From Alphaproteobacteria bacterium (lineage in GTDB: Bacteria > Pseudomonadota > Alphaproteobacteria > ATCC43930 > CGMCC-115725), in contig JAFAYW010000339.1 of NCBI GenBank assembly GCA_019240125.1, positions 30,607 through 94,606 of the forward strand: a DNA stretch of 64,000 bases. The letters run 5' to 3'. Below, piece after piece: positions 1 to 64,000 of the stretch. Each line of letters starts with the position of its first letter. The stretch's first letter is position 1. Both the position numbers and the translations under genes were made by a program. A model generated the notes under the pieces. The model made no database searches and had not been told where the DNA came from. It was given only the letters and a program-made list of their open reading frames with translations.

Positions 1-100
1 CGCCAACGATGGCAAGCGTATGGCATCGATTCCGGGTGGGTACTATCAATGTAATCATCTGGCTTGCAGCAGCGTTCTCCCAGGCCGGACTCGCTCCCAT
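1..100 (-). CDS. Possible 5-prime end of a family-2 glycosyltransferase gene running off the left edge (partial, 33 codons visible)
   Basis: Reverse-strand reading from ATG (100-98) gives MGASPAWENAAASQMITLIVPTRNRCHTLAIVG. The hydrophobic strand followed by VPTRNR resembles the GT2 N-terminal hhhIPTxNR motif. An alternative ATG lies at 58-56. The fragment is too short to be sure. Confidence 0.25.
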   Translation of the reverse strand, partial: MGASPAWENAAASQMITLIVPTRNRCHTLAIVG

Positions 101-469
101 CGGATCAGGCGGGACCGCGTGGCAGGTCCCATAACTCACGCCCGCCATCGGGCCAATCGACCAATCCGAAGTACCTCATTCGCAAACCTGCACCCAACGA
201 AGCCGAGCTGAGGTGGAGGCCAGGGGGCTGCTAGCTCGGTCTTCGACGTAGCGCAGTCGCAGGAGGACGAAGACGTCAGGCCTCCAGACCAAATCCCCGA
301 AAGACTAACCGTCATTAGAAATGTCGCGCCTCAAATCAAGGCAGGTGCAAAAACATTGTCCGAATGATGCCCGGCAATTGCGACGATTACCATCTATTTC
401 TCCGAGACGAGTTAACGTTAATTTAAGACCCCCGACCTAAGTTGCCTTTGCACTGTTGGTAGTAGGTCG

Positions 470-3400
470 ATGTCTAGTAGCACACCGTTTCCGCTCGGAG
501 CGTACCTTAACAGCCCTGATGGGTCGGATCCGTCAGCAGAGGCGGCTTATGAGGCGAACTACAATAGCTTTGTGAGCTTGATGGGCACTGCCCCGACCTA
601 TATCGATTCATACATCGATTACGGTCAGCCGATCAGCGATTGGGTCAGCAACGCCAGCTTTCAAGCCTGGTCCACCGCGATAACTCCAGGCGCCGCAAAC
701 ATGATACCGGTCATCGGACTGCCAATGGCATCGACCGCGGCCGGGTCCGAAACACCGGATCAGTTTTTCAAGGATTTCGCGTCCGGAAAGTATGATTCCG
801 TCATCAACGCGAGTGTCGAGGCCTGGACGGCCTGCGGATTCAAGACGCAGTACTGGCGTCCGGGATGGGAGTTCAATCTAAGCTCCTCGGCATCCTATGC
901 AACGAGCAACCCGCAGACCCAGACAGACTGGATCTCCGCCTTCCAGCACATTTACACGGTTCTTCACCAGTCTGCGCAGCAATATGGGGTCAACCTTCAG
1001 GTTCTGTGGAACCCCAGCGAGACTAACTGGAGCGATCTCGGTTCAACGCTGAGTTTGTATCCCGGAAATAACTATGTCGACTGCATCGCGGTTGATGTCT
1101 ACGCCGACATGTATCCCTACAGCCTGTATGATTGGAGCACCGGGAAAACGGATACCAGCTTTCAACAATGGGCATCCAACCCGCTGAATGTTGAACATTA
1201 TTTCGATAATCCGGCGGCGACACAATGGACATTGGACGGCAGCGGCGGCCGCTCGATCAGCCTGTCGCAGCTGATAACCTTCGCCAAACAGGAAGGCAAA
1301 CCGCTGGCGATCGCGGAAGCGGGAGCCGGCAACAGCGCGGGCGGTACCGACAACACCGACGACCCGGCGTTTGTAAACTGGCTGGCCGCGGAACTCCGCT
1401 CCTCGGGGGTGACCGTCGAGTTTGTGAATATCTGGGACTCCAATGCCGGCGGGTCGTATGAATTCTCGCAGGCAAGTGACGGAAAGCCGAATGAAGCAGC
1501 CGCCTGGGCCGCGGATTTCGGGGCACAGGCGCCGAGCGGGCCGCAGACGCCAGCGGTCGCGATCACCGCCCAGACTTTGGCGCAGGATACCGGCGCCAGT
1601 GCGACCGATCTCATCACGAGCAACGGCACGGTGACGCTGAGCGGCACTGTATCCGGCTATAACGGAATGGTAGTCGAGGTGCTCGACGGCACCACCGTCT
1701 TGGGGAATGCCACCGTGGCCGGGAACAGCGCCTGGAGCTACACGACGACATTGGGCGCGGGTACCCACTCGCTCTCGGCATTGGCCATCGACCCACTGTT
1801 CGAGACCGCCTCTGCCGGCGCGCAGCCCACGATCACTGTCGAAACCGCCGCTCCGACAGTCGCGATCTCCTCGCAGAACTTCGTGGCGACCACGGGTTCG
1901 GTGACACTCTCCGGCACGGTCGCGGGCGCGGTGGGAACGACTGTTCAAATCGTCGATGGCACAACGAAACTCGGCAACGCGACCTTGAACGGGTCCGGAG
2001 GTTGGAGTTATGCGACGGTACTATCGGCTGGAGCGCACACCCTCCATGCCGTGGCCGTTGACCTCGCCGGCAATTCCAGTCTGAGCGGTAATGAGCCCTC
2101 GATCACCGTCCCCAGCGCGGCAGCTCCAACCGTGGCGATCGTTACGCAATTGCTGCCACTGGGCACCGGCTCGGTGACGCTCTCGGGCACGGAATCGGGA
2201 GTGGCTGGCACGATCGTACAGATTCTCGATGGCTCGACGGTATTGGGAACTGCGACTTTGAATGGTACCGGCGGCTGGACCTATGCGACCACGGTGTCGG
2301 CGGGTCCGCACTCGCTGAGCGCCACGGCCACGGATCCCTCCGGCAACAGCGCCCATGCGCCCACGCAGGCGGCGATAACGGCCGAGACATCGGTGACACC
2401 CGTGCTCTCGGCGGTTGCTGCCGCCGGCATGACGAGCCCTGCGGCACCGGTCAGCACGCTATGGCGCGATAGTCAGGGCGATGTCGCAACCCTCGGTATC
2501 AGCGCCGGCCAGATCACCAGCTCATCACTCCTGGGCAATCTGGATAACAGCTGGAGCATCGTCGGCACGGCGGATTTTCATGGCAACGGCAGTGCCGATG
2601 TGTTGATGCGCCAGACCGGTGGCAGTCTTCAGATCTGGTCGGTCAGCAACGGTCAGGTCAGCGGCTCGGCATCTATCGGAACAATCGACAACAGCTGGCA
2701 GGTCGCCGGTCTCGGCAATTTTTATGGTAGCGGCGCATCTGACATCCTGCTGCGCAACACCAGCGGTTCTGTGGATGTCTGGAATATGTCCAATGGGCAG
2801 GTCACCGGCTCTACCGTCGTTGGAAGCGCCGATAATTCATGGCAGATCGCTGGGACGGGCGACTTTTACGGCACCGGAACGTCCGACATCCTGTGGCGGA
2901 GCACGGACGGCGACGTCTCGATCTGGGCAATGAAGAATGGACAGTTGACCGGAACTTCGGTGCTCGGCAGTGCCGATAATAGCTGGCAGATTGCAGGAAC
3001 AGGGGATTTCAACGGTGACGGCACCTCGGACATTCTGTGGCGGAACACCGACGGAGAGCTGGCGACCTGGACGGTCAGCGGCGGCAAGCTTGTCAGCACG
3101 TCGGTCATCGGCACGATGGATAACAGCTGGCAGGTCGCTGGCACGGGGAATTACGAAGGTACTGGCACAACGGATATCCTGTTCCGAAATGCCAGCGGAC
3201 AGCTTCAGCTCTGGAATATGGAGACCGGCACCGTTGCTGGCTCGACGGCAGTTGGTAACCCCAATTTCAGCTGGCAGGATGTCGGCAGCGCGAGCACCGA
3301 TGCCACCGACGGTTCAACCGGTAAAAGTGTTGGCGACAGTGAGCGCGTCTCCGACATTCTTTGGCAAAATGCTAGCGGCGCGATCGAAGCCTGGGCGATG

Positions 3401-4210
3401 AGCGGCGGCCAGGTCATCGGCTCCTCACTCATCGGCACGATGGCAAACGGCAGTCAGATCAGCGGCGCTGGCGATTTCAACGGCAATGGCAGCTCGGATA
3501 TTCTGGTGCGCAATGCCGACGGCTCCTTGGGCTTCTGGAACATGAGCAACGGACAGGTGGCCAATACCGCAACCATCGGCGCCGCCGATGCCAGCTGGAA
3601 CGTCGCGGGAACCGGTAACTTCCACGGCGACAGCACTTCCGACATCCTGTGGCGCAACACAGCCGGCGCGGTCGCCCTGTGGTCTATGAGTAACGGACAG
3701 GTTGCCAGCACCTCGGTGATTGGCAGTACAGACAACTCCTGGCAGATCGCCGGAACCGGCGATTTCAATGGCGATGGCACGTCCGACATTCTTTGGCGCA
3801 ACACAGCTGGTTCAGTCGCCGTCTGGTCGATGACTAACGGCCAGGTAGCCAGTACGTCAGTGGTCGGCAGCGAGGATAACAGCTGGAAGATTGCGGGAAC
3901 GGGTGATTTTTACGGCAACGGCACGTCGGACATTCTATGGCAGACGAACAGCGGCGCCGTCGACGTCTGGCGGATGAGCAACGGCCAGCTCGCCAGCACG
4001 AGCACCATCGGTACACTCGATCCGGGCTGGAATATCGTTGGGACCGGTAATGTCGGCGGTAATGGCACCACGGACATCCTGCTGCAGAATGGCAGCGGCG
4101 CATTTGATATATGGACCATGAGCAACGGCCATGTCACAAGCGCGGCGGCTGTTGGGACACCGGACAGCAGCTGGCACCTCGCGGCTGCCCCGGTCCTCAT
4201 GATCGGCTGA
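470..4210 (+). CDS. Large multidomain glycoside-hydrolase-like protein (1246 aa): GH26-like (clan GH-A) domain, three Ig-like repeats, about 12 FG-GAP/VCBS-type repeats
   Basis: ORF track 470..4210. YWRPGWEFN, YPGNNYVDCIAVDVYAD and KPLAIAEAG resemble the GH26 acid/base, YPGDxYVD and nucleophile motifs. There are three ~95-aa repeats (TVTLSGTV..V.I.DGTT.LG.AT..G.W.Y...L.AG.H.L.A.A.D..GN). There are about 12 repeats of ~60 aa (GDF.G.G.SDILWRN..G....W.M.NGQ....+G...NSWQIAGTG). No obvious Sec signal peptide. AT-rich promoter-like region at 212-469. Confidence 0.85.
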   Translation: MSSSTPFPLGAYLNSPDGSDPSAEAAYEANYNSFVSLMGTAPTYIDSYIDYGQPISDWVSNASFQAWSTAITPGAANMIPVIGLPMASTAAGSETPDQFFKDFASGKYDSVINASVEAWTACGFKTQYWRPGWEFNLSSSASYATSNPQTQTDWISAFQHIYTVLHQSAQQYGVNLQVLWNPSETNWSDLGSTLSLYPGNNYVDCIAVDVYADMYPYSLYDWSTGKTDTSFQQWASNPLNVEHYFDNPAATQWTLDGSGGRSISLSQLITFAKQEGKPLAIAEAGAGNSAGGTDNTDDPAFVNWLAAELRSSGVTVEFVNIWDSNAGGSYEFSQASDGKPNEAAAWAADFGAQAPSGPQTPAVAITAQTLAQDTGASATDLITSNGTVTLSGTVSGYNGMVVEVLDGTTVLGNATVAGNSAWSYTTTLGAGTHSLSALAIDPLFETASAGAQPTITVETAAPTVAISSQNFVATTGSVTLSGTVAGAVGTTVQIVDGTTKLGNATLNGSGGWSYATVLSAGAHTLHAVAVDLAGNSSLSGNEPSITVPSAAAPTVAIVTQLLPLGTGSVTLSGTESGVAGTIVQILDGSTVLGTATLNGTGGWTYATTVSAGPHSLSATATDPSGNSAHAPTQAAITAETSVTPVLSAVAAAGMTSPAAPVSTLWRDSQGDVATLGISAGQITSSSLLGNLDNSWSIVGTADFHGNGSADVLMRQTGGSLQIWSVSNGQVSGSASIGTIDNSWQVAGLGNFYGSGASDILLRNTSGSVDVWNMSNGQVTGSTVVGSADNSWQIAGTGDFYGTGTSDILWRSTDGDVSIWAMKNGQLTGTSVLGSADNSWQIAGTGDFNGDGTSDILWRNTDGELATWTVSGGKLVSTSVIGTMDNSWQVAGTGNYEGTGTTDILFRNASGQLQLWNMETGTVAGSTAVGNPNFSWQDVGSASTDATDGSTGKSVGDSERVSDILWQNASGAIEAWAMSGGQVIGSSLIGTMANGSQISGAGDFNGNGSSDILVRNADGSLGFWNMSNGQVANTATIGAADASWNVAGTGNFHGDSTSDILWRNTAGAVALWSMSNGQVASTSVIGSTDNSWQIAGTGDFNGDGTSDILWRNTAGSVAVWSMTNGQVASTSVVGSEDNSWKIAGTGDFYGNGTSDILWQTNSGAVDVWRMSNGQLASTSTIGTLDPGWNIVGTGNVGGNGTTDILLQNGSGAFDIWTMSNGHVTSAAAVGTPDSSWHLAAAPVLMIG
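1549..2390 (+). repeat. Three tandem Ig-like-domain coding repeats (~285 bp each) inside CDS 470..4210
   Basis: Repeated protein blocks PTVAI..Q.....GSVTLSGT..G..GT.VQI.DG.T.LG.ATLNG.GGW.YAT..SAG.H.L.A.A.D.(A/S)GNS appear three times in the translation. Confidence 0.6.
2452..4185 (+). repeat. About 12 tandem ~180-bp coding repeats (FG-GAP/VCBS-like propeller blades) inside CDS 470..4210
   Basis: The SDILWRN/TDILLQN/ADVLMRQ core recurs 11-12 times at ~60-aa spacing. Neighbouring units (for example 3600-3780 versus 3780-3960) are also clearly similar at DNA level. Confidence 0.7.
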
Positions 4211-4532
4211 TCCGGTTGGAGAGCGAACACATCGATTTCGCTGTGGCACGTCGGCCGCGCCAATCCTCGCCATGTGACGCGCGCCGGTCGGGAATGCCGT
4301 GCCATCGCGCCTGGCCAATTTCTAGTCAGGCGGCATCCTCACCAATCGGTTGATCATAGTGCCCATAGTTAACGAAATCGAAATTCCATTCCCTTAAATA
4401 AAAACAGGCCTTCGAGAGCATCTCAACCTTCGCCCCTGCGGTACGCTACGCGCGGTTGCTTATGGGCAATCGGCAGCGGCAGCGGCGTTAATACAGAGGT
4501 TCACGGCGGCTGTCGGGCTGCGGGAACGCGAA

Positions 4533-5789
4533 ATGAGTGTCGAGGACGCGGAAATCATCGCACAGCGGCCGCTGTCGCTCCTCTTCGTGGATGACGACCC
4601 CATACTTCGTGAATTTGCGCGCGTTAACCTCGCGGCAGAAGGTTGGGCGGTCGCGGTTGCCGGGGATGGCGAAGAGGCACTGAGGGAGATCGCACGCGCC
4701 TGCCCCGATATTGTGCTTCTCGACCTTCGCATGCCGAAGATGGACGGGTTTCAGGTGCTGCATGCGTTGCGGGAACGGGAACTCACCCGCCGTCTGCCGG
4801 TGATCGTCATCACCGGTCGCGACGATGAAGCCTCCATCGACCGAGCGTTCTCCGAGGGTGCGACGTCGTTTCTGGTGAAGCCGATTAATTGGCGGCAGCT
4901 GAGCTATCAGATCCGCTTTGTCGACCGCGCCAATCGTAATGAGCTCACCCTGATCGAGCGGGCGGATGAACTCGCGCTGCAGCGACGCGAACTTGAGGAA
5001 ACCTCGGTTGAGCTGAGCCGCGCCTTGGATGCTGCCGACGCTGCCAGCAAGACGAAATCGCATTTCCTAGCGACGATGAGCCATGAGCTGCGGACGCCGC
5101 TGAACGCGGTGATCGGGTTCGCTGAAATCCTAACGACCGAGGTTTATGGCGCGCTTGGAGATGTTCGGTACCGGGATTTCGCGCGCGATATCCTGGGAAG
5201 CGGGCGCCGCCTCTTGGCCCTCGTCAATGACGTGCTGGAGTTCTCCCGCGCCGCCGAAAAATCGGCGCTCAACGAGGAAGAATTCGAACTCGCGGAGCTC
5301 GTCGAGGAGGCACGGCGAGCCGTCGCCAAGCAGGCCCGCGAGGCGCGGCTGCAGCTGCACGTGCTGGAGGATCCGCACGGCACCGTCATCCGAGCGGATC
5401 CAATACGGATGACTCGGATCCTGACGAACCTGCTGTCGAACGCGATCAATTACACACCGTCCGACGGGAAAATCACGATCGGGACGGCAATCAGTGGCGC
5501 TGGCATATCGATCACCGTGAGCGATACGGGGATCGGCATCGCCGCCGAGGACATCGCGACGGTTCTCGAACATTTCGGCCGTATCGGGAGCAGTCTGTCG
5601 CAGCAGCATGAAGGCGCCGGGCTGGGCCTGCCGATCGCCAGGCAGTTCATCGAATTGCACAACGGTGCGTTGACGATCGACAGCACGCCGGGTCAGGGCA
5701 CGGCAGTCACGATCACCCTGCCTAAAGACCGCCTGGTTCGGCTCGGCGCCGCTTCCGTTACCGCGTCGCCGGAGGTACAGGCGGCGTGA
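4533..5789 (+). CDS. Receiver-histidine kinase fusion (REC - coiled coil - HisKA - HATPase_c)
   Basis: N-terminal receiver (LLFVDDDPILREF ... DIVLLDLRMPKMDG ... VIVITG). H-box SHFLATMSHELRTPLNAV, N-box LLSNAINYT, G1 SDTGIGI, G2 GAGLGLPIA. The stop overlaps the next start (GTGA at 5786-5789). Confidence 0.9.
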   Translation: MSVEDAEIIAQRPLSLLFVDDDPILREFARVNLAAEGWAVAVAGDGEEALREIARACPDIVLLDLRMPKMDGFQVLHALRERELTRRLPVIVITGRDDEASIDRAFSEGATSFLVKPINWRQLSYQIRFVDRANRNELTLIERADELALQRRELEETSVELSRALDAADAASKTKSHFLATMSHELRTPLNAVIGFAEILTTEVYGALGDVRYRDFARDILGSGRRLLALVNDVLEFSRAAEKSALNEEEFELAELVEEARRAVAKQAREARLQLHVLEDPHGTVIRADPIRMTRILTNLLSNAINYTPSDGKITIGTAISGAGISITVSDTGIGIAAEDIATVLEHFGRIGSSLSQQHEGAGLGLPIARQFIELHNGALTIDSTPGQGTAVTITLPKDRLVRLGAASVTASPEVQAA

Positions 5790-8500
5790 CGGCGATCGCC
5801 GACAACCTGGCCGAGGCTCCGCTGCGAGCGCGCTCCCGCACGCTGCGCCGCAATCTGGCGTGGCTGGTGATCGCCGTTGTCGGGCTGGCAGTCATCCCCA
5901 TTGCCGGGGTGGCAGCCTGGCAGAACGGCGAGCGGGAGGTCGCACTCGAGACGGTGCGCCTTGATGCCGCCGCGCGCGTCGTCGCCTCCCTGGCGGTCGA
6001 GGGAGCAGCGCAAAACAGTCCGCAAGAGGCTTTCCGAGCGTTGCGTGCCATTGCCCAGGTATCGGGTGTCGAATACGGCCGTATCGAAGCGTTTGATGGC
6101 AAGATGCTGGCTGAGACCGGCGCCGGCGCCCGTCTCACCAGCGACGTGCGGGCGAACGGCAGCGATACCATCGCATTCCTGCAGCAATTGCTGAGCGGAA
6201 GCTCGGAGGTCGACGTCCCCATCCTGCATGACGGCAACGATGTCGGGCGGGTCGTCCTGCTGGGTCGTACCGAGGGCATGGTAAGCCGCTTCCTTGTCAC
6301 GCTCGGCGAGAGCATGGCGGTTGCCTTTGGCGCGATCCTGGTCGGACTGCTGATCGCCTGGCGCCTGCAGGAGCGGATCGCTCGTCCGATCCTGGCGCTC
6401 AGCCGTGTTGTGCGTGATGTTCAGGAAACCTATGACTTTCGGCAGAGCGTAAAGATCCCTGCCGAGGGTGAGATCGGAGACCTTGTCAGCGGCTTCAACC
6501 AGATGCTGCGCGAGATCCACGTCCGCGACGACCGCATCGCGGCGCAGATGGCAGGCCTGGAGGACGAGGTCCAGACGCGCACCGCTGAGCTGGTCGTAGC
6601 CAAGGAGGCAGCGGAGGCGGCAAACACCGCGAAATCGGACTTCCTGGCAACGATGAGCCATGAAATCCGCACCCCAATGAACGGCGTCATGGTGATGGCG
6701 GAGATGCTGGCCGCTGGAGAGTTGGCGCCGCGCGAGCGACGCTTTGCCGAAGTCATCGCCAAATCCGGCGCGAGCCTGCTGGCCATTATCAATGACATTT
6801 TGGACTTCTCCAAGATGGAGGCCGGAAAGCTCGAACTGGAAACCGTACCGGTCGATCTGAGCGAGATCGTCGATGACGTGTTGAGCCTGTTCTGGGAGCG
6901 GGCCGCGAGCAGCGGGCTCGACCTCGCCGGCTATGTCGATCCGTCGCTGCCGCAGTCAATCGCCGCCGATCCGGTACGGTTACGGCAGGTTCTGTGCAAC
7001 CTAGTCAACAATGCCATCAAATTCACCACAACGGGTGGGGTGCTCGTCGAGATTTTTCGCGCCCCCGGCAATCGCATCGAAATCGCCGTTAACGATACCG
7101 GGATCGGCATTCCCGAGGACAAGCTCGGGTCGGTTTTCGGGGCGTTCACCCAGGCCGATCAGTCAACCACCCGCCGCTTCGGCGGCACCGGCCTCGGACT
7201 CGCCATCTGCGAACGGATTGTGCAGGCGATGGGTGGCGAGTGGCGGATCGCCAGCGAGCTGGGGAAAGGCTCCCGATTTGCCTTCGCGTTTGCGACCGAG
7301 ACATTGGCGAGCGCCGCTGAATGGCCGCGGGCGCCGGTGGCCGATCTCATGGTCTCGGTGGCCTGTGCCGGTGCGCTCACGCAGCGGACCCTGAGAGCCT
7401 ATCTCAAAGATGCCGGATACTCGGTGGCCGAGCATGGCCGCGCCTTGGCGATCGGCGATCCGGCCGGTCTCAACGCCCTTGAGGGTGCGCCTGGTGCCGC
7501 GATCTGCATCGCCGCTAACGGGAATCCGGAGCCGCACATGCTGTTGCACAGCGGGCGGGTTGGGGCTGTTCTCGCTCTCCCCATTAGTCGGAGCGACTTG
7601 GGCCGATTGCTCCACCGCTTTGCACGCGGCGAGCCGCTGACCGACAGCGCGGAGACAGCGGCCGAGGCCGCGATATCTGGTGCCATACCATCGTTCAGCG
7701 GCAGCCGGGTACTGGTCGCCGACGATAACGCGGTCAATCGCGAAGTGGCGATAGAGGCGCTGCATCGCCTCGGGATCGAGGTGAAAGTCGTCACTGACGG
7801 ACGCGAGGCGATCGAAGCAGGGCGCGGTGACGCGTTCGATGCGGTGCTGATGGACGCGAGCATGCCGGGGATGACGGGGTTTGATGCCGCCCGGGAAATC
7901 CGCCGACTCGAGCGGGAATCTGGAACGGATCGCGTGCCCATAATCGCGCTGACCGCACACGTTCTCGGCGCCGCCGCCGAGGCGTGGCGCGATGCCGAAA
8001 TGGACGGCGTGCTGCATAAGCCGTTCACGCTGAACGCGCTCGCCGCCGTCCTAGGCAAGTTCCTGGTCGTTCGGGAGGCACCGGACGCATACAAACCGAC
8101 ACCCCAAACGGAGAGCACGGCGTCCGATCTTTCCGACTTCGGCCAGATCAACCGGCGTGTGGACCTATTCGATACTGACACCATCGCGCAACTGCAGACC
8201 TTCGCCGGCAACGGGCGGGCCGATTTCGTCGCGAAGGTATTTCGACTCTATATCGAGAACGCGCCGCAGTGCATGGAGCGCATTCTTGCGGCGGCCCAAG
8301 GCAGCGATCCCGATGCGGTCTCCGAAGCGTCGCACGCGCTGAAATCGATGAGCTTCAACATCGGTGCGAGGGCGGTTGCCACCGCGGCGGGCAACATCGA
8401 AGCGAAATGCGTGGGAGGTGAAGCGTTGCCTCCGGACGTCGCAGCCAGTCTGGGCGGGCTGGTCGACAGTACCATAGCCACGCTCCAATCAGCGCTATGA
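5786..8500 (+). CDS. Hybrid sensor histidine kinase/response regulator with C-terminal HPt (TM - sensor - TM - HAMP - HisKA - HATPase_c - REC - HPt)
   Basis: Two hydrophobic segments flank a ~150-aa region. H-box DFLATMSHEIRTPMNGV, N-box LVNNAIKFT, G1 NDTGIGI, G2 GTGLGLAI. Receiver RVLVADDNAVNREV...DAVLMDASMPGMTGF. HPt motif ASHALKSMSFNIGA. GTG start overlaps the upstream stop, and its own stop overlaps the next ATG (ATGA at 8497-8500). Confidence 0.9.
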   Translation: MTAIADNLAEAPLRARSRTLRRNLAWLVIAVVGLAVIPIAGVAAWQNGEREVALETVRLDAAARVVASLAVEGAAQNSPQEAFRALRAIAQVSGVEYGRIEAFDGKMLAETGAGARLTSDVRANGSDTIAFLQQLLSGSSEVDVPILHDGNDVGRVVLLGRTEGMVSRFLVTLGESMAVAFGAILVGLLIAWRLQERIARPILALSRVVRDVQETYDFRQSVKIPAEGEIGDLVSGFNQMLREIHVRDDRIAAQMAGLEDEVQTRTAELVVAKEAAEAANTAKSDFLATMSHEIRTPMNGVMVMAEMLAAGELAPRERRFAEVIAKSGASLLAIINDILDFSKMEAGKLELETVPVDLSEIVDDVLSLFWERAASSGLDLAGYVDPSLPQSIAADPVRLRQVLCNLVNNAIKFTTTGGVLVEIFRAPGNRIEIAVNDTGIGIPEDKLGSVFGAFTQADQSTTRRFGGTGLGLAICERIVQAMGGEWRIASELGKGSRFAFAFATETLASAAEWPRAPVADLMVSVACAGALTQRTLRAYLKDAGYSVAEHGRALAIGDPAGLNALEGAPGAAICIAANGNPEPHMLLHSGRVGAVLALPISRSDLGRLLHRFARGEPLTDSAETAAEAAISGAIPSFSGSRVLVADDNAVNREVAIEALHRLGIEVKVVTDGREAIEAGRGDAFDAVLMDASMPGMTGFDAAREIRRLERESGTDRVPIIALTAHVLGAAAEAWRDAEMDGVLHKPFTLNALAAVLGKFLVVREAPDAYKPTPQTESTASDLSDFGQINRRVDLFDTDTIAQLQTFAGNGRADFVAKVFRLYIENAPQCMERILAAAQGSDPDAVSEASHALKSMSFNIGARAVATAAGNIEAKCVGGEALPPDVAASLGGLVDSTIATLQSAL

Positions 8501-9795
8501 CGTCGAGCTTCCGCATCGGGCGCGGCGTGGTCTGCATACACGCCTGGCTCGTACAGCTAATCCAGGCGCTATGCCAGGACCGGCGCGGCAACGTGATGAT
8601 CCTGTTCGCGATTGGCGCACCCTCCCTCCTGCTCGCCGGTGTCGCCACGGTCGATTACTGCTGGGTGCGGGTCGATCAGGTCAAAATGCAGGGGATCGCC
8701 GACTCCGCCGCCCTGGCTGGCGCGCGACAGTTCCTGATCGACGCGACATCATCGACGGCACAGCGCGCGCAGAGCTTCGCCGAGGCGCAGCTCACCCAGC
8801 TCAGCGCCTGGAGCCCGGCCGTTGCGGTTTTGATCGATGATCAAAAGCAGACCGTGAGCGTCACGATCTCTGGGAACCGACCCGCCTTTCTGAAAAATCT
8901 GTTGCCGGAGGATGGCTGGTCGGTCAGCGTCACAGCGGTGGCGCAAAGCGAGGGGCTGATGCCGCTCTGCGCATTGGCCACGGCGACGTCACTGGGCAGC
9001 TTCACCAGCATCCTGACGAATAACGCAATTATAGACCTGAAGAATTCCGCGCAGGTTACGGCGCCGAGCTGCATGGTCCAGTCCGACCAGAACATTTCCG
9101 TGTCGATGACCGCCATGATGTCCGCCGGAAAGACGCAGGCTGTCGGAGCAGCTTCCGGTGACATAACGCCGGCGCCTCAGGTCGCCGCCGCGCCGATCAG
9201 CGATCCGTTTACGGCCGTGAATGTTGACGTCCCGAGCCTGTGTACAGACACCGACCTCAAGATCACAACCGGGTCCCTCAGTCTGGCGCCGGGTGTTCAC
9301 TGCGGCGTCATCGTCATCGGCGGTAACGCGACCGTCACGTTGCAGCCCGGCATCCACTATTTCTTCGCGGCGGTAGTGACCGCCAAGGGAACATCGACGA
9401 TCCAGGGGCGAGGAGTAACGCTGGTCTTCGATGCTACCTCAACCCTGACCTTTTCGGGGAATGCCAGTATCGATCTGAAGGGCGCTACCTCCGGAGCGCT
9501 CGCCGGCTTTGTGATCCTGGCATCGCGCGACAACATCACGACCTTCAGTATCTCGACGACGGCGGCGCATGTGCTCGAGGGTGTGGTTTACATTCCGAAT
9601 GCGCTGCTCGATGTGCAGGGCTTCAGGCCGGTGGCTGAATCGTCGGCCTGGACTGTGATCGTGGCAAAGGCCATCGCGGTGCACGGCACCGCCAATCTGA
9701 CGCTTAACGCGAGCTATTCCGCCTCGCCCGTCCCCGTGCCGATGGGCGTCGGCCCTAACGCAGCGGGGTCGGGCGCGATTTCCCTGATCAAGTAG
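8497..9795 (+). CDS. TadE/TadG-like (Flp-pilus assembly family) protein
   Basis: The N-terminus RRGNVMILFAIGAPSLLLAGVATVDY...GIADSAALAGARQF matches the TadE/G-like prepilin-type hydrophobic segment. The C-terminal two thirds have the TadG-type pattern (GG.ATVTL.PG.HYF ... G.GVTLVF ... ASIDL.G...GALAGFVILASRD ... L.GVVY.PNA.LD..G ... WT.IVA..I...G.ANL.LN). The start is coupled to the upstream kinase. Confidence 0.65.
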   Translation: MTSSFRIGRGVVCIHAWLVQLIQALCQDRRGNVMILFAIGAPSLLLAGVATVDYCWVRVDQVKMQGIADSAALAGARQFLIDATSSTAQRAQSFAEAQLTQLSAWSPAVAVLIDDQKQTVSVTISGNRPAFLKNLLPEDGWSVSVTAVAQSEGLMPLCALATATSLGSFTSILTNNAIIDLKNSAQVTAPSCMVQSDQNISVSMTAMMSAGKTQAVGAASGDITPAPQVAAAPISDPFTAVNVDVPSLCTDTDLKITTGSLSLAPGVHCGVIVIGGNATVTLQPGIHYFFAAVVTAKGTSTIQGRGVTLVFDATSTLTFSGNASIDLKGATSGALAGFVILASRDNITTFSISTTAAHVLEGVVYIPNALLDVQGFRPVAESSAWTVIVAKAIAVHGTANLTLNASYSASPVPVPMGVGPNAAGSGAISLIK

Positions 9796-10183
9796 GGACG
9801 ACGTCCTCGGGAAGATGGTAAGCCGCGCCTTCAGTTTTGAGTCCCCCGTCAAACCCAACAGCTTATTGCGAAACAAGGCACCTGCGCCGATTTTTCAATG
9901 GCTTGACAAGACCCACCGAACGACAAAGCAGGATCTACCGATCCGTATGCGTCAACCGAATCAGTGCTCTAGCAAACTGGAACTTCGCTGTCGAAACGCA
10001 GACGATCCGGCAAGCCCGGCGGCGCGCTCGTTTTGCGAATGAAATATGCCCGAATGGCACCGTATTCTTCTTGATCGGAATTAACATGTGTGGATTAAAT
10101 TATGTCAAATTAAGACTGATCGGCGGTTGTGCTCCGTCACGATGGCCCTGGTCTAAATCAGAAATTGAGCACCAGGGGGATTT

Positions 10184-12622
10184 GTGGCGATGGGCTTTCT
10201 GTCGTCGATCTTCAGCCAGAACGACTTGACGCCACACGGTTTTTGCCTTCTTTGGCGACCGGAACTGATCTGGCTCGACGCCGGGTCAGACGCTCTGATT
10301 GCACTCTCTTACTACTCCATCCCGATCGCATTGCTGGTAATCTTGAGCCGACGGCGCGACTTGGCGTTCGGGTGGATGCTCGGACTGTTCGCGGCGTTCA
10401 TTCTGGCATGTGGGACGACGCATTGGCTCGATGCGGTAACGCTCTGGTATCCTGATTACACAGCGCAAGCCTTGGCAAAGCTTGTGACTGCGGCGCTCTC
10501 GCTTGCGACCGCCATCATCGCATGGCCTATGTTACCTCGCATACTGGCGTTGCCATCTCCCGATACATTGCAAAGGTTAAATGCTCAGCTGCAAGAAGAG
10601 GTGGCGGAGCGCACGCAGGCTGAAAGGGCTCTGCGGGAGCTCAATAATGCCTTGGATAAGCAAGTTGAGGCGCGAACAGCAGAGTTAAGATTAGCGGCAG
10701 AAGAGTTAGCAACAGCGAATCAAAATCTCAGCGCGATCTTTGACGCCTGTCCTCTGGCGATCATCGGTCGCGACGCGCACGGCGTCGTCACGATTTGCAA
10801 TGCAGCTGCCGAAAGCATCTACGGGATATCGGCCGCGAAGATGATCGGCAGCTGTGAATTTTCCTCTGATGCAATACGTGAGTATATTGACGCTCTCATG
10901 CGCGGACAGTCCATCCGTGAGCGAAGTATCACCAGCTTTAATCGGCTATCGGGAGCGACGATCAATTTACGGCTCACCGGCGCACCGATCTACAAAGGAA
11001 ATGGCGAAATCGCCGGAATAATCAGCCTCTCGGAGGATGTCACCGAGGAGGCGCAGACGGCAGCCCAGTTGCAACAGAGCGAAGAGCGTTATCGCAACCT
11101 TGTCGACAATATGGTCGAAGCCGTCATCATGATTAACGAGGATGGCCTTATCCAAGAATTCAATAAGGCCGCGGAGCGGTTAACTGGCTACACTCGAGCG
11201 GACGTGCTTGGCAAAAATGTAAGCCTGTTGCTGCCGTCAGATCTGCGAGCAAGCCACGGTCAATACATCCGCCACTATAGGACCACTGGAGAAGCAAGGA
11301 TAATCGGCATCGGTCGCGATGTCGAAGCATGCCGCAACGACGGCGTTTTAATTCCGGTTCGGCTGGCCGTGTCAGAATGCTGGTCGGGCGGTCAACTATA
11401 CTTCACGGGAACACTCGAAGATTTGAGTGCCAGGCGTGCCCTGGAGCGCGAGAAGGAGCGCATCGAGGATCAGCTTAGACAAGCACAAAAAATGCAAGTT
11501 ATCGGCCAGATCGCAGGCGGCGTTGCGCACGATTTCAATAATCTTCTCAATGTCATTACTCTGACACTTGAATTGATCGGTCAGATGGTTGCCGGTGACA
11601 CTACTGAAGTGCCCGTCTTGGTCACTGAAGCATTAACAGCAGCGCTTCGTGGCGCGGAGATCACTAAACACTTACTGGCCTTTGCCCGACGTCAGCCACT
11701 TAATCCAAAACCGCTTAACGTCAACGATGTTCTTACGAGGGTTTGGAGCCTTCTGCAGCGAGTTATTGGCGAACAGATCGAGAGCGAGCTGCGGTTGGCG
11801 GCAGGGTTATGGCCGGTTTATGCCGACGAAACCCAGCTCACGGCGGCATTGACCAATCTGGCGACCAATGCGCGGGACGCCATGTCCTACGGCGGGAGCC
11901 TGACACTGACCGCCTTCAACACGACACTAGACGCTGGTTTTGCACAAGATAGCGACGTCGTACCGGGGGAATACGTAGCCATCGAGGTGCGCGACACCGG
12001 CACTGGTATGGCCGTGGAGGTTATCGACCAGATATTCGAACCATTCTTCACCACGAAGCCCGTTGGCGAGGGTACTGGGCTCGGCTTGTCCATGGTCTTC
12101 GGCTTCATGAAGCAGTCCCGCGGCCATGTCACAGTCGAAAGTGCTGTCGGTCAAGGCACCTGTTTTCGGCTCTATCTACCGCGTGCGTTGGAAGCAGCCG
12201 CATCGCTTGACACCACGTCAACGCCAGTGCCGATCGTCCAGAATGAAGGTGTCACAATTCTCTTGGTCGACGATGACGACGGGGTCCGTCGGGCCGTTTC
12301 GTTCAACCTAACCACTCTCGGCTATCGCGTTGTTACCGCGGCCAACGCGGCTGAAGCCATCGAAATCCTGCACGACGAGCGCGTCGATCTGCTTTTCTCA
12401 GATGTGGTTATGCCCGGAAAGATGGACGGCCTCGATCTAAATTGCTACGCGCAGCAGCACTGGCCGCAGCTAAGGACCATTCTGGTTTCTGGCAATCCCG
12501 AGGCGCGGCGCAAGTTGGAGGGCAGCCAGGCTGGCATGCAATTGCTGGTCAAACCATATAGGCAGGCAGAGCTTATCCAAGCTCTCAACGAAGCACTTGC
12601 GCGCCCGGTTACAACCTGCTGA
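10184..12622 (+). CDS. Membrane-bound PAS-domain hybrid histidine kinase (multi-TM N-terminus, coiled coil, two PAS, HisKA, HATPase_c, C-terminal REC)
   Basis: 4-5 hydrophobic helices in the first ~120 aa. Two PAS-like blocks follow. H-box GGVAHDFNNLLNVI, N-box LATNARDAM, G1 RDTGTGM, G2 GTGLGLSMV. Receiver ILLVDDDDGVRRAV...DLLFSDVVMPGKMDG...LVKPY. Codon usage is visibly more A/T-rich (TTA, AAA, GAA, AAT) than in neighbouring genes. Confidence 0.9.
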   Translation: MAMGFLSSIFSQNDLTPHGFCLLWRPELIWLDAGSDALIALSYYSIPIALLVILSRRRDLAFGWMLGLFAAFILACGTTHWLDAVTLWYPDYTAQALAKLVTAALSLATAIIAWPMLPRILALPSPDTLQRLNAQLQEEVAERTQAERALRELNNALDKQVEARTAELRLAAEELATANQNLSAIFDACPLAIIGRDAHGVVTICNAAAESIYGISAAKMIGSCEFSSDAIREYIDALMRGQSIRERSITSFNRLSGATINLRLTGAPIYKGNGEIAGIISLSEDVTEEAQTAAQLQQSEERYRNLVDNMVEAVIMINEDGLIQEFNKAAERLTGYTRADVLGKNVSLLLPSDLRASHGQYIRHYRTTGEARIIGIGRDVEACRNDGVLIPVRLAVSECWSGGQLYFTGTLEDLSARRALEREKERIEDQLRQAQKMQVIGQIAGGVAHDFNNLLNVITLTLELIGQMVAGDTTEVPVLVTEALTAALRGAEITKHLLAFARRQPLNPKPLNVNDVLTRVWSLLQRVIGEQIESELRLAAGLWPVYADETQLTAALTNLATNARDAMSYGGSLTLTAFNTTLDAGFAQDSDVVPGEYVAIEVRDTGTGMAVEVIDQIFEPFFTTKPVGEGTGLGLSMVFGFMKQSRGHVTVESAVGQGTCFRLYLPRALEAAASLDTTSTPVPIVQNEGVTILLVDDDDGVRRAVSFNLTTLGYRVVTAANAAEAIEILHDERVDLLFSDVVMPGKMDGLDLNCYAQQHWPQLRTILVSGNPEARRKLEGSQAGMQLLVKPYRQAELIQALNEALARPVTTC

Positions 12623-12859
12623 TTGAATAAATGAGCCCACCGCTACGGTGATGCTGAGAGCCCGCACGTCGCGCGTTTTTGCAGCGCCCGCCGCGCCGAC
12701 GAAGCGGTGTCATGCCGACTGCAAAGTCGCGCTAAATCACCGAGCCGGCCGTTGGCCCGATGTCTGGCGCAACGCGACCTCTACCGTTTCCGCGGGGCGT
12801 TCAAGGGCGTATTGCGCCGCGAAAGCCTCGCCGTCGATCCAAGGTGGAAGCGTGGGAGG

Positions 12860-13237
12860 TCAGCCAAAGCTCGCTTGCGCAGGCGCCACATCTCTCGCTA
12901 AAGCGCTCTGCACAGCCTGGACTAGGTCCAGCGCCAAGGGTTTGTGCAGAAAGCGTGTGACACCCACATCGGCGGCCCGCGCTTCGATGTCGGGGTCGAA
13001 TGCGGCACTGAACATCAGCACCGGCACCGAGGCACCTATTGCACGCCGGAACTGGCGGATGACCTGCACGCCATTAAGCCCATGTATGTCCTGGTCAACA
13101 ATTAGGAGCGCGACACTCGGCAGCTCCGCAAGAAACTGGGCTCCATTTTCATAGGCGACGACCGTGAAATCGTATGCTGTAAACAGGAACCGCAACGCGT
13201 CCCGCACCGCATCGTCGTCGTCAATAATAGCGATCAT
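12860..13237 (-). CDS. Single-domain response regulator (CheY-like receiver, 125 aa)
   Basis: Internal ATG (13237-13235) of ORF 12860..13600 gives MIAIIDDDDAVRDALRFLF...LLIVDQDIHGLNG...VLMFSA...FLHKP, a complete receiver fold pattern. The 121 codons upstream are not protein-like. Confidence 0.8.
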   Translation of the reverse strand: MIAIIDDDDAVRDALRFLFTAYDFTVVAYENGAQFLAELPSVALLIVDQDIHGLNGVQVIRQFRRAIGASVPVLMFSAAFDPDIEARAADVGVTRFLHKPLALDLVQAVQSALARDVAPAQASFG

Positions 13238-13599
13238 CGGCGTTGATGATCGACAATAGCGTGGCCAAGAAGTTATCGTCATTCGTTGCTCATCTTTGCC
13301 CGGATTGGCCACCACTGTGTGGCGCATTATCTTCGCCACTATACCCTCAGCGCAATGAGCCCGCGTGAATCGACCGTGAAATTCAGGGCGTGAATTGCGC
13401 CCAGGAGGATTACTCCATCCGGCTGTGGCCTGAAATGCCTTCTCAGAGCCATTCACGGGACGTGAAACAGACGCCAGACCAAACGAATTAGGACCTATCA
13501 CGGAAGATCGGGCTCTTCGCAGGACGCCCATTGCTGATAGTAAATGCAGATGCCCCTTAATTGCGGCGATTGTGTCTCCCAAGTCAGGAGATTCGCTCA

Positions 13600-13824
13600 A
13601 TGATCTCCGTGAACGTCGAGCACATCGATGCGGCTGCAGTGCTGCGGGAGCTCGTGAACTCGCTTACGGCGGTGAACGCCTACGTGGAGGCATTGCGGTC
13701 TGGCCGGAGTGCACTGGCGCCCGAACAATTAACGTCCACTATAGATAAGACCGCGGCGCAATGCCGGCGCGCTGGCGCAGCAGTAGAGCGCCTTCAGCTA
13801 GTCATGGGCGATCAGGATACCTAG
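13600..13824 (+). CDS. Small DHp-like ORF (74 aa) resembling the HisKA helix pair of FixL/NtrB-type kinases, with Arg where the phospho-accepting His should be; possibly a kinase remnant
   Basis: ATG at 13600 is preceded by AGGAG (13586-13590). LRELVNSLTAVNAYVEALR...IDKTAAQCRRAGAAVERLQ parallels the canonical AHELNQPLTAI.NY.EA.R...ldk...Q..RAG.Ii.RLR DHp pattern. Shifted frames downstream hold kinase-like fragments (RFQQSVDATKLIQQVAS). Confidence 0.4.
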   Translation: MISVNVEHIDAAAVLRELVNSLTAVNAYVEALRSGRSALAPEQLTSTIDKTAAQCRRAGAAVERLQLVMGDQDT

Positions 13825-14340
13825 GTTGGCCGGCAAGAAACGGCATCCGCTTTCAGCAGAGCGTCGATGCGACCAAGCTTATTCAGCAAGTCGCCTCTAC
13901 AACATCGACGTCAACGGCCCGGAACATGCGATCATTGTCGCGAATTGCGCATCACGCGACGCACTCAGCGACCCGCGGCGTCTGCACCTTGCGATCGCCT
14001 AGAACGCGCAGATGATGAAGCGGTTGGCCGGTAAGCGGCCGACACGCAATCCGGGGAGCGCTGCTCCCAGGCATGGCTGAACCACCCGCCCCAGTCAGGG
14101 GGCGGAGGGAGAGCTTGCCCATAGACCGGCATCGCTCCAAGGTAGATGGCCAACAGATGGCAGCTCTTGCTCGTCGTGTCGCGGTATTGCGCAGCCGGGT
14201 TGGTGGTTTCGCCGTTTCGCACGATCTTGTTCAGTCGGAATTCTTGAATTTCACCAGGCGCAGCCGGCAACGTGGGGCCTCAGCTGACAGAGATGATTTG
14301 AGTCCCTGGTGTCGGCTATCAGCTGCCTGCGGAGGCTTGC

Positions 14341-15561
14341 ATGAGTCAGGAGATAGCCGAGTCGTGGTTGCTGGCGACTGCCCTCATCCTGCTCTCGGTT
14401 CCGGCACTGGCGCAGCAGCCCGCACCGGGCGCCCCGCCCGCGGTCGGCGTGGCGCGGGCCGAGCGCCAGCAGATCACGCAACGCGACGAGTTCATCGGCC
14501 GGATCCAGGCAGTCGACCGGGTGGCGCTCATTGCCCGCGTCACCGGCTTTCTCCAAAAACGGCTCTTCGTCGAGGGCGCCGAGGTCAAGAAGGGCGACCT
14601 GCTCTACGAGATCGAGCAGCCGCCGTTTCAAGCGCAGGTCGACGCCGCGAAGGCCAATGTGGAGCAGCTGGACGCACAGCATCGTAATGCCGAATTGACC
14701 CTGGAGCGTGCCCAGGCACTGATGCGCGGACCGGCGGGCCAACAATCGAACGTCGATACCGCGCTCGCCTCCGAGCGCGCGCTGGCGGCGCAGATTGCCG
14801 GCGCGCGGGCGCAGCTGGAGACGGCGCAGATCAACCTCGGCTACACCGAGATGCGCGCACCGATCGACGGCAGGATCAGCGCGACCCAGATCACCGAAGG
14901 CAACGTCGTCTCGCCCACCAGCGGTACGCTGGCGACCATCGTCAGCCAGGATCCGATGTACGTGCAGTTCCCGATCTCGTTGCGCACCGGGCTTGATCTG
15001 CGCAACCGCTACGAAGCGAAGGGCGGGTTCAATGCCGTGATTGTGAAACTGCGCTTGCCGGATGGGCGGACCTATGGCCAGGAGGGCAAGCTCGATTACG
15101 TCTCGCCGACCGTCGCCACAAACACTGACACGATAACGTTGCGCGCGATGGTTCCCAACCCGTTGATCTCAGGCCTGCCGGCTCGAGGGCCGGCGCCCCG
15201 CGAACTGTTCGACGGCGAATTCGTCTCAGTGCTGCTCGAGGGCGTGCAGCCGATCACGGTGCTGGCGATCCCGCGCGCTGCCGTGTTGTCCGATCAACAG
15301 GGCGATTACGTTTACACCGTGGATGCACAGAACAAGGCGCAGATCCGCCGCCTTCAGCTCGGCCAGTCGACCCCGTCTCTGGCGGTGGTGACGAGCGGGC
15401 TAACGGATGGCGAAATGGTCATCAGCGAGGGTTTGCAACGCGTCCACCCTGGCGAAGTGGTATCGGCCGGGCCTGCGACCCCCGAGCCGGTGGTAGCACC
15501 GGGGCAAGCTAAAGACGGACCATCAAGTCCGTCCGCTCCCGAAGCGGGAGCAAAACCGTGA
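14341..15561 (+). CDS. RND efflux periplasmic adaptor (membrane fusion protein, AcrA/HlyD family)
   Basis: Signal/anchor [17 protein letters not shown]. Typical MFP motifs are present (G.I.A...V.L.ARV.G.L....[12 protein letters not shown]; [17 protein letters not shown]; coiled-coil hairpin region). The stop overlaps the RND gene start (GTGA). Confidence 0.9.
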
Positions 15562-18500
15562 TCTCGGCGATCTTCGTCGACCGCCCTCGGCTGGCGGTTG
15601 TGATCGCCGTCGTGATCACCCTTGCCGGCTTGTTGGCACTGTCCCGCATCCCGGTGGCGCAACTACCCGACATCGTGCCGCCGCAGGTGACGGTCGCGGG
15701 GGTCTATCCCGGCGCCTCGGCAGCCGTGGTTGAAGCCAGCATCGCCCAGCCAATCGAGGCGCAAGTCGTCGGCGTGGACAAGATGCTCTACATGAAGTCG
15801 ACGAGCGGCAATGACGGCTCCTACAGCCTGACCGTCAGCTTTGCGCTCGGCAGCGATCCCGACATCGACACCGTCAACGTCAACAACCGCGTGCAAACCG
15901 CGCTCGCCCAACTGCCCGCCGAGGTCCAGTTAGAGGGGCTCACAGTCCAGAAAAAATCGGCGGCCGTCCTGCAATTCATCTCCCTCTATAGCGACAACGC
16001 TCAACAAGACCCTCTGTTCGTCACGAACTACGCGATCATCAACATCGTCGATGTGCTTTCGCGGCTGCCGGGGATCGGGCAGGCGCACATTTTCGGCGCG
16101 CTGAACTACTCGATGCGCATCTGGTTCGACACCCAGCGCCTCGACAATCTGCAATTGACCCCGGCCGACATTATCTCGGCAATCCAGGCGCAGAATGTGC
16201 AGGCGCCGGTCGGTCGGATCGGCGCGCGGCCGATCGGCCATGATCAGCAGTTTCAACTGAACATTCAGACGCAGGGCCGGCTCACAACGCCGGAACAGTT
16301 TGGCAACATTGTTCTGCGCGCCAACCCCGACGGCTCACTGCTGCGCGTGCACGACGTGGCCCGGATAGAACTCGGCGCTCAGAACGAAGATGTCGAGGGC
16401 CGCTATAACGGCGAACCGGCCGTCGCGATCGGGCTCTATCTCTCGCCGGGTGCCAACGCCGTTACAACCGCCGCTTCAGTCATCGCGACGATGGGCCGCT
16501 TGGCGCAGCGCTTTCCGCCCGGTCTCCACTACGTCGTCAATTACGATACGACGATCTTCGTGCGCGACACGATCCACGACGTGCTGGTGACACTGGCGAT
16601 CGCGTTCGCGCTGGTCGTCATCGTCGTCTTCCTCTTTCTCGGGAGTTTGCGCGCGACGATCATCCCGGCGATCGCCGTGCCGGTCAGCGTCATCGGCACC
16701 TTCGCGGTGCTGTTGGTCATGGGGTACTCCGCCAACACCGTGTCGCTGCTGGCGATGGTGCTGGCTATCGGCATCCTGGTCGACGATGCCATCGTCGTCG
16801 TCGAAAATGTCGAGCGGGTGCTGGAGGAAAATCCGCTTCTGTCGCCGGCCGCGGCCACCAAACAGGCGATGACCGAGATCACCGCGCCGATTATCGCGAT
16901 CACCTTGGTGCTGCTGTCGGTGTTTGTACCGGTGGCGTTCATCCCGGGCATTTCAGGGCAGTTATTCCGGCAATTTGCGGTGACGATCAGCGTCGCAATG
17001 TTGATCTCCGCGCTCAACGCACTGACCCTATCGCCTGCCCTGTGCGCGATTTTCCTGCGCCACCGCGGCGTGCCTCGCGGGCCAATGGGCTGGGTGTTGC
17101 GGCGTATCGACAATGTTCGTGACGGCTATGCCTCCATTGTAACCCGCCTGGTGCGCGTTTCTCTATTCGGCGTCGTGCTGGTCGCGGTGAGTGCCGCGGC
17201 GATTTGGGGGCTGGCGCTGATCACACCTACCGGCTTCCTGCCGGAAGAGGATCAGGGCGCCTTCTTTGTCGTCGTGCAATTGCCCGACGGCGCCTCGGTC
17301 TATCGCACGCGAGAGGCGGTCAGCCGTATCACCAAGCTGCTACGGCAGATGCCGCAGGTGGATAAGGTATTCTCGATCAACGGCTTTTCGATCATTGACG
17401 GGGTCAACGAGTCGAACGCCGGGTTCATCGTCCCACTATTAAAGCCGTTTGCCGACCGCGCCGGAACGGCCGCTTCGGCGCAGGCATTGATCGGCCGTGT
17501 TTTCGCTGAAGGCAGGGAGGTGCGCAGCGCCAATGTCATCGCGTTCAACCTGCCGCCCATCATTGGGCTCTCGACCACCGGCGGGTTTGAGTACGATCTT
17601 GAGGCGCTGGAAGGACAAGAGCCCGCGGCGATGAACGGTGTCATGCAGGGCCTCGTCGCCAATGCCAATCATGATCCGCGGCTCGCACGCGTGTTCTCAA
17701 CCTATACCGCCAACAACCCATCGATCTTTCTCGACATCGACCGCGAGAAAGCGCAGGCACTCGGGCTGGGCATGAACGATGTGTTCGGCGCCCTGCAGGC
17801 CACGTTGGGCGGCGTCTATATCAACAATTTCAATCTGTTTGGACGGGTTTGGCAGGTCAACATCCAGGGCGAGGCCGCCGACCGCAGCGATGTCTCCTCG
17901 CTGTGGAAGATCTACATCCGCAACAAATACGGCACGGACGTACCATTGCGCTCTATCGCGGATGCCCGGGTCGTCGTCGGCCCGCAGGTCATCACGCGCT
18001 ACAACAACTACAGGGCAATCCCGATTCAGGGCAGCCCCGCCGCGGGGATCTCCTCGGGCAGCGCGCTCGCGGCGATGGCCGACGTCTCCGGAAAAACCTT
18101 GCCCTCCGGCTACGGTTACGAATGGACCGGCACCGCCTATCAAGAGGTGGCCGCTTCCGGACAGACCGGTGCGATTCTCGGGCTCGCCGTGCTGTTCGCG
18201 TTTCTGTTTCTTGTCGCGCTTTACGAAAGCTGGATGATCCCGATCCCGGTTCTGCTTTCGGTCCCGATAGGCGTCGTAGGGGCGTTTCTCGGCATCCTGC
18301 TCTTTCGTCTGCAGCTTGACCTCTATGCCGAAATCGGCCTTGTCGTACTGATCGCGATGGCGGCGAAGAACGGTATCCTGATCGTTGAATTCGCCAAGGA
18401 CCAGCGCGAGCAAGGGAAGGACATCCGCGAAGCGGCCGTGCTCGGCGCACGAATGCGGTTTCGCGCGGTCATGATGACCTCGTTCGCCTTCATTCTCGGC

Positions 18501-18701
18501 GTCTATCCGCTCGTCGTTGCGCAAGGTGCCGCGGAAATCAGCCGGCACGATGTCGGAACCCCCGTGTTTGCTGGCATGATCGCGGCGAGCGCGATCGGGC
18601 TGTTCGTCATCCCAATGCTTTACGTCACATTTCAGACCTTGCGCGAGCGCACCAGCGCGCGATTCGGGAACGCGTCGGCGCGAGCAGGCAAAACCGGGTA
18701 A
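15558..18701 (+). CDS. RND multidrug efflux permease (AcrB/HAE1 family, 1047 aa)
   Basis: [23 protein letters not shown] start, 12-TM pattern, conserved [20 protein letters not shown] and [20 protein letters not shown] motifs. Confidence 0.95.
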
Positions 18702-18789
18702 GGGTGCACTCCAGGTCGCGTCGGATGACTGCTTTCGGCACCCAGCAGCCGGCAGGTCGCCCTTGTGGGTGAACGAACAATTCGAGTGG

Positions 18790-19986
18790 TTACAGCGCAT
18801 TCCGCTGCGGTACAGGCCTTCCTTGGCGCAGCATGTTGACGCCGACCAGAATGGCCGGCACGGCGCAGGCCATCCAACTGGCGCCGTAGCCAGAGGTCAG
18901 ACTGAGCAGCAGCGAAAAGACCCCGGGGAGTGCCAGTGCACCGATCTGACCAAACGACAGCACTCCGCCAGTCACCAAGCCCACTTGTCCGTGCGGGGCA
19001 AGACGCGCGGCTTCCGACAGCGTGATGCCGTGCCAGGACATCGCCGTGGCGCTGACCACCATTGCCACAGCCCCTATCTCCAGCAACGGCCAGTCCGGCG
19101 TACAGGCGCCGAGGAGCCCAATGCTGATGGCCATGCCGAAGGCCAGTCCGCCCAACACGAATTGTGGCGCGACATAGAAGCCGCCCACCCAAGCCCATAA
19201 AATGCGGCCCGGCAACGCCACCGCCATGACGGTCGAATACAGCGATCCGGCCGCGATAAGAGGATGCCCCAGTGCGGTCATGTAGGTAACGAAATACGCG
19301 ACGAACACGGCCTGAGTGCCATTGAACGCGAAGCACGCGAATGACAGCGATCGTAGTTCAGGGACCGCTAGCACCGCGGTTACCGTGGTGCGCAGGTCCG
19401 ACAGGCGGATCGGATGCCTCGGTGACGGTTCTGTATCGAGCCGGCCGTGTAATGGCTGCAGCAGCAACGCGACGGCCCAGCACAGCGCCGCGCTCGCCAG
19501 CATTGTGTCCCGCCAGCCAAAAGAGTGCGCCGTCACCGGAGCAAGATAGCCGGTGAGCAGAATGCCCGCGGGGATGGCGCACTGGGCTATGGAGAAGGCA
19601 AAGGGGGCATATCGCTTGACAGACCAGTGCCCCAGCAACTGGGAACTGGCCGGTGTGGCAACGGCAGCTACGCCGTTCCCGACTAAAGCCGACAGGACAA
19701 AACCAGCGGCGCCTCCCAGGACGGCCGCCGCCAGACCGGCGCCGGTAAACAGCAAGGCAATCTGGCTCATGCGGATAGCGCCGTGCCGGATGATGAAGCC
19801 ACCCGATCCCAATTGGCCGATCAGCGCAGCCAAAGCCGTCATCGAGAAATAAATTCCGACCCAAGCAGCATCGGCGTGCAGCTCTGCGATGATTAACGGC
19901 GCAAGCACCGCTGGCAGCGCTCGGGCGATCGAGCCGCAGGTCTGTTGCAGAAACATCGCCGCGACTGCGATCAGCATTTGGGTCAA
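18790..19986 (-). CDS. MFS transporter (12-TM, 398 aa)
   Basis: ORF track 18790..19986. Hydrophobic 12-helix pattern with a central loop (RLDTEPSPRHPIRLSDLR). Convergent with the RND gene. Confidence 0.85.
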   Translation of the reverse strand: MTQMLIAVAAMFLQQTCGSIARALPAVLAPLIIAELHADAAWVGIYFSMTALAALIGQLGSGGFIIRHGAIRMSQIALLFTGAGLAAAVLGGAAGFVLSALVGNGVAAVATPASSQLLGHWSVKRYAPFAFSIAQCAIPAGILLTGYLAPVTAHSFGWRDTMLASAALCWAVALLLQPLHGRLDTEPSPRHPIRLSDLRTTVTAVLAVPELRSLSFACFAFNGTQAVFVAYFVTYMTALGHPLIAAGSLYSTVMAVALPGRILWAWVGGFYVAPQFVLGGLAFGMAISIGLLGACTPDWPLLEIGAVAMVVSATAMSWHGITLSEAARLAPHGQVGLVTGGVLSFGQIGALALPGVFSLLLSLTSGYGASWMACAVPAILVGVNMLRQGRPVPQRNAL

Positions 19987-20197
19987 GTGAGCGCTTCCTC
20001 CGGATGAGTTGGTTCCAACCCATCGGTGTGCGTACTGGGAGCAACTTTATTGTTCGAATATTAGCCGACAATTCGCCGTCTCGCAGGCGCGCCGATCAGA
20101 GAAGAATTTTCATCGGTGTGTAAGCGCGTTCACATCCGGAACCTCGTGTGGTGGCTATCCTCGCTGTCGGTTGTTCAATTCGGACGAGGCCATCTCG

Positions 20198-20479
20198 ATG
20201 ACAACGACATCGCGTACTGCGCTTTTTGCGAGCACCGTGGCGCTGCTTATATCGATGGCAGATGCAAACAGCGCAGCCATGGCACAATCGCGGCCCCTGC
20301 CCTCTGTTTTTCCGTGGCCAGCCAGCAACGTCGCACCGACAAATTGCCCGCTTGCAACCGGCCGCTGCGTGTCCGAGGGCGGCTCTGTGTCCGCCCTCGC
20401 CGAACAAGCAGCGCAACCAGCACGCGCTTTGCGGTCCAACCCAGCCGAGTCCCATCTTACCGCTGTACAAGACCGCTGA
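20198..20479 (+). CDS. Small putative secreted protein (93 aa)
   Basis: Internal ATG at 20198 gives MTTTSRTALFASTVALLISMADANSAAMA, a plausible signal peptide. No recognisable family. Confidence 0.35.
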   Translation: MTTTSRTALFASTVALLISMADANSAAMAQSRPLPSVFPWPASNVAPTNCPLATGRCVSEGGSVSALAEQAAQPARALRSNPAESHLTAVQDR

Positions 20480-20546
20480 CCTACCAACCTGTAGCGCCTG
20501 ACCGCCTAGTACACGTCGCCGTCGCGATGCATGGGCAGACCTCAAG

Positions 20547-21599
20547 CTAGCGGAAATGTGGCACGATCTGCTCGGTGAACACTCTCATGTAGTGAATCTG
20601 GCGGTCGAGATCCCCTGATTCCGTGCTGAGCCAGAGCCGCGTGGCTCCCAACCCCGCGAGCGCGTCGATGCGGTCGATCCAGTCCGTGACGTTTCCTGCG
20701 AGCGCAAACCGGGCCAAGCCGTATTCGGTCAGTCCCAATTCGGCCATACGTTTCGGGTTGCGGCCAGCCTGGAGCACGTGATCGTACAACTCATAGCCTT
20801 CAACGTATTCCGCAATCTTGGCGCGGAACTGCCCCGGCACGTTCTTGCCGTCGAGGCCAAACCGCATGGAATGGTTGAGAATCGAGGAGACGGAGGCATG
20901 AATGCGCTCGATCGCCCTATCCCGGTCGGCGTCGAGCGACGATCGCGTCGTGAACCAGACCTCTGCTTCGGTGGGATCGCGACCCGCGTCCCGGGCGCCC
21001 GCCGCGACCCGCTCGATCGTGTCGGAGATTACCTCGGGGAGCAGGCCAGTGCCGGCGATCACGCCATCGAAGAGGCGGCCGCCGAGATGCAGGGTCTTGG
21101 GGCCTTCGGCACACAGCGTAATCGGGATGCGTTTGCGTACCGCCTCGCCATGCCAGCGGACGCGTTGTGGGCGACCATCATAGGTGCCCTCGCCGGTTGC
21201 GATCAGATTTCGCACGCAGGTGACATAATCCGCCATTCGGGCGCGGCTCGCCGGCGCCAGGCCGATGTTGTAGACCGCGCTATCGCCGCTGCCGATATCG
21301 AGGAAGGCGCGGCCCTCGGTCATCGCGTCGATCGAGGCCATGAACGCCGCCATGATCTGTGGTTCACGCGTTAGCGGATTGGTCGGGTGAATGCCGACCT
21401 TCGCGTTCCTCGCGGTTTGGGCGATCAATGCCGCGCGGACATATGCGTCACCGCCGATAAAGCTGGTGTCGTTGGTGCCGATCAGTTCCACCCCCGACCC
21501 GTCGATGATCCGGATCAACTCGGCGAACTTCTCAAGGTCGCGTCGGTGGGGAAACGCCGTCCCGCTCAATACCGAGACACCAAACCGGACTTTCATCAT
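20547..21599 (-). CDS. LLM-class (luciferase-like) flavin/F420-dependent oxidoreductase
   Basis: MKVRFGVSVLSG...LGTNDTSFIGGDAY...AMTEGRAFLDIGSGDS and a TIM-barrel LLM pattern throughout; 350 aa. Confidence 0.85.
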   Translation of the reverse strand: MMKVRFGVSVLSGTAFPHRRDLEKFAELIRIIDGSGVELIGTNDTSFIGGDAYVRAALIAQTARNAKVGIHPTNPLTREPQIMAAFMASIDAMTEGRAFLDIGSGDSAVYNIGLAPASRARMADYVTCVRNLIATGEGTYDGRPQRVRWHGEAVRKRIPITLCAEGPKTLHLGGRLFDGVIAGTGLLPEVISDTIERVAAGARDAGRDPTEAEVWFTTRSSLDADRDRAIERIHASVSSILNHSMRFGLDGKNVPGQFRAKIAEYVEGYELYDHVLQAGRNPKRMAELGLTEYGLARFALAGNVTDWIDRIDALAGLGATRLWLSTESGDLDRQIHYMRVFTEQIVPHFR

Positions 21600-21780
21600 C
21601 GCTCCTTCCCGATCGATAAGCGCATCGGCAGCCGGGGAATAACCCGCCGAAATTCACGGTAAGCTCACTGCGGGACGGCGACAACACCTGCCCTGAGTGG
21701 ACAACTCAGCGAAATTGTGCGGTACGGGAATACCCGCAGCGGGAGCTAGCTATCGGTAATTTCGTTGCGGTCGTGACGCG

Positions 21781-22311
21781 ATGGGACTGACAATGACATC
21801 TGCGGAACCGGACAAACCGGCAATGCCACGTTGGGAGGACAACCAGTTGGTTGATAGCGACAACGTCGCGCTGTGGTGCGCACTCAACCAGTTGATGGCC
21901 AGGTATTGGGCGGAGGTTGATGGAAACGGTGGCCTGAAGGCTCACGAATTCTACGCGCCCCAGGGTGTTTTGGTAATCGGCAACAATCGCTTTGAGGGCA
22001 ACGAGAAGATCGAGGCTTTCTACGCCCGGCGCCGGCACAGCGCTATCGCGACGCGGCACCTGCTCTCCAATCTGCGCGCCGTTACGGACGACGCGCCGAC
22101 GGCTCGCCTTCTCGGTCTGATGAGCCTCTATCGCGCCGATGACAAATCGCCCTTTCAGGGCGCGCGACCTCCCGCGATGATCGCCGATTTCGAGGCGATC
22201 TGCGTGCAAGGGGATGACCGGCGCTGGCGCTTCCAGTCACACGTGCTGCGACCGTTTATCATCGGCAACGATATGCCGGCCTCGATCACGATCAACCCGC
22301 GAAATCTCTAA
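21781..22311 (+). CDS. SnoaL-like / NTF2-fold protein
   Basis: ALWCALNQLMARYWAEVDGNG...EFYAPQGVLVIG.NRFEGNEKIEAFYARR...TRHLLSNLR is typical of SnoaL_4/NTF2-like proteins. Divergent from the LLM oxidoreductase. Confidence 0.7.
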   Translation: MGLTMTSAEPDKPAMPRWEDNQLVDSDNVALWCALNQLMARYWAEVDGNGGLKAHEFYAPQGVLVIGNNRFEGNEKIEAFYARRRHSAIATRHLLSNLRAVTDDAPTARLLGLMSLYRADDKSPFQGARPPAMIADFEAICVQGDDRRWRFQSHVLRPFIIGNDMPASITINPRNL

Positions 22312-22345
22312 CTGGACTTATTCGGCCGGGGCTGACAGCCCAGGC

Positions 22346-22549
22346 CTAGTAGCCCTCGCGCTCAAGGCGTTTGCGCATCGTCTTGCGATGACGCCGCACC
22401 GCCTCGGCCTGTTCGCGCACACGCCGCTCCGACGGTTTCTCATAGGAGCGGCGGCGTTTCATCTCGCGGAACGTGCCTTCGCGCTGCATCTTTTTCTTGA
22501 GCACGCGCAGCGCCGCGTTGACGTCGTTGTCGCGTACGAAGACCTGCAT
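22346..22549 (-). CDS. rpsU: 30S ribosomal protein bS21
   Basis: [56 protein letters not shown] is a textbook S21 sequence. Confidence 0.95.
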
Positions 22550-22583
22550 AGTATTGGGCGTCCTTGGCGTTCAGTTAACGATG

Positions 22584-22814
22584 TCAGCGGCGACCGGCGC
22601 GGCTGACGGATTTGATTGGACCGCGGGGTTTCCCCGACATCTCGGCGATCTTGCGATCCTGCTCTTCGATAAAGGGCTGGGCGCGCGCGTCACCCTCGAG
22701 CCCGTCAAGTTCCGCGCACGGCACCTTGCGGTTGGACGTCTGTGTACCGTCCTCGTACATGACGTTAAAGAAGACGAATTCCTCAACGCGGCGCGTACCG
22801 GGGCGTTTGGCCAT
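22584..22814 (-). CDS. Small conserved hypothetical protein (76 aa)
   Basis: Internal ATG (22814-22812) gives MAKRPGTRRVEEFVFFNVMYEDGTQTSNRKVPCAELDGLEGDARAQPFIEEQDRKIAEMSGKPRGPIKSVSRAGRR. Composition is protein-like, and the gene sits between the helicase and rpsU on the same strand. Confidence 0.5.
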   Translation of the reverse strand: MAKRPGTRRVEEFVFFNVMYEDGTQTSNRKVPCAELDGLEGDARAQPFIEEQDRKIAEMSGKPRGPIKSVSRAGRR

Positions 22815-22839
22815 TTCTCGATCCTGGTTATTGTCTATC

Positions 22840-24294
22840 TCATCGCGCGCCGTTGAAGCGGGCAGCCGGAGCGTCGCGGCGACCGGTGCCGCGATGACCC
22901 GGATTGTTTCCATTTGCCGGCTGGCGACGGAGGAATGCCGGTAACGATTCACCCGGCGTCGACTCGTTCCGCCGACGCTCGGTGCCGGCCGCCGCTTGTC
23001 GGGCGGACGTTTGTCTGGCCGACGCTTGCCTTGCGGCCGCTTGTCTCGCTGGTGCCTGCTTTGGGCGCCGCGGCGTCTCGGGTCGGCGGCTCGTCGAAGG
23101 CTGCGGTGCAGTCCCTTGCGCCGGTGCGGATTCCGCTGATTGCGCTGCGGGGGCAGACCGCGCCAGCATTGTGGGGGCGGGGATGGGCCGTAACGGGGAG
23201 CGCGTCAGCTTCTGGATGTCGCGCAGAAACGAGCGCTCTTCATCGCTGCAAAACGCTATCGCGATGCCGTCCGCGCCGGCGCGTGCCGTGCGGCCGATGC
23301 GATGCACATAGTCCTCCGGCACGTTGGGAAGCTCGAAATTGATGACATGCGACACACCATCGACGTCGATGCCGCGCGCTGCGATGTCCGTTGCAACCAG
23401 CACCCGGGCCTGCCCGTCGCGAAATCCAGCGAGCGCCCGTTCACGTTGCGGCTGGGACTTGTTGCCGTGGATGGCGGCCGATCCGATACCCGCCGCGTCG
23501 AGATGGCGTACGACGCGGTCGGCGCCGTGTTTAGTGCGGGTAAACACCAACACCCGCTCAAATGCGGGATCCTGCAATATCGTTGCCAGCAGATCGCGCT
23601 TGCGCTCGCTGGGCACAAAAATGACCCCCTGATCGATGCGCTCGGCGGTGGTCGCCGCCGGGGCAACTACTACCTTGACCGGATCGTCCAGATAATCTTC
23701 GGCCAGAAGCGCAATCGCGCGCGGCATGGTCGCCGAGAACAGCAGGGTTTGGCGCGGGCGCGGCAACAGCTTCACGATGCGGCGCAGTGCGTGGACAAAG
23801 CCGAGATCAAGCATGCGATCGGCCTCGTCGAGCACCAGAACCTGCACGCTGGACAGCGTAAGCGACTTAGTGTCGATCAAGTCGAGTAGACGCCCCGGCG
23901 TGGCGACGAGCACATCGATGCCCCGAGCCAGTTGTTGGCGTTGCCGTCCAATCGGCACGCCGCCGAACACGACCGCCGTCGTCAGCGGCAGACCGGCTCC
24001 GTAGGCCCGGAAATTATCGGCGATCTGGCTGGCCAGTTCGCGGGTCGGACTGAGTACCAAGACGCGACACGTCTGCGGCGCCGGGCGGCGCGGCGCGGCA
24101 ACCAGGCGCTCGAGGATCGGGAGCGCGAAAGCGGCTGTCTTGCCAGTGCCGGTTTGCGCGATGCCGCATAGATCGCGGCCACTTAGAATGGGCGGAATGG
24201 CCTGGCATTGGATCGGGGTGGGCTTTGAGTAGCCCGCCGTGCTGAGAGCAGCAAGAATGGGTTGAGAAAGTCCCAGGTCGGAAAAATCAGGCAA
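22840..24294 (-). CDS. rhlE: DEAD-box ATP-dependent RNA helicase (RhlE-like) with basic low-complexity C-terminal tail
   Basis: Q-motif GYSKPTPIQ, motif I AQTGTGKT, Ia PTRELA, II DEAD, III SAT, VI HRIGRTARAG. The C-terminal tail carries ARQ(A/T)(A/S) repeats. Confidence 0.95.
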   Translation of the reverse strand: MPDFSDLGLSQPILAALSTAGYSKPTPIQCQAIPPILSGRDLCGIAQTGTGKTAAFALPILERLVAAPRRPAPQTCRVLVLSPTRELASQIADNFRAYGAGLPLTTAVVFGGVPIGRQRQQLARGIDVLVATPGRLLDLIDTKSLTLSSVQVLVLDEADRMLDLGFVHALRRIVKLLPRPRQTLLFSATMPRAIALLAEDYLDDPVKVVVAPAATTAERIDQGVIFVPSERKRDLLATILQDPAFERVLVFTRTKHGADRVVRHLDAAGIGSAAIHGNKSQPQRERALAGFRDGQARVLVATDIAARGIDVDGVSHVINFELPNVPEDYVHRIGRTARAGADGIAIAFCSDEERSFLRDIQKLTRSPLRPIPAPTMLARSAPAAQSAESAPAQGTAPQPSTSRRPETPRRPKQAPARQAAARQASARQTSARQAAAGTERRRNESTPGESLPAFLRRQPANGNNPGHRGTGRRDAPAARFNGAR

Positions 24295-24443
24295 AACGAT
24301 TACAGCCTTTCAGGTGGAATATCGGCGCGCTCACCTGAACGCGCCGCTCGGGTCGGGAGACCACTCGCGCCTATGCTTCCGGGAAACCAACTATTTTCGG
24401 ACAGACAGCGTGTGTTCGCTCGGAGTGTTAGTTTACGCCCCAA

Positions 24444-24605
24444 TCATTCGACATTATCGCTAACCGCCGACGCATCGGATTGACCGACGTCCTCTGACTT
24501 CTGGTCAAGTGTCCGCTCTTGCTGGCGTTTGGCCTTTTCTACTTTTCTTGCCTGTTTCAAGCGATCGCGCTCGGCGCGCTCGAAGCGGTAATTGGGTTTG
24601 CGCAT
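24444..24605 (-). CDS. Small basic hypothetical protein (53 aa; below the ORF-track length cut-off)
   Basis: Hand translation from ATG (24605-24603) gives MRKPNYRFERAERDRLKQARKVEKAKRQQERTLDQKSEDVGQSDASAVSDNVE, ending at TGA (24446-24444). It starts 14 nt after the stop of the upstream small ORF. Confidence 0.35.
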   Translation of the reverse strand: MRKPNYRFERAERDRLKQARKVEKAKRQQERTLDQKSEDVGQSDASAVSDNVE

Positions 24606-24618
24606 TTAGATCGGCTTC

Positions 24619-24846
24619 CTACTTGGTAGTCGCCGCAGGCCCAGACCTTCGGAAGGCCGTCCTTGGCTGGGATTGAGCCTGCACCCGGCTTTTGTGGGAG
24701 GCGATCCAGGCTTCCGCCGCCGCTTCGCTGCCGAAACCGCTGACGGTGGTGGGATACGTGCCTTCGATCGATACCTTGACGCTGAACTCATCAGCGGCAA
24801 CCGGTATCACCTCGTACAACGCTTCGGCGTAGGGATGAGTTTTCAC
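24619..24846 (-). CDS. Small hypothetical protein (75 aa)
   Basis: ORF track 24619..24846 with a GTG start. KTHPYAEALYEVIPVAADEFSVKVSIEGTYPTTVSGFGSEAAAEAWIASHK looks like a real folded domain. Confidence 0.45.
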   Translation of the reverse strand: MKTHPYAEALYEVIPVAADEFSVKVSIEGTYPTTVSGFGSEAAAEAWIASHKSRVQAQSQPRTAFRRSGPAATTK

Positions 24847-25084
24847 GATCGCCCTAGTTCAACCATGTCATGTTACCGCCTCGCGGCTTCCTTCTTCAGG
24901 TGAACCGAGCGGCGCCCGATTCGAGCGTCGGATCAACCACCGGAACTGGATTGGGGGTAGCTCGGCGCTCTGTCGAGCCACGGACAGGCCGAACCCAAAG
25001 GGCGACGCGCTATAAATGGGCGCTTTTTCGGCTCATTGCAAGATGCCGCGCACCTGTTCGCCAGCGCGAGCGTTGACGGGCTAT

Positions 25085-26968
25085 CTATGATGGCGCCGCG
25101 GCCCGCTCAAGCAAGAACATGCGCATCGACCCATAGCCTTTCGCCGCCTCGGTCATCCCGACATATTCGCAGGTGAATGCGTGCGAATTGTGCAGCGCGA
25201 GGACGGCGGCCATTGTCTCGGTAACGTAAACGCATCCCTCGGGTGTGACCGGCTCGATGCGCGCGGCGCGGCTGACATGCGCCCCAAAGAAGTTTTCGCG
25301 CCCGAGTATCGGATCGCGGGCCGAGTAGGCAGGACCGAGATGCAGGCCGACCCGCAGCCCAAGATCGTCGGGCAGCCCATTCGCGATGCGGTCGATCGAG
25401 GCCAGCGCTTCCTGCAGATCGAGCGCGCAACTGGCCGCCTTCCCTGCGTCGTCGAACACGACGAAGAGACCATCGCCCCAGGTATTGGCAAGCAGGATAT
25501 CGGCGCGGTGACGCCCAATGACCTCGGCGAGGCTGCCGAGGATCAGCCGGATAAAACTCCGCAGCTGCGCGTCAGTAAGCCTGCTGAACCCATGCACGTC
25601 TCCGAAGAGCATCGCGCGAGGGCGTCGTTCAAGACGCTCGCTCTCCGGAACGGGGGCGGATGGCGGTGTGGACCCGCTGGGGACAGAAATCGTGTGCTGC
25701 GCCATGCCGGTCCGCGACCAGAGCTCTCGGTCAGCGGCAGTGCCGGCTGGACCGCTCGCGGGCCGGCCATCCCACACCGCGATCTGCTCGGCTTCGGTAG
25801 ACAGGTGCCTGGCCTGCAGCAGAGCCAACCCCATAGCGAGCTGGCTGCAATAACTGAATAGATGGTCGTCGCCTAGATACTCGCCGTCGGTGGCATAGCG
25901 CACCGTGCCGCTTTTCTCGGCAGCGGCAAGACAGATGGCAAACCGCTCCTCCCACCGGCCGCCTGCTAGCCGCACCGACGCCTCGACGAAGTCGGCGCGG
26001 TCGAAGGGGAGGACAAGATGAACGCTGGCTCCACGGGCCAGCAACGCCTCGGCGAACAGGATGTCAGCGCCCGCCGCCAGCGAGCCGTAGCCAACCGCGA
26101 CATCGCGCTGTTCCAACAGCGCTGTGATCCGGTGGGCGACCTGCGCCTCCTGCACGGCGGGAAAGCGGCCTGGCTGATCCGGCGCGGCAATGATGTGGCC
26201 GACATAATGGATGATCCGGGGTGGCCGCAATTCGTCCAACCATACCTCGGCGAGCCCTTTAGCGTCGACCAGCAGCCGCAACTGGCGAACCGTGCTCGAC
26301 TGCCCCCGATAATCGGCGTGATCCGGGTTGCGAATCACGGCGCGCACCACCGCCGCACTGGCACGCGCCCCGACCAGATCGCCCAGCACGAGCTTTGCCT
26401 CCAACTCGGTGGCGGCCTCAAAGTAACTTTTTGGTTCGGCTGCGCAGCGCGTCAACTCATCCAAGACCTCGCGCGCAACGGCATCGGCGGCGCTCTGTCG
26501 GCGCGCGAGCACATGGAGTGTCGCGGCATTGACGCCGGGATAGTACGCCTCGGCATTGCCGGCCGCCCGCGCCGCCTGAAAGACCCGCCCATAGGCTTCG
26601 GCGGCGGCGAGAATGGCAGCGTCGCGCTGGGCGCCAAGGGGCATCGCGAGGGCGGCATCCTTCATAAGGCGCGGCTGCAAGGTCGCGACGGCGAGTCCAA
26701 GACTTGCCGACAGCGGCACTGAAGGTACACCGTCGAGATCGAGCTTCTTCAAAAGCTCGGCAGCCCGTCGCCAAGCTCCGGTTGAGGCCAGACACAACAC
26801 GGCACGGTGCCGCAGCGCGAGATTGTCGGGAAAATGTTCCAACCCCCGCCGCGCAAGGTCGAACGCGCGGAATAGCTCTCCCCGTCTCTCGTGCCGGCGA
26901 ACCTCGGCAAACCATTCTTCGGCCGTCTTCCGGTCCGCGGGAGCAGCGGGTTCGTACTCGTCAATCAT
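25085..26968 (-). CDS. TPR-like (DUF4071-like) - SLOG-like Rossmannoid - class III adenylate/guanylate cyclase protein (627 aa)
   Basis: aa 1-245 are helical repeats containing AEAYYPGVNAATLHVL. aa ~250-415 read IIHYVGH...VAVGYGSLAAGADILFAEALLARGASVHLVLPF (SLOG/DprA/YpsA-like GxxxxGxDxxAxxxAL plus strand). aa 452-627 form the cyclase: metal Asp motifs MLFGDVHGFS and WGDGLFVVF, LRVGLHLGP and GAHVSRAARIE. Confidence 0.9.
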   Translation of the reverse strand: MIDEYEPAAPADRKTAEEWFAEVRRHERRGELFRAFDLARRGLEHFPDNLALRHRAVLCLASTGAWRRAAELLKKLDLDGVPSVPLSASLGLAVATLQPRLMKDAALAMPLGAQRDAAILAAAEAYGRVFQAARAAGNAEAYYPGVNAATLHVLARRQSAADAVAREVLDELTRCAAEPKSYFEAATELEAKLVLGDLVGARASAAVVRAVIRNPDHADYRGQSSTVRQLRLLVDAKGLAEVWLDELRPPRIIHYVGHIIAAPDQPGRFPAVQEAQVAHRITALLEQRDVAVGYGSLAAGADILFAEALLARGASVHLVLPFDRADFVEASVRLAGGRWEERFAICLAAAEKSGTVRYATDGEYLGDDHLFSYCSQLAMGLALLQARHLSTEAEQIAVWDGRPASGPAGTAADRELWSRTGMAQHTISVPSGSTPPSAPVPESERLERRPRAMLFGDVHGFSRLTDAQLRSFIRLILGSLAEVIGRHRADILLANTWGDGLFVVFDDAGKAASCALDLQEALASIDRIANGLPDDLGLRVGLHLGPAYSARDPILGRENFFGAHVSRAARIEPVTPEGCVYVTETMAAVLALHNSHAFTCEYVGMTEAAKGYGSMRMFLLERAAAPS

Positions 26969-27125
26969 GCCCTTCTCTCGGCCGTGCCTGATGCCCCGCC
27001 AGCCATCGGAGCCGGTCTTCGAAAGACGGCGCCTCCCCCAAAGCCTACATCACGGGGCCGGCGCTCGCAGCCTTGTTTACAGCGGGCGATTGCCGTCAGG
27101 GCCCGCTCTCCGATAAACCGGGGGC

Positions 27126-30100
27126 ATGGCGCGCACGGTCCGAATCTTTGTGTCGTCCCCCGCGGATGTCGGGCATGAGAGGCGCCGCGTCGATCGCGTG
27201 GTGGCGCGCCTCAACGGCGAATTCGCCGGCGTCGTCCGGCTTGAGACGATCCGCTGGGAGACCGAGTTCTACAGGGCCCACGCGACATTCCAGGAACAGA
27301 TCCCGGCCGCCGCCAATTGCGACATCGTGGTGGCGATCTTTCGCGCCCGCCTCGGCACCGAGCTGCCGCCCGAGTTCGAGCGATTGCCGGATGGCACCCC
27401 CTATCCGAGCGGCACCGCCTATGAGGTCTTGACCGCGATAGCGGCGCGGCAAAGCGGCGTGCTGCCCGACGTGTATGTCTTCCGCTACCCGGAACCGCCG
27501 ACCGTTCGCCTTGACGACCCCGAGGCGGTACAGATCGAGACGCAGTGGCAGCGGCTGAAGGCGTTTTTCGACAAATGGTTTGTCGCGGCCGAGGGACCCT
27601 TCAAGGCGGCCTTCCACGCCTATCGCTCGGTTGACGACCTCGAGGATCAGCTCGACCGGCTGTTGCGCGGCTGGCTCGAAGACAATGTGCTGCATGGCCG
27701 TGCGGTGGCCTGGCCAATCGCGCTGAAGGGCTCGCCGTTCCGAGGCCTGGCGGCGTTCGGCGCCAAGCACGCGCCGGTGTTTTTCGGCCGCTCGCGCGAC
27801 ATCGCACGCGCCATCGATCGCTGGAGGGAGGCCGCCGAACGCCGCGCCGCCTTTCTGCTGGTGGTCGGCGCCAGCGGCTCCGGCAAATCATCCCTGGCGC
27901 GCGCCGGCTTGCTGCCGCGGCTGACCGCGCCGGGCGTCGCCCCAGAGGTCGATCTCTGGCGCGCCGCCGTGTTGCGGCCGTCCGAGGCTGCGGATGGGCC
28001 GGTGATGAGCCTTGCCATGCGTCTGCTTGATGGCGAGCCCGACATCCCCGAGACCGAATCAGGCCGGCCGCCTGCGATTCCGGAACTGGCCGTGAGCGAT
28101 TACCGCACCCCGTTAGAGCTGGCGGCGTTGCTCGCCCACGCCGATGCCGCGGCACTGGCGCCGCTGTTGCGCGCGCTTGACCGTGTAGGCGAGGAAGCTC
28201 GCGCGCAGCAAGGTTATGAGCGGCCGGTGCGGGCCGATCTGGTGATCCTGGTCGACCAGCTGGATGAGCTCTTCGCCGCCGAAATTGCACCCGACGAACG
28301 CGCCCGCTTCGCCAAATTGCTGCGGCTGATGGCAGAGAGCGGCCGCGTCTGGGTCGTAGCAACGCTGCGCGCCGATCTCTACGAACGCTTTCTCGCCGAA
28401 GCGGATCTGCTGGCACTGAAAGGCGCCGGTGCCTCGTACGACCTGGCGGCGCCCGGTCCGGCGGAGCTGGCCGAGATCGTGCGCAAGCCGGCCGAGGCGG
28501 CCGAGCTGCAATTCGAACGCGATACCGCTTCCGGAGAGGCGCTTGACGAGCGGCTGCTGCGCGACGCGGACCGCCCCGACATGCTGCCGCTGTTGCAATT
28601 GGCGCTGAACCGGCTGTTTGAGGAACGCATCTCCGCCGGCAGCGACACCCGGCTCAGCCTCGCCGCGTATCAGGCGTTGGGCGGCCTCGCCGGCATCATC
28701 GACCGCGAGGCGGAGGGCGCGGTTGCCGATCTCGGCGAGGCGGAGCAGACGCGGTTGCCACGCCTGTTGCGGCGCCTGGCCACCGTGACACCCGGAAATG
28801 CGGGCGCCGCCAGCCTGACCATCCGCACCGTGCCCCTGGCCGAGGCCGCGCCCGACGAGCCATCGCGCCGACTTGTCGAAAGGCTGGTCGAAGCCCGCAT
28901 CCTGCTGACCTCGGGCGAGGGCGCCGAGGCCGGGGTGCATCTGGCGCATCAGCGGGTGCTGAGCGATTGGCAGCGTGCGCGCGAATTGGTCGCGACTAAC
29001 CAGGATTTCTACCGCATCCGCGAGGAGGTCGAGGCACAGCGCCGGCGCTGGCACGGCGTCGGTGGTCGCAGCGACCTGCTGCTGCCGCGCGGCCTTCCCT
29101 TGGCCGAGGCGGAGTCAGTGGCTGCGCGGTTCGGTGACGAACTCGCGCCGGAGACCCGTGCCTTTATCGCCGCGTCGAGCCGCCGCGCGCATCTGCGGCA
29201 GCGGCTGACCGCCGCGGCCGCGGGGATCTTCGCGCTACTCGCGATCAGCGCGACCGGCGCCGGCATCGTTGCCTTCAGCGAACGCCACCGCGCGCTGGAA
29301 CAGCAGGCGCTCGCCGAGACCGAAAAGAACCGTGCCCAGCGCAACCTCGCCGCCGCCAAGCAGGCGGTGCATGGGCTGGTGTTCGACATTGCGCAGGGCA
29401 TGCGCAGCCAAGCCGGTGTCGGCGCGGCGACGATCCAGAAGGTGCTGGACCGCGTTCAGGCGACAGTCGACCGCCTATCGCAGGAAGCCCCGGACGATGT
29501 CGAATTATCGGTCGATCGCGCCACGATGTTCGACGAATTCGCCCGCACCTTTCTCGCGGCCGGCGATCTTGCTGCCGCCGCCAAGTCGGCGGACGCGGCC
29601 TTGACGATCATGCGCGCCTTGGCCGCCGCGCACCCCGACGACCGCCACCGGCAGGACGATCTGGCGGTGATCCTCGATCGCACCGCCGAGATCAAATGGC
29701 GCAGCGGCGACATTCCCGCCGCGCTCACGCAGTATGAGGAATCCGCCGGGATCGTGCGCCAGCTGGTCGCCGCCGCGCCGGATGATCCGCGCTATCAGCG
29801 CGACCTTGCGCTCAGCCTCTCCAATATCGCCGACATGAAGCTGAAATCAGGCGACAGTGCCACCGCGCTCGCCTCGTATCAGCAGGCGCTCGCGATCCAC
29901 CGCCGTCTCGCGACCACGGATCCGACGGCGACCGAGCCGCAACGCGACGTTGCGGTGCTGCTGAACCGCACCGCCGACGTTCAGCTTCAGCTGGGGGACA
30001 CGAAATCGGCGCTGGCCGCCTACCGCGAAGCCCTGGCGATCGACCGCAAACTCGCCGCGGAAGATGCCGGAAATGTCGAATGGCAGCATGACGTTGCCGT

Positions 30101-32420
30101 CGATCTCGAACGGATTGGCGATGTGCTGCAAGGCGCCGGCGATGCGCCCGCCGCGCGCGCCTCCTATGACGAGGAGGTCGGCATCGTGCGCGGCCTCGGC
30201 CGGCTCGATCCGAGTAACACCGACTGGCAGCGCGAACTCGCGATCGGGCTAGAGCGGCAGGGCGACATGGCTGCGCAGGCCGGCGAGGCTGCCCCGGCTC
30301 TCGCCGCGTTTCATGAAGAGCTGACGATCTTCCGCCGCCTAGTCGAGCGCGATTCCGCCAATGCGCAATGGCAGCACGACCTTTCTCTGGCGCTGGAACG
30401 CACCGGCGACATCGAGTGGCAGCGCGGCGATCAGGACGCGGCGATGGCGGCGCATCGCGAGGCGCTGGCGCTTCGGCGCAAAGCAGTGGAGCGCGATCCG
30501 CAGAACGTCGATGTGCAGCACGCGCTGTCGGTCAGTCTCGAACGCATCGGCGATATCGAATCGGAGCGCGGCAGCGCCGCCGCGGCGCTTGCCGCGTATG
30601 AGGAGGAGATGGCGATCAACCGCCGCCTCGCCGAGCGCGACCCCGGCAATATCGAATGGCAGAAAAACCTCGCGATCAGCCTCGAGCGTCGCGGCATGGT
30701 CAAACTGCGCACCGACGACACTTCGGCGGCGCTGGCCGCCTTCGGCGAAGAGGTCGAGCTTTTCCGCGACATCGTCAATCACGTGGCCGACAATCTCGAT
30801 TACCAGCGTGGCCTGTCCATCGCTCTGGAAAAGCAGACCGGCGCCTACCAGCACGTCGGCGACGTTGTGAAGGCGCTGACGGTTGAACAGGAGGTCTTGA
30901 CGATCCGCCGCAAGCTGATCGGCCATAACCCCGGCAACAGCGACTGGCAGGACGACCTCGCCATCGCGCTGACCACGATCGGCGATCTGAAATCGCTGCA
31001 GCAGGACACCAAGGCTGCCATGGCGGCACACCAGGAAGCCTTGACCATCCGCCGCAAATTGGCCGAGCACGACCCCGATGATGCGACGCGGCAGCATGCG
31101 CTGGCCGTCAGTCTGGAACGCCTTGGCGATCTGGATATCCAGGCAAAGGACGATAGCGGTGCCAAGACTTTTTTCAGCGAGGAATTGGCGATCATCCGAA
31201 AGATCGCGGCGCGCGACCCCGGCAATCGTGGTTGGCAGCATGACGTCGCCGCGGCGCTGGAGCGCGAGGGGCTTGGCCATATATTCGCGGGAGAGATCGC
31301 GGCGGCGCTAAATGACAATCAGGAGGCGCTGGCGCTGCACCGCTCCCTCGCCGCCGCCGATCCCGGCAATATCGACTTCCAGGAGGAGCTGGCGCGCAGC
31401 CTCGATCGGGTCGGCACGCTGCAGCAGCGCGCCGGCGATCATACGGCCGCACAGACGATCTTGACCGACGCTGTCAATGTCCGGCGCGCATTGTTGCAGC
31501 ACGCGCCGGACGACACCGAGAAACAGCGCGCTCTCGCCACCGTCCTCGGCGACTTTGCCGACGCGGCGTCGCAAAGCGGCGACAAGCTAGCCGCGATTGC
31601 CGCGCTCAGCGAGCAGGCGCAATTGACCCGGCGCAGCGCCGATGCCACCCCCGCCGACAAAACCCTGCGTCGCACGCTGGCGGCGACGCTTGACAAGCTC
31701 GGCGACCTGCAGCGGCAGGGCGGCGACAACCCGGCGGCGGCCGCGACTTACAGTGAAGCAATCGACGCCTACCGCGCGCTGGCGCAGGCAGTGCCGGGTG
31801 ATGCCGGGGCGCAGCGCGCCGTGGCGGTCGAGCTCAACAAGGCGGGCGACACGCAAGTTGCGGCTGGCGATACGGCGGCAGCATTAGCGCCGTTCAACCA
31901 GGCACTCGCCATAATGCGCGGCATCGTCCATGACAGCCCGAAGAACCCGCTCTGGCAACGCGACCTCTCGGTGACGTTGACCCGGATCGCGCAGGCGACG
32001 CTGCGTGGCGGCGACAGCGCTGCGGCAATCTCCTCCTATCGAGAGGCACTTGATCTGCGCAACCAAATCGCCGACGCCGACCCAGCCAACATCGCCGCGC
32101 AACAGGAAGCGGCTGTTGTCGCGACGAGCCTCGGCGATGCCGAAATGGCGGTGCAGAACAAGGCGGCCGCCTTGGCGGCGTATCGCCAGAGCCTGACCCG
32201 GGCGCGCCAGCTGGCCCAGCGTGATCCGGGGCGCGTCGAGTGGCAAACCGGTGAAATCCTCGTGCTCGGCAAGATTGCCGCCGCCGCGGCGGAGGCGGAT
32301 CGCACCGCGGCGCTCGGCGAAGCGCTGGAGATCGCCGACCGGCTGGCCCATGATGGCAAGCTGAAGGGCGAGCAGGCCGCCTGGCCTGACCAGCTTCGCA
32401 AGCTGCTGGCCAAGGACTAA
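27126..32420 (+). CDS. Giant STAND NTPase (1764 aa): DUF4062-type TIR-like N-terminal domain - P-loop NTPase - single TM helix - about 20 TPR-like repeats
   Basis: N-terminus VRIFVSSPADVGHERRRV...CDIVVAIFRARLG...SGTAYEVLTAI (DUF4062 pattern). PFRGLAAFGAKHAPVFFGRSRD precedes Walker A LLVVGASGSGKSSLARAGLLPRL (27867-27890). Walker B is DLVILVDQLDELF. Hydrophobic helix LTAAAAGIFALLAISATGAGIVAF (~29205-29276). The rest is repeated DP.N..WQ.DLA.SLER.GD......GD...AL.AY.E.L.I.R.LA units. Confidence 0.9.
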   Translation: MARTVRIFVSSPADVGHERRRVDRVVARLNGEFAGVVRLETIRWETEFYRAHATFQEQIPAAANCDIVVAIFRARLGTELPPEFERLPDGTPYPSGTAYEVLTAIAARQSGVLPDVYVFRYPEPPTVRLDDPEAVQIETQWQRLKAFFDKWFVAAEGPFKAAFHAYRSVDDLEDQLDRLLRGWLEDNVLHGRAVAWPIALKGSPFRGLAAFGAKHAPVFFGRSRDIARAIDRWREAAERRAAFLLVVGASGSGKSSLARAGLLPRLTAPGVAPEVDLWRAAVLRPSEAADGPVMSLAMRLLDGEPDIPETESGRPPAIPELAVSDYRTPLELAALLAHADAAALAPLLRALDRVGEEARAQQGYERPVRADLVILVDQLDELFAAEIAPDERARFAKLLRLMAESGRVWVVATLRADLYERFLAEADLLALKGAGASYDLAAPGPAELAEIVRKPAEAAELQFERDTASGEALDERLLRDADRPDMLPLLQLALNRLFEERISAGSDTRLSLAAYQALGGLAGIIDREAEGAVADLGEAEQTRLPRLLRRLATVTPGNAGAASLTIRTVPLAEAAPDEPSRRLVERLVEARILLTSGEGAEAGVHLAHQRVLSDWQRARELVATNQDFYRIREEVEAQRRRWHGVGGRSDLLLPRGLPLAEAESVAARFGDELAPETRAFIAASSRRAHLRQRLTAAAAGIFALLAISATGAGIVAFSERHRALEQQALAETEKNRAQRNLAAAKQAVHGLVFDIAQGMRSQAGVGAATIQKVLDRVQATVDRLSQEAPDDVELSVDRATMFDEFARTFLAAGDLAAAAKSADAALTIMRALAAAHPDDRHRQDDLAVILDRTAEIKWRSGDIPAALTQYEESAGIVRQLVAAAPDDPRYQRDLALSLSNIADMKLKSGDSATALASYQQALAIHRRLATTDPTATEPQRDVAVLLNRTADVQLQLGDTKSALAAYREALAIDRKLAAEDAGNVEWQHDVAVDLERIGDVLQGAGDAPAARASYDEEVGIVRGLGRLDPSNTDWQRELAIGLERQGDMAAQAGEAAPALAAFHEELTIFRRLVERDSANAQWQHDLSLALERTGDIEWQRGDQDAAMAAHREALALRRKAVERDPQNVDVQHALSVSLERIGDIESERGSAAAALAAYEEEMAINRRLAERDPGNIEWQKNLAISLERRGMVKLRTDDTSAALAAFGEEVELFRDIVNHVADNLDYQRGLSIALEKQTGAYQHVGDVVKALTVEQEVLTIRRKLIGHNPGNSDWQDDLAIALTTIGDLKSLQQDTKAAMAAHQEALTIRRKLAEHDPDDATRQHALAVSLERLGDLDIQAKDDSGAKTFFSEELAIIRKIAARDPGNRGWQHDVAAALEREGLGHIFAGEIAAALNDNQEALALHRSLAAADPGNIDFQEELARSLDRVGTLQQRAGDHTAAQTILTDAVNVRRALLQHAPDDTEKQRALATVLGDFADAASQSGDKLAAIAALSEQAQLTRRSADATPADKTLRRTLAATLDKLGDLQRQGGDNPAAAATYSEAIDAYRALAQAVPGDAGAQRAVAVELNKAGDTQVAAGDTAAALAPFNQALAIMRGIVHDSPKNPLWQRDLSVTLTRIAQATLRGGDSAAAISSYREALDLRNQIADADPANIAAQQEAAVVATSLGDAEMAVQNKAAALAAYRQSLTRARQLAQRDPGRVEWQTGEILVLGKIAAAAAEADRTAALGEALEIADRLAHDGKLKGEQAAWPDQLRKLLAKD
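29485..32417 (+). repeat. About 20 tandem ~48-codon TPR-like coding repeats within CDS 27126..32420
   Basis: Anchors (A/D)P(D/G)(D/N)xxxQ recur about 20 times (APDDVELS, HPDDRHRQ, APDDPRYQ, DPTATEPQ, DAGNVEWQ, DPSNTDWQ, DSANAQWQ, DPQNVDVQ, DPGNIEWQ ... DPGRVEWQ). Confidence 0.75.
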
Positions 32421-32587
32421 CCGCTGGCAGGCGCGGCGCCCAACGGCGTGCCAGCCCATCCTGACCAGCCGCTGCCGATCAAAGCGCAACGCACGCGGCG
32501 GCAGGATGCGCTCTCCTGGCGTTCTTGGCGTTACCTAGGACGGGCCGTCCCGAACCCTCACGCAACGCATACTTTCCGAAAGGCGCC

Positions 32588-33931
32588 ATGGCCAGACGCA
32601 CAGCCGCACACACCGGCGGGTTGGGGCTTGAACGCAAAGCCGTTGCGGCGGTCGTGTTGGGCAACGCGCTCGAATTCTATGATTTCACCATCTATGCCTT
32701 TTTCGCGAAGGCTATCGGCGAGACCTATTTCCCGGCCAAAGATGCGATCGACAGCTTGCTCGCCTCACTGGCGCTGTTCGGCATCGGCTACGTCATGCGC
32801 CCGATCGGCGGCATCGTCATCGGTGCCTTCGCCGATCGTGCGGGTCGCAAGCCCGCGATGCTGATCACCATCGCGCTGATGGCGGTCGGCATGCTGATGC
32901 TCGCATTGACGCCAGGCTATGCGACGCTGGGGATCCGTGCGCAGGCGATCGTCATTATCGGACGGCTTATCCAGGGCCTCGCGCTGGGCGGCGAGGTCGG
33001 ACCCTCGACCGCTTACCTGCTGGAAGCGGCTCCCACCGAGCGGCGCGGCTTTGTCGCCAGCTGGCAGATCGCGAGCCAAGGCTGCGCCGCCCTGTTCGCC
33101 GGCATCGTGGCCTCGCTGCTGACCCTGGTGATCGGCGACCAGGCCATGAGCGGCTGGGGCTGGCGACTGATGTTCCTGCTTGGCATTGGTGTTGTTCCGA
33201 TCGGACTAATCATTCGCAGCCACCTGCCCGAAACTGCGGGCGCAGATAAGGATCCGGCCGCTGCGGCGTCGAGTGTCGCGGTGCTGCATCGCCTGCTGCG
33301 CGAACACGGCCGCTTGCTGGTATTGACCTTCCTCGTTGTGGCCGCGTCGACGGTTTCAAACTCTATCGGCACGAACATGCCGGTCTATGCGGGCTCAACT
33401 CTCGGCCTGACCGAAACCGTCTCCAATGCCGTGCCGATCGCGTTGGGCGGTGCGTCAATTCTGTTTCCGCTGCTGGGTGGCTGGCTCGCCGACCGGATAG
33501 GACGGCGCCCGGTGATGATCTGGCCGCGCGTGCTCATCGTCGCCGCGGCTATGCCTGCCTTTACCTGGCTGATTCAGGAGCCGACCGCGGGCGCCGTCTA
33601 CACAGTGACGTTCCTGCTCTCCGCCCTGTCTTCGGTGAACGCGGCGGCGATCATCGTCGCTATTCCGGAGGCGCTCCCGCGCGTCGTGCGCAGCGCCGGC
33701 CTGTCAATCGTCTATGCCCTGTCCGTTTCGCTGTTCGGCGGCAGCACGAATTACATCGTAAATAAATTGATCGCCGTGACGGGGGACAAGTTGGCGCCGG
33801 CTTATTATCTCGTCGCCTTCAGCATCGTGGGATCTGTAGCGGCCATGCTGATGCCCGAAACCTGGGGTAAGGACCTCGACAGGGCTGAAGGAACTGTGCG
33901 GCAGGCGGCGCCCAGCCTCGCCGACAGCTAA
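32588..33931 (+). CDS. MFS transporter, metabolite:H+ symporter (MHS) type
   Basis: The internal ATG at 32588 (MARRTAAH) is preferred over 32525. GNALEFYDFTIYAFFA, MRPIGGIVIGAFADRAGRKP and the 12-TM pattern are typical of the MHS family (ProP/KgtP/CitA-like). Confidence 0.85.
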   Translation: MARRTAAHTGGLGLERKAVAAVVLGNALEFYDFTIYAFFAKAIGETYFPAKDAIDSLLASLALFGIGYVMRPIGGIVIGAFADRAGRKPAMLITIALMAVGMLMLALTPGYATLGIRAQAIVIIGRLIQGLALGGEVGPSTAYLLEAAPTERRGFVASWQIASQGCAALFAGIVASLLTLVIGDQAMSGWGWRLMFLLGIGVVPIGLIIRSHLPETAGADKDPAAAASSVAVLHRLLREHGRLLVLTFLVVAASTVSNSIGTNMPVYAGSTLGLTETVSNAVPIALGGASILFPLLGGWLADRIGRRPVMIWPRVLIVAAAMPAFTWLIQEPTAGAVYTVTFLLSALSSVNAAAIIVAIPEALPRVVRSAGLSIVYALSVSLFGGSTNYIVNKLIAVTGDKLAPAYYLVAFSIVGSVAAMLMPETWGKDLDRAEGTVRQAAPSLADS

Positions 33932-34146
33932 GCCTCGTTCAGTCCGGCACCGCGCGCGCCGAGAAATGCTATTCCCTTTGCGGTGAGCTGCAGCGGCGAG
34001 GCGGGATGATCCTGCGTCGCCGCCGCATAGCCTTCATGGAGAAGCCGCTCCACATCGTGGCGATTATCGGCGGTAAGCGTGGACAGATCATACTCGCCGA
34101 TGTCGCAGAGCAGCGCGATCTGGGTATTCGTCAGATCGTCGGTCAA
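33928..34146 (-). CDS. Small hypothetical protein (72 aa, TTG start)
   Basis: ORF track 33928..34146. TDDLTNTQIALLCDIGEYDLSTLTADNRHDVERLLHEGYAAA...LQLTAKGIAFLG is protein-like. The non-ATG start lowers confidence. Confidence 0.35.
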   Translation of the reverse strand: MTDDLTNTQIALLCDIGEYDLSTLTADNRHDVERLLHEGYAAATQDHPASPLQLTAKGIAFLGARGAGLNEA

Positions 34147-34277
34147 TCGAATGAGTCCGAACTTGCGGTCATCACAGCACCCTCCATGAGTGTACCTGAC
34201 TCAACGGTGAATCGGGCTCGATTGCTCCACAGCAACCGGTGTTTCTGAACCTTGGGCGCGGCCAACCCTAAGCGCCG

Positions 34278-35543
34278 TCAGGGGCCGCGGCGGGCACCGA
34301 TGTCGCTACGGCAGAAGCCGCCGGTCCACTCAATGCCGCCGATCGCGCGGTAGGCACGCTCCCGAGCAGCGGCAAGGTCGCGCCCAAGCGCGGTGACGCC
34401 CAGCACGCGGCCGCCATCGGCGACGATCCGGCTGCCATCTCGCCTGGTGCCGGCGTGGAAGATTTTGACATCGGCATCATTGCCGGCCTCTTCGAGGCCC
34501 CGGATTTCGCTGCCGCGTTGTGGATCGTCGGGATAGCCATTGGCTGCCATCACGACGCACAGCGCCGCCTCGTCATGCCAGCGCAAATCGACATCGCGCA
34601 GGTTGCCGTCGCGGGCAGCGATCAGGGCGGGCAGCAGGTCGCTCTTGAGCCGCATCATCAGCGTCTGGCACTCCGGGTCGCCGAAACGAACGTTATATTC
34701 GAGCAGTTTCGGACCTTCGCTGGTCAGCATCAGCCCGGCGAACAGCACGCCCTTGAACGGCCGCCCCTTGCGCCGCATCGCCGCCACTGTCGGCCGGATG
34801 ATGCGTTGCATCACCGACGCCTCCACCGTGGGCGTCATCGACCGCACCGGCGAGTAAGCCCCCATGCCGCCGGTATTGGGACCCGTGTCGCCATCGCCGA
34901 CTCGCTTGTGATCCTGTGCGGAGGCCAGCGGCAGCGCCTCGTTGCCATCGACCAATGCGAAAAAGCTAGCCTCCTCCCCCGCGAGAAATTCCTCGACGAT
35001 GATCTCCGCCCCCGCCGCGCCGAACCGGCCGCCGAGCGCCGCATCGACGGCCCCGTTCGCTTCAGCGACACTGGCGGCGACCATCACGCCCTTACCCGCG
35101 GCGAGCCCGTCAGCCTTGACGACGATCGGCGCACCTTGGGCGGCGATATAGGCTTTGGCGGCGCTGGCGTCGGTAAAGCGGCGATACGCGGCGGTCGGGA
35201 TGCCTTCGCGCGCGCACAAATCCTTCATGAACGATTTGGAGCCCTCCAGCGCCGCCGCCGCCGCACTCGGCCCAAACGCGGCGATGCCCGCGGCCTCCAG
35301 CGCATCGACCAGCCCGGCAACAAGCGGCGCCTCCGGCCCGACGACGACGAAATCGATCTGCTCGCGCCGGCAGAACTTGATGATCCCCAGGGTGTCGTTG
35401 GCGGCGATCGGCACACATTCAGCCTCGTCGGCAATGCCGGCATTGCCCGGCGCACAGTAGAGGTTGTCGACCAGCGGCGACGCCGCGATCGCCCAGGCCA
35501 GGGCATGCTCCCGTCCACCCGACCCGACCACCAGAACCCGCAT
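34278..35543 (-). CDS. purD: Phosphoribosylamine--glycine ligase
   Basis: [23 protein letters not shown]..., an ATP-grasp pattern and [12 protein letters not shown]. Start placed at the second of two adjacent ATGs (35543; the other is at 35546), 5 nt after GGAGG. The long ORF-track N-terminus (to 35762) is not PurD-like. Confidence 0.95.
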
Positions 35544-35591
35544 CATCGCCTCCGCATCGCGCTTATCCTCCGCCTCCGTTAACATGGGGCG

Positions 35592-37028
35592 ATGAATGAT
35601 TTGCCGCTTGCCGCGCCGCTCCGCTCCAGTCCCGGGGCAAACCTGCCGGAATATACCGTCTCCGAGCTGTCGCTGGCGCTGAAACGCTCCATCGAGGAGG
35701 GGTTTGCGCATGTTCGGGTGCGTGGCGAAATCTCCGGCTACAAGCGGCACGGCTCCGGGCACTGCTACTTCGCGCTGAAGGATGCCGACGCGCTGTTAGA
35801 CGCGGTGTGCTGGCGTAATACCGCGATCCGCCTGCCGATCCGCCCCGAAGACGGCATGGAGGTGGTGTGCAGCGGCCGGCTCACAACCTACCCGGGCCGC
35901 TCGAAATATCAGCTCGTCGTCGATTCGATCGAACTCGCCGGCAAGGGTGCGCTCCTGAAGCTGCTCGAAGAGCGGCGCCAGCGGCTTGCCGCCGAGGGGC
36001 TCTTCGCGGCCGAGCGCAAACGCAAATTGCCGTTTCTGCCGGGCGTGATCGGCATTGTTACCTCGCCGACCGGGGCGGTGATCCGCGACATCCTGCACCG
36101 TCTGGCCGACCGCTTCCCCCGGCACGTACTGGTGTGGCCGGTGGCGGTCCAGGGCGACGGCGCGGCTGCCCAGGTCGCGGCGGCGATCGATGGCTTCAAC
36201 CGCATCGCCCCAGGCGGGCGGGTGCCGCGACCAGACCTGATCATCGTCGCGCGTGGCGGCGGCAGCCTCGAAGATTTGATGGCGTTCAACGAGGAAATCG
36301 TCGTCCGCGCGGCGGCGGCCTCGACCATCGCGCTGATCTCGGCGGTCGGGCATGAGACCGACACAACGCTGATCGACCATGCCGCCGACCGCCGCGCCCC
36401 CACTCCCACCGCCGCCGCCGAGATGGCGGTGCCGGTGCGACTCGATCTGGTGGCCGAGCTCGGCAACAAATCGGCCCGGCTCGCCGGCGGGCTGAGCCGG
36501 CTGTTCAGCGAGCGGCGTCTGCATCTGACCGGGCTGGCGCGCGGCCTGCCCGACCCGCAAGATCTGCTGGGCGCCGCGGCGCAACGGCTCGATGACCGTA
36601 GCGAGCGCTTGCGGCTGGCCCTGCGTGGCCGGCTCGCTTCCGCGAAACAGCGGCTCGATGTGGCGGGCGCGGGGTTGCGCCCGGCCACCTTGGCCGCCGA
36701 TATAAGCCGGGCGCGCGAGCGCTATGTCGAGATCGAGCGCCGGCTTGCCGCGGCGATGCTGCGCAGCCTCGCGGTAAAGCATGACGCGCTGGATAATTTC
36801 GCCGGGCGGCTGGCGACCCATTCCGAGCATCACGAAAGCCTGCTGGCGCGCGGCTATGCGGTGGTATGGGACGCCAAGGGCAAGCTGGTCGAGGATGCGA
36901 CGACCGTCAGGCCGGGTGCGTCACTCGAACTGGAGTTCTACAACGGTAAGGTCGGCGTCATCGCCGGCGGGTCGCGGCGCCCGGTTCGCCGCTCAAAACC
37001 GCTCGAGGGCCAAGGCAGCCTCTTTTGA
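35592..37028 (+). CDS. xseA: Exodeoxyribonuclease VII large subunit
   Basis: [44 protein letters not shown] (OB fold), [19 protein letters not shown] and [18 protein letters not shown] motifs. Confidence 0.95.
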
Positions 37029-37055
37029 GCAAGATTCAGGATTGGAGAATAGGGA

Positions 37056-37775
37056 ATGCGACCGTCAGGACGTGCCGCGGAAATCATGCGGCCGATCAGC
37101 CTGGAGCCGGGTGCGGCGAAATACGCCGAGGGCTCATGCCTCGCGAAGTTTGGCGACACGCACGTGCTGTGCGCCGCGACAATCGAGGAGCGCGTACCGC
37201 CCTTCCTGCGCAACACCGGGCGCGGCTGGGTAACGGCCGAGTACGGCATGCTGCCGCGCTCCACGCATACCCGGACCGACCGCGAGGCGAGTCGCGGCAA
37301 GCAGAGCGGCCGCACCCAGGAAATCCAGCGACTGATCGGCCGCAGCCTGCGGGCGGTGACTGATCTGGCGGCGCTCGGCGAACGGCAAATCCGCATCGAT
37401 TGCGATGTGTTGCAGGCCGATGGCGGCACCCGCACCGCCGCGATCACCGGCAGCTATGTCGCATTGCACCAGGCGCTCGGCAAACTGGTCACGGCCGGAT
37501 TGCTGCCGGCGATGCCGCTGCATGACAGTGTCGCGGCGATCTCGTGCGGCGTGTTTGAGGGCGAGGCCGTGCTCGACCTCGACTATCCCGAGGATTCGAA
37601 GGCCGAGACTGATGCCAATTTCGTGCTGACCGGCAAGGGCGGCATCGTCGAAATCCAGGCCACCGCCGAGGGTGCGCCGTTCGACGAGATCACCTTTACC
37701 CGCATGCTGGCCCTGGCGCGGCTCGGCATCGGGGAATTGACGCGCAAACAGCTTACCGCGCTGGGCCTCGGCTGA
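37056..37775 (+). CDS. rph: Ribonuclease PH
   Basis: [19 protein letters not shown]...[16 protein letters not shown]...[21 protein letters not shown]...[15 protein letters not shown] is the canonical RNase PH sequence. Confidence 0.97.
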
Positions 37776-37778
37776 ACC

Positions 37779-38384
37779 ATGACGCGGCGTATCGCGCGCG
37801 GCGAACGGCTCGTGGTGGCGAGCCACAATCTCGGGAAAGTTGTCGAGATCGAGGCGCTGCTGGCACCGTTCGCCATTACCACCATCGGCGCTGCCGTCTT
37901 GGGGCTGCCGGAGCCGGAGGAAACCGGTGACACGTTCGAGGCCAATGCCGCGCTCAAGGCCGAGGCCGCCGCTCAGCGCAGCGGCATCCTGTCACTATCC
38001 GACGATTCCGGGCTGGTGGTACCGGCAATTGGCGGATCCCCCGGCATCTATTCGGCGCGCTGGGCTGGGCCGGGCAAGGATTTCGCGGTTGCGATGGAGC
38101 GGGTACAGCGCGAACTCCGCGAGGGCGACCGGCGCGCCTATTTCGTCGCGGTCTTGGCATTGGCCTGGCCGGACGGCGGAGTCCAGCTGTTTCGCGGCGA
38201 GGCACACGGCAGCCTCGTCTGGCCGCCGCGCGGCGATCGCGGCTTTGGCTACGACCCGATGTTTGTGCCCGGGGGCGGTACGCTGACGTTCGGCGAGATG
38301 GACCCGGACGAGAAGCACCGCATCAGCCACCGCGCGCACGCTTTCGAGAAACTGGTCGCGGCATGTCTCGCGGATGCCGGCTGA
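37779..38384 (+). CDS. rdgB: Non-canonical purine NTP pyrophosphatase (dITP/XTP pyrophosphatase)
   Basis: [61 protein letters not shown] and SHRAHAF are HAM1/RdgB family motifs. Confidence 0.93.
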
Positions 38385-39720
38385 GTTAATCAAAGCCCCT
38401 CACCCGACGGCCGTTGACGCGGCGGCTCGCTTCTCTCCCGATGGAGGAGGAGGGCAAAAGCGCCTCATCTCTGACGGCTCGGCCCGAGGCATGAATAGCT
38501 CCCTCGCTCCGATCGGGGGAGAGGGTTGCGGTGAGGGGGCGAGCCCTGCGCGCGAACCGCCGGGTCGGCGCACAAAGCCGCCGCTCGGCGTCTACATTCA
38601 CTGGCCGTTTTGCGTCTCGAAATGTCCGTATTGCGACTTCAACAGCCATGTCCGCGAGCGCATCGACGCGGCGCGCTGGACCCGCGCGCTGCTGACCGAT
38701 CTGGAGCGTCAGGCCGAAACCGCGGCCGATCGCGAGGTGGTGTCGATCTTTTTTGGCGGCGGCACGCCGTCGCTGATGCCGCCCGAAACGGTGGCGGCGC
38801 TCATCGCGCGCGTCAGGGAACTGTGGTCGACGGCGCCCGACCTGGAAGTAACGCTTGAGGCCAACCCAAATTCGGCAGATGCAGCGCGGTTCGCAGGTTT
38901 CGCGGCGGCGGGGGTCAATCGACTATCCCTCGGCATACAATCGCTCTACCCCGCAGCATTGCGTTTTCTGGGGCGGGCGCATGACCGGGTTCAGGCCCTC
39001 GACGCGATTGCTGCGGCCAGCAGCACCTTTCCGCGCTATTCGTTCGATCTGATCTACGCGCGGCCGGACCAGGACCTCGATGCGTGGATGAACGAATTGG
39101 ACGAGGCGCTGCGCCTCGCCGGCGAACACCTGTCCCTTTACCAGCTGACAATCGAGGCGAGGACCGGTTTTGGCGCCCGCTACGCTCGTGGCGAACTCAA
39201 GATGCCCGATGAAGATACCGGGGCTGCCTTGTTCGAGGCAACACAGGGGCGGCTGATCGCGGCCGGGTTGCCGGCCTACGAAATCTCCAATCACGCGCGT
39301 CCCGGGGCCGAATGCCGGCACAACCTCGTCTATTGGCGCTACGACGATTACCTCGGCATCGGCCCGGGCGCGCATGGCCGGGTAACGCGGGACGGCGGCA
39401 AGATCGCCACCCGCCAGCGCCGCACCCCCGAAACTTGGCTGTCGCAGATCGAGGCCACCGGTACCGCGCTCGACGAAGCCTTGCCGGTCCCGAGAGAAAA
39501 CGCGATCGAAGAGATGGTGATGATGGGGCTACGCCTGCGCGAGGGCATCTCGCGCGACCGCCTGGAAGGGTTGGCGCAGCAATCGACCGAACGTATGTTC
39601 GCCGCCACCCTCCCACGTCTCATCGAGGGTGGCTTTCTGACGCTCGATGCGGAATGTCTCACCGCTACTCCCGCGGGCCGCCAGCGGCTCAACGCGGTGC
39701 TGTCGGCTCTGCTCATCTAA
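38374..39720 (+). CDS. hemW: Radical SAM heme chaperone HemW (HemN-like, oxygen-independent coproporphyrinogen oxidase family)
   Basis: [21 protein letters not shown] (CxxxCxxC radical SAM), [19 protein letters not shown] and HNLVYW. The start is uncertain: ATG 38374 overlaps the rdgB end and reads through the palindromic element, ATG 38491 lies inside the element, and no start codon lies between the element and the conserved core. Confidence 0.9.
38395..38540. repeat. About 146-bp GC-rich palindromic (REP/MITE-like) element at the rdgB-hemW junction
   Basis: Terminal inverted repeats gcccctcacc (38395-38404) and ggtgagggggc (38530-38540). Inner arms cttctctcccgatggaggagg and cctcgctccgatcgggggagagg are also reverse-complementary. 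It translates to the low-complexity [11 protein letters not shown] typical of such elements. Confidence 0.5.
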
Positions 39721-39738
39721 GCCGGTCCCGTTAAGGCT

Positions 39739-39820
39739 GTCGTCCTCGCGGAAGCAGGGACCAACGGGCAGCCCACGGATTCACTGAACGTTAGGTTCCC
39801 GCTTTCGCGGTAACGACGAC
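39739..39820. repeat. Pair of inverted REP-like GC-rich hairpin repeats between convergent hemW and the ketopantoate-reductase-family gene
   Basis: gtcgtcctcgcggaagcagggacc (39739-39762) is the imperfect reverse complement of ggttcccgctttcgcggtaacgacgac (39794-39820). Each arm holds its own small cgcg-loop-cgcg hairpin. It resembles the cgcgaaagcggga-type REPs of Bradyrhizobiaceae-like genomes. Confidence 0.45.
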
Positions 39821-39839
39821 CTTATGGAATTTGCTCGCT

Positions 39840-40766
39840 TCAGGTGCGGCCGGCGAGGCGGTTTTCGTGAATCTGGAGGGCGGTGTAGGCGGCGCGTAAC
39901 AGCGGCGCTTTTACATCGAGACTTTCGGCTCGGCGGATCATGTCGCCGATTATGGCTTCAGCCTCGGTGCGATTGCCGTGTTCGAGATCATGCCGCATCG
40001 AGGCGCTGTTGACGCTGCCGCGTTCGGTGAGCATCGTTTGCACACGCTCGCGGCTTTGCGGGCGTGGCGAGAAGCCGGCTGCCTCCGCGACGGCCTGGCA
40101 TTCGCCCAGGGCGTCGACGACCAGCCGGGCGCCATCGGTAGTCGCCGCGATCTCGCCGATCGTGCCACGCAGCAGGCAGTTCATGCCCGCCATCGCGGTG
40201 ATCATCACAAACTTCTCCCACATTTCGAGCATGACGTCGTCGCTCGCCGGCGCGCTGACTGGAGTGCTGGCGAATTGCTGTTCGATCGCGTGGGTGCGCT
40301 CACTGACACCGCCATCGAGTTCACCGTGGGTGATCCCGGAGAGGCGGTTGTGGTGCTTGATACTGCCATTCGGCTGCAGGCTGGCGCCGACATAGGCGAC
40401 GCCGCCGAGGATCTTCGCGCGGCCGAACGCAGCGGCCAGTTTGTCGAGATGCACCAGACCGTTGAGCAGCGGCAATACCGCCGTGCTCGGACCGACGCCG
40501 GGGCGGATCGCTTCGATCGCGTCGTCGAGGCCGTAATGTTTCGAGGTCAGGATCACGACATCGTAGGGGCCGCCTACCCGGTCCGCGGTCGCCACCTGCA
40601 CCGGCACCGTGAAGTCGCCGAGTGGGCTTTCCACGGTCAGTCCATGCTCCGTCAACGCATTGCCACGCGGGCCGCGCACCAGAAAAGTCACGTCGCGACC
40701 GGCCTGCGCGAGACGGCCGCCGAAATAGCCGCCTACCGCACCGGCCCCGAGCACGAGAAACCGCAT
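39840..40766 (-). CDS. 2-dehydropantoate 2-reductase (ketopantoate reductase, ApbA/PanE family)
   Basis: MRFLVLGAGAVGGYFGGRLAQAGRDVTFLVR Rossmann start; the family-typical C-terminal helical domain (SMRHDLEHGNRTEAEAIIGDMI). Confidence 0.8.
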   Translation of the reverse strand: MRFLVLGAGAVGGYFGGRLAQAGRDVTFLVRGPRGNALTEHGLTVESPLGDFTVPVQVATADRVGGPYDVVILTSKHYGLDDAIEAIRPGVGPSTAVLPLLNGLVHLDKLAAAFGRAKILGGVAYVGASLQPNGSIKHHNRLSGITHGELDGGVSERTHAIEQQFASTPVSAPASDDVMLEMWEKFVMITAMAGMNCLLRGTIGEIAATTDGARLVVDALGECQAVAEAAGFSPRPQSRERVQTMLTERGSVNSASMRHDLEHGNRTEAEAIIGDMIRRAESLDVKAPLLRAAYTALQIHENRLAGRT

Positions 40767-40787
40767 GTTCTGCCCCTTCCGGAAAAC

Positions 40788-41768
40788 TCAGTTGACGACG
40801 AGTACGATCTTGCCGATGTGCTGGCTGGTCTCCATCAGCCGGTGCGCTTCGACTGCCTCGGCGAGCGGAAAGGTGCGGTCGATCACCGGCCGCACCGTCT
40901 TCGCCTCGATCAGCGGCCACACCCTGTCGCGCAGCGCCTTAGCCATCGCCGCCTTGTCGGCGACCGAGCGCGGCCGCAAGGTCGAGCCGGTAATCGTCTG
41001 GCGCCGCATCATCAGATGCACCAGATCCAGAGTAACCTTGCTGCCCTGCAGGAAGGCGATCTGCACCAGCCGCCCCTCGACCGCGAGCGAGCGCAGGTTT
41101 TTTTCTATGTAGGAGCCGCCGACCATGTCGAGGATGACATCGACGCCCTTGCCCTCCGTCTTGTCCTTGACGACCGCCGCGAAGTCTTCTGCCCTGTAGT
41201 CGATCGCGACATCGGCACCAAGATCGCGGCATACCGCGCATTTCTCGGGGCTGCCGGCGGTTGCGAATACCCGCGCTCCGAACGCCTTGGCAAGCTGGAT
41301 GGCCGTCGTACCGATGCCGCTGGTGCCGCCATGCACCAGAAAACTCTCGCCAGCGGTGAGGCGGCCGCGATCGAAAACATTGGTCCAGACGGTAAAAAAT
41401 GTCTCCGGCAGCGCCGCCGCGTCGACCAGTGACAACCCCTTCGGCAGTGGCAGGCAATGCGAGGCAGGCGCCACCGCATACTCGGCATAGCCACCGCCGG
41501 GGGTCAGGGCACAGAGTTCGTCACCCACGTGCCATCCCGTCGCGCCCTCGCCCAGCGCCGCGACCGTGCCGGAAACCTCCAGACCAAGCACCGGGGAAGC
41601 GCCCGGCGGCGGCGGATAGCTGCCCGAGCGCTGCAACAAATCCGGCCGATTGACCCCGGCCGCCGTGACACGGATCAGCACCTCCCCTGCGCCGGGGGTC
41701 GGCACCGGACCCTCGGTCGCAGCGAGCACCTCGGGACCACCCTTCCCGGTCATATCGATAAAGCGCAT
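40788..41768 (-). CDS. NAD(P)H:quinone oxidoreductase (zinc-independent MDR/Qor, PIG3-like)
   Basis: Internal ATG at 41768 gives MRFIDMTGKGGPEVL...GEVLIRVTAAGVNRPDLLQRSG.YPPPPGASPVLGLEVSG. Nucleotide motif HGGTSGIGTTAIQLAK. Confidence 0.9.
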   Translation of the reverse strand: MRFIDMTGKGGPEVLAATEGPVPTPGAGEVLIRVTAAGVNRPDLLQRSGSYPPPPGASPVLGLEVSGTVAALGEGATGWHVGDELCALTPGGGYAEYAVAPASHCLPLPKGLSLVDAAALPETFFTVWTNVFDRGRLTAGESFLVHGGTSGIGTTAIQLAKAFGARVFATAGSPEKCAVCRDLGADVAIDYRAEDFAAVVKDKTEGKGVDVILDMVGGSYIEKNLRSLAVEGRLVQIAFLQGSKVTLDLVHLMMRRQTITGSTLRPRSVADKAAMAKALRDRVWPLIEAKTVRPVIDRTFPLAEAVEAHRLMETSQHIGKIVLVVN

Positions 41769-41802
41769 CCGCTCTGGCACCAACCCGCTCCCACCAGCCC
41801 CG

Positions 41803-43152
41803 TCAGCGCGAGGCAGTTCGGCCGCTGGCCAAGCCCAAGCCGCGCAAGACGTCAATCGCCTCACTCAGTTGCTCGTCGCTCGGCGTGCCGATATCCTCGG
41901 TGGCAACCGTTGGCTGGTCGCCCTTCGGCGGCGTCGCGGTCACATCCGCCTGCTTCGGCGGTGTTGGGTCCTTCGGCGCCGCGTTTGGCGCCGGCGGCAC
42001 GGCATCGGGGTTTTTCAACGCGCCGCGCAAATCCGCCTCGCGCAGGCGATCGGCCTGGGTGACTTTTTCGAGCTTGAGCGGCGAGACCGTCAGGTCGGGT
42101 TCCAGCCCCTTGCCCTGGATCGTGCGCCCGCTCGGCGTCTGATAGCGAGCGGTGGTCAACCGGATGGCGCCGTTGCCCGGTACCGGGATGATCGTCTCGA
42201 TGCCGCTTTCGCCGAAAGTCTTGCCGCCGAGCAGCACAGCACGGCGATTATCCTGCATGGCGCCGGCCATCAATTCGGCCTCTCGGGCGGTCCCGCCATT
42301 GACCAGAGCGACGATCGGCTGGCCATTGGCGATGTCACCGGGCGTCGCGGCGATCTTCTTCGCGTCCGCCTTGCGGCTCTTGACGACTGCGATATCGCCC
42401 TTGTCGATAAAGTCGTCGGCCGACGCAACCGCGGCGTCGAAATTGCCGCCCGGATTGTTGCGCAGATCGACCACCAGCCCGATCATCTTGCCACCGCTCT
42501 GCTGCCGTAAATCCTTGACGGCGTTGGAGATAGCGTTGGCTGTGGTGTCGTCGAAATCGGCGATGCGGAGATATCCCACATCGCCGCCTTCGAGATGCGA
42601 GGCGACGGATTGGGTCTTGTCGTCCGACCGCTTCAGCTTGACGTCGATCGGGCCAGAGGTGCCGCTGCGGCGCAGTACCAAGGCAACTTCACTGCCGGCA
42701 GGTCCGCGCAGTTTCTGCTCGACCTCCGACAAGGTCATGTCAAAGGTCGGCTGCTTGTCGATGCTGAAAATGCTGTCACCGGGCTTGATGCCGGCACTGG
42801 CCGCCGACGAACCGTCGAGCGGCGACACGACCTTGAATTGGCCGCCATCTGAGGTTGCCACCAAACCGGTCGAAGCCCCCTGATTGGGCGCCTTATTCTG
42901 CATCGCCTTGTAGGCGTCTTCGGTCAGGTATTCGGAATGCGGGTCGAGACTGGTCAACATGCCGGTGATCGCGGTTTCGACCAGCTTATTGTCACCGACC
43001 GGCTCTACCGCATCGTGGCGGATGCGCTCGAAGGCCTCGCCAAAGAGGTTGAGCTGCTCGTAGATACCAGTGTCGCCGCTTTTCGCCTGCGGCAGTGCCG
43101 CGCCGGGCGCCAGCAACGCGACAGCGGCCACCGTCAATGCCCATTTACGCAT
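41803..43152 (-). CDS. ctpA: Carboxy-terminal processing peptidase (S41 family)
   Basis: Signal peptide MRKWALTVAAVALLAPGAALPQA. PDZ region (GIKPGDSIFSID), catalytic region GLVVDLRNNPGGNFDAAV and GGTAREAELMAGAMQD. Confidence 0.93.
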   Translation of the reverse strand: MRKWALTVAAVALLAPGAALPQAKSGDTGIYEQLNLFGEAFERIRHDAVEPVGDNKLVETAITGMLTSLDPHSEYLTEDAYKAMQNKAPNQGASTGLVATSDGGQFKVVSPLDGSSAASAGIKPGDSIFSIDKQPTFDMTLSEVEQKLRGPAGSEVALVLRRSGTSGPIDVKLKRSDDKTQSVASHLEGGDVGYLRIADFDDTTANAISNAVKDLRQQSGGKMIGLVVDLRNNPGGNFDAAVASADDFIDKGDIAVVKSRKADAKKIAATPGDIANGQPIVALVNGGTAREAELMAGAMQDNRRAVLLGGKTFGESGIETIIPVPGNGAIRLTTARYQTPSGRTIQGKGLEPDLTVSPLKLEKVTQADRLREADLRGALKNPDAVPPAPNAAPKDPTPPKQADVTATPPKGDQPTVATEDIGTPSDEQLSEAIDVLRGLGLASGRTASR

Positions 43153-43339
43153 TTACCACCAATCTCCGTGGGGAGCCCCGCAAAGAACTTTGCAGGGCCT
43201 CGGCACACTATCCGAGTTCGCGGCCATTGCAATCCTTCGGGGTGGCGAAAAAATGGCCGTGTTTTCGCCGCGACCGTGCCTTGACATTGCGCGGCCCGCC
43301 CCGTAGCGCTTCGCCGCCTTTTCCCAACCGGTACCCATC

Positions 43340-44755
43340 ATGAGCGATATCAAATACCTCGCCTTTGGCGGCCGCCTGGTCATGGTCGGCTTCGGCAGTA
43401 TCGGCCAGGGAGTGTTGCCGCTGCTGCTGCGGCATATCGACATGCGTCCGGAGCAGATTGTCGTCGTCACTGCCGAATTGCGCGGCGAGGCGGTGGCCTC
43501 AGAGTACGGCGTGCGCTTTGTCGAGACGGCCCTTACCCGCGACAATTATCGCCCCGTACTCGAGCAGTGGCTGGGACGCGGCGACTTCCTCCTCAATGTC
43601 TCGGTTGATGTATCGAGCGTCGCGCTGATCGAACTGTGCCGCGAGCGCGGAGCGCTCTATCTCGACACCTGCATCGAACCCTGGCCGGGCGGCTATACCG
43701 ATCCGAGCCTGCCGCCCGCCGCGCGGTCGAATTATGCGTTGCGCGAAAGCGCTCTGGCCTTGCGCAAAGAGGGTGGGGGCGGCCCCACGGCGGTCATAAC
43801 CCATGGCGCCAACCCGGGCCTTGTCTCGCACTTCGTGAAGCAGGCGCTGGTCGATCTCGCACGCGACGCCCAACCGGGGGCCCCGATCCCCGCCGACCGC
43901 GCCGGATGGGCAGCGCTCGCCGAGCGGCTCGGGGTCAAAGTCATCCACATCGCCGAGCGCGACACCCAGGTCGCGACGATGCCAAAGGAACCCGGCGAGT
44001 TCGTCAACACCTGGTCAATCGACGGGTTCTTCAGTGAGGGCTCGCAACCGGCGGAACTCGGCTGGGGGACCCATGAACGGCAGATTCCGCCTGATGGCCG
44101 CGAACATGATTTCGGCAGCAAGGCCGCCATCTACCTGATGCGACCCGGCGCCAGCACCCGGGTCCGCAGCTGGACGCCGCTCGAGGGCCCCTATCTCGGC
44201 TATCTGATCACGCATGGCGAGTCGATCTCGATCGCCGATTATCTGACCGTACGCCTGGGCGACGCGGCCCGTTACCGGCCGACCTGCCATTACGCCTACC
44301 ATCCGTGCGACGACGCAGTCCTGAGCCTGCATGAACTGGCCGGCAAGAACTGGCAACTGCAATCCCGCAAACGCCTGATGATGGACGAGATCAGCACCGG
44401 TATCGACGAACTCGGCGTGTTGCTGATGGGGCCATCAAAGGGCGTGTACTGGTATGGCTCGCGGCTCGATATCGACGAGGCGCGGCGGGTGGCGCCGCAC
44501 AACAACGCCACCTCGCTGCAGGTCACCGCAGCCGTCCTGGCCGGGGTGATCTGGGCAATCGAGCATCCGGACCGCGGCGTCGTCGAACCCGACGAGCTGG
44601 ATTTCGCGCGCATTCTGGAGATCGCCGGACCCTATCTCGGCGAGGTCGTCGGTGTTTACGGCGACTGGACACCGCTCCACGACCGCGAACGCCTCTTCAC
44701 CGAAGACCTCGACCGCGAGGACCCCTGGCAATTCAAGAACATCCGGGTGGTGTGA
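43340..44755 (+). CDS. hss: Homospermidine synthase
   Basis: GRLVMVGFGSIGQGVLPLLLRHI Rossmann start, about 471 aa, strong resemblance to the bacterial Hss (saccharopine-dehydrogenase-like) family, for example GANPGLVSHFVKQAL, WSIDGF and ITHGESISIADYLT. Confidence 0.9.
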   Translation: MSDIKYLAFGGRLVMVGFGSIGQGVLPLLLRHIDMRPEQIVVVTAELRGEAVASEYGVRFVETALTRDNYRPVLEQWLGRGDFLLNVSVDVSSVALIELCRERGALYLDTCIEPWPGGYTDPSLPPAARSNYALRESALALRKEGGGGPTAVITHGANPGLVSHFVKQALVDLARDAQPGAPIPADRAGWAALAERLGVKVIHIAERDTQVATMPKEPGEFVNTWSIDGFFSEGSQPAELGWGTHERQIPPDGREHDFGSKAAIYLMRPGASTRVRSWTPLEGPYLGYLITHGESISIADYLTVRLGDAARYRPTCHYAYHPCDDAVLSLHELAGKNWQLQSRKRLMMDEISTGIDELGVLLMGPSKGVYWYGSRLDIDEARRVAPHNNATSLQVTAAVLAGVIWAIEHPDRGVVEPDELDFARILEIAGPYLGEVVGVYGDWTPLHDRERLFTEDLDREDPWQFKNIRVV

Positions 44756-44973
44756 GCGACCCTACAGGTTCATGGCCGACGCGCCATCGCCGATTATGGG
44801 CCGCGATGCTGCTGCTCTACGCCGCGATGGGTCTCGCCGACATGGCCCTGCATCTCCGCGATGGGTCTCGATCGGGACTATCCTGGCGGGCGCCGGCGAA
44901 CCTGACTGTGGCATTCTCGGCCGGACTGTTCTGGCCGGCCGATCTGATCTCGCGCATTCTGCTGAGCCGCTGA
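44752..44973 (+). CDS. Small two-TM membrane protein (73 aa), translationally coupled to hss
   Basis: The GTG start (44752) overlaps the hss TGA stop. Hydrophobic segments LWAAMLLLYAAMGLADMAL and LTVAFSAGLFWPADLI. Confidence 0.4.
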   Translation: MSDPTGSWPTRHRRLWAAMLLLYAAMGLADMALHLRDGSRSGLSWRAPANLTVAFSAGLFWPADLISRILLSR

Positions 44974-44988
44974 CCGCCGCTACAGACG

Positions 44989-45189
44989 CTAGATGACACC
45001 GAGCATCGTAGCGACGACCCAGAACAGGGCGAGCGACGCTACCGCGACGATGATCATCAGCAGGCCGCCCAGAACCGAACCGGTATGATAGGCCGCAGAG
45101 CGGGTGAACTCGCCGACATGGTGCATGATCTGGTAGTCGTTGGCCCGTTGCTGTTCCGGGCGTGACGATGGCTGGTTGGTTACCGACAT
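44989..45189 (-). CDS. Small C-terminally anchored membrane protein (66 aa)
   Basis: ATG at 45189-45187 is preceded by a perfect AGGAGG (reverse complement of cctcct at 45195-45200). MSVTNQPSSRPEQQRANDYQIMHHVGEFTRSAAYHTGSVLGGLLMIIVAVASLALFWVVATMLGVI. Confidence 0.55.
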   Translation of the reverse strand: MSVTNQPSSRPEQQRANDYQIMHHVGEFTRSAAYHTGSVLGGLLMIIVAVASLALFWVVATMLGVI

Positions 45190-45222
45190 GCTTCCTCCTG
45201 GCTCGCCCAACAATAGCACCGC

Positions 45223-46614
45223 TCACGGGTTAACGTCTGCGCCATCGCCGGCCGTGCCTGTTCCGACATCGCTCGCGAAGCCGGATCGCAGGTTGGTAGA
45301 CGATGTCGTCGGCGCCGTCCGGCGATCCGGCGACTCCGACCGTCGCGCCGCATCGCCGACCGCGTCACGGATCGATAGCGCAATCTCGCGCGTCTTTGCC
45401 TCGGCCTGCGTCTGGTCCGCCGGAGAGAACGCCTGCAACAGCTCGTCGGCGCGTTGTGCCGCGGGCTGGCTGCCGCGCCGGGCGGCGGCGCGATACCAGG
45501 CGTAGGCATTGGCATTGGAGACTTCGACGCCCTCGCCCCGCTCGTAGAGGATCGCCAGATTAACCATCGCGGCGATGACGCCCTGCAACGCCGCGCGGTC
45601 GTACCACATGGCGGCATCGAAGTAATTGCGCGTGACGCCCTCGCCTTTCGTATAAGCGACGGCAAGGTTGTACTGCGCCAGCGGGTGGTTGCCTTCGGCG
45701 GCGCGGCGGTACCAGTTCACCGCCTGCGTATAATCCAGCGGCACGCCGCGGCCATGTTCATAAAGCACCCCCAGGTCGTACTGAGCCCGCGTCACCCCGG
45801 CATCGGCGGCGGTCTGGAACCACTTGGCCGCGGCCACATAATCGCGCGAGATCCCCTCGCCTTTGGCGTATTGCACAGCAACCGCGAGCTCGGCCTGCGG
45901 ATTGCCAGCGCGGGCGCGCTGCATGAAATAGGCGAAGCGCTCGGACGGATCGGCCGGCGGCTGCATCGGCTCGCCACCAGTGCCGACACGAGCCAGCAGC
46001 GGAACTCGATCGCGCAACGGCGCGAGCCATTGCGGCCGCAACACGACGATGCCGACACCGGTCGCCAGGATGAGCCCAAGCACCGCCAGTACCGCGACCA
46101 GCCGCCGCCGCGTGCGGTGGCCCGCAGCGGGGGTCGGCGCGGCCATTGGTTGCGGCGCCGCTACCGATGCCGGTGCGGGCGTCTCCGCAGGCGCCCGGGA
46201 TCGTGGCGGCGCGGGTGCGGCTGTCGTGAGCGCATCGTGCTCGATGACCGCGGAGGGGCTGATCGGCGCCAGTTGCGACCGCGCAACGGGGCGCAATCTG
46301 ACATCCGGCAGCGGACGCGATTCCCCGACCGCTGCCCGCGCAACCGGGGCCAGAAAGTGCCGCCGCATAGGTCGCTGGGCTATGATGGCCGGCACGGAAG
46401 GTGACTGTGGGGAGGCCGGTGGATCGAACCCGATCGGCTCGACCAGGGGCGGCGGTTCCGCGATCAGCTGACCGGCCGCCGCCACGATAGGCATGCCTGT
46501 TGCCGGCGTGCCGCCCGATACCAATTCCGACGCGCGTCCGGGCGGGATCGCTTCGCCGGCACCAACTGCTTCAGCCATGCCTGTACCATTCCCAGGCCGC
46601 TCGCCGCTTTTCAA
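45223..46614 (-). CDS. Sel1-repeat (TPR-like) membrane-anchored protein
   Basis: Pro/Ala-rich N-terminus and one TM helix (LVAVLAVLGLILATGVGIVVL). These are followed by six or more Sel1 repeats (AQ..L...Y..G.G+..D...A..W+..AA..G...AQ). Confidence 0.8.
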   Translation of the reverse strand: MKSGERPGNGTGMAEAVGAGEAIPPGRASELVSGGTPATGMPIVAAAGQLIAEPPPLVEPIGFDPPASPQSPSVPAIIAQRPMRRHFLAPVARAAVGESRPLPDVRLRPVARSQLAPISPSAVIEHDALTTAAPAPPRSRAPAETPAPASVAAPQPMAAPTPAAGHRTRRRLVAVLAVLGLILATGVGIVVLRPQWLAPLRDRVPLLARVGTGGEPMQPPADPSERFAYFMQRARAGNPQAELAVAVQYAKGEGISRDYVAAAKWFQTAADAGVTRAQYDLGVLYEHGRGVPLDYTQAVNWYRRAAEGNHPLAQYNLAVAYTKGEGVTRNYFDAAMWYDRAALQGVIAAMVNLAILYERGEGVEVSNANAYAWYRAAARRGSQPAAQRADELLQAFSPADQTQAEAKTREIALSIRDAVGDAARRSESPDRRTAPTTSSTNLRSGFASDVGTGTAGDGADVNP

Positions 46615-46711
46615 GCTCGAAAGGCGGATCGGGAGGTACTATATCGCGTTCGTGGAACGGGGCCGCCGCCGGCGCGCCCGACGCGACAATCAAGGCCGGA
46701 GACAAGATCCG

Positions 46712-47095
46712 ATGTCGAGTGAGGACCTGCACGTTCCGCGCGATGTACTGACGCAGGAATCGCGGCTGCTGCATTACGCAATCACATCGTTGAAGGAAGA
46801 GCTGGACGCGGTCGACTGGTACCGCCAGCGCGCCGATGACTGCGAAGATCAGGCATTGCGCGAAATTCTGCTGCACAACATGCGCGAGGAAATGGAACAC
46901 GCCGCGATGGTGCTGGAGTGGATACGCCGGCGTAACAGCGATTTTGCCGGTCACCTGAAAACCTACCTGTTTACCGACGCGCCAATCACCAAGATCGAGA
47001 AGGTCGTGGAGCATGGCGGGGGTGATGATGGTGGTGGCGGCGGCGGGAGCAGCCGGCCCTCGTCGACGATCGGCTCGCTGAAGGGGCGCCGCTAA
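46712..47095 (+). CDS. Encapsulated ferritin-like protein (EncFtn) with C-terminal encapsulin targeting peptide
   Basis: Internal ATG at 46712 with GGAGA upstream. LKEELDAVDWYRQRADDCEDQALREILLHNMREEMEHAAMVLEWIRRRN matches the EncFtn E..H/EExxH di-iron helices. A Gly/Asp linker leads to TIGSLKG, the classic family-1 cargo-loading peptide. The stop overlaps the encapsulin ATG (TAATG). Confidence 0.9.
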   Translation: MSSEDLHVPRDVLTQESRLLHYAITSLKEELDAVDWYRQRADDCEDQALREILLHNMREEMEHAAMVLEWIRRRNSDFAGHLKTYLFTDAPITKIEKVVEHGGGDDGGGGGGSSRPSSTIGSLKGRR

Positions 47096-47904
47096 TGGAT
47101 ACGCTCAATCGCGGCAGCGCACCTTTTCCGCCGGCAATCTGGAGCGCGATCGATGAAGCGGCCGCCAATGGCGCCCGCGACCAGCTGACCGGGCGGCGCT
47201 TTCTCGAGCTAGAGGGGCCGTTCGGGGTCGGGTTGACCACCATCGAAGTCGGCAACGACGATTACTGCCGCCAGCCCGGACCCGACGAGGCCGGTGCCAT
47301 CCTCGGCCGCGCCATTCCCTTGCCCATGATCCGCAAGAGCTTCCGCCTCAGCATTCGGCGGGTTGCGGCGCATGTCGAGAATGGCCAGCCGCTCGACCTC
47401 AGCCCGGCACAGTCCGCCGCCGAGGCCGTCGCTGATCGCGAGGAAGAGCTGATCTATCAGGGCACGCCGAGTTTCGGCCTGCACGGCCTGCTGACGATCG
47501 ATGGCCACCAGGAGATCACCGGCGGCGATTGGACATCGCCGGAGCGCGCCTTGCAGGATGTCCTGGAAGCCGCGACCCAGCTTGACAATAGCGGCCTGCG
47601 CGGGCCGTACGCGCTGGCCTTGGCGCCGGCGCTCTACAACAATCTTTTTCGTCTGTTTCCCGGGACCGAAATCACCGGCGTCGAACACCTGCGGCGGCTG
47701 TGCACCGCCGGTATCTACAAGGCGCCGATCAAAGGTGGTGTGCTGGTCGATACTCGTGTCGGCACATTGGTCCTCGGGCAGGACCTGCAGGCGGGATACA
47801 GCAGCCAGGACGGGGTACACTACCACCTTTTCGTCAGCGAGAGCATTGTCTTGCGGATCGACGATCCAAAGGCGATCTGCGTGATTAAGGCCCCGAGCGC
47901 GTAA
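47095..47904 (+). CDS. Family 1 encapsulin nanocompartment shell protein (HK97 fold, 269 aa)
   Basis: MDTLNRGSAPFPPAIWSAIDEAAANGARDQLTGRRFLELEGPFG...IPLPMIRKSFRLSIR...REEELIYQG aligns by eye along its length with the T. maritima/R. rubrum encapsulin pattern. Confidence 0.93.
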   Translation: MDTLNRGSAPFPPAIWSAIDEAAANGARDQLTGRRFLELEGPFGVGLTTIEVGNDDYCRQPGPDEAGAILGRAIPLPMIRKSFRLSIRRVAAHVENGQPLDLSPAQSAAEAVADREEELIYQGTPSFGLHGLLTIDGHQEITGGDWTSPERALQDVLEAATQLDNSGLRGPYALALAPALYNNLFRLFPGTEITGVEHLRRLCTAGIYKAPIKGGVLVDTRVGTLVLGQDLQAGYSSQDGVHYHLFVSESIVLRIDDPKAICVIKAPSA

Positions 47905-47914
47905 AGCTCGGGGC
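47889..47914. terminator. Hairpin between convergent encapsulin and hydrolase genes (possible bidirectional terminator)
   Basis: 9-bp perfect stem gccccgagc (47890-47898) / gctcggggc (47906-47914). The 7-nt loop contains the encapsulin TAA. It is followed by a moderately T-rich tctctt. Confidence 0.45.
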
Positions 47915-47932
47915 TCTCTTCCCAGGGCCGGA

Positions 47933-49168
47933 CTAGCGGCGCCAGAGCCGGCTGGCGCCGTATCCGAGTAACGCGCCAGCTCCAATCCACAGCGCCAGCC
48001 TGCCGAACGAGTGGGTGTCACGTTGATCGGTCTCGATCGCCGTTGGGGTCTCCGGGTTGGTGTCACCGGACAGAATTCCCGCCTGCACTTCCGGCTCGGT
48101 TTCGCGGGTCGCCGCCGACGTGGTCGGCTGCGGCAGGGTGTCTTGTTCCATGACGGTAATCCCATACGATTTGTGTATGGAGCTTAACGCGACAGTCGCC
48201 GCGATAGTTCGCGTTCGGCGGGCACTGTTTCGCGCGTCAGCCGTCTGGGGCTGTGAAGCCGCGAGGCCCATCTGGTCCAGAACCGCGGCGCCGAGCAGCC
48301 CATGGGGATTGCACAACGTCTCTGGCAACTCGAGATGCGCGTAATCCGACCCGACCAGTAGATCCACCGGCTTCCCTGCTTCCCCAACAGCGGTGGCAAA
48401 GTCACGCGCCTGGCGCTGGAATTCCGGCGTCTCACGTGTCCCATACGCCACAATCAACGGCGCCGAGAGCCGCGCGATGTGCCGCTGCGGGCTGAGCGCC
48501 TGGACCATCTCATCGGTGAAGCTAACGTAGGATGAGCGGTGAGACAGCCGCACCGGGTGCAGATCGTACATGCCGCTGCTGACCATCCCGCCCTTGATGA
48601 CGTTAGCCGGGAGGTCGAATTTTCCCAGCCAATGAGTCGTCAACGCCACCGCCGCCAGGTGCGCGCCCGAGGAGTGGCCGCCGAGATACAGGCGATTGGA
48701 GTCGCCGCCGAAGCTCGCGGCATTGCGATAGACCCAGGCGATAGCGCGGCAGACCTGCTCCGCCATCGGGAACAGGCTGCCATCGGCATCCTGCACCGAC
48801 ACAAAATCTGGCACGATGTAATGCGCGCCGGCACGCACGAACATCTCGGCCGGCGCCGCGTAGGTTTTGGCAAGACCCGCGCGCCACGCCCCGCCATGGA
48901 TAAAGACAAAGATCGGGGCCGGCGACGCAGCCGACGCGGCGGTATGGAAGATGTCGAGCGCCTCGATTGTGCTCGGACCATAGGCGTGGCGCTCGGGTTG
49001 GCCGATCCGCGCGCGAGTGCGTTCACTGGCGCTGGCCCAGCGGTCGCGCAATTGCTGGATGTTCGGCTCGTACACCGTCTGGTCGTAGGCTGCGTCGAGC
49101 TCGGCCTGGGTATAGTCGAGGTAAACGCGCGGCTCGGTGCTGCGGAGCGCGGCCGCGGTCTCGTTCAT
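47933..49168 (-). CDS. Alpha/beta hydrolase (arylformamidase/esterase-like) with an unusual ~110-aa C-terminal extension ending in a hydrophobic anchor
   Basis: FVFIHGGAWRAG (HGG oxyanion motif) and the nucleophile elbow LGGHSSGAHL. The core ends near LLGAAVLDQMGL. The ORF then continues through a low-GC stretch into MEQDTLPQ...FGRLALWIGAGALLGYGASRLWRR. Confidence 0.85.
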   Translation of the reverse strand: MNETAAALRSTEPRVYLDYTQAELDAAYDQTVYEPNIQQLRDRWASASERTRARIGQPERHAYGPSTIEALDIFHTAASAASPAPIFVFIHGGAWRAGLAKTYAAPAEMFVRAGAHYIVPDFVSVQDADGSLFPMAEQVCRAIAWVYRNAASFGGDSNRLYLGGHSSGAHLAAVALTTHWLGKFDLPANVIKGGMVSSGMYDLHPVRLSHRSSYVSFTDEMVQALSPQRHIARLSAPLIVAYGTRETPEFQRQARDFATAVGEAGKPVDLLVGSDYAHLELPETLCNPHGLLGAAVLDQMGLAASQPQTADARNSARRTRTIAATVALSSIHKSYGITVMEQDTLPQPTTSAATRETEPEVQAGILSGDTNPETPTAIETDQRDTHSFGRLALWIGAGALLGYGASRLWRR

Positions 49169-49175
49169 CGCTGTT

Positions 49176-50240
49176 CTAGGCAGCCTTTGCCGTCGGGAAC
49201 AACGCGAAGCATTTGTCGGAGTTGAAGATGTAGCTCTCGACGTAATCGACGATCACCGGCTCGCGTTTGAGTGCATGCATTGCCCCGCCGAGGCACACCC
49301 AGTTGAGGAATTCCTGCTGCCCGGCATCCTCGATCTCGGCGGTCGTGAGATCGCGCCAGCGGGTCATCTTGCCGGAGCACAACTCGTCATACCGCGCCCG
49401 ATCGCCGGCATTATCGGGGTAGAGATAATGGTGCTTGGGCGTCAGAAACGCGTGCGACCAGCTCGACGAAGCGATCAGAGCGACCCGCCACGGGCTATCC
49501 GCCAGGATGCGCGCCACCGCGCCGCCGATGTCGAAACAGCGGCTCGGATTGGGGCCTGGCGGATCGATCAGGTTCGGATCGGCCTCGCCGGTCAGGTGTG
49601 CCGTGCTGCCCCGCTTGGCGATGACCGATGAGCCATAGCAGTTCACGTGGAACGGAACGACCGGATAGGGGAAACCCTTGCGGTCGTAATCGAGGTACAT
49701 AACGGTGTTGATAAAGGCGTGCGGCAATCCGTTTTCGTACCGCATACGGTAGGCGTAGCTGACGTCGTAATCCTGCTTGATCAATGTCGCCGCCAGTGTG
49801 GAGGCCGCGGTGTAGTGGCCCTGAGTGCGGATAATGGTATCCTTACCCTCCCCCCACACATTAGTCGCCCCCACGTTATAGCGGGCGAAGGGGCGCGATT
49901 CGATTTCCGGCTGCAGAAACACACAGAACGACGGGACCCCGTCCTCGCGGAAATTCTCGTACTGGTCGTCTCCCCAGATCAGCGCGAAATCCGGCGCGAA
50001 CGCATCGAGAGCCTCGCGCACCTGTCGGAACCCGGCGACCAGGCGGCGCCGGTGCTCGGCGGCGGCCGCCACCGGATCGGCCCATTCCTGGCGCATCGGC
50101 GCTGGCCAGCGAGCCGGGTTCTTGGCCTCGACCGGCACCTGCTCGCTATTCAGCGTACGTTCAAGCAATCCGGCCATCTGCTGGTCGGTCTGGATGAGTC
50201 CCGGGTAATGCGTGACCCCAATGCCGAGAATGTCGCCCAC
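49176..50240 (-). CDS. Class III extradiol ring-cleavage dioxygenase (LigB family)
   Basis: ILGIGVTHYPGL, IWGDDQYENF and SSSWSHAF are LigB/DODA-type patterns. It lies immediately upstream of the hydrolase gene on the same strand (7-nt gap). Confidence 0.75.
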   Translation of the reverse strand: MGDILGIGVTHYPGLIQTDQQMAGLLERTLNSEQVPVEAKNPARWPAPMRQEWADPVAAAAEHRRRLVAGFRQVREALDAFAPDFALIWGDDQYENFREDGVPSFCVFLQPEIESRPFARYNVGATNVWGEGKDTIIRTQGHYTAASTLAATLIKQDYDVSYAYRMRYENGLPHAFINTVMYLDYDRKGFPYPVVPFHVNCYGSSVIAKRGSTAHLTGEADPNLIDPPGPNPSRCFDIGGAVARILADSPWRVALIASSSWSHAFLTPKHHYLYPDNAGDRARYDELCSGKMTRWRDLTTAEIEDAGQQEFLNWVCLGGAMHALKREPVIVDYVESYIFNSDKCFALFPTAKAA

Positions 50241-50539
50241 TGCGTCCTCCCTCGATGGGTTTGTGCCAGTCTAGCACAATCACCGCCGCGCGTCGCAGCC
50301 CTCAACGAGAGGCTGCGCCGAGGGCAAAAACGATCGAGACATAGCGGCAATGCAGCGGGTGCTGCCATCATCACGCTGCCTGGGGTGGCTATAACCCCCG
50401 GAATTTGCTTTGTTGGCGGCCGGAACAAGACTGCTGAACAAAGACCGAAAGCTGATAGTCGACCCAGACCAAGTCCGGGGGGAACCGCCATCCTGAGCTG
50501 TGCACGCGGTGCACCTAGGCAGAACAGAAGGAATGCGAG

Positions 50540-51124
50540 ATGGACCGAGGGTTATTGTTGAACGAAGCCGATTGGCGGATGCCGATCGATCAGGCGGCCG
50601 GCGCCAAACACTTCCCGATTGGACAGTCCGGCGCGGTCATCGCTGTCTATCCCTACCACCATGCGGAGCGCCCGCATGCCGGCGGCGGCCATTGGGGCAT
50701 GCTGCTGGTGGATGGGTTTCCCTACATTGTCACGACCCGGCACATCTTCTTCACGACGCCGGAGAAAGTCGGCAACGAAGGCCCGGGCAAGAAATTCTAC
50801 CACGACCACCTCAGGCCGCAGCAGATCGTGACCACACCGTTCGAGCATCCGATCCTGTTGTCAGAGGTCGAGGGATGGACCGAGCTCGACTACCTGGTCA
50901 ACGGCTTCAACGACGCGCATCGCTTGAAATCGCTCCTCTGCATGGACGGTCACTGGGAAGTCGCAAAGTCGATAGAGCAGCACGACGTCGACGAAGTCAT
51001 ACGGAAAATCCGCGCGTTTGTGCCATCCGAGGAGGGCCGGGCTTCGGCGATGGCCAACGAGGCACCGCCCTACTGGCTCAAGGTACTCGACAGTCACCGG
51101 CACGCCACGGCGCTGGCGGCCTGA
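50540..51124 (+). CDS. Hypothetical protein (194 aa), no recognised family
   Basis: ORF track 50540..51124 with AAGGAA about 10 nt upstream. Balanced amino-acid composition, unlike the overlapping Arg-rich frames. A strong intrinsic terminator follows 30 nt downstream. Confidence 0.6.
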   Translation: MDRGLLLNEADWRMPIDQAAGAKHFPIGQSGAVIAVYPYHHAERPHAGGGHWGMLLVDGFPYIVTTRHIFFTTPEKVGNEGPGKKFYHDHLRPQQIVTTPFEHPILLSEVEGWTELDYLVNGFNDAHRLKSLLCMDGHWEVAKSIEQHDVDEVIRKIRAFVPSEEGRASAMANEAPPYWLKVLDSHRHATALAA

Positions 51125-51153
51125 CACCGCGGCGGAGCGTCGATCATCGTAAC

Positions 51154-51183
51154 GGCCGGCGGTACCCTCCGCCGGCCTTTTTT
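51154..51183 (+). terminator. Rho-independent terminator
   Basis: Perfect 9-bp GC stem ggccggcgg (51154-51162) / ccgccggcc (51169-51177), 6-nt loop taccct, then tttttt (51178-51183). Confidence 0.8.
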
Positions 51184-51303
51184 ATGACCGCGATCGCCAC
51201 CTGGCCGTTCGGCGCCGGACGGACCCGTCCAAACTGACGCATGCCATACGCGGAACTTTGCTGCGGTCCAGCGGTACATGGGACGGTTGGGTAAGAGGCT
51301 GTA

Positions 51304-52680
51304 ATGCCGAACATTGAGCATGTCGTCGTCCTGATGCTCGAGAACCGCTCGTTCGACTGCATGCTCGGCAGTCTGTATCCAAAGAGCGATCGCTTCGACG
51401 GGCTTGACGGCAGCGAATGGAATCCGTGGCACCGGTCGGATGGCGGGATCGAAAAAATTTCCGTCTGGAACAGCCCTGACCTCACCCCCGCGGCGGTCTG
51501 CATCCCGGATCCCGATCCCGGTGAGCTGTTTACCGACATGACCACACAGCTGTTCGGTGACACGACGACGCCCTGCGGCATCCCGCCGATGACAGGCTTT
51601 GTCGACAACTACATGAACCAGCCGGCCGCGCAGCGCCCCTACGATCCGCGCGCGGTGATGCATTATTTCACACCGGACCAGATCCCCGTCATGACTGAGC
51701 TGGCGCATGCCTTTGGCGTCTCGGACCGCTGGCATGCCTCGGCGCCGTGCGAGACCTGGCCGAACCGCTATTTCGCGCATTGCGGCACGAGCGGGGGCTG
51801 GGTGAACAACGAACGCTCGCGCTTTCCGCATCGCTGGCCGCGAACGATGCCGACAATTTTCCGGCGTCTGGATCGCGCCGGCTATCGCTGGAAGGTATAT
51901 TTCCACGACGTGCCGCAAGCCGGGACCTTGCTCGACCTCTGGCTCAAGGTTCCGACGAACTTCTGTTTCTACGACGCGGAATTCCGCCGCGACGCGCGTT
52001 GCGGCCGGTTGCCGCATTACAGCTTTATCGAACCGCGCTACTACGCCAACATCGTCACCAAGAAGCTCCCGAACGACCAGCATCCGCCGCACAATCTGGT
52101 TTATGGCGAGCAGCTGATCGCCTCCGTGTACAACGCGCTGCGCAACAGCCCGTGCTGGGAGCGCTCGTTGCTGGTCATCACCTATGATGAGCATGGCGGC
52201 TGTTACGACCATGTGCCGCCGCCGATCGCCGTAGCACCGGGCGGGCCGTACCCGGACAACTTCAAATTCGACCGCTACGGCGTACGCGTACCCGCGCTGA
52301 TCATCTCGCCCTATGTCGCGCCGGGCAGCATTATTCGCCCGCCGGCGGGCGCAGCACATCCGTTCGACCATGCGTCGATCCCCGCGACCCTGCACAAATT
52401 GTTCGATCTCGGCGCGCCGATGACGGAGCGCGTCGCTGCGGCCCCTGATCTTCTCTGCGCCCTCAACCTGCCGGATCCGGGCAATCCCGGCCCGGCGCAT
52501 GTCGAGGCGACGCCGCATCGGGCGCATCGTTCCGAGATCCGGGCGCACCGGCGGCGCCCGCGCAATCGCCACCAGCGCATGCTGCGCAGCGCCAGCGTCG
52601 CGGTCCCCGGTGTTGTCGCGAGCTTTACCGCCTCGATCCGGAGTATCGGAACCCGTTTGCATCCGCATGGGCATCGCTGA
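51304..52680 (+). CDS. Phosphoesterase-family protein (phospholipase C / acid phosphatase AcpA-like), no signal peptide
   Basis: MPNIEHVVVLMLENRSFDCMLG, TWPNRYF, ITYDEHGGCYDHVPPP and GVRVPALIISPY are hallmark motifs of the phosphoesterase (PLC/AcpA) family. Confidence 0.85.
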   Translation: MPNIEHVVVLMLENRSFDCMLGSLYPKSDRFDGLDGSEWNPWHRSDGGIEKISVWNSPDLTPAAVCIPDPDPGELFTDMTTQLFGDTTTPCGIPPMTGFVDNYMNQPAAQRPYDPRAVMHYFTPDQIPVMTELAHAFGVSDRWHASAPCETWPNRYFAHCGTSGGWVNNERSRFPHRWPRTMPTIFRRLDRAGYRWKVYFHDVPQAGTLLDLWLKVPTNFCFYDAEFRRDARCGRLPHYSFIEPRYYANIVTKKLPNDQHPPHNLVYGEQLIASVYNALRNSPCWERSLLVITYDEHGGCYDHVPPPIAVAPGGPYPDNFKFDRYGVRVPALIISPYVAPGSIIRPPAGAAHPFDHASIPATLHKLFDLGAPMTERVAAAPDLLCALNLPDPGNPGPAHVEATPHRAHRSEIRAHRRRPRNRHQRMLRSASVAVPGVVASFTASIRSIGTRLHPHGHR

Positions 52681-52766
52681 GGGCCGGGGATTGCCTGCGT
52701 CGCCGCTCTTACCTCACCGTCCTGTAATGCTATACCAACCCCTGGGCGAACCGGCGAGACGAACTC

Positions 52767-53201
52767 ATGATGGGTCACGACACAAGGGATTTGCGCGACA
52801 GTACGCTGTGCACATGGTTCGCCTTCTGGGCGCAGTTTGTCGTGCTGGGAGCGGCGGCAGTGCTCGGGGCCGGCTTTGCCGGTGCGGATATCGAGCCGGG
52901 CGATCAGACCTGTGGCCTGATCCTGATCGTATCCGCGTGCCTGTTGATGTTTCTGCGCCTCAAGGCCTGGTTCGACACCGGCACGACGGGATGGAGCGGC
53001 AGCTTGCTGGTTGCTGATATGGCCAATCTTGTCGCGGTCACCGTGGTTTTCATCGGACTCGCTCTTGCCGGCATCGTGATCGGCGCTTCGGTGTCGCATG
53101 GCGGCCTGCACAGCGCCGGCGTCGCTCTCGTCCTGACCAGTGCGCTGGGCATCTTTCTCAGCCTGAAGAACGTGTTCGACATCCGCGAGCGCCACATCTA
53201 G
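52767..53201 (+). CDS. Four-TM membrane protein, hypothetical
   Basis: ORF track 52767..53201 with four hydrophobic helices (WFAFWAQFVVLGAAAVLGAGFAG; CGLILIVSACLLMFL; VADMANLVAVTVVFIGLALAGIVIG; GVALVLTSALGIFL). Confidence 0.6.
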   Translation: MMGHDTRDLRDSTLCTWFAFWAQFVVLGAAAVLGAGFAGADIEPGDQTCGLILIVSACLLMFLRLKAWFDTGTTGWSGSLLVADMANLVAVTVVFIGLALAGIVIGASVSHGGLHSAGVALVLTSALGIFLSLKNVFDIRERHI

Positions 53202-53215
53202 CACCGCATAAAGAG

Positions 53216-54067
53216 ATGGATCGCCATCCGACAGTCCTGTCGGTTCAGTCGCGCGTTTCCTACGGCCATGTCGGGAATGCCGCTTCGGTATTTCCGCTGC
53301 AGCGGCTCGGCTGCGAGGCCTGGGCGCTCGACACCGTGGCTTTTTCCAACCACACCGGGCATGGCCGGTGGCGCGGATCGGTGGTACCCGCGGCGCAATT
53401 GGCCGAATTGTTCGATGGCATCGCCGCACTTGGTGTTCTGCCCGATGTGGATGCAGTGCTGTCGGGCTATCTCGGCGATGCCGCCACCGGGCCGGTGCTT
53501 CTCGACATCGTGGCACAGGTGCGCGCGGCAAACCCCGAGGCGCTGTTTTGCTGCGACCCGGTCATCGGCGATATCGACAGCGGCTCGTATGTGACCGATG
53601 GCATCGCCGAATTTTTCCGGGATACGGCGCTCGTTGCGGCCGATATCGTGACCCCGAATCGGTTTGAGTTGGAGTACCTGACGGGACGCTCCATCACATC
53701 AGTGGCTGACGCCGCTGCGGCGGCGGCGGCGCTGCGCGATGCCGGACCGAGCATCGTGCTGCTGACCAGCCTCGACACCGCGGGTGACAGCCTGACGATG
53801 CTCGCGGCGGGGCCGGATGGCGCCTGGGCCGTGGAGACGCCGCGTCTCCCGGTCACGCTCAATGGCTGCGGCGATGTGACGGCCGCGCTGTTTCTCGCGC
53901 ATCTGTTGCTGGGTGCGCGCCTCGATGACGCGCTCTCGCTCACCGCCTCGGCGATCTTCGCGGTGATCGAAACAACCCAGGCGCTCGGCCGTTATGAGCT
54001 GGCGCTGGTCGCTGCTCAAGACGAGCTCGTCGCACCGCAGCGGCGCTTTGTGGCGCATCCCGTCTGA
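53216..54067 (+). CDS. pdxY: Pyridoxal kinase PdxY
   Basis: VLSVQSRVSYGHVGNAASVFPLQRLG...NTVAFSNHTGHG.W.G...DAVLSGYLG...CDPVIGD parallels E. coli PdxY almost motif for motif. Confidence 0.93.
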   Translation: MDRHPTVLSVQSRVSYGHVGNAASVFPLQRLGCEAWALDTVAFSNHTGHGRWRGSVVPAAQLAELFDGIAALGVLPDVDAVLSGYLGDAATGPVLLDIVAQVRAANPEALFCCDPVIGDIDSGSYVTDGIAEFFRDTALVAADIVTPNRFELEYLTGRSITSVADAAAAAAALRDAGPSIVLLTSLDTAGDSLTMLAAGPDGAWAVETPRLPVTLNGCGDVTAALFLAHLLLGARLDDALSLTASAIFAVIETTQALGRYELALVAAQDELVAPQRRFVAHPV

Positions 54068-54188
54068 CGCCGCGGGTCACCCACCGACACATCTCTCGCC
54101 GCTTTCGCTCGACAACGGGTCCGGCTCGATGATAGTGCCCGCCGCTTGGCCGCGTGCCGGCCCCCCAGAGAGGAACCACCCCCGCCCC

Positions 54189-55490
54189 ATGAGCCGGCGC
54201 ATTTATTTCGATGGTTTGAACCTGTCGCTCGAGCGCGGCACCGGCATCGCGACCTACACGCGGATGCTGGCCAATGTGGCGCGCGAGATCGGCTATGAGA
54301 TCGGCGTCGTCTACAGCTCGCAGCAGCGTCCGGCGAAAAATCCGCTGTTGCGCGAGATCTCGTTCTTCGACACTCGCGAGGCGACCCACATCCCTTACCG
54401 CAAGGAGGTGATGAACGCCGTCGCTGACCAGTTTCGCCTGCCACTTGGGGTTCAGCCGACGCCGGTCAGTCTCAGCGGCACCGTCATCACCGATCACTTT
54501 CAAGGCCGCTTGCCGCTGCACGACCGTGTCTATGTGACGCGAAACCTGTTTTCCAATGCGCGCCGCTACTATGGCTGGAGCGGCCGTTTTGCCGAGCTCA
54601 TGTTCGAGCAGGCGCCCGATATCATGCACTGCACCTACCAGATGCCGCTGCGGGCGAAAGCAGCATGCAACATCTATACGATCCACGACCTCGTGCCATT
54701 GCGGCTGCCCTACACGACGCTCGACAACAAGCGGCAGACGTACAAATTGCTGCGCAAGATCGCCGCCGAGGCCGACCACATCGTAACGGTTTCCGAAAAC
54801 TCGCGGCAGGACATCATGCAGCTGCTCGGGGTCGAGGAGTCGCGCATCACCAATACCTATGAGGCCGTCGAGTTTCCGAAGTCTCTGGTCGAGCGCACAG
54901 ATGACGAGATCGCCGAGCAGCTGGCCGGATCGCACCGGCTGGGGTTTCGCGATTACCTGCTGTTCTACGGCGCGCTGGAGCCAAAGAAAAATGTCTCCCG
55001 GCTGATCGATGCCTACATGCTCTCCGCCGTCGATATTCCGCTGGTGATCACCGGTGCGGGGGGCTGGGGCAATCGCACCGAGTCTAAACGGTTGGAGGAG
55101 CTGGGTGCCGAAGGCCGCGCCGACGGAAAGCGCCGTGTCTACCATTTCGAGTACGCCAGCCTGCCGATGCTGGTGACGTTGATCCGCGGCGCGCGCGCCG
55201 TCCTGTTTCCGTCGCTTTACGAAGGGTTCGGGCTGCCGGTCCTCGAGGCGATGCAGCTCAACACGCCAGTCGTGACCTCCAAAGTGTCTTCACTTCCAGA
55301 GATTGCTGGCGACGCCGCACTCTATGTCAATCCGTACGATGTCGCCGACATCGCGCGCGCCATCAAAACAATTTCTGCCGATGACGGCTTGCGTGCCGAT
55401 CTGGTGCGCCGCGGCCACGATCAAGCCGAGCTTTTCTCGTTCGCGCGGTATCGCGAACGGATCACCGACCTGTATCGTCGGCTGAGCTGA
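54189..55490 (+). CDS. Family 1 (GT4-type) glycosyltransferase
   Basis: The internal ATG at 54189 (MSRRIYFDGLNL..RGTGIATY) is preferred. The C-terminal half has FPSLYEGFGLPVLEAMQ, the E-x7-E motif of GT-B retaining transferases. Confidence 0.9.
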   Translation: MSRRIYFDGLNLSLERGTGIATYTRMLANVAREIGYEIGVVYSSQQRPAKNPLLREISFFDTREATHIPYRKEVMNAVADQFRLPLGVQPTPVSLSGTVITDHFQGRLPLHDRVYVTRNLFSNARRYYGWSGRFAELMFEQAPDIMHCTYQMPLRAKAACNIYTIHDLVPLRLPYTTLDNKRQTYKLLRKIAAEADHIVTVSENSRQDIMQLLGVEESRITNTYEAVEFPKSLVERTDDEIAEQLAGSHRLGFRDYLLFYGALEPKKNVSRLIDAYMLSAVDIPLVITGAGGWGNRTESKRLEELGAEGRADGKRRVYHFEYASLPMLVTLIRGARAVLFPSLYEGFGLPVLEAMQLNTPVVTSKVSSLPEIAGDAALYVNPYDVADIARAIKTISADDGLRADLVRRGHDQAELFSFARYRERITDLYRRLS

Positions 55491-55585
55491 CACAACACGA
55501 TATCCCGCTTGCAGCAAAACCCGGCTGCGGTGGCGCTAAGCGGTAGTCACTGGTAACGTTTTTAAGCTTTTCGTGTTTACCAAAC

Positions 55586-55621
55586 AAAAAAAGGCTGGCA
55601 TCGGAGACCGAATACCAGCCT
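55586..55621 (-). terminator. Rho-independent terminator on the minus strand
   Basis: The minus-strand RNA reads aggcugguauucggucuccgaugccagccu followed by uuuuuu(u). The outer stem is 7 bp (55592-55598 / 55615-55621) and the inner stem is 4 bp. The T-tract corresponds to the A-run at 55586-55591. Confidence 0.7.
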
Positions 55622-55700
55622 AGTTTACTGCGAGCGCGCGAGCGGGCAATCCCGGGGAAAGGGTCGCAACCCCCCGGACCCACTCGCCCGCATAGACAGC
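55586..55700 (-). ncRNA. Candidate small RNA (~110 nt) or structured 3-prime UTR of the lipocalin-like gene
   Basis: Minus-strand promoter-like TTTACA (55734-55729), a 17-nt spacer, GAAAAT (55711-55706). A long imperfect GC hairpin follows (GCGGGC..UCCGGGG..GGUUGCGACC..CCCCGGGA..GCCCGC), then a single-stranded stretch and the strong terminator. No ORF. Confidence 0.25.
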
Positions 55701-55772
55701 CCTGTATTTTCGCGGGTCATCCAGCGGATGTAAAGCCCGCCGGATGCATTACCTCGTACAGACGAGCGCACA

Positions 55773-56165
55773 TTACCGTGAGTCGATCCGCTCCCAGGTC
55801 AATTCGCGGTACTCCTCGCCGACTGCATTTCGGCGGGGTGGCGGCGACAACACCACTCTGTCCCCCTCAAAGCGAACACCACGGACCTGCTCAGTCCCCA
55901 TTCGCGCTGGATCGGAAGCTGCGTCGACGCACGTCACCAATCGGCTTCCATCAAAGGTATAGTTGCCGCAGTACGAACTGTATTCGCGGGGGGTGCCGGC
56001 CGGCAGTTCGGTGCGCCCATCGCAGGTGACCGCCATCATGCGGCCTTCCGCGTTGAACATGACACGACCAAGCGGCTTGCCGCCGTAGGGCGTCGGCAGA
56101 GGCTTGCCATCCTTGTCACGCGCCGCGACCGCGACCAGTTTCCAGGTTCCGACAATCGAGGGCAT
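55773..56165 (-). CDS. Lipocalin-like domain protein (130 aa)
   Basis: The internal ATG at 56165 gives MPSIVGTWKLVAVAARDKDGKPLPTPYGGKPLGRVMFNAEGRMMAV...YCGNYTFDGSRLV. The GTW+L start and pattern are typical of bacterial lipocalin-like beta-barrel proteins. Confidence 0.7.
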   Translation of the reverse strand: MPSIVGTWKLVAVAARDKDGKPLPTPYGGKPLGRVMFNAEGRMMAVTCDGRTELPAGTPREYSSYCGNYTFDGSRLVTCVDAASDPARMGTEQVRGVRFEGDRVVLSPPPRRNAVGEEYRELTWERIDSR

Positions 56166-56314
56166 GTGTTCAATCCCTTGTGGGCTGCGTCCCACGGGTC
56201 CGCAGCCAATCTTTTGTACGTCTTGCGCCAGCGTTCCTGATTTGAGGCAGCACGGTCAAGCCATTCGTATATCGGTCGGAGATCCATCTCAGACGCTCAG
56301 CGACCACGCCTGTG

Positions 56315-56343
56315 TTGACGCTGCCTCGCCGCATTCCTAGATT
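56315..56343 (+). promoter_or_regulatory. Putative sigma70-type promoter for hrcA-grpE
   Basis: TTGACG (56315-56320), a 17-nt spacer, TAGATT (56338-56343), about 68 nt upstream of the hrcA ATG. Motif match by eye only. Confidence 0.35.
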
Positions 56344-56410
56344 TTGCGGACGCTGGCGTTGCATGGAACATCAATAGCGTGCCCCCTGGCGATGTGGCGC
56401 GGCACCTCGC

Positions 56411-57505
56411 ATGATGTCGGCGGCAGCGGAGAGGCAGGGAAAGCACGTGGTTCAGTCGTCGGCGCCGTCGCCGATCAGCGAGTTGAACGAGCGCAGCCGG
56501 GAGATTTTCAGGCTGATCGTGGATTCCTATGTGCAAACAGGTGAGCCGGTCGGCTCCCGCACACTGTCGCGGTTGCTTGGCCAAAACCTGTCGCCGGCGA
56601 CAATTCGCAATGTCATGGCCGATCTGGAAGAGGCCGGCCTGTTATTTTCACCGCATACCTCGGCGGGGCGGCTGCCGACCGAGGCTGGACTGCGCCTCTT
56701 TGTTCATGGCCTGCTGGAAATTGGCAACCTCGCCGAGACCGAGCGCCAGAACATTGAAAGCCTCTGCGCCGCTCGCGGAAAAAGCCTGTCGCAGGCTCTC
56801 GAGGAAGCGACGAGTGCCTTGTCCGGGCTGTCGCATTGCGCCGGAATGGTCGTCGTTCCGAAACAGGAGCGGCCGCTCAAGCACATCGAATTTGTCAGCC
56901 TCGGGCCCGGTCGCGCGCTTGTTGTGCTGGTCACCGAAGACGGCATGGTTGAGAACCGCGTCATCGAGGTGCCGCTTGGCATCCCGCCGGCAACGCTGAT
57001 CTCGGCCGGCAATTATCTGAACGCGCGTCTCGTTGGTCGCACGATCGAGGAGGCCAAAACCGATATCGAGGACGAAGTCGGGTCGCATAAGGCGCAACTC
57101 GACGCGTTGACCTCGAAGATCGTCGAAATGGGGTTGGCGAGCTGGGCAGGGGGCGATGGGAACAACGCGCTGATCGTGCGCGGCCAGTCGAAATTGCTCG
57201 GCGATGTCACTGCGCTCGCCGACCTCGAACGGTTGCGCACCCTGTTCGAGATGCTGGAAACCAAGGAGACCGTGCTGCGGCTGCTCGACGCCAGCAAGAA
57301 GGCCGAGGGGGTGCAGATATTCATCGGCGCCGAGAGCCACCTGTTTGGGGTGACCGGCTGCTCGATCATTATCGCCCCCTACCAGAACAGCCGCGAGCAG
57401 ATAATCGGCGCGATCGGGGTCATTGGCCCGACGCGCATCAACTATGCCCGCATCATCCCGATGGTGGACTACACCGCGAAGATGATAGGGCGGATCATAG
57501 GGTAA
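56411..57505 (+). CDS. hrcA: Heat-inducible transcription repressor HrcA
   Basis: LNERSREIFRLIVDSYVQTGEPVGSRTLSRLL...LSPATIRNVMADLEEAGLLFSPHTSAGRLPT is the canonical HrcA winged-helix N-terminus. The C-terminal motif is GAIGVIGPTRINYARIIPMVDYTA. Confidence 0.95.
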   Translation: MMSAAAERQGKHVVQSSAPSPISELNERSREIFRLIVDSYVQTGEPVGSRTLSRLLGQNLSPATIRNVMADLEEAGLLFSPHTSAGRLPTEAGLRLFVHGLLEIGNLAETERQNIESLCAARGKSLSQALEEATSALSGLSHCAGMVVVPKQERPLKHIEFVSLGPGRALVVLVTEDGMVENRVIEVPLGIPPATLISAGNYLNARLVGRTIEEAKTDIEDEVGSHKAQLDALTSKIVEMGLASWAGGDGNNALIVRGQSKLLGDVTALADLERLRTLFEMLETKETVLRLLDASKKAEGVQIFIGAESHLFGVTGCSIIIAPYQNSREQIIGAIGVIGPTRINYARIIPMVDYTAKMIGRIIG

Positions 57506-57509
57506 GGGC

Positions 57510-58115
57510 ATGAGCGACGATAAGGACGAGATGACAGGCGCGTCGGGCGCGCCAGCCAACGATTTCACCGGAATGGACCCAGGCGAACCCGGCGATGACG
57601 GCTTGGGCTCCTCCGATCGGCGCCTGCTGCAGATCGAGTCCGAACTGAACGAGACCAAGGATCAGCTGTTACGCGCGCTGGCGGAGACCGAGAATGTCCG
57701 CCGCCGGCTGCAGCGGGACCGTGACGATGCACAGAGATATGCGGTGACCGGCTTTGCCAAGGATCTGCTGTCTACCGCCGACAATCTGCGGCGGGCGCTC
57801 GAAGCGCTGCCGGAGGCAGAGGTCACCGATCCGCGTGTCAAGGGCATGCTGGAAGGCGTCGCCGCCACCGAGCGCGAGTTGCTCGGCGCTTTCGAGCGGC
57901 ATGGGCTGAAACGCATCGACCCGAAGGGCCAGCGCTTCGATCACAATTTCCACCAGGCGATCTTCGAGGCGGAGCGTCCCGGCGCCGCCGCCGGCACCGT
58001 GATTGAGGTGTTACAGCCGGGCTATGTCCTGCAAGACCGGCTGCTGCGACCGGCGATGGTCGGGGTTGCCAAAGGCAGCGGCGCTCCCAGCGAGGGAACC
58101 GACGACGCCGCTTAG
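57510..58115 (+). CDS. grpE: Nucleotide exchange factor GrpE
   Basis: LRALAETENVRRRLQRDRDDAQRYAVTGFAKDLL...FDHNFHQAIFE...V.QPGY.L.DRLLRPAMV are GrpE hallmarks. It starts 4 nt after hrcA. Confidence 0.95.
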   Translation: MSDDKDEMTGASGAPANDFTGMDPGEPGDDGLGSSDRRLLQIESELNETKDQLLRALAETENVRRRLQRDRDDAQRYAVTGFAKDLLSTADNLRRALEALPEAEVTDPRVKGMLEGVAATERELLGAFERHGLKRIDPKGQRFDHNFHQAIFEAERPGAAAGTVIEVLQPGYVLQDRLLRPAMVGVAKGSGAPSEGTDDAA

Positions 58116-58846
58116 GGCGCCCGTTGGCGGCGCTGCAACCGCCGCTCGACCTGGGCGAAGACGAGATCGGTCAGGATCGCGAACAGCGCGACCAGAACCG
58201 CGCCCTGAATGACGAACGGCACCTTGTCGGCGGCAAGCCCGTCGAAGATCGGCGTGCCGAGAGTTAGTGCACCGACCGTCGAGCCGATCGTCGCAGTGCC
58301 GATCGCGATCGTCACCGAGACGCGTACGCCGCTGAGGATTGCGGGCGCTGCCAGGGGCAATTCGACATCGCGCAGTCGCTGCCAGGCCGATAACCCCATC
58401 CCCGCCGCGGCGTCGCGCACCGCAGCCGGTATGCCCTCCAAACCGGCAATGGCGTTTTCGACGACCGGCAACAGCCCGTACAGGAACAGCGCGACGAGCG
58501 TCGGACGCGGCCCAAACCCGATCGCCGGCACCGCCAGCGCCAGCACCGCGGCAGGCGGAAAGGTCTGGCCGATCGTCGCCAATGTTGTAACTATCGGGCG
58601 GAAATCGCGGCCGGCTGGCCGTGTTACCCCGATCGCCACCCCGATCGCCAGGACGGCCGCGGCACCGCTCGCCGCCGCCACCAGACCGAGATGCGACAGC
58701 CACAGTTGGAAAAACGTCGCCCGCCCGAATACCGGCGGCTCGACCTGCGGGAAGGCCCAGTGGAACAGCGGAGCAAGCCAGGGCATTCCAAGCATGATGG
58801 CAAAAAACACCAGCCCCACGACAATCAGGGGCAAGCTGCCTCGCAT
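58112..58846 (-). CDS. Osmoprotectant (glycine betaine/choline-type) ABC transporter permease, YehW-like (244 aa)
   Basis: BPD-type permease pattern with an EAA-like loop (AVRDAAAGMGLSAWQRLRDVELPLAAPAILSGVR). Last gene of a 4-gene minus-strand operon. Its stop overlaps the grpE stop convergently. Confidence 0.9.
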   Translation of the reverse strand: MRGSLPLIVVGLVFFAIMLGMPWLAPLFHWAFPQVEPPVFGRATFFQLWLSHLGLVAAASGAAAVLAIGVAIGVTRPAGRDFRPIVTTLATIGQTFPPAAVLALAVPAIGFGPRPTLVALFLYGLLPVVENAIAGLEGIPAAVRDAAAGMGLSAWQRLRDVELPLAAPAILSGVRVSVTIAIGTATIGSTVGALTLGTPIFDGLAADKVPFVIQGAVLVALFAILTDLVFAQVERRLQRRQRAP

Positions 58847-58849
58847 AAA

Positions 58850-59776
58850 TCAGCGCACCAGATCGGCAAGTGTGACCGCCCCAAGCGGCCGGCCATCGGC
58901 GGCCGCGACCGGCACGCGGTCAACCCGCCGTGCCGCCATCGCCCCCAAGGCATCGCGCAGGGATGCGTCCTCGGGCAGTGCCTCGCCATCCGCGCTCTCG
59001 CCGTGGCGCAGGCGCTCGCCCACCTTACGTAGCGACAGCAGCTTGAGGCTGACCCCGTCACCCCCCGCGACGAACCGGGCGACAAAATCGTTGGCGGGGT
59101 GCTCCAGGAGGTCGAGCGGGCTGCCCGATTGCGCAAGCCGCCCGCGCTCAAGAACCGCGATGATCGAGGCGAGCCGCAGCGCCTCCTCGATATCATGCGT
59201 CACAAACACGATTGTTTTGCCGGTCTCGTGCTGGATGCGCAATAACTCCGCCTGCAACGCGGCCCGATTGACCGGGTCGATCGCGGCGAACGGCTCGTCC
59301 ATCAGCAACACCGCAGGGTCAGCCGCCAGCGCCCGCGCCACCCCGACGCGCTGCTGTTCGCCCCCCGAGAGCTGATGCGGATACTTGCCGCGATAGGTAC
59401 CGGGATCGAGGCGCAGCAATTCCAGCAACTCGGTGACCCGTTCACGCACCCGGCGGCGCTCCCACTTCAACAGGCGCGGCACGGTCGCGATGTTGTCCTC
59501 GATGGTCCAGTGCGGAAACAGCCCGTTCGACTGTATCGCGTAGCCGATGCGGCGCCGCAATGCCTCAACCGGCACAGACCGGATGTCCTCACCGTCCACC
59601 TTGATCGTGCCGTTGTCGAACGGCACCAGCCGGTTGATCATGCGCAACGTCGTGGATTTGCCGCAGCCTGAGGGGCCCAGCAGGACGCAGAACGCGCCAT
59701 CGGGGATACTCAGCGACAGATTGTCGACCACCCGGCGCTCGCCATAGGTCTTGGTGACGCCGGCAATCTCGATCAT
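58850..59776 (-). CDS. Osmoprotectant ABC transporter ATP-binding protein with C-terminal CBS-like region, YehX-like (308 aa)
   Basis: The internal ATG at 59776 gives MIEIAGVTKTYG. Walker A GPSGCGKST, signature LSGGEQQRVGVARAL, Walker B LLMDEPF and H-loop VTHD. The upstream 174 codons of the track ORF are Arg/Gly-rich shadow. Its ATG overlaps the upstream permease stop (ATGA). Confidence 0.93.
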   Translation of the reverse strand: MIEIAGVTKTYGERRVVDNLSLSIPDGAFCVLLGPSGCGKSTTLRMINRLVPFDNGTIKVDGEDIRSVPVEALRRRIGYAIQSNGLFPHWTIEDNIATVPRLLKWERRRVRERVTELLELLRLDPGTYRGKYPHQLSGGEQQRVGVARALAADPAVLLMDEPFAAIDPVNRAALQAELLRIQHETGKTIVFVTHDIEEALRLASIIAVLERGRLAQSGSPLDLLEHPANDFVARFVAGGDGVSLKLLSLRKVGERLRHGESADGEALPEDASLRDALGAMAARRVDRVPVAAADGRPLGAVTLADLVR

Positions 59777-60969
59777 CGTGCCACCACCGCGATCAGCAGT
59801 TGCAGCAGGAAATTGGCCGTGAGAGCCAGCAGGATCGCCGGCACCGCCCCCAGCAAGACGAGATCGACGGCATACTGTCCGAGCCCTTCGAACACAAAGG
59901 TGCCGAGTCCGCCGGCGCCGATCAGCGCCGCGACCACCGCCAGCCCGATGCTCTGCACCACGACGATGCGCAACCCGGCGAGCAATAACGGCGCGGCCAG
60001 CGGCAACTCGACCCGCCAGAAACGCTGCCGCTGCGTCATGCCGAGACCCCGTGCCGCGTCGAGTACCGCCGCCTCGACCCCGCCGATCCCAGCCACCGTG
60101 TTGCGCACCACTGGTAATAACGCATAGAGGATCAGCGCGATGATCGCCGGCGCCGGCCCAACCCCGCCGACTCCCAGTGTGCCCAGCAGCGGCAGAGCCA
60201 CCGCTAAGGCCGAAAGTGGCGCCAGCAGCAGCCCGAACAGCGCGATTGACGGGATCGTCTGCAACAGGTTGAGCCCGGCAAACAGCGGCGTCTGCCATTG
60301 CGGCCGGCGCACCGCCGCGATGCCCAGGGGGAAACCGAGCAGGATCGCGGGGCCAACCGAAGCGGCCACCAGTGCCGCGTGGCGCACAATCGCACCGGCA
60401 AATTGAGCCTGCCGGATATGGTACTCGCGGGTGATCGACAAAGCCTCAAAGTTGCCGCTCTGCGCCAGCAGCCAGGCACCGGCGGCGACAATGATCGCCA
60501 GCGCCAAGCGTTCACCGGCTCCCGCCTGCGCCCGCTGCAAGCCATCGATCACCGCCAGGCCGCTGGCGCCGAGCAGCACCCAGAATGCCGGCCCCAGCGA
60601 GACCCGCGACAGCGGCGGCCGCGTCGCCGCTGTCGCTGCCGCTCCCTGCCCTGCCGCATATAACAACAGCAGCAACAACAGCGCGGCCAGGCCCGCAGCC
60701 GCGCGATGCCGCCCCGGCGCCGGCGCCAGCAGCGATGCCGCCAGCAGCAAGCCGCCTAGCACGATGATGACGCCGCCCAACAGCGGCGTGGCCGTCAGCA
60801 ATCCGACCGGCTTGCCGGAAAGCAGCCGGTTGGGAGCGATCGTCAGAAAGCCGCTCGCGCCCGCCGCCATCGCCACCACGACAAGCAACGACGGCAATAC
60901 GCGATTGTGCGGCCGCAATGCGGACCGGCTGCGGCCGACATCGGCAACGGTCGCGCCGCCCGCGTTCAT
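59773..60969 (-). CDS. Osmoprotectant ABC transporter permease, YehY-like (398 aa)
   Basis: Extended hydrophobic N-terminal half plus a BPD permease core (VLDAARGLGMTQRQRFWRVELPLAAPLLLAGLR). Starts and stops overlap both neighbours. Confidence 0.9.
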   Translation of the reverse strand: MNAGGATVADVGRSRSALRPHNRVLPSLLVVVAMAAGASGFLTIAPNRLLSGKPVGLLTATPLLGGVIIVLGGLLLAASLLAPAPGRHRAAAGLAALLLLLLLYAAGQGAAATAATRPPLSRVSLGPAFWVLLGASGLAVIDGLQRAQAGAGERLALAIIVAAGAWLLAQSGNFEALSITREYHIRQAQFAGAIVRHAALVAASVGPAILLGFPLGIAAVRRPQWQTPLFAGLNLLQTIPSIALFGLLLAPLSALAVALPLLGTLGVGGVGPAPAIIALILYALLPVVRNTVAGIGGVEAAVLDAARGLGMTQRQRFWRVELPLAAPLLLAGLRIVVVQSIGLAVVAALIGAGGLGTFVFEGLGQYAVDLVLLGAVPAILLALTANFLLQLLIAVVAR

Positions 60970-61913
60970 GGCAGAAAGTGCTGTGACTGGAGATAGGCTT
61001 GCGCCACCGCGTCAGCATCCTCGCCAGCCACCGAGATCCTGGCGTTAAGTTGTTGCAGCGTCGTCAGACTCAACGACGCGAACACCGGGTTGAGCGCCGC
61101 CGCGATCTCGGGATGCTGCCGCAACACGGCATCGCGCACCACAGGCGCTGGAGCATAGACGATCTGCGCCCCCTTATCGTCGCACAGCGCGGTAAGCCGC
61201 AGCGCCGCCAGTTCGCCATCCGTGCCATAAGCCATCGCCGCGTTAACGCCGGAGGTGCCTTCGGCTGCGGCGCGAAGGGTCGCCGCCGTGTTGCCGCCGG
61301 ACAGCGTCAACAACTGGTCGGAACGCAGATGAAAGCCATAGGTCGACTCAAAGGCCGGCAAGGCTGCGGCGCTCTCGACAAACTCGGCCGAGGCGGCGAG
61401 CTTGAACCGGCCACCGCCGGCCAGGTACGTCGTCAGGTCATCGAGACATTTCCGGGCAGGAAATGAAGGCAGATCGCTGCGGATTGCGATTACCCAGGTG
61501 TTGTTGGCCGGCGCCGGTATCAACCACGTCAACCGATTGGCGGCAGCGTCCAGCTGTTTCACCGCCTCATACCCGCGGTGCGCGTCCCTCCAGATCGGAT
61601 CGGTCTCGCGGTGAAAGAACTGCGCGCCGTTGCCGGTGTATTCGGGATAGATATCGATCTGGCCGGCCGTTATGGCAGCCCGGAGGATGTTGGTCGGTCC
61701 CAGCTGCAGCTTGCGCTCGACCGGCAGCCCCTTAGCCGCGATTACATCGGCGATCATGTTGCCGAGCAGCGCACCCTCGGTGTCGATCTTCGAGGCGACG
61801 ACGACGGCTTTCTCGCCATAACTGGGGAACACCGCCGCCGACAGTAATACCAGCCCTGCCGCGACCGCAATGTGCCCGCCAACGCCCGCGGCCAGTCGCC
61901 AGCGGCTCAGCAC
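60966..61913 (-). CDS. Osmoprotectant (glycine betaine family) ABC substrate-binding protein, OsmF/YehZ-like
   Basis: Signal/anchor AVAAGLVLLSAAVF. VVVASKIDTEGALLGNMI...IDIYPEYTGN...W.IA.R is typical of OpuBC/OsmF-type binding proteins. GTG start at 61913. Confidence 0.9.
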   Translation of the reverse strand: MLSRWRLAAGVGGHIAVAAGLVLLSAAVFPSYGEKAVVVASKIDTEGALLGNMIADVIAAKGLPVERKLQLGPTNILRAAITAGQIDIYPEYTGNGAQFFHRETDPIWRDAHRGYEAVKQLDAAANRLTWLIPAPANNTWVIAIRSDLPSFPARKCLDDLTTYLAGGGRFKLAASAEFVESAAALPAFESTYGFHLRSDQLLTLSGGNTAATLRAAAEGTSGVNAAMAYGTDGELAALRLTALCDDKGAQIVYAPAPVVRDAVLRQHPEIAAALNPVFASLSLTTLQQLNARISVAGEDADAVAQAYLQSQHFLP

Positions 61914-62287
61914 GGCGACCGCGCCGCGCCGACGAAGCGTTCGACCAACGCCCGCAGATCAGCCGCTGCGATAGGTTTGCGGATCGCGTCATCGGCGCCG
62001 AGCTGGCGCGCGATGGCCAAAATGTTGAATTCCGCGTCCGGAACATCGCCCGACATCGCGACAATCCTTGCCTCAGGCCGTTCTCGCCGGATCAGACGGA
62101 TTGTCTCGATGCCCTCCTGCTCCGGCATGACCATATCGGTGATCACCAGATCTGGCTGCGCGTTGCGGAACACGGCCATCCCACGTTCACCGTTTTCCGC
62201 GGTCAACACTGTATGCCCACAGGCTTCGAGCATGCGGGTCATGACCGCCCGCACCACGCGATCGTCGTCGGTCACCAGGATTTTCAT
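61907..62287 (-). CDS. Single-domain response regulator (CheY-like receiver, 126 aa)
   Basis: The internal ATG at 62287 gives MKILVTDDDRVVRAVMTRMLEACGHTV...PDLVITDMVMPEQEG...RIVAMSG...IRKP. Its stop (61909-61907) overlaps the GTG start of the downstream binding-protein gene by 7 nt. Confidence 0.85.
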   Translation of the reverse strand: MKILVTDDDRVVRAVMTRMLEACGHTVLTAENGERGMAVFRNAQPDLVITDMVMPEQEGIETIRLIRRERPEARIVAMSGDVPDAEFNILAIARQLGADDAIRKPIAAADLRALVERFVGAARSPC

Positions 62288-62351
62288 CGCGTTCCCGAAA
62301 CCCCAGCTATCGGCGGTTGTTGACGCGATAACAAGCAACAGGGCCGGGTCT

Positions 62352-63506
62352 ATGGCGAAGCGCACTGCGCGTCAACACACGAACACCGAAACCACACCCG
62401 CGGTTATCCCGGATGAGCTGACGCTCGACCCGGTTGCGGCGGCCAAAAAGGCCAAACTGCGCTACGTCAACGACGAGATGCCGGGCATCACCCGGCACAA
62501 GGCCAATAACGGTTTTGATTACAAGTTGCCGGATGGCGGACTGGTCAGTGACATCGACACGCTGAAACGCATCCGATCGCTGGTGATCCCGCCGGCCTGG
62601 GCGGATGTTTGGATTTGTCTGCATGCCAACGGCCATCTGCAAGCCACCGGCCGCGATGCTCGCGGCCGCAAGCAATACCGCTATCATCCCCGTTGGCGCG
62701 AAATACGCGACGAGGCGAAATACGGCAAGATGCTGATCTTCGCCCGCGTCCTGCCGCTGATCCGCGAACGCGTCGACGCTGATCTCAAACGTCGCGGGCT
62801 GCCGCGCGAGCGCGTTTTAGCGGCGATTGTGCGCCTGATGGAGATGACCCTCTTCCGCATCGGCAACACCGAATACGCCAAGGCCAACAAGAGCTTTGGC
62901 CTGACGACGCTACGCGACCGACATGTCGAGGTCGAAGGGAGCCACCTGCACATCGCCTTCCGGGGCAAGCACGGCATCCGCCACGAAACCGACATCGCCG
63001 ATCGCCGCCTCGCCAAGATCGTCAAGGATTGCCGCGACCTTCCCGGCTACGAGCTGTTCCAATATCTCGACGACGAGGGCGAACGGCACACCATCGACTC
63101 CGCTGACGTCAACGAGTACCTGCGCGAGATCGCCGGCGAGGAAATCACCGCCAAGGATTTCCGCACCTGGGCGGCGACGCACCTCGCCGCCGCGGCCCTG
63201 AGCGAGTTCGAGCAATTCGACACCGAGGCCAAGAAGAAAAAGGCGATCGTGGGTGCCGTGCAAAAGGTGGCAACTCATCTCGGTAACACGCCGACAATCT
63301 GCCGCAAGTGCTACATCCACCCCGCAATTCTCGATGGCTACCTCGATGGCACGCTGCTCAAATCACTGGCCGAACAGACGCAGGATTATCTTGAGGAGCA
63401 CATCGATGGCATGCGCCCCGAAGAAATCGCTGTCACCGCGTTTCTGCGGCTGAAGCTCGGTGAGATGGCTCAGGAAAGCCGGTCCGCCGCCAGCCGCGCC
63501 GCCTGA
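62352..63506 (+). CDS. DNA topoisomerase IB (poxvirus-like bacterial type IB topoisomerase, 384 aa)
   Basis: The internal ATG at 62352 (MAKRTARQ) is preferred. LRYVNDEMPGITR, IPPAW.DVWIC...GHLQATGRDARGRKQYRYHP, FGLTTLR..HV, F.GKHG, TAKDFRTWAAT and CRKCYIHP (catalytic Tyr) match the TopIB signature set. The track ORF upstream part (61872-62351) is antisense to the receiver gene. Confidence 0.9.
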   Translation: MAKRTARQHTNTETTPAVIPDELTLDPVAAAKKAKLRYVNDEMPGITRHKANNGFDYKLPDGGLVSDIDTLKRIRSLVIPPAWADVWICLHANGHLQATGRDARGRKQYRYHPRWREIRDEAKYGKMLIFARVLPLIRERVDADLKRRGLPRERVLAAIVRLMEMTLFRIGNTEYAKANKSFGLTTLRDRHVEVEGSHLHIAFRGKHGIRHETDIADRRLAKIVKDCRDLPGYELFQYLDDEGERHTIDSADVNEYLREIAGEEITAKDFRTWAATHLAAAALSEFEQFDTEAKKKKAIVGAVQKVATHLGNTPTICRKCYIHPAILDGYLDGTLLKSLAEQTQDYLEEHIDGMRPEEIAVTAFLRLKLGEMAQESRSAASRAA

Positions 63507-63539
63507 GCGGCGGTTCGCAGCCTGCCTGCTTCTTAGGGG

Positions 63540-64000
63540 CTAAGCCGCCGCCTCAGCCTCGGCCGCATAGCGGTCGAGTTCGGCTTCGTCGATCGTTGTC
63601 GTCATCATGAACTGGAAGAAGGCGGCGCCGATCAGCGTGATCACCGCACCGACTGCCAGCGCCACCACGAATGAGCCGGTCACGTCAACGATAAACCCGG
63701 TCACGATCGGTGAGCAGGTGCCACCGAGGAACCCGGCGAAATTCTGATTGCTCGCGGCCGAGGCGCAATAAGCCTGCGGCGTCACCGCGGTGACCAGGAT
63801 CCATTTGCACGTGATGCCGAACTGCATGCAGAACATCGAGGCCGATACACAAGCAACTGCGGTGGTGCCATCGGTCGCCGCCGCGGCCAGACCGGTGAAC
63901 GCGGCCGAGGCGATTAACCCAATAATAAGCGGCAAGCGCCGGCTCGCCACCAAACCCACGCCGCGCGCCACCAACCAATCCGATAGCCAGCCCCCCACTA
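63540..64000 (-). CDS. MFS transporter, C-terminal part (gene continues beyond the right edge)
   Basis: The reading frame is open to the window end. Hydrophobic helices (LPLIIGLIASAAFTGLAAAA; FAGFLGGTCSPIVTGFIVD; VVALAVGAVITLIGAAFF) are typical of the last MFS TMs. Stop at 63540-63542. Confidence 0.75.
   Translation of the reverse strand, partial: VGGWLSDWLVARGVGLVASRRLPLIIGLIASAAFTGLAAAATDGTTAVACVSASMFCMQFGITCKWILVTAVTPQAYCASAASNQNFAGFLGGTCSPIVTGFIVDVTGSFVVALAVGAVITLIGAAFFQFMMTTTIDEAELDRYAAEAEAAA

Follow-up and report, generated by a model that had tools for sequence, protein, structure and literature searches.

The two divergent genes described here belong to a widespread, uncharacterised bacterial pair made of a membrane-anchored TIR-family receptor and a sensor-cyclase. 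We consider it about an even bet that this pair represents one form of a conserved relay between two genes, in which an NAD-derived signal is turned into a cyclic-nucleotide signal.

Results

The gene pair and its surroundings

The two genes were located in the window, i.e. the whole stretch of 64,000 nt that was analysed. The two ORFs of 627 and 1764 aa and the 157-bp divergent spacer described in the original prediction proved exact, and both genes were recovered identically by an independent gene call on a public contig carrying the same DNA.

25085 to 26968, minus strand: gene of the 627-aa TPR-S / SLOG-like / class III cyclase protein, ATG start (ORF and translation)
26969 to 27125, no strand: divergent intergenic spacer, 157 bp (sequence read)
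27126 to 32420, plus strand: gene of the 1764-aa DUF4062-like / nSTAND1 / TM / repeat protein, ATG start (ORF and translation)

No match to the sigma-70 consensus was found in a scan of the spacer (26969-27125), and no Rfam family was detected across the whole 64,000-nt window. The flanking genes are housekeeping ones, namely rpsU, a DEAD-box helicase gene, an MFS gene, purD and xseA, all of the kind already recognised, together with rph, rdgB and hemN; none of the genes on either side of the pair is a defence gene. The GC content is host-like, as had been noted, with 0.67-0.69 for the pair compared with 0.55-0.69 over the window, which places it at the high end of the range and makes it no outlier.

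Domain organisation of the 627-aa protein

The three-part TPR-S/SLOG/cyclase architecture of the 627-aa protein is common to at least 987 homologues. At least 434 loci encoding members of the family were confirmed in a scan of species-representative genomes, and 1,610 protein clusters (50% identity) match at E <1e-30.

26234 to 26923, minus strand: TPR-S sensor domain, N-terminal and all-helical, residues ~16-245, Pfam core 36-151 (Pfam, AF2)
25679 to 26221, minus strand: SLOG-fold Rossmannoid domain, residues ~250-430 (AF2 domain model, Foldseek)
25103 to 25630, minus strand: class III nucleotidyl cyclase catalytic domain, residues ~447-622 (Pfam, PDB profile, Foldseek)

The TPR-like N-terminus and the class III cyclase that had been read from the sequence both score above Pfam cut-offs. 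TPR-S (PF20308, residues 36-151) passes the gathering score with 30.5 bits versus 27.6, relatives reaching 35-54 bits, and the domain consists only of helices in the AF2 model (pLDDT >90). This region includes the YYPGVNAATL motif (residues 142-151), and its R100, K103, Y126, N147, and E190 are invariant among 63 family members. Relatives of the protein also weakly match MAP3K_TRAF_bd, the ASK1-type TPR. When used alone in a homologue search, the TPR-S region matched 24 sequences, mostly short fragments.

The middle domain (residues ~250-430) has zero Pfam matches and no profile match to a curated SLOG model. Since Foldseek with the full-length AF2 model matches the cyclase only, the middle domain needed a separate model, which reached a pLDDT of 90.1. 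Its best Foldseek match is DprA (5.4e-4), followed by ShosA, LOG, the Moco carrier protein (MCP) and TM1055, with E values of 5e-4 to 3e-2, probabilities of 0.8-1.0 and modest TM-scores of ~0.4. These fold matches bear out the SLOG/DprA-like segment proposed earlier and argue, with moderate confidence, for placing the domain in the SLOG superfamily by fold. A GxxGTxxD motif is present, and G295, G300, D302, R342, Q395, D400, and D413 are invariant among the 63 family members, with G295, G300, D302, and D413 being carried by the GSLAAGAD and GPAGTAAD loops. The signature quoted in the original prediction, GSLAAGADILFAEALLARGASVHLVLP, corresponds to residues 295-321.

The cyclase domain matches Guanylate_cyc (PF00211) with 37.9 bits versus a cut-off of 21.9, 3mr7 at 4.5e-12 in a PDB profile search, and 1ybt and 2w01 with E values of ~1e-8 and target TM-scores of 0.7-0.8 in Foldseek. 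The metal-binding residues D457 and D499 are invariant in the family alignment and the transition-state Arg, R570, is found in 62/63 members, positions that are confirmed by the alignment with 3mr7. In class III cyclases, the canonical substrate pair is Lys/Asp for ATP and Glu/Cys for GTP. According to the 3mr7 and family alignments, neither pair is present, the substrate positions being occupied by N495 and N559, and S566 (Ser or Thr in the family) replaces the transition-state Asn; the product specificity is therefore not readable from the cyclase sequence. Only 4/63 proteins of the cyclase family reach the hydropathy threshold of a TM helix.

Domain organisation of the 1764-aa protein

27126 to 27515, plus strand: DUF4062-type (TIR-like) head, residues ~1-130 (sub-threshold DUF4062 match, conserved residues)
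27249 to 27266, plus strand: W44-E45 of the head (conservation)
27411 to 27425, plus strand: candidate catalytic E100 in GTAYE (conservation)
27735 to 29060, plus strand: nSTAND1 STAND NTPase, residues 204-645 (Pfam)
27867 to 27890, plus strand: Walker A GASGSGKS, residues 248-255 (motif read)
28245 to 28268, plus strand: Walker B ILVDQLDE, residues 374-381 (motif read)
29205 to 29276, plus strand: single predicted TM helix with an Arg-rich N-terminal flank, residues 694-717 (hydropathy)
29583 to 32345, plus strand: ~19 TPR-like repeats with a 48-residue period, residues ~820-1740 (Pfam, motif spacing)

The DUF4062 Pfam model gives 19.3 bits with the whole protein and 23.0 bits with the isolated head, both below the cut-off of 24.7, and is matched by 28/38 head homologues at E <= 0.01, the best E value being 6.6e-6. 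Conservation among these 38 homologues concerns F8, W44, E45, Q56, G96, T97, and E100. The published DUF4062 motifs are F11, W51-E52 and the catalytic Glu (E87/E97), and F8, W44-E45 and E100 of the head stand at comparable positions, as judged by comparing positions in unaligned sequences. The PADLOC candidate model PDC-S60 also matches the head, at 1.2e-6. An hhalign comparison of the head with the TIR_2 domains of neighbours found in related loci gave no significant similarity (probability ~3%, E 0.012-0.016), and homology between the head and TIR is therefore not claimed from our own profiles; a sequence-profile search of the head against the PDB returned noise only. The TIR-like status of the head is accepted because of the DUF4062 literature and of the head swapping seen in two relatives (L065 and L047, see below). 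Hence the DUF4062 head of the original prediction is upheld at the level of its homologues, with the window head itself lying below the Pfam cut-off and its resemblance to TIR_2 being insignificant.

The assignment of the following domain as a STAND P-loop NTPase is backed by nSTAND1 (PF20703), with 265.4 bits (E 1.6e-78) versus a cut-off of 27.1. All the motifs quoted beforehand in the two proteins are present, together with the one TM helix, residues 694-717 being the sole 19-residue window with a Kyte-Doolittle mean >=1.9 in the entire protein. The repeat array matches TPR_12 (117.6 bits), TPR_10 and TPR_1, and its DPxNxxWQ and AxxYxE motifs recur every 48 residues, giving ~19 copies where about 20 had been estimated. 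As a simple hydropathy scan shows just one TM helix, and as the NTPase and presumed NADase modules need the cytoplasm, the repeat array is predicted to lie on the other side of the membrane, probably in the periplasm.

Linkage of the cyclase to TIR-family genes

Linkage was examined in 80 loci encoding homologues of the 627-aa protein (38-64% identity) from Alpha-, Beta-, Gamma- and Deltaproteobacteria, Actinomycetota, Acidobacteriota, Binataceae and Cyanobacteria. An ORF for a TIR domain or a DUF4062 head lies at <=10 kb from the cyclase in 42/80 loci and at <=1 kb in 33/80, in every orientation. Such ORFs occur at 0.228 per kb over the first kilobase and at 0.006-0.02 per kb at 3-10 kb, a 10- to 35-fold difference, and ~34 are found within 1 kb for ~2 expected from the 3-10 kb background. 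The cyclase and TIR-family genes are thus strongly linked beyond chance and independently of orientation, as expected from the functional link first suggested for the two genes, and a chance adjacency was rejected on the basis of the first-kilobase enrichment. Nor is the adjacency explained by descent, because the loci share no synteny; the housekeeping neighbours of the window are absent from all 80 loci, save one unrelated DEAD-box match. The flanking DNA examined contains no TIR-family gene in 38/80 loci, among them the majority of those from the nearest Stellaceae relatives, so that an adjacent partner is not indispensable to the cyclase protein.

The window-type head is carried at seven loci, and true TIR_2 or ThsB_TIR partners adjoin the cyclase in relatives, the invariant Glu being retained in the neighbour TIR domains. 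The partner at L065 (TIR_2 + nSTAND1 + TM + TPR) reproduces the window layout with a canonical TIR head and weakly matches the NPHP3 TPR model, and that at L047 has TIR_2 and DUF4062 in tandem, followed by nSTAND1 and WD40. Other partners consist of TIR + TM + TPR, TIR + Sel1, TIR + TM + beta-lactamase, TIR + TM + WD40 or short TIR proteins. Judging from these architectures, what is conserved beside the cyclase family is a TIR-family head, the STAND NTPase being just one of several scaffolds. An equivalent TM helix is found in 7/9 STAND-type partners and in most TIR partners. In most partners this helix separates the cytoplasmic part from the repeats, including one with a beta-lactamase-fold domain, which is normally periplasmic. 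Neither the window STAND protein nor any partner protein that was scanned showed a cNMP-binding domain.

Relatives of the 627-aa protein also provide hints about its output. In some of them, Trans_reg_C, BTAD and cNMP_binding domains are fused before a complete TPR-S/SLOG/cyclase module, and the two such transcription-factor fusions with readable surroundings adjoin TIR or TIR-WD40 genes. In Zavarzinia, a CRP-type regulator is encoded 8 bp upstream. A Caballeronia plasmid encodes the SLOG type of the window joined to a DUF4231/SLATT-like protein, with a TIR gene alongside; the family HMM matches the N-terminus of this DUF4231 protein at E 4.9e-5, and pairwise BLASTP with the SLOG domain aligned one short motif only (E 0.002).

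Discussion

A proposed two-messenger relay

In the relay that we propose, the receptor (27126-32420) would display a cytoplasmic DUF4062 head and nSTAND1 switch, a membrane helix and then a repeat array facing the periplasm. Binding of a cue by the repeat array would lead to NTP-dependent oligomerisation of the STAND module and bring the heads together, allowing NAD+ to be cleaved or rearranged to ADP-ribose or a cyclic ADP-ribose-type messenger. The soluble 627-aa protein (25085-26968) would capture this messenger by its TPR-S and/or SLOG domain, and its class III cyclase domain would then switch on and form a cyclic mononucleotide, which most likely would feed cNMP-binding regulators. A flow from the TIR head to the cyclase appears the more likely because the partners have sensor arrays of their own and no cNMP-binding domain, because in type VIII Thoeris it is a TPR that presumably receives the TIR-made cADPR, and because the fused relatives carry a cNMP-binding transcription factor on the cyclase protein. 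DUF4062 proteins were reported in 2026 as TIR-like NADases with a catalytic Glu; the only bacterial DUF4062 enzyme to have been characterised yields plain ADP-ribose and works by depleting NAD+ instead of signalling, which counts against a signalling relay. Also to be set against the proposal are the sub-threshold score of the window head and its insignificant similarity to TIR_2, the modest SLOG fold matches, the 38/80 loci with no TIR-family gene in the DNA examined, the non-canonical substrate and transition-state residues of the cyclase, and a topology derived from hydropathy.

Relation to known systems

The original prediction could not assign the pair to any named system, and indeed no system model fires when PADLOC is run on the window. 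The closest logic is that of type VIII Thoeris, in which the ThsB TIR is associated with ThsI (TPR + CMP-hydrolase effector), the signal is canonical cADPR, and the TPR of the effector is the presumed receptor for the TIR-made cADPR, a role in TIR signalling already predicted by Burroughs and Aravind in 2020 according to the same study (bioRxiv 10.64898/2025.12.03.692087). In type VIII Thoeris as in the pair, a TIR-family gene adjoins a gene starting with a TPR sensor followed by a Rossmannoid nucleotide-handling domain, and the ThsI TPR may belong to the Pfam TPR-S family. In contrast, the pair ends in a SLOG-fold domain and a class III cyclase instead of a CMP hydrolase, the window partner is a DUF4062 + nSTAND1 + TM + repeat protein instead of a small ThsB, and neither the pair nor its relatives have a defence-island context. 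Type VIII membership was rejected, no CMP hydrolase being found in the Pfam scan or among the 50 fold matches listed, where DprA and LOG appear instead.

SLOG binds 3'cADPR in ThsA (bioRxiv 10.64898/2025.12.03.692087), and in Thoeris of types I, III and VII (SLOG-SIR2 ThsA, SLOG effector and SLATT effector, respectively) SLOG is the receiver of a TIR-made cyclic ADP-ribose isomer. The occurrence of the window's SLOG type on a DUF4231/SLATT-like membrane protein beside a TIR gene recalls these systems; unlike them, the pair has no SIR2, SLATT or other killing domain and a cyclase occupies the effector position. With regard to Thoeris in general, the sensor side is present (TPR-S, SLOG) and the producer in the window is the sub-threshold DUF4062 head. 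CBASS was rejected as neither the Pfam nor the PADLOC scan revealed a CD-NTase-like domain.

The DUF4062-type head at the N-terminus of the window receptor carries F, W-E and Glu residues that recall the motifs of Swarozyc, Evangelion and human TEP1, NWD1, NWD2 and NPHP3. The human proteins have DUF4062 beside a NACHT STAND NTPase, and several of them also WD40 repeats, whereas the bacterial DUF4062 examples studied are single-gene and have neither a STAND module nor a cyclase partner. Compared with DUF4062 NADases, the window head scores below the Pfam cut-off and a TM helix splits the protein. The layout of effector head, STAND NTPase and C-terminal repeat sensor is shared with nSTAND1 and Avs-type NLR-like proteins, from which the window protein differs by its TM helix, its probably extracytoplasmic sensor and its dedicated second gene. 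Neither Avs nor any other PADLOC STAND model was matched, the only matches being at P-loop level (mad3 and mad8, E ~0.01) and PDC-S60 with the head. ToxR/CadC-type one-pass receptors likewise join a signalling domain in the cytoplasm, through one TM helix, to an external repeat sensor. The cytoplasmic TIR-family domain is reminiscent of Toll-like receptors, an analogy that implies no homology of the sensors; relative to these, the window receptor is inverted (TIR N-terminal) and its output would be enzymatic instead of adaptor recruitment.

Several elements of this pair, which had been presented as a candidate undescribed system, are published: nSTAND1 in 2021, TIR-to-TPR sensing logic in 2025 (bioRxiv 10.64898/2025.12.03.692087) and DUF4062 NADases in 2026. 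The version of this logic with a cyclase output was not found in the literature searched, whose coverage stopped short of the Aravind-lab papers in NAR 2015 and J Bacteriol 2020, the likeliest for TPR-S contexts. Searches on TPR-S, and on Thoeris with class III cyclase or cADPR, returned nothing relevant.

Regulation, immunity or reverse flow

If the relay is right, we slightly favour a role in envelope or environment sensing and gene regulation over abortive-infection immunity. The same relay could instead serve anti-phage or anti-invader immunity of the Thoeris type, with a receptor detecting infection or envelope attack and a cyclase acting as amplifier or effector, through a toxic or alarm cNMP or an NTP drain. 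Such a role, which we hold as possible and rather doubtful, is in keeping with the phage defence provided by the DUF4062 proteins Swarozyc and Evangelion, with the definition of nSTAND1 within predicted counter-invader systems, and with the protection against phage conferred by TIR + TPR-effector systems (bioRxiv 10.64898/2025.12.03.692087). The STAND + TPR/WD40 layout matches that of pattern-recognition NLR-like proteins, the head matches the candidate PDC-S60, and several paralogous modules per genome occur with highly variable partner C-termini. In addition, a systematic TIR survey discarded PF00211 operons, and a cyclase effector would therefore have been missed. The genomic context argues otherwise, as no defence genes lie beside the window pair, its GC content is host-like, and about two of the 107 neighbour ORFs of 38 TIR-positive loci match PADLOC models, these being models that generic helicases match. 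The Pfam content of these ORFs is metabolic or regulatory, so that the conflict or immunity system of the original prediction loses ground. Furthermore, the predicted location of the sensor arrays is extracytoplasmic, and the fused cNMP-binding transcription factors and the adjacent CRP-type regulator point to gene regulation.

The original prediction had also wired the cyclase as generator and the TIR-like head as effector. In such a Pycsar-like reverse flow, the TPR-S/SLOG protein would sense a trigger and make a cNMP, and the TIR-like head of the STAND protein would respond by depleting NAD+. Pycsar (PycC with a cNMP-activated TIR or TM effector) does pair a PF00211-family cyclase gene with an adjoining TIR-family gene, characterised DUF4062 enzymes are NAD+-depleting executioners, and the substrate residues of the cyclase are non-canonical. 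We nevertheless regard this flow as unlikely, given that the partners scanned lack the cNMP-binding domain expected of an effector, which, where found, sits on the transcription-factor extension of the cyclase protein itself, and that large sensor arrays with a STAND switch are typical of sensors, not of messenger-gated effectors. The cyclase protein has, besides, two N-terminal ligand-sensor domains, which sets it apart from Pycsar. Membership of Pycsar was rejected, the weak PycC match in PADLOC (14.4 bits, E 0.0039) leaving this model essentially unmatched. Finally, an accidental adjacency of two functionally independent genes, for an NLR-like NADase acting alone and a regulated adenylate cyclase of the ordinary type, would fit the loci devoid of a TIR-family neighbour, the existence of single-gene DUF4062 systems and the divergent, non-operonic arrangement, and is highly improbable in view of the ~34 TIR/head ORFs within 1 kb and of an adjacency recurring over phyla, orientations and partner architectures with no shared synteny to account for it.

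Significance of the pair

To our knowledge, the TIR-derived messengers described in bacteria so far all serve to trigger cell-killing effectors during phage defence. The proposed relay, if true, would use one second messenger to turn on another, by linking an NAD+-derived messenger to the synthesis of a cyclic nucleotide, and in some relatives it would lead directly to a cNMP-binding transcription factor. Its TIR-family and NLR-like STAND modules would also lie behind a membrane helix with external repeat sensors. The module is common (at least 434 loci; 1,610 clusters) and lies outside defence islands, and it represents a blind spot because the PF00211 filter of the largest TIR survey would remove such operons. 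Human NWD1, NWD2, TEP1, and NPHP3 have a DUF4062-STAND-repeat architecture for which the module may serve as a tractable model in bacteria. More broadly, and only tentatively, bacterial TIR-family enzymes might act beyond immunity as the cytoplasmic output of one-pass receptors, sometimes gated by STAND modules: an external cue would give rise to an NAD+-derived messenger, and this in turn, via the TPR-S/SLOG-cyclase, to a transcription-controlling cNMP, a two-messenger cascade that would be functionally analogous to Toll-like receptor signalling and serve the ordinary physiology of bacteria.

The gene pair and its surroundings

The two genes of the original prediction, diverging from a 157-bp spacer, are confirmed by ORF reading, and all the motifs quoted for them occur in the translations:

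25085-26968, minus strand: gene for the 627-aa protein (ORF with ATG start, translation)
27126-32420, plus strand: gene for the 1764-aa protein (ORF with ATG start, translation)

Furthermore, an independent gene caller yields the identical two genes on a public metagenome contig with the same DNA (ENA ERZ27313870, k141_488889). The surroundings are of the housekeeping kind, as proposed (luciferase-like oxidoreductase, rpsU, DEAD-box helicase, MFS, purD, xseA, rph, rdgB, and hemN), and the GC content of the pair (0.67-0.69) is host-like, at the top end of the window range (0.55-0.69). The 790 bp separating the DEAD-box helicase gene from the cyclase gene (24295-25084) contain a 53-aa called ORF only, a weak terminator-like hairpin at 25007-25023 on the plus strand, and no Rfam match. 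Upstream of the MFS and luciferase-like genes, 14341-18701 encodes an ordinary RND efflux pair, a membrane-fusion protein and an AcrB-type transporter of 1047 aa, which has no relation to the TIR/cyclase finding.

The 627-aa protein: two putative receiver domains and a cyclase

Pfam recognizes a TPR-S domain at residues 36-151 (30.5 bits, above the cut-off) and a Guanylate_cyc domain at residues 452-621 (37.9 bits), and residues about 250-430 have no Pfam match. The AlphaFold2 model, for which 23 homologues were used, is of high confidence (pLDDT 87.7, pTM 0.88): its N-terminal domain is helical, the middle part is a beta-alpha-beta Rossmannoid, and the remainder has the fold of a cyclase. Because Foldseek with the whole model returned cyclases only, residues 240-440 were modeled on their own (pLDDT 90.1). 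The PDB entries closest to this model comprise DprA proteins of three species as well as the DprA-like ShosA, LOG proteins, the Moco carrier protein, and TM1055, a coherent list of modest strength (E 5e-4, TM about 0.4) whose members belong to the SLOG superfamily (Smf/DprA-LOG). The two Gly-rich loops, GSLAAGAD and GPAGTAAD, with G295, G300, D302, and D413 invariant among 63 family members, lend further support, and the predicted SLOG-like nature of the middle domain is retained.

In the cyclase domain, the metal-binding D457 and D499 are invariant in the same 63 members and the catalytic Arg, R570, is kept in 62 of them, while N495 and N559 replace the K/D or E/C of adenylate/guanylate cyclases and the usual Asn of cyclases is replaced by Ser/Thr in the family. 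The domain is probably active, and its product does not appear predictable from the substrate residues.

The 1764-aa protein: a probable TIR-like head on a putative STAND receptor

The nSTAND1 NTPase is unambiguous (265 bits in Pfam; Walker A at residues 248-255, Walker B at 374-381) and belongs to a clade that received its name in predicted counter-invader systems. A single hydrophobic helix (residues 694-717), Arg-rich on its N side, separates it from about 19 copies of a 48-residue repeat. Since NADase and NTPase would require cytoplasmic substrates and one helix intervenes, the repeat array should be extracytoplasmic.

The N-terminal head falls just short of the DUF4062 cut-off of 24.7 bits (19.3 bits with the whole protein, 23.0 bits with the head alone), and the model is matched by 28 of 38 head homologues; F8, W44-E45, Q56, and E100 are conserved. 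Two 2026 preprints describe DUF4062 as a family of TIR-like NADases marked by an aromatic motif near the N-terminus, a W-E motif, and a catalytic Glu; they report that it acts in phage defense (Swarozyc, Evangelion) and in human TEP1 and that it adjoins a NACHT ATPase in the human proteins NWD1, NWD2, NPHP3, and TEP1. Compared with TIR_2 domains, the head showed no significant similarity, and sequence searches of the PDB gave no matches, so that the label "TIR-like" rests on literature and gene context; of the original assignment, the DUF4062 part is carried by the homologues, with the window's own head below cut-off.

Cyclase genes are linked to TIR-family genes

A scan with one genome per species gave at least 434 confirmed loci encoding homologues of the 627-aa protein (the cyclase family), of which the 80 best, at 38-64% identity and from many phyla, were examined; many are MAGs with short flanks, and their ORFs were called mechanically. 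With HMMs for both domains, an ORF with a TIR domain or a window-type head was found within 10 kb in 42 of the 80 loci and within 1 kb in 33, upstream or downstream of the cyclase gene and on either strand. Such ORFs occur at 0.228 per kb within the first kilobase and at 0.006-0.02 per kb between 3 and 10 kb, and the nearest kilobase holds about 34 of them against about 2 expected. None of the 80 loci shares the window's other genes, so inherited synteny does not account for the pairing. Clustering of neighboring ORFs in these loci put a cluster containing nSTAND1-type proteins beside the cyclase gene in 17 loci, partly TIR-WD40 proteins in which Pfam detects no STAND domain, and a second cluster, of TIR_2 proteins, in 12. 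The proposed co-localization thus holds for the TIR/head gene, but the STAND module is not a constant part of it.

In these TIR-family partners, the head is conserved and all else is variable.

Partner architectures at related loci
TIR + TM + TPR
TIR + Sel1
TIR + TM + beta-lactamase fold
TIR + TM + WD40
Short TIR protein with C-terminal TM helices
Head + nSTAND1 + TM + TPR or WD40

One partner (locus L065) has the window's exact architecture but a canonical TIR_2 domain as head. At another locus, one ORF (L047:11853-13427) combines TIR_2 in tandem with a DUF4062 domain that scores above threshold and runs directly, with a 4-bp overlap, into an nSTAND1 + TM + WD40 ORF (L047:13423-17073); the two may be one gene broken by a frameshift. 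Exchange of heads, as seen at these two loci, is the strongest evidence available here that the head of the 1764-aa protein would serve the same function as a TIR domain. An invariant Glu is present in the neighboring TIR domains.

Five Sphingomonadales loci (L073, L076, L077, L080, and L069) have a short TIR partner of about 340-380 aa, 30-110 bp upstream on the same strand, with one or two C-terminal hydrophobic helices in the four scanned (L073, L076, L077, and L080). They represent a minimal version of the pair.

Proposed direction of signaling

In type VIII Thoeris, canonical cADPR from a TIR protein activates a TPR + CMP hydrolase effector, whose TPR had been predicted for TIR signaling by Burroughs and Aravind, and 3'cADPR is bound by the SLOG domain of ThsA (bioRxiv 10.64898/2025.12.03.692087). 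We infer that the type VIII TPR is of the TPR-S family. The 627-aa protein carries both kinds of receiver ahead of its catalytic domain, a combination whose profile (TPR-S + SLOG) matches 4,920 protein clusters, 1,610 of them below 1e-30. Whereas Pycsar effectors need a cNMP-binding domain, none was found in the 1764-aa protein or in the TIR and STAND partners scanned.

Such domains occur on the cyclase side. In some relatives among these profile matches, Trans_reg_C + BTAD + cNMP_binding are fused N-terminally to the complete TPR-S/SLOG/cyclase module (P0303, L083:4185-7091; P0365, L084:7987-10860; P0336, P0359, and P0307, P0336 having no cNMP_binding match); P0303 is 40% identical to the 627-aa protein over the entire module. 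Both fused genes with readable surroundings, at L083 and L084, adjoin a TIR + TM or TIR + TM + WD40 gene. In Zavarzinia aquatilis (L074:8272-9993), the cyclase-family gene is preceded at 8 bp by the end of a gene for a CRP-type regulator (cNMP_binding + HTH_Crp_2), and no TIR gene lies within 10 kb. The mobilizable plasmid pSBC2-4 of Caballeronia sp. SBC2 (L082; NZ_CP049320.1 23346-41040) encodes a 31%-identical family member and, about 5 kb away, a TIR, WD40, and DUF4231 (SLATT-like) gene cluster, the N-terminus of the DUF4231 protein matching the family's SLOG HMM (E 4.9e-5). A lipoprotein-like hypothetical gene overlaps the start of this family member.

Both receiver domains, the partners devoid of cNMP-binding domains, the transcription-factor fusions beside TIR genes, the Zavarzinia regulator, and the Caballeronia cluster favor an order from TIR-family head to cyclase to regulator: the head would make an NAD-derived messenger, sensed by TPR-S/SLOG, and the cyclase would then produce a cNMP for a regulator.

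Relation to known systems and possible role

The component domains and the TIR-to-TPR sensing logic are already published. In the literature searched, we found neither the cyclase-output pairing, a context that work of the Aravind laboratory may already list, nor the STAND-gated transmembrane receptor version and the transcription-factor fusions. The largest TIR survey expressly left operons with PF00211 out of its set, and the supplementary tables examined list no cyclase effector. No PADLOC system model fires on the window, where matches are limited to a weak PycC, the candidate PDC-S60 for the head, and P-loop noise. As originally proposed, the pair fits no named system; by domain comparison, it appears Thoeris-like in logic and outside every named type.

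Several observations favor a role in signal transduction, namely the predicted external position of the sensor domains, the transcription-factor fusions in relatives, and the host-like GC content. The originally proposed role in conflict or immunity is kept alive by the defense precedents for DUF4062 and TIR, the STAND architecture of the 1764-aa protein, and the variation of sensor modules between partners, but the genomic context does not speak for it: among 107 neighboring ORFs from 38 TIR-positive loci, about 2 match PADLOC models, ones that generic helicases match, and the Pfam domains they contain are of metabolic or regulatory kinds (fatty-acid hydroxylase, AcrB, GGDEF, LysR, and dihydroorotate dehydrogenase, among others). 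Single MAGs hold two paralogous TPR-S/SLOG/cyclase genes with different partners (L011/L014 in DATFCQ01, L024/L035 in VEQP01), so that several modules per genome are possible.
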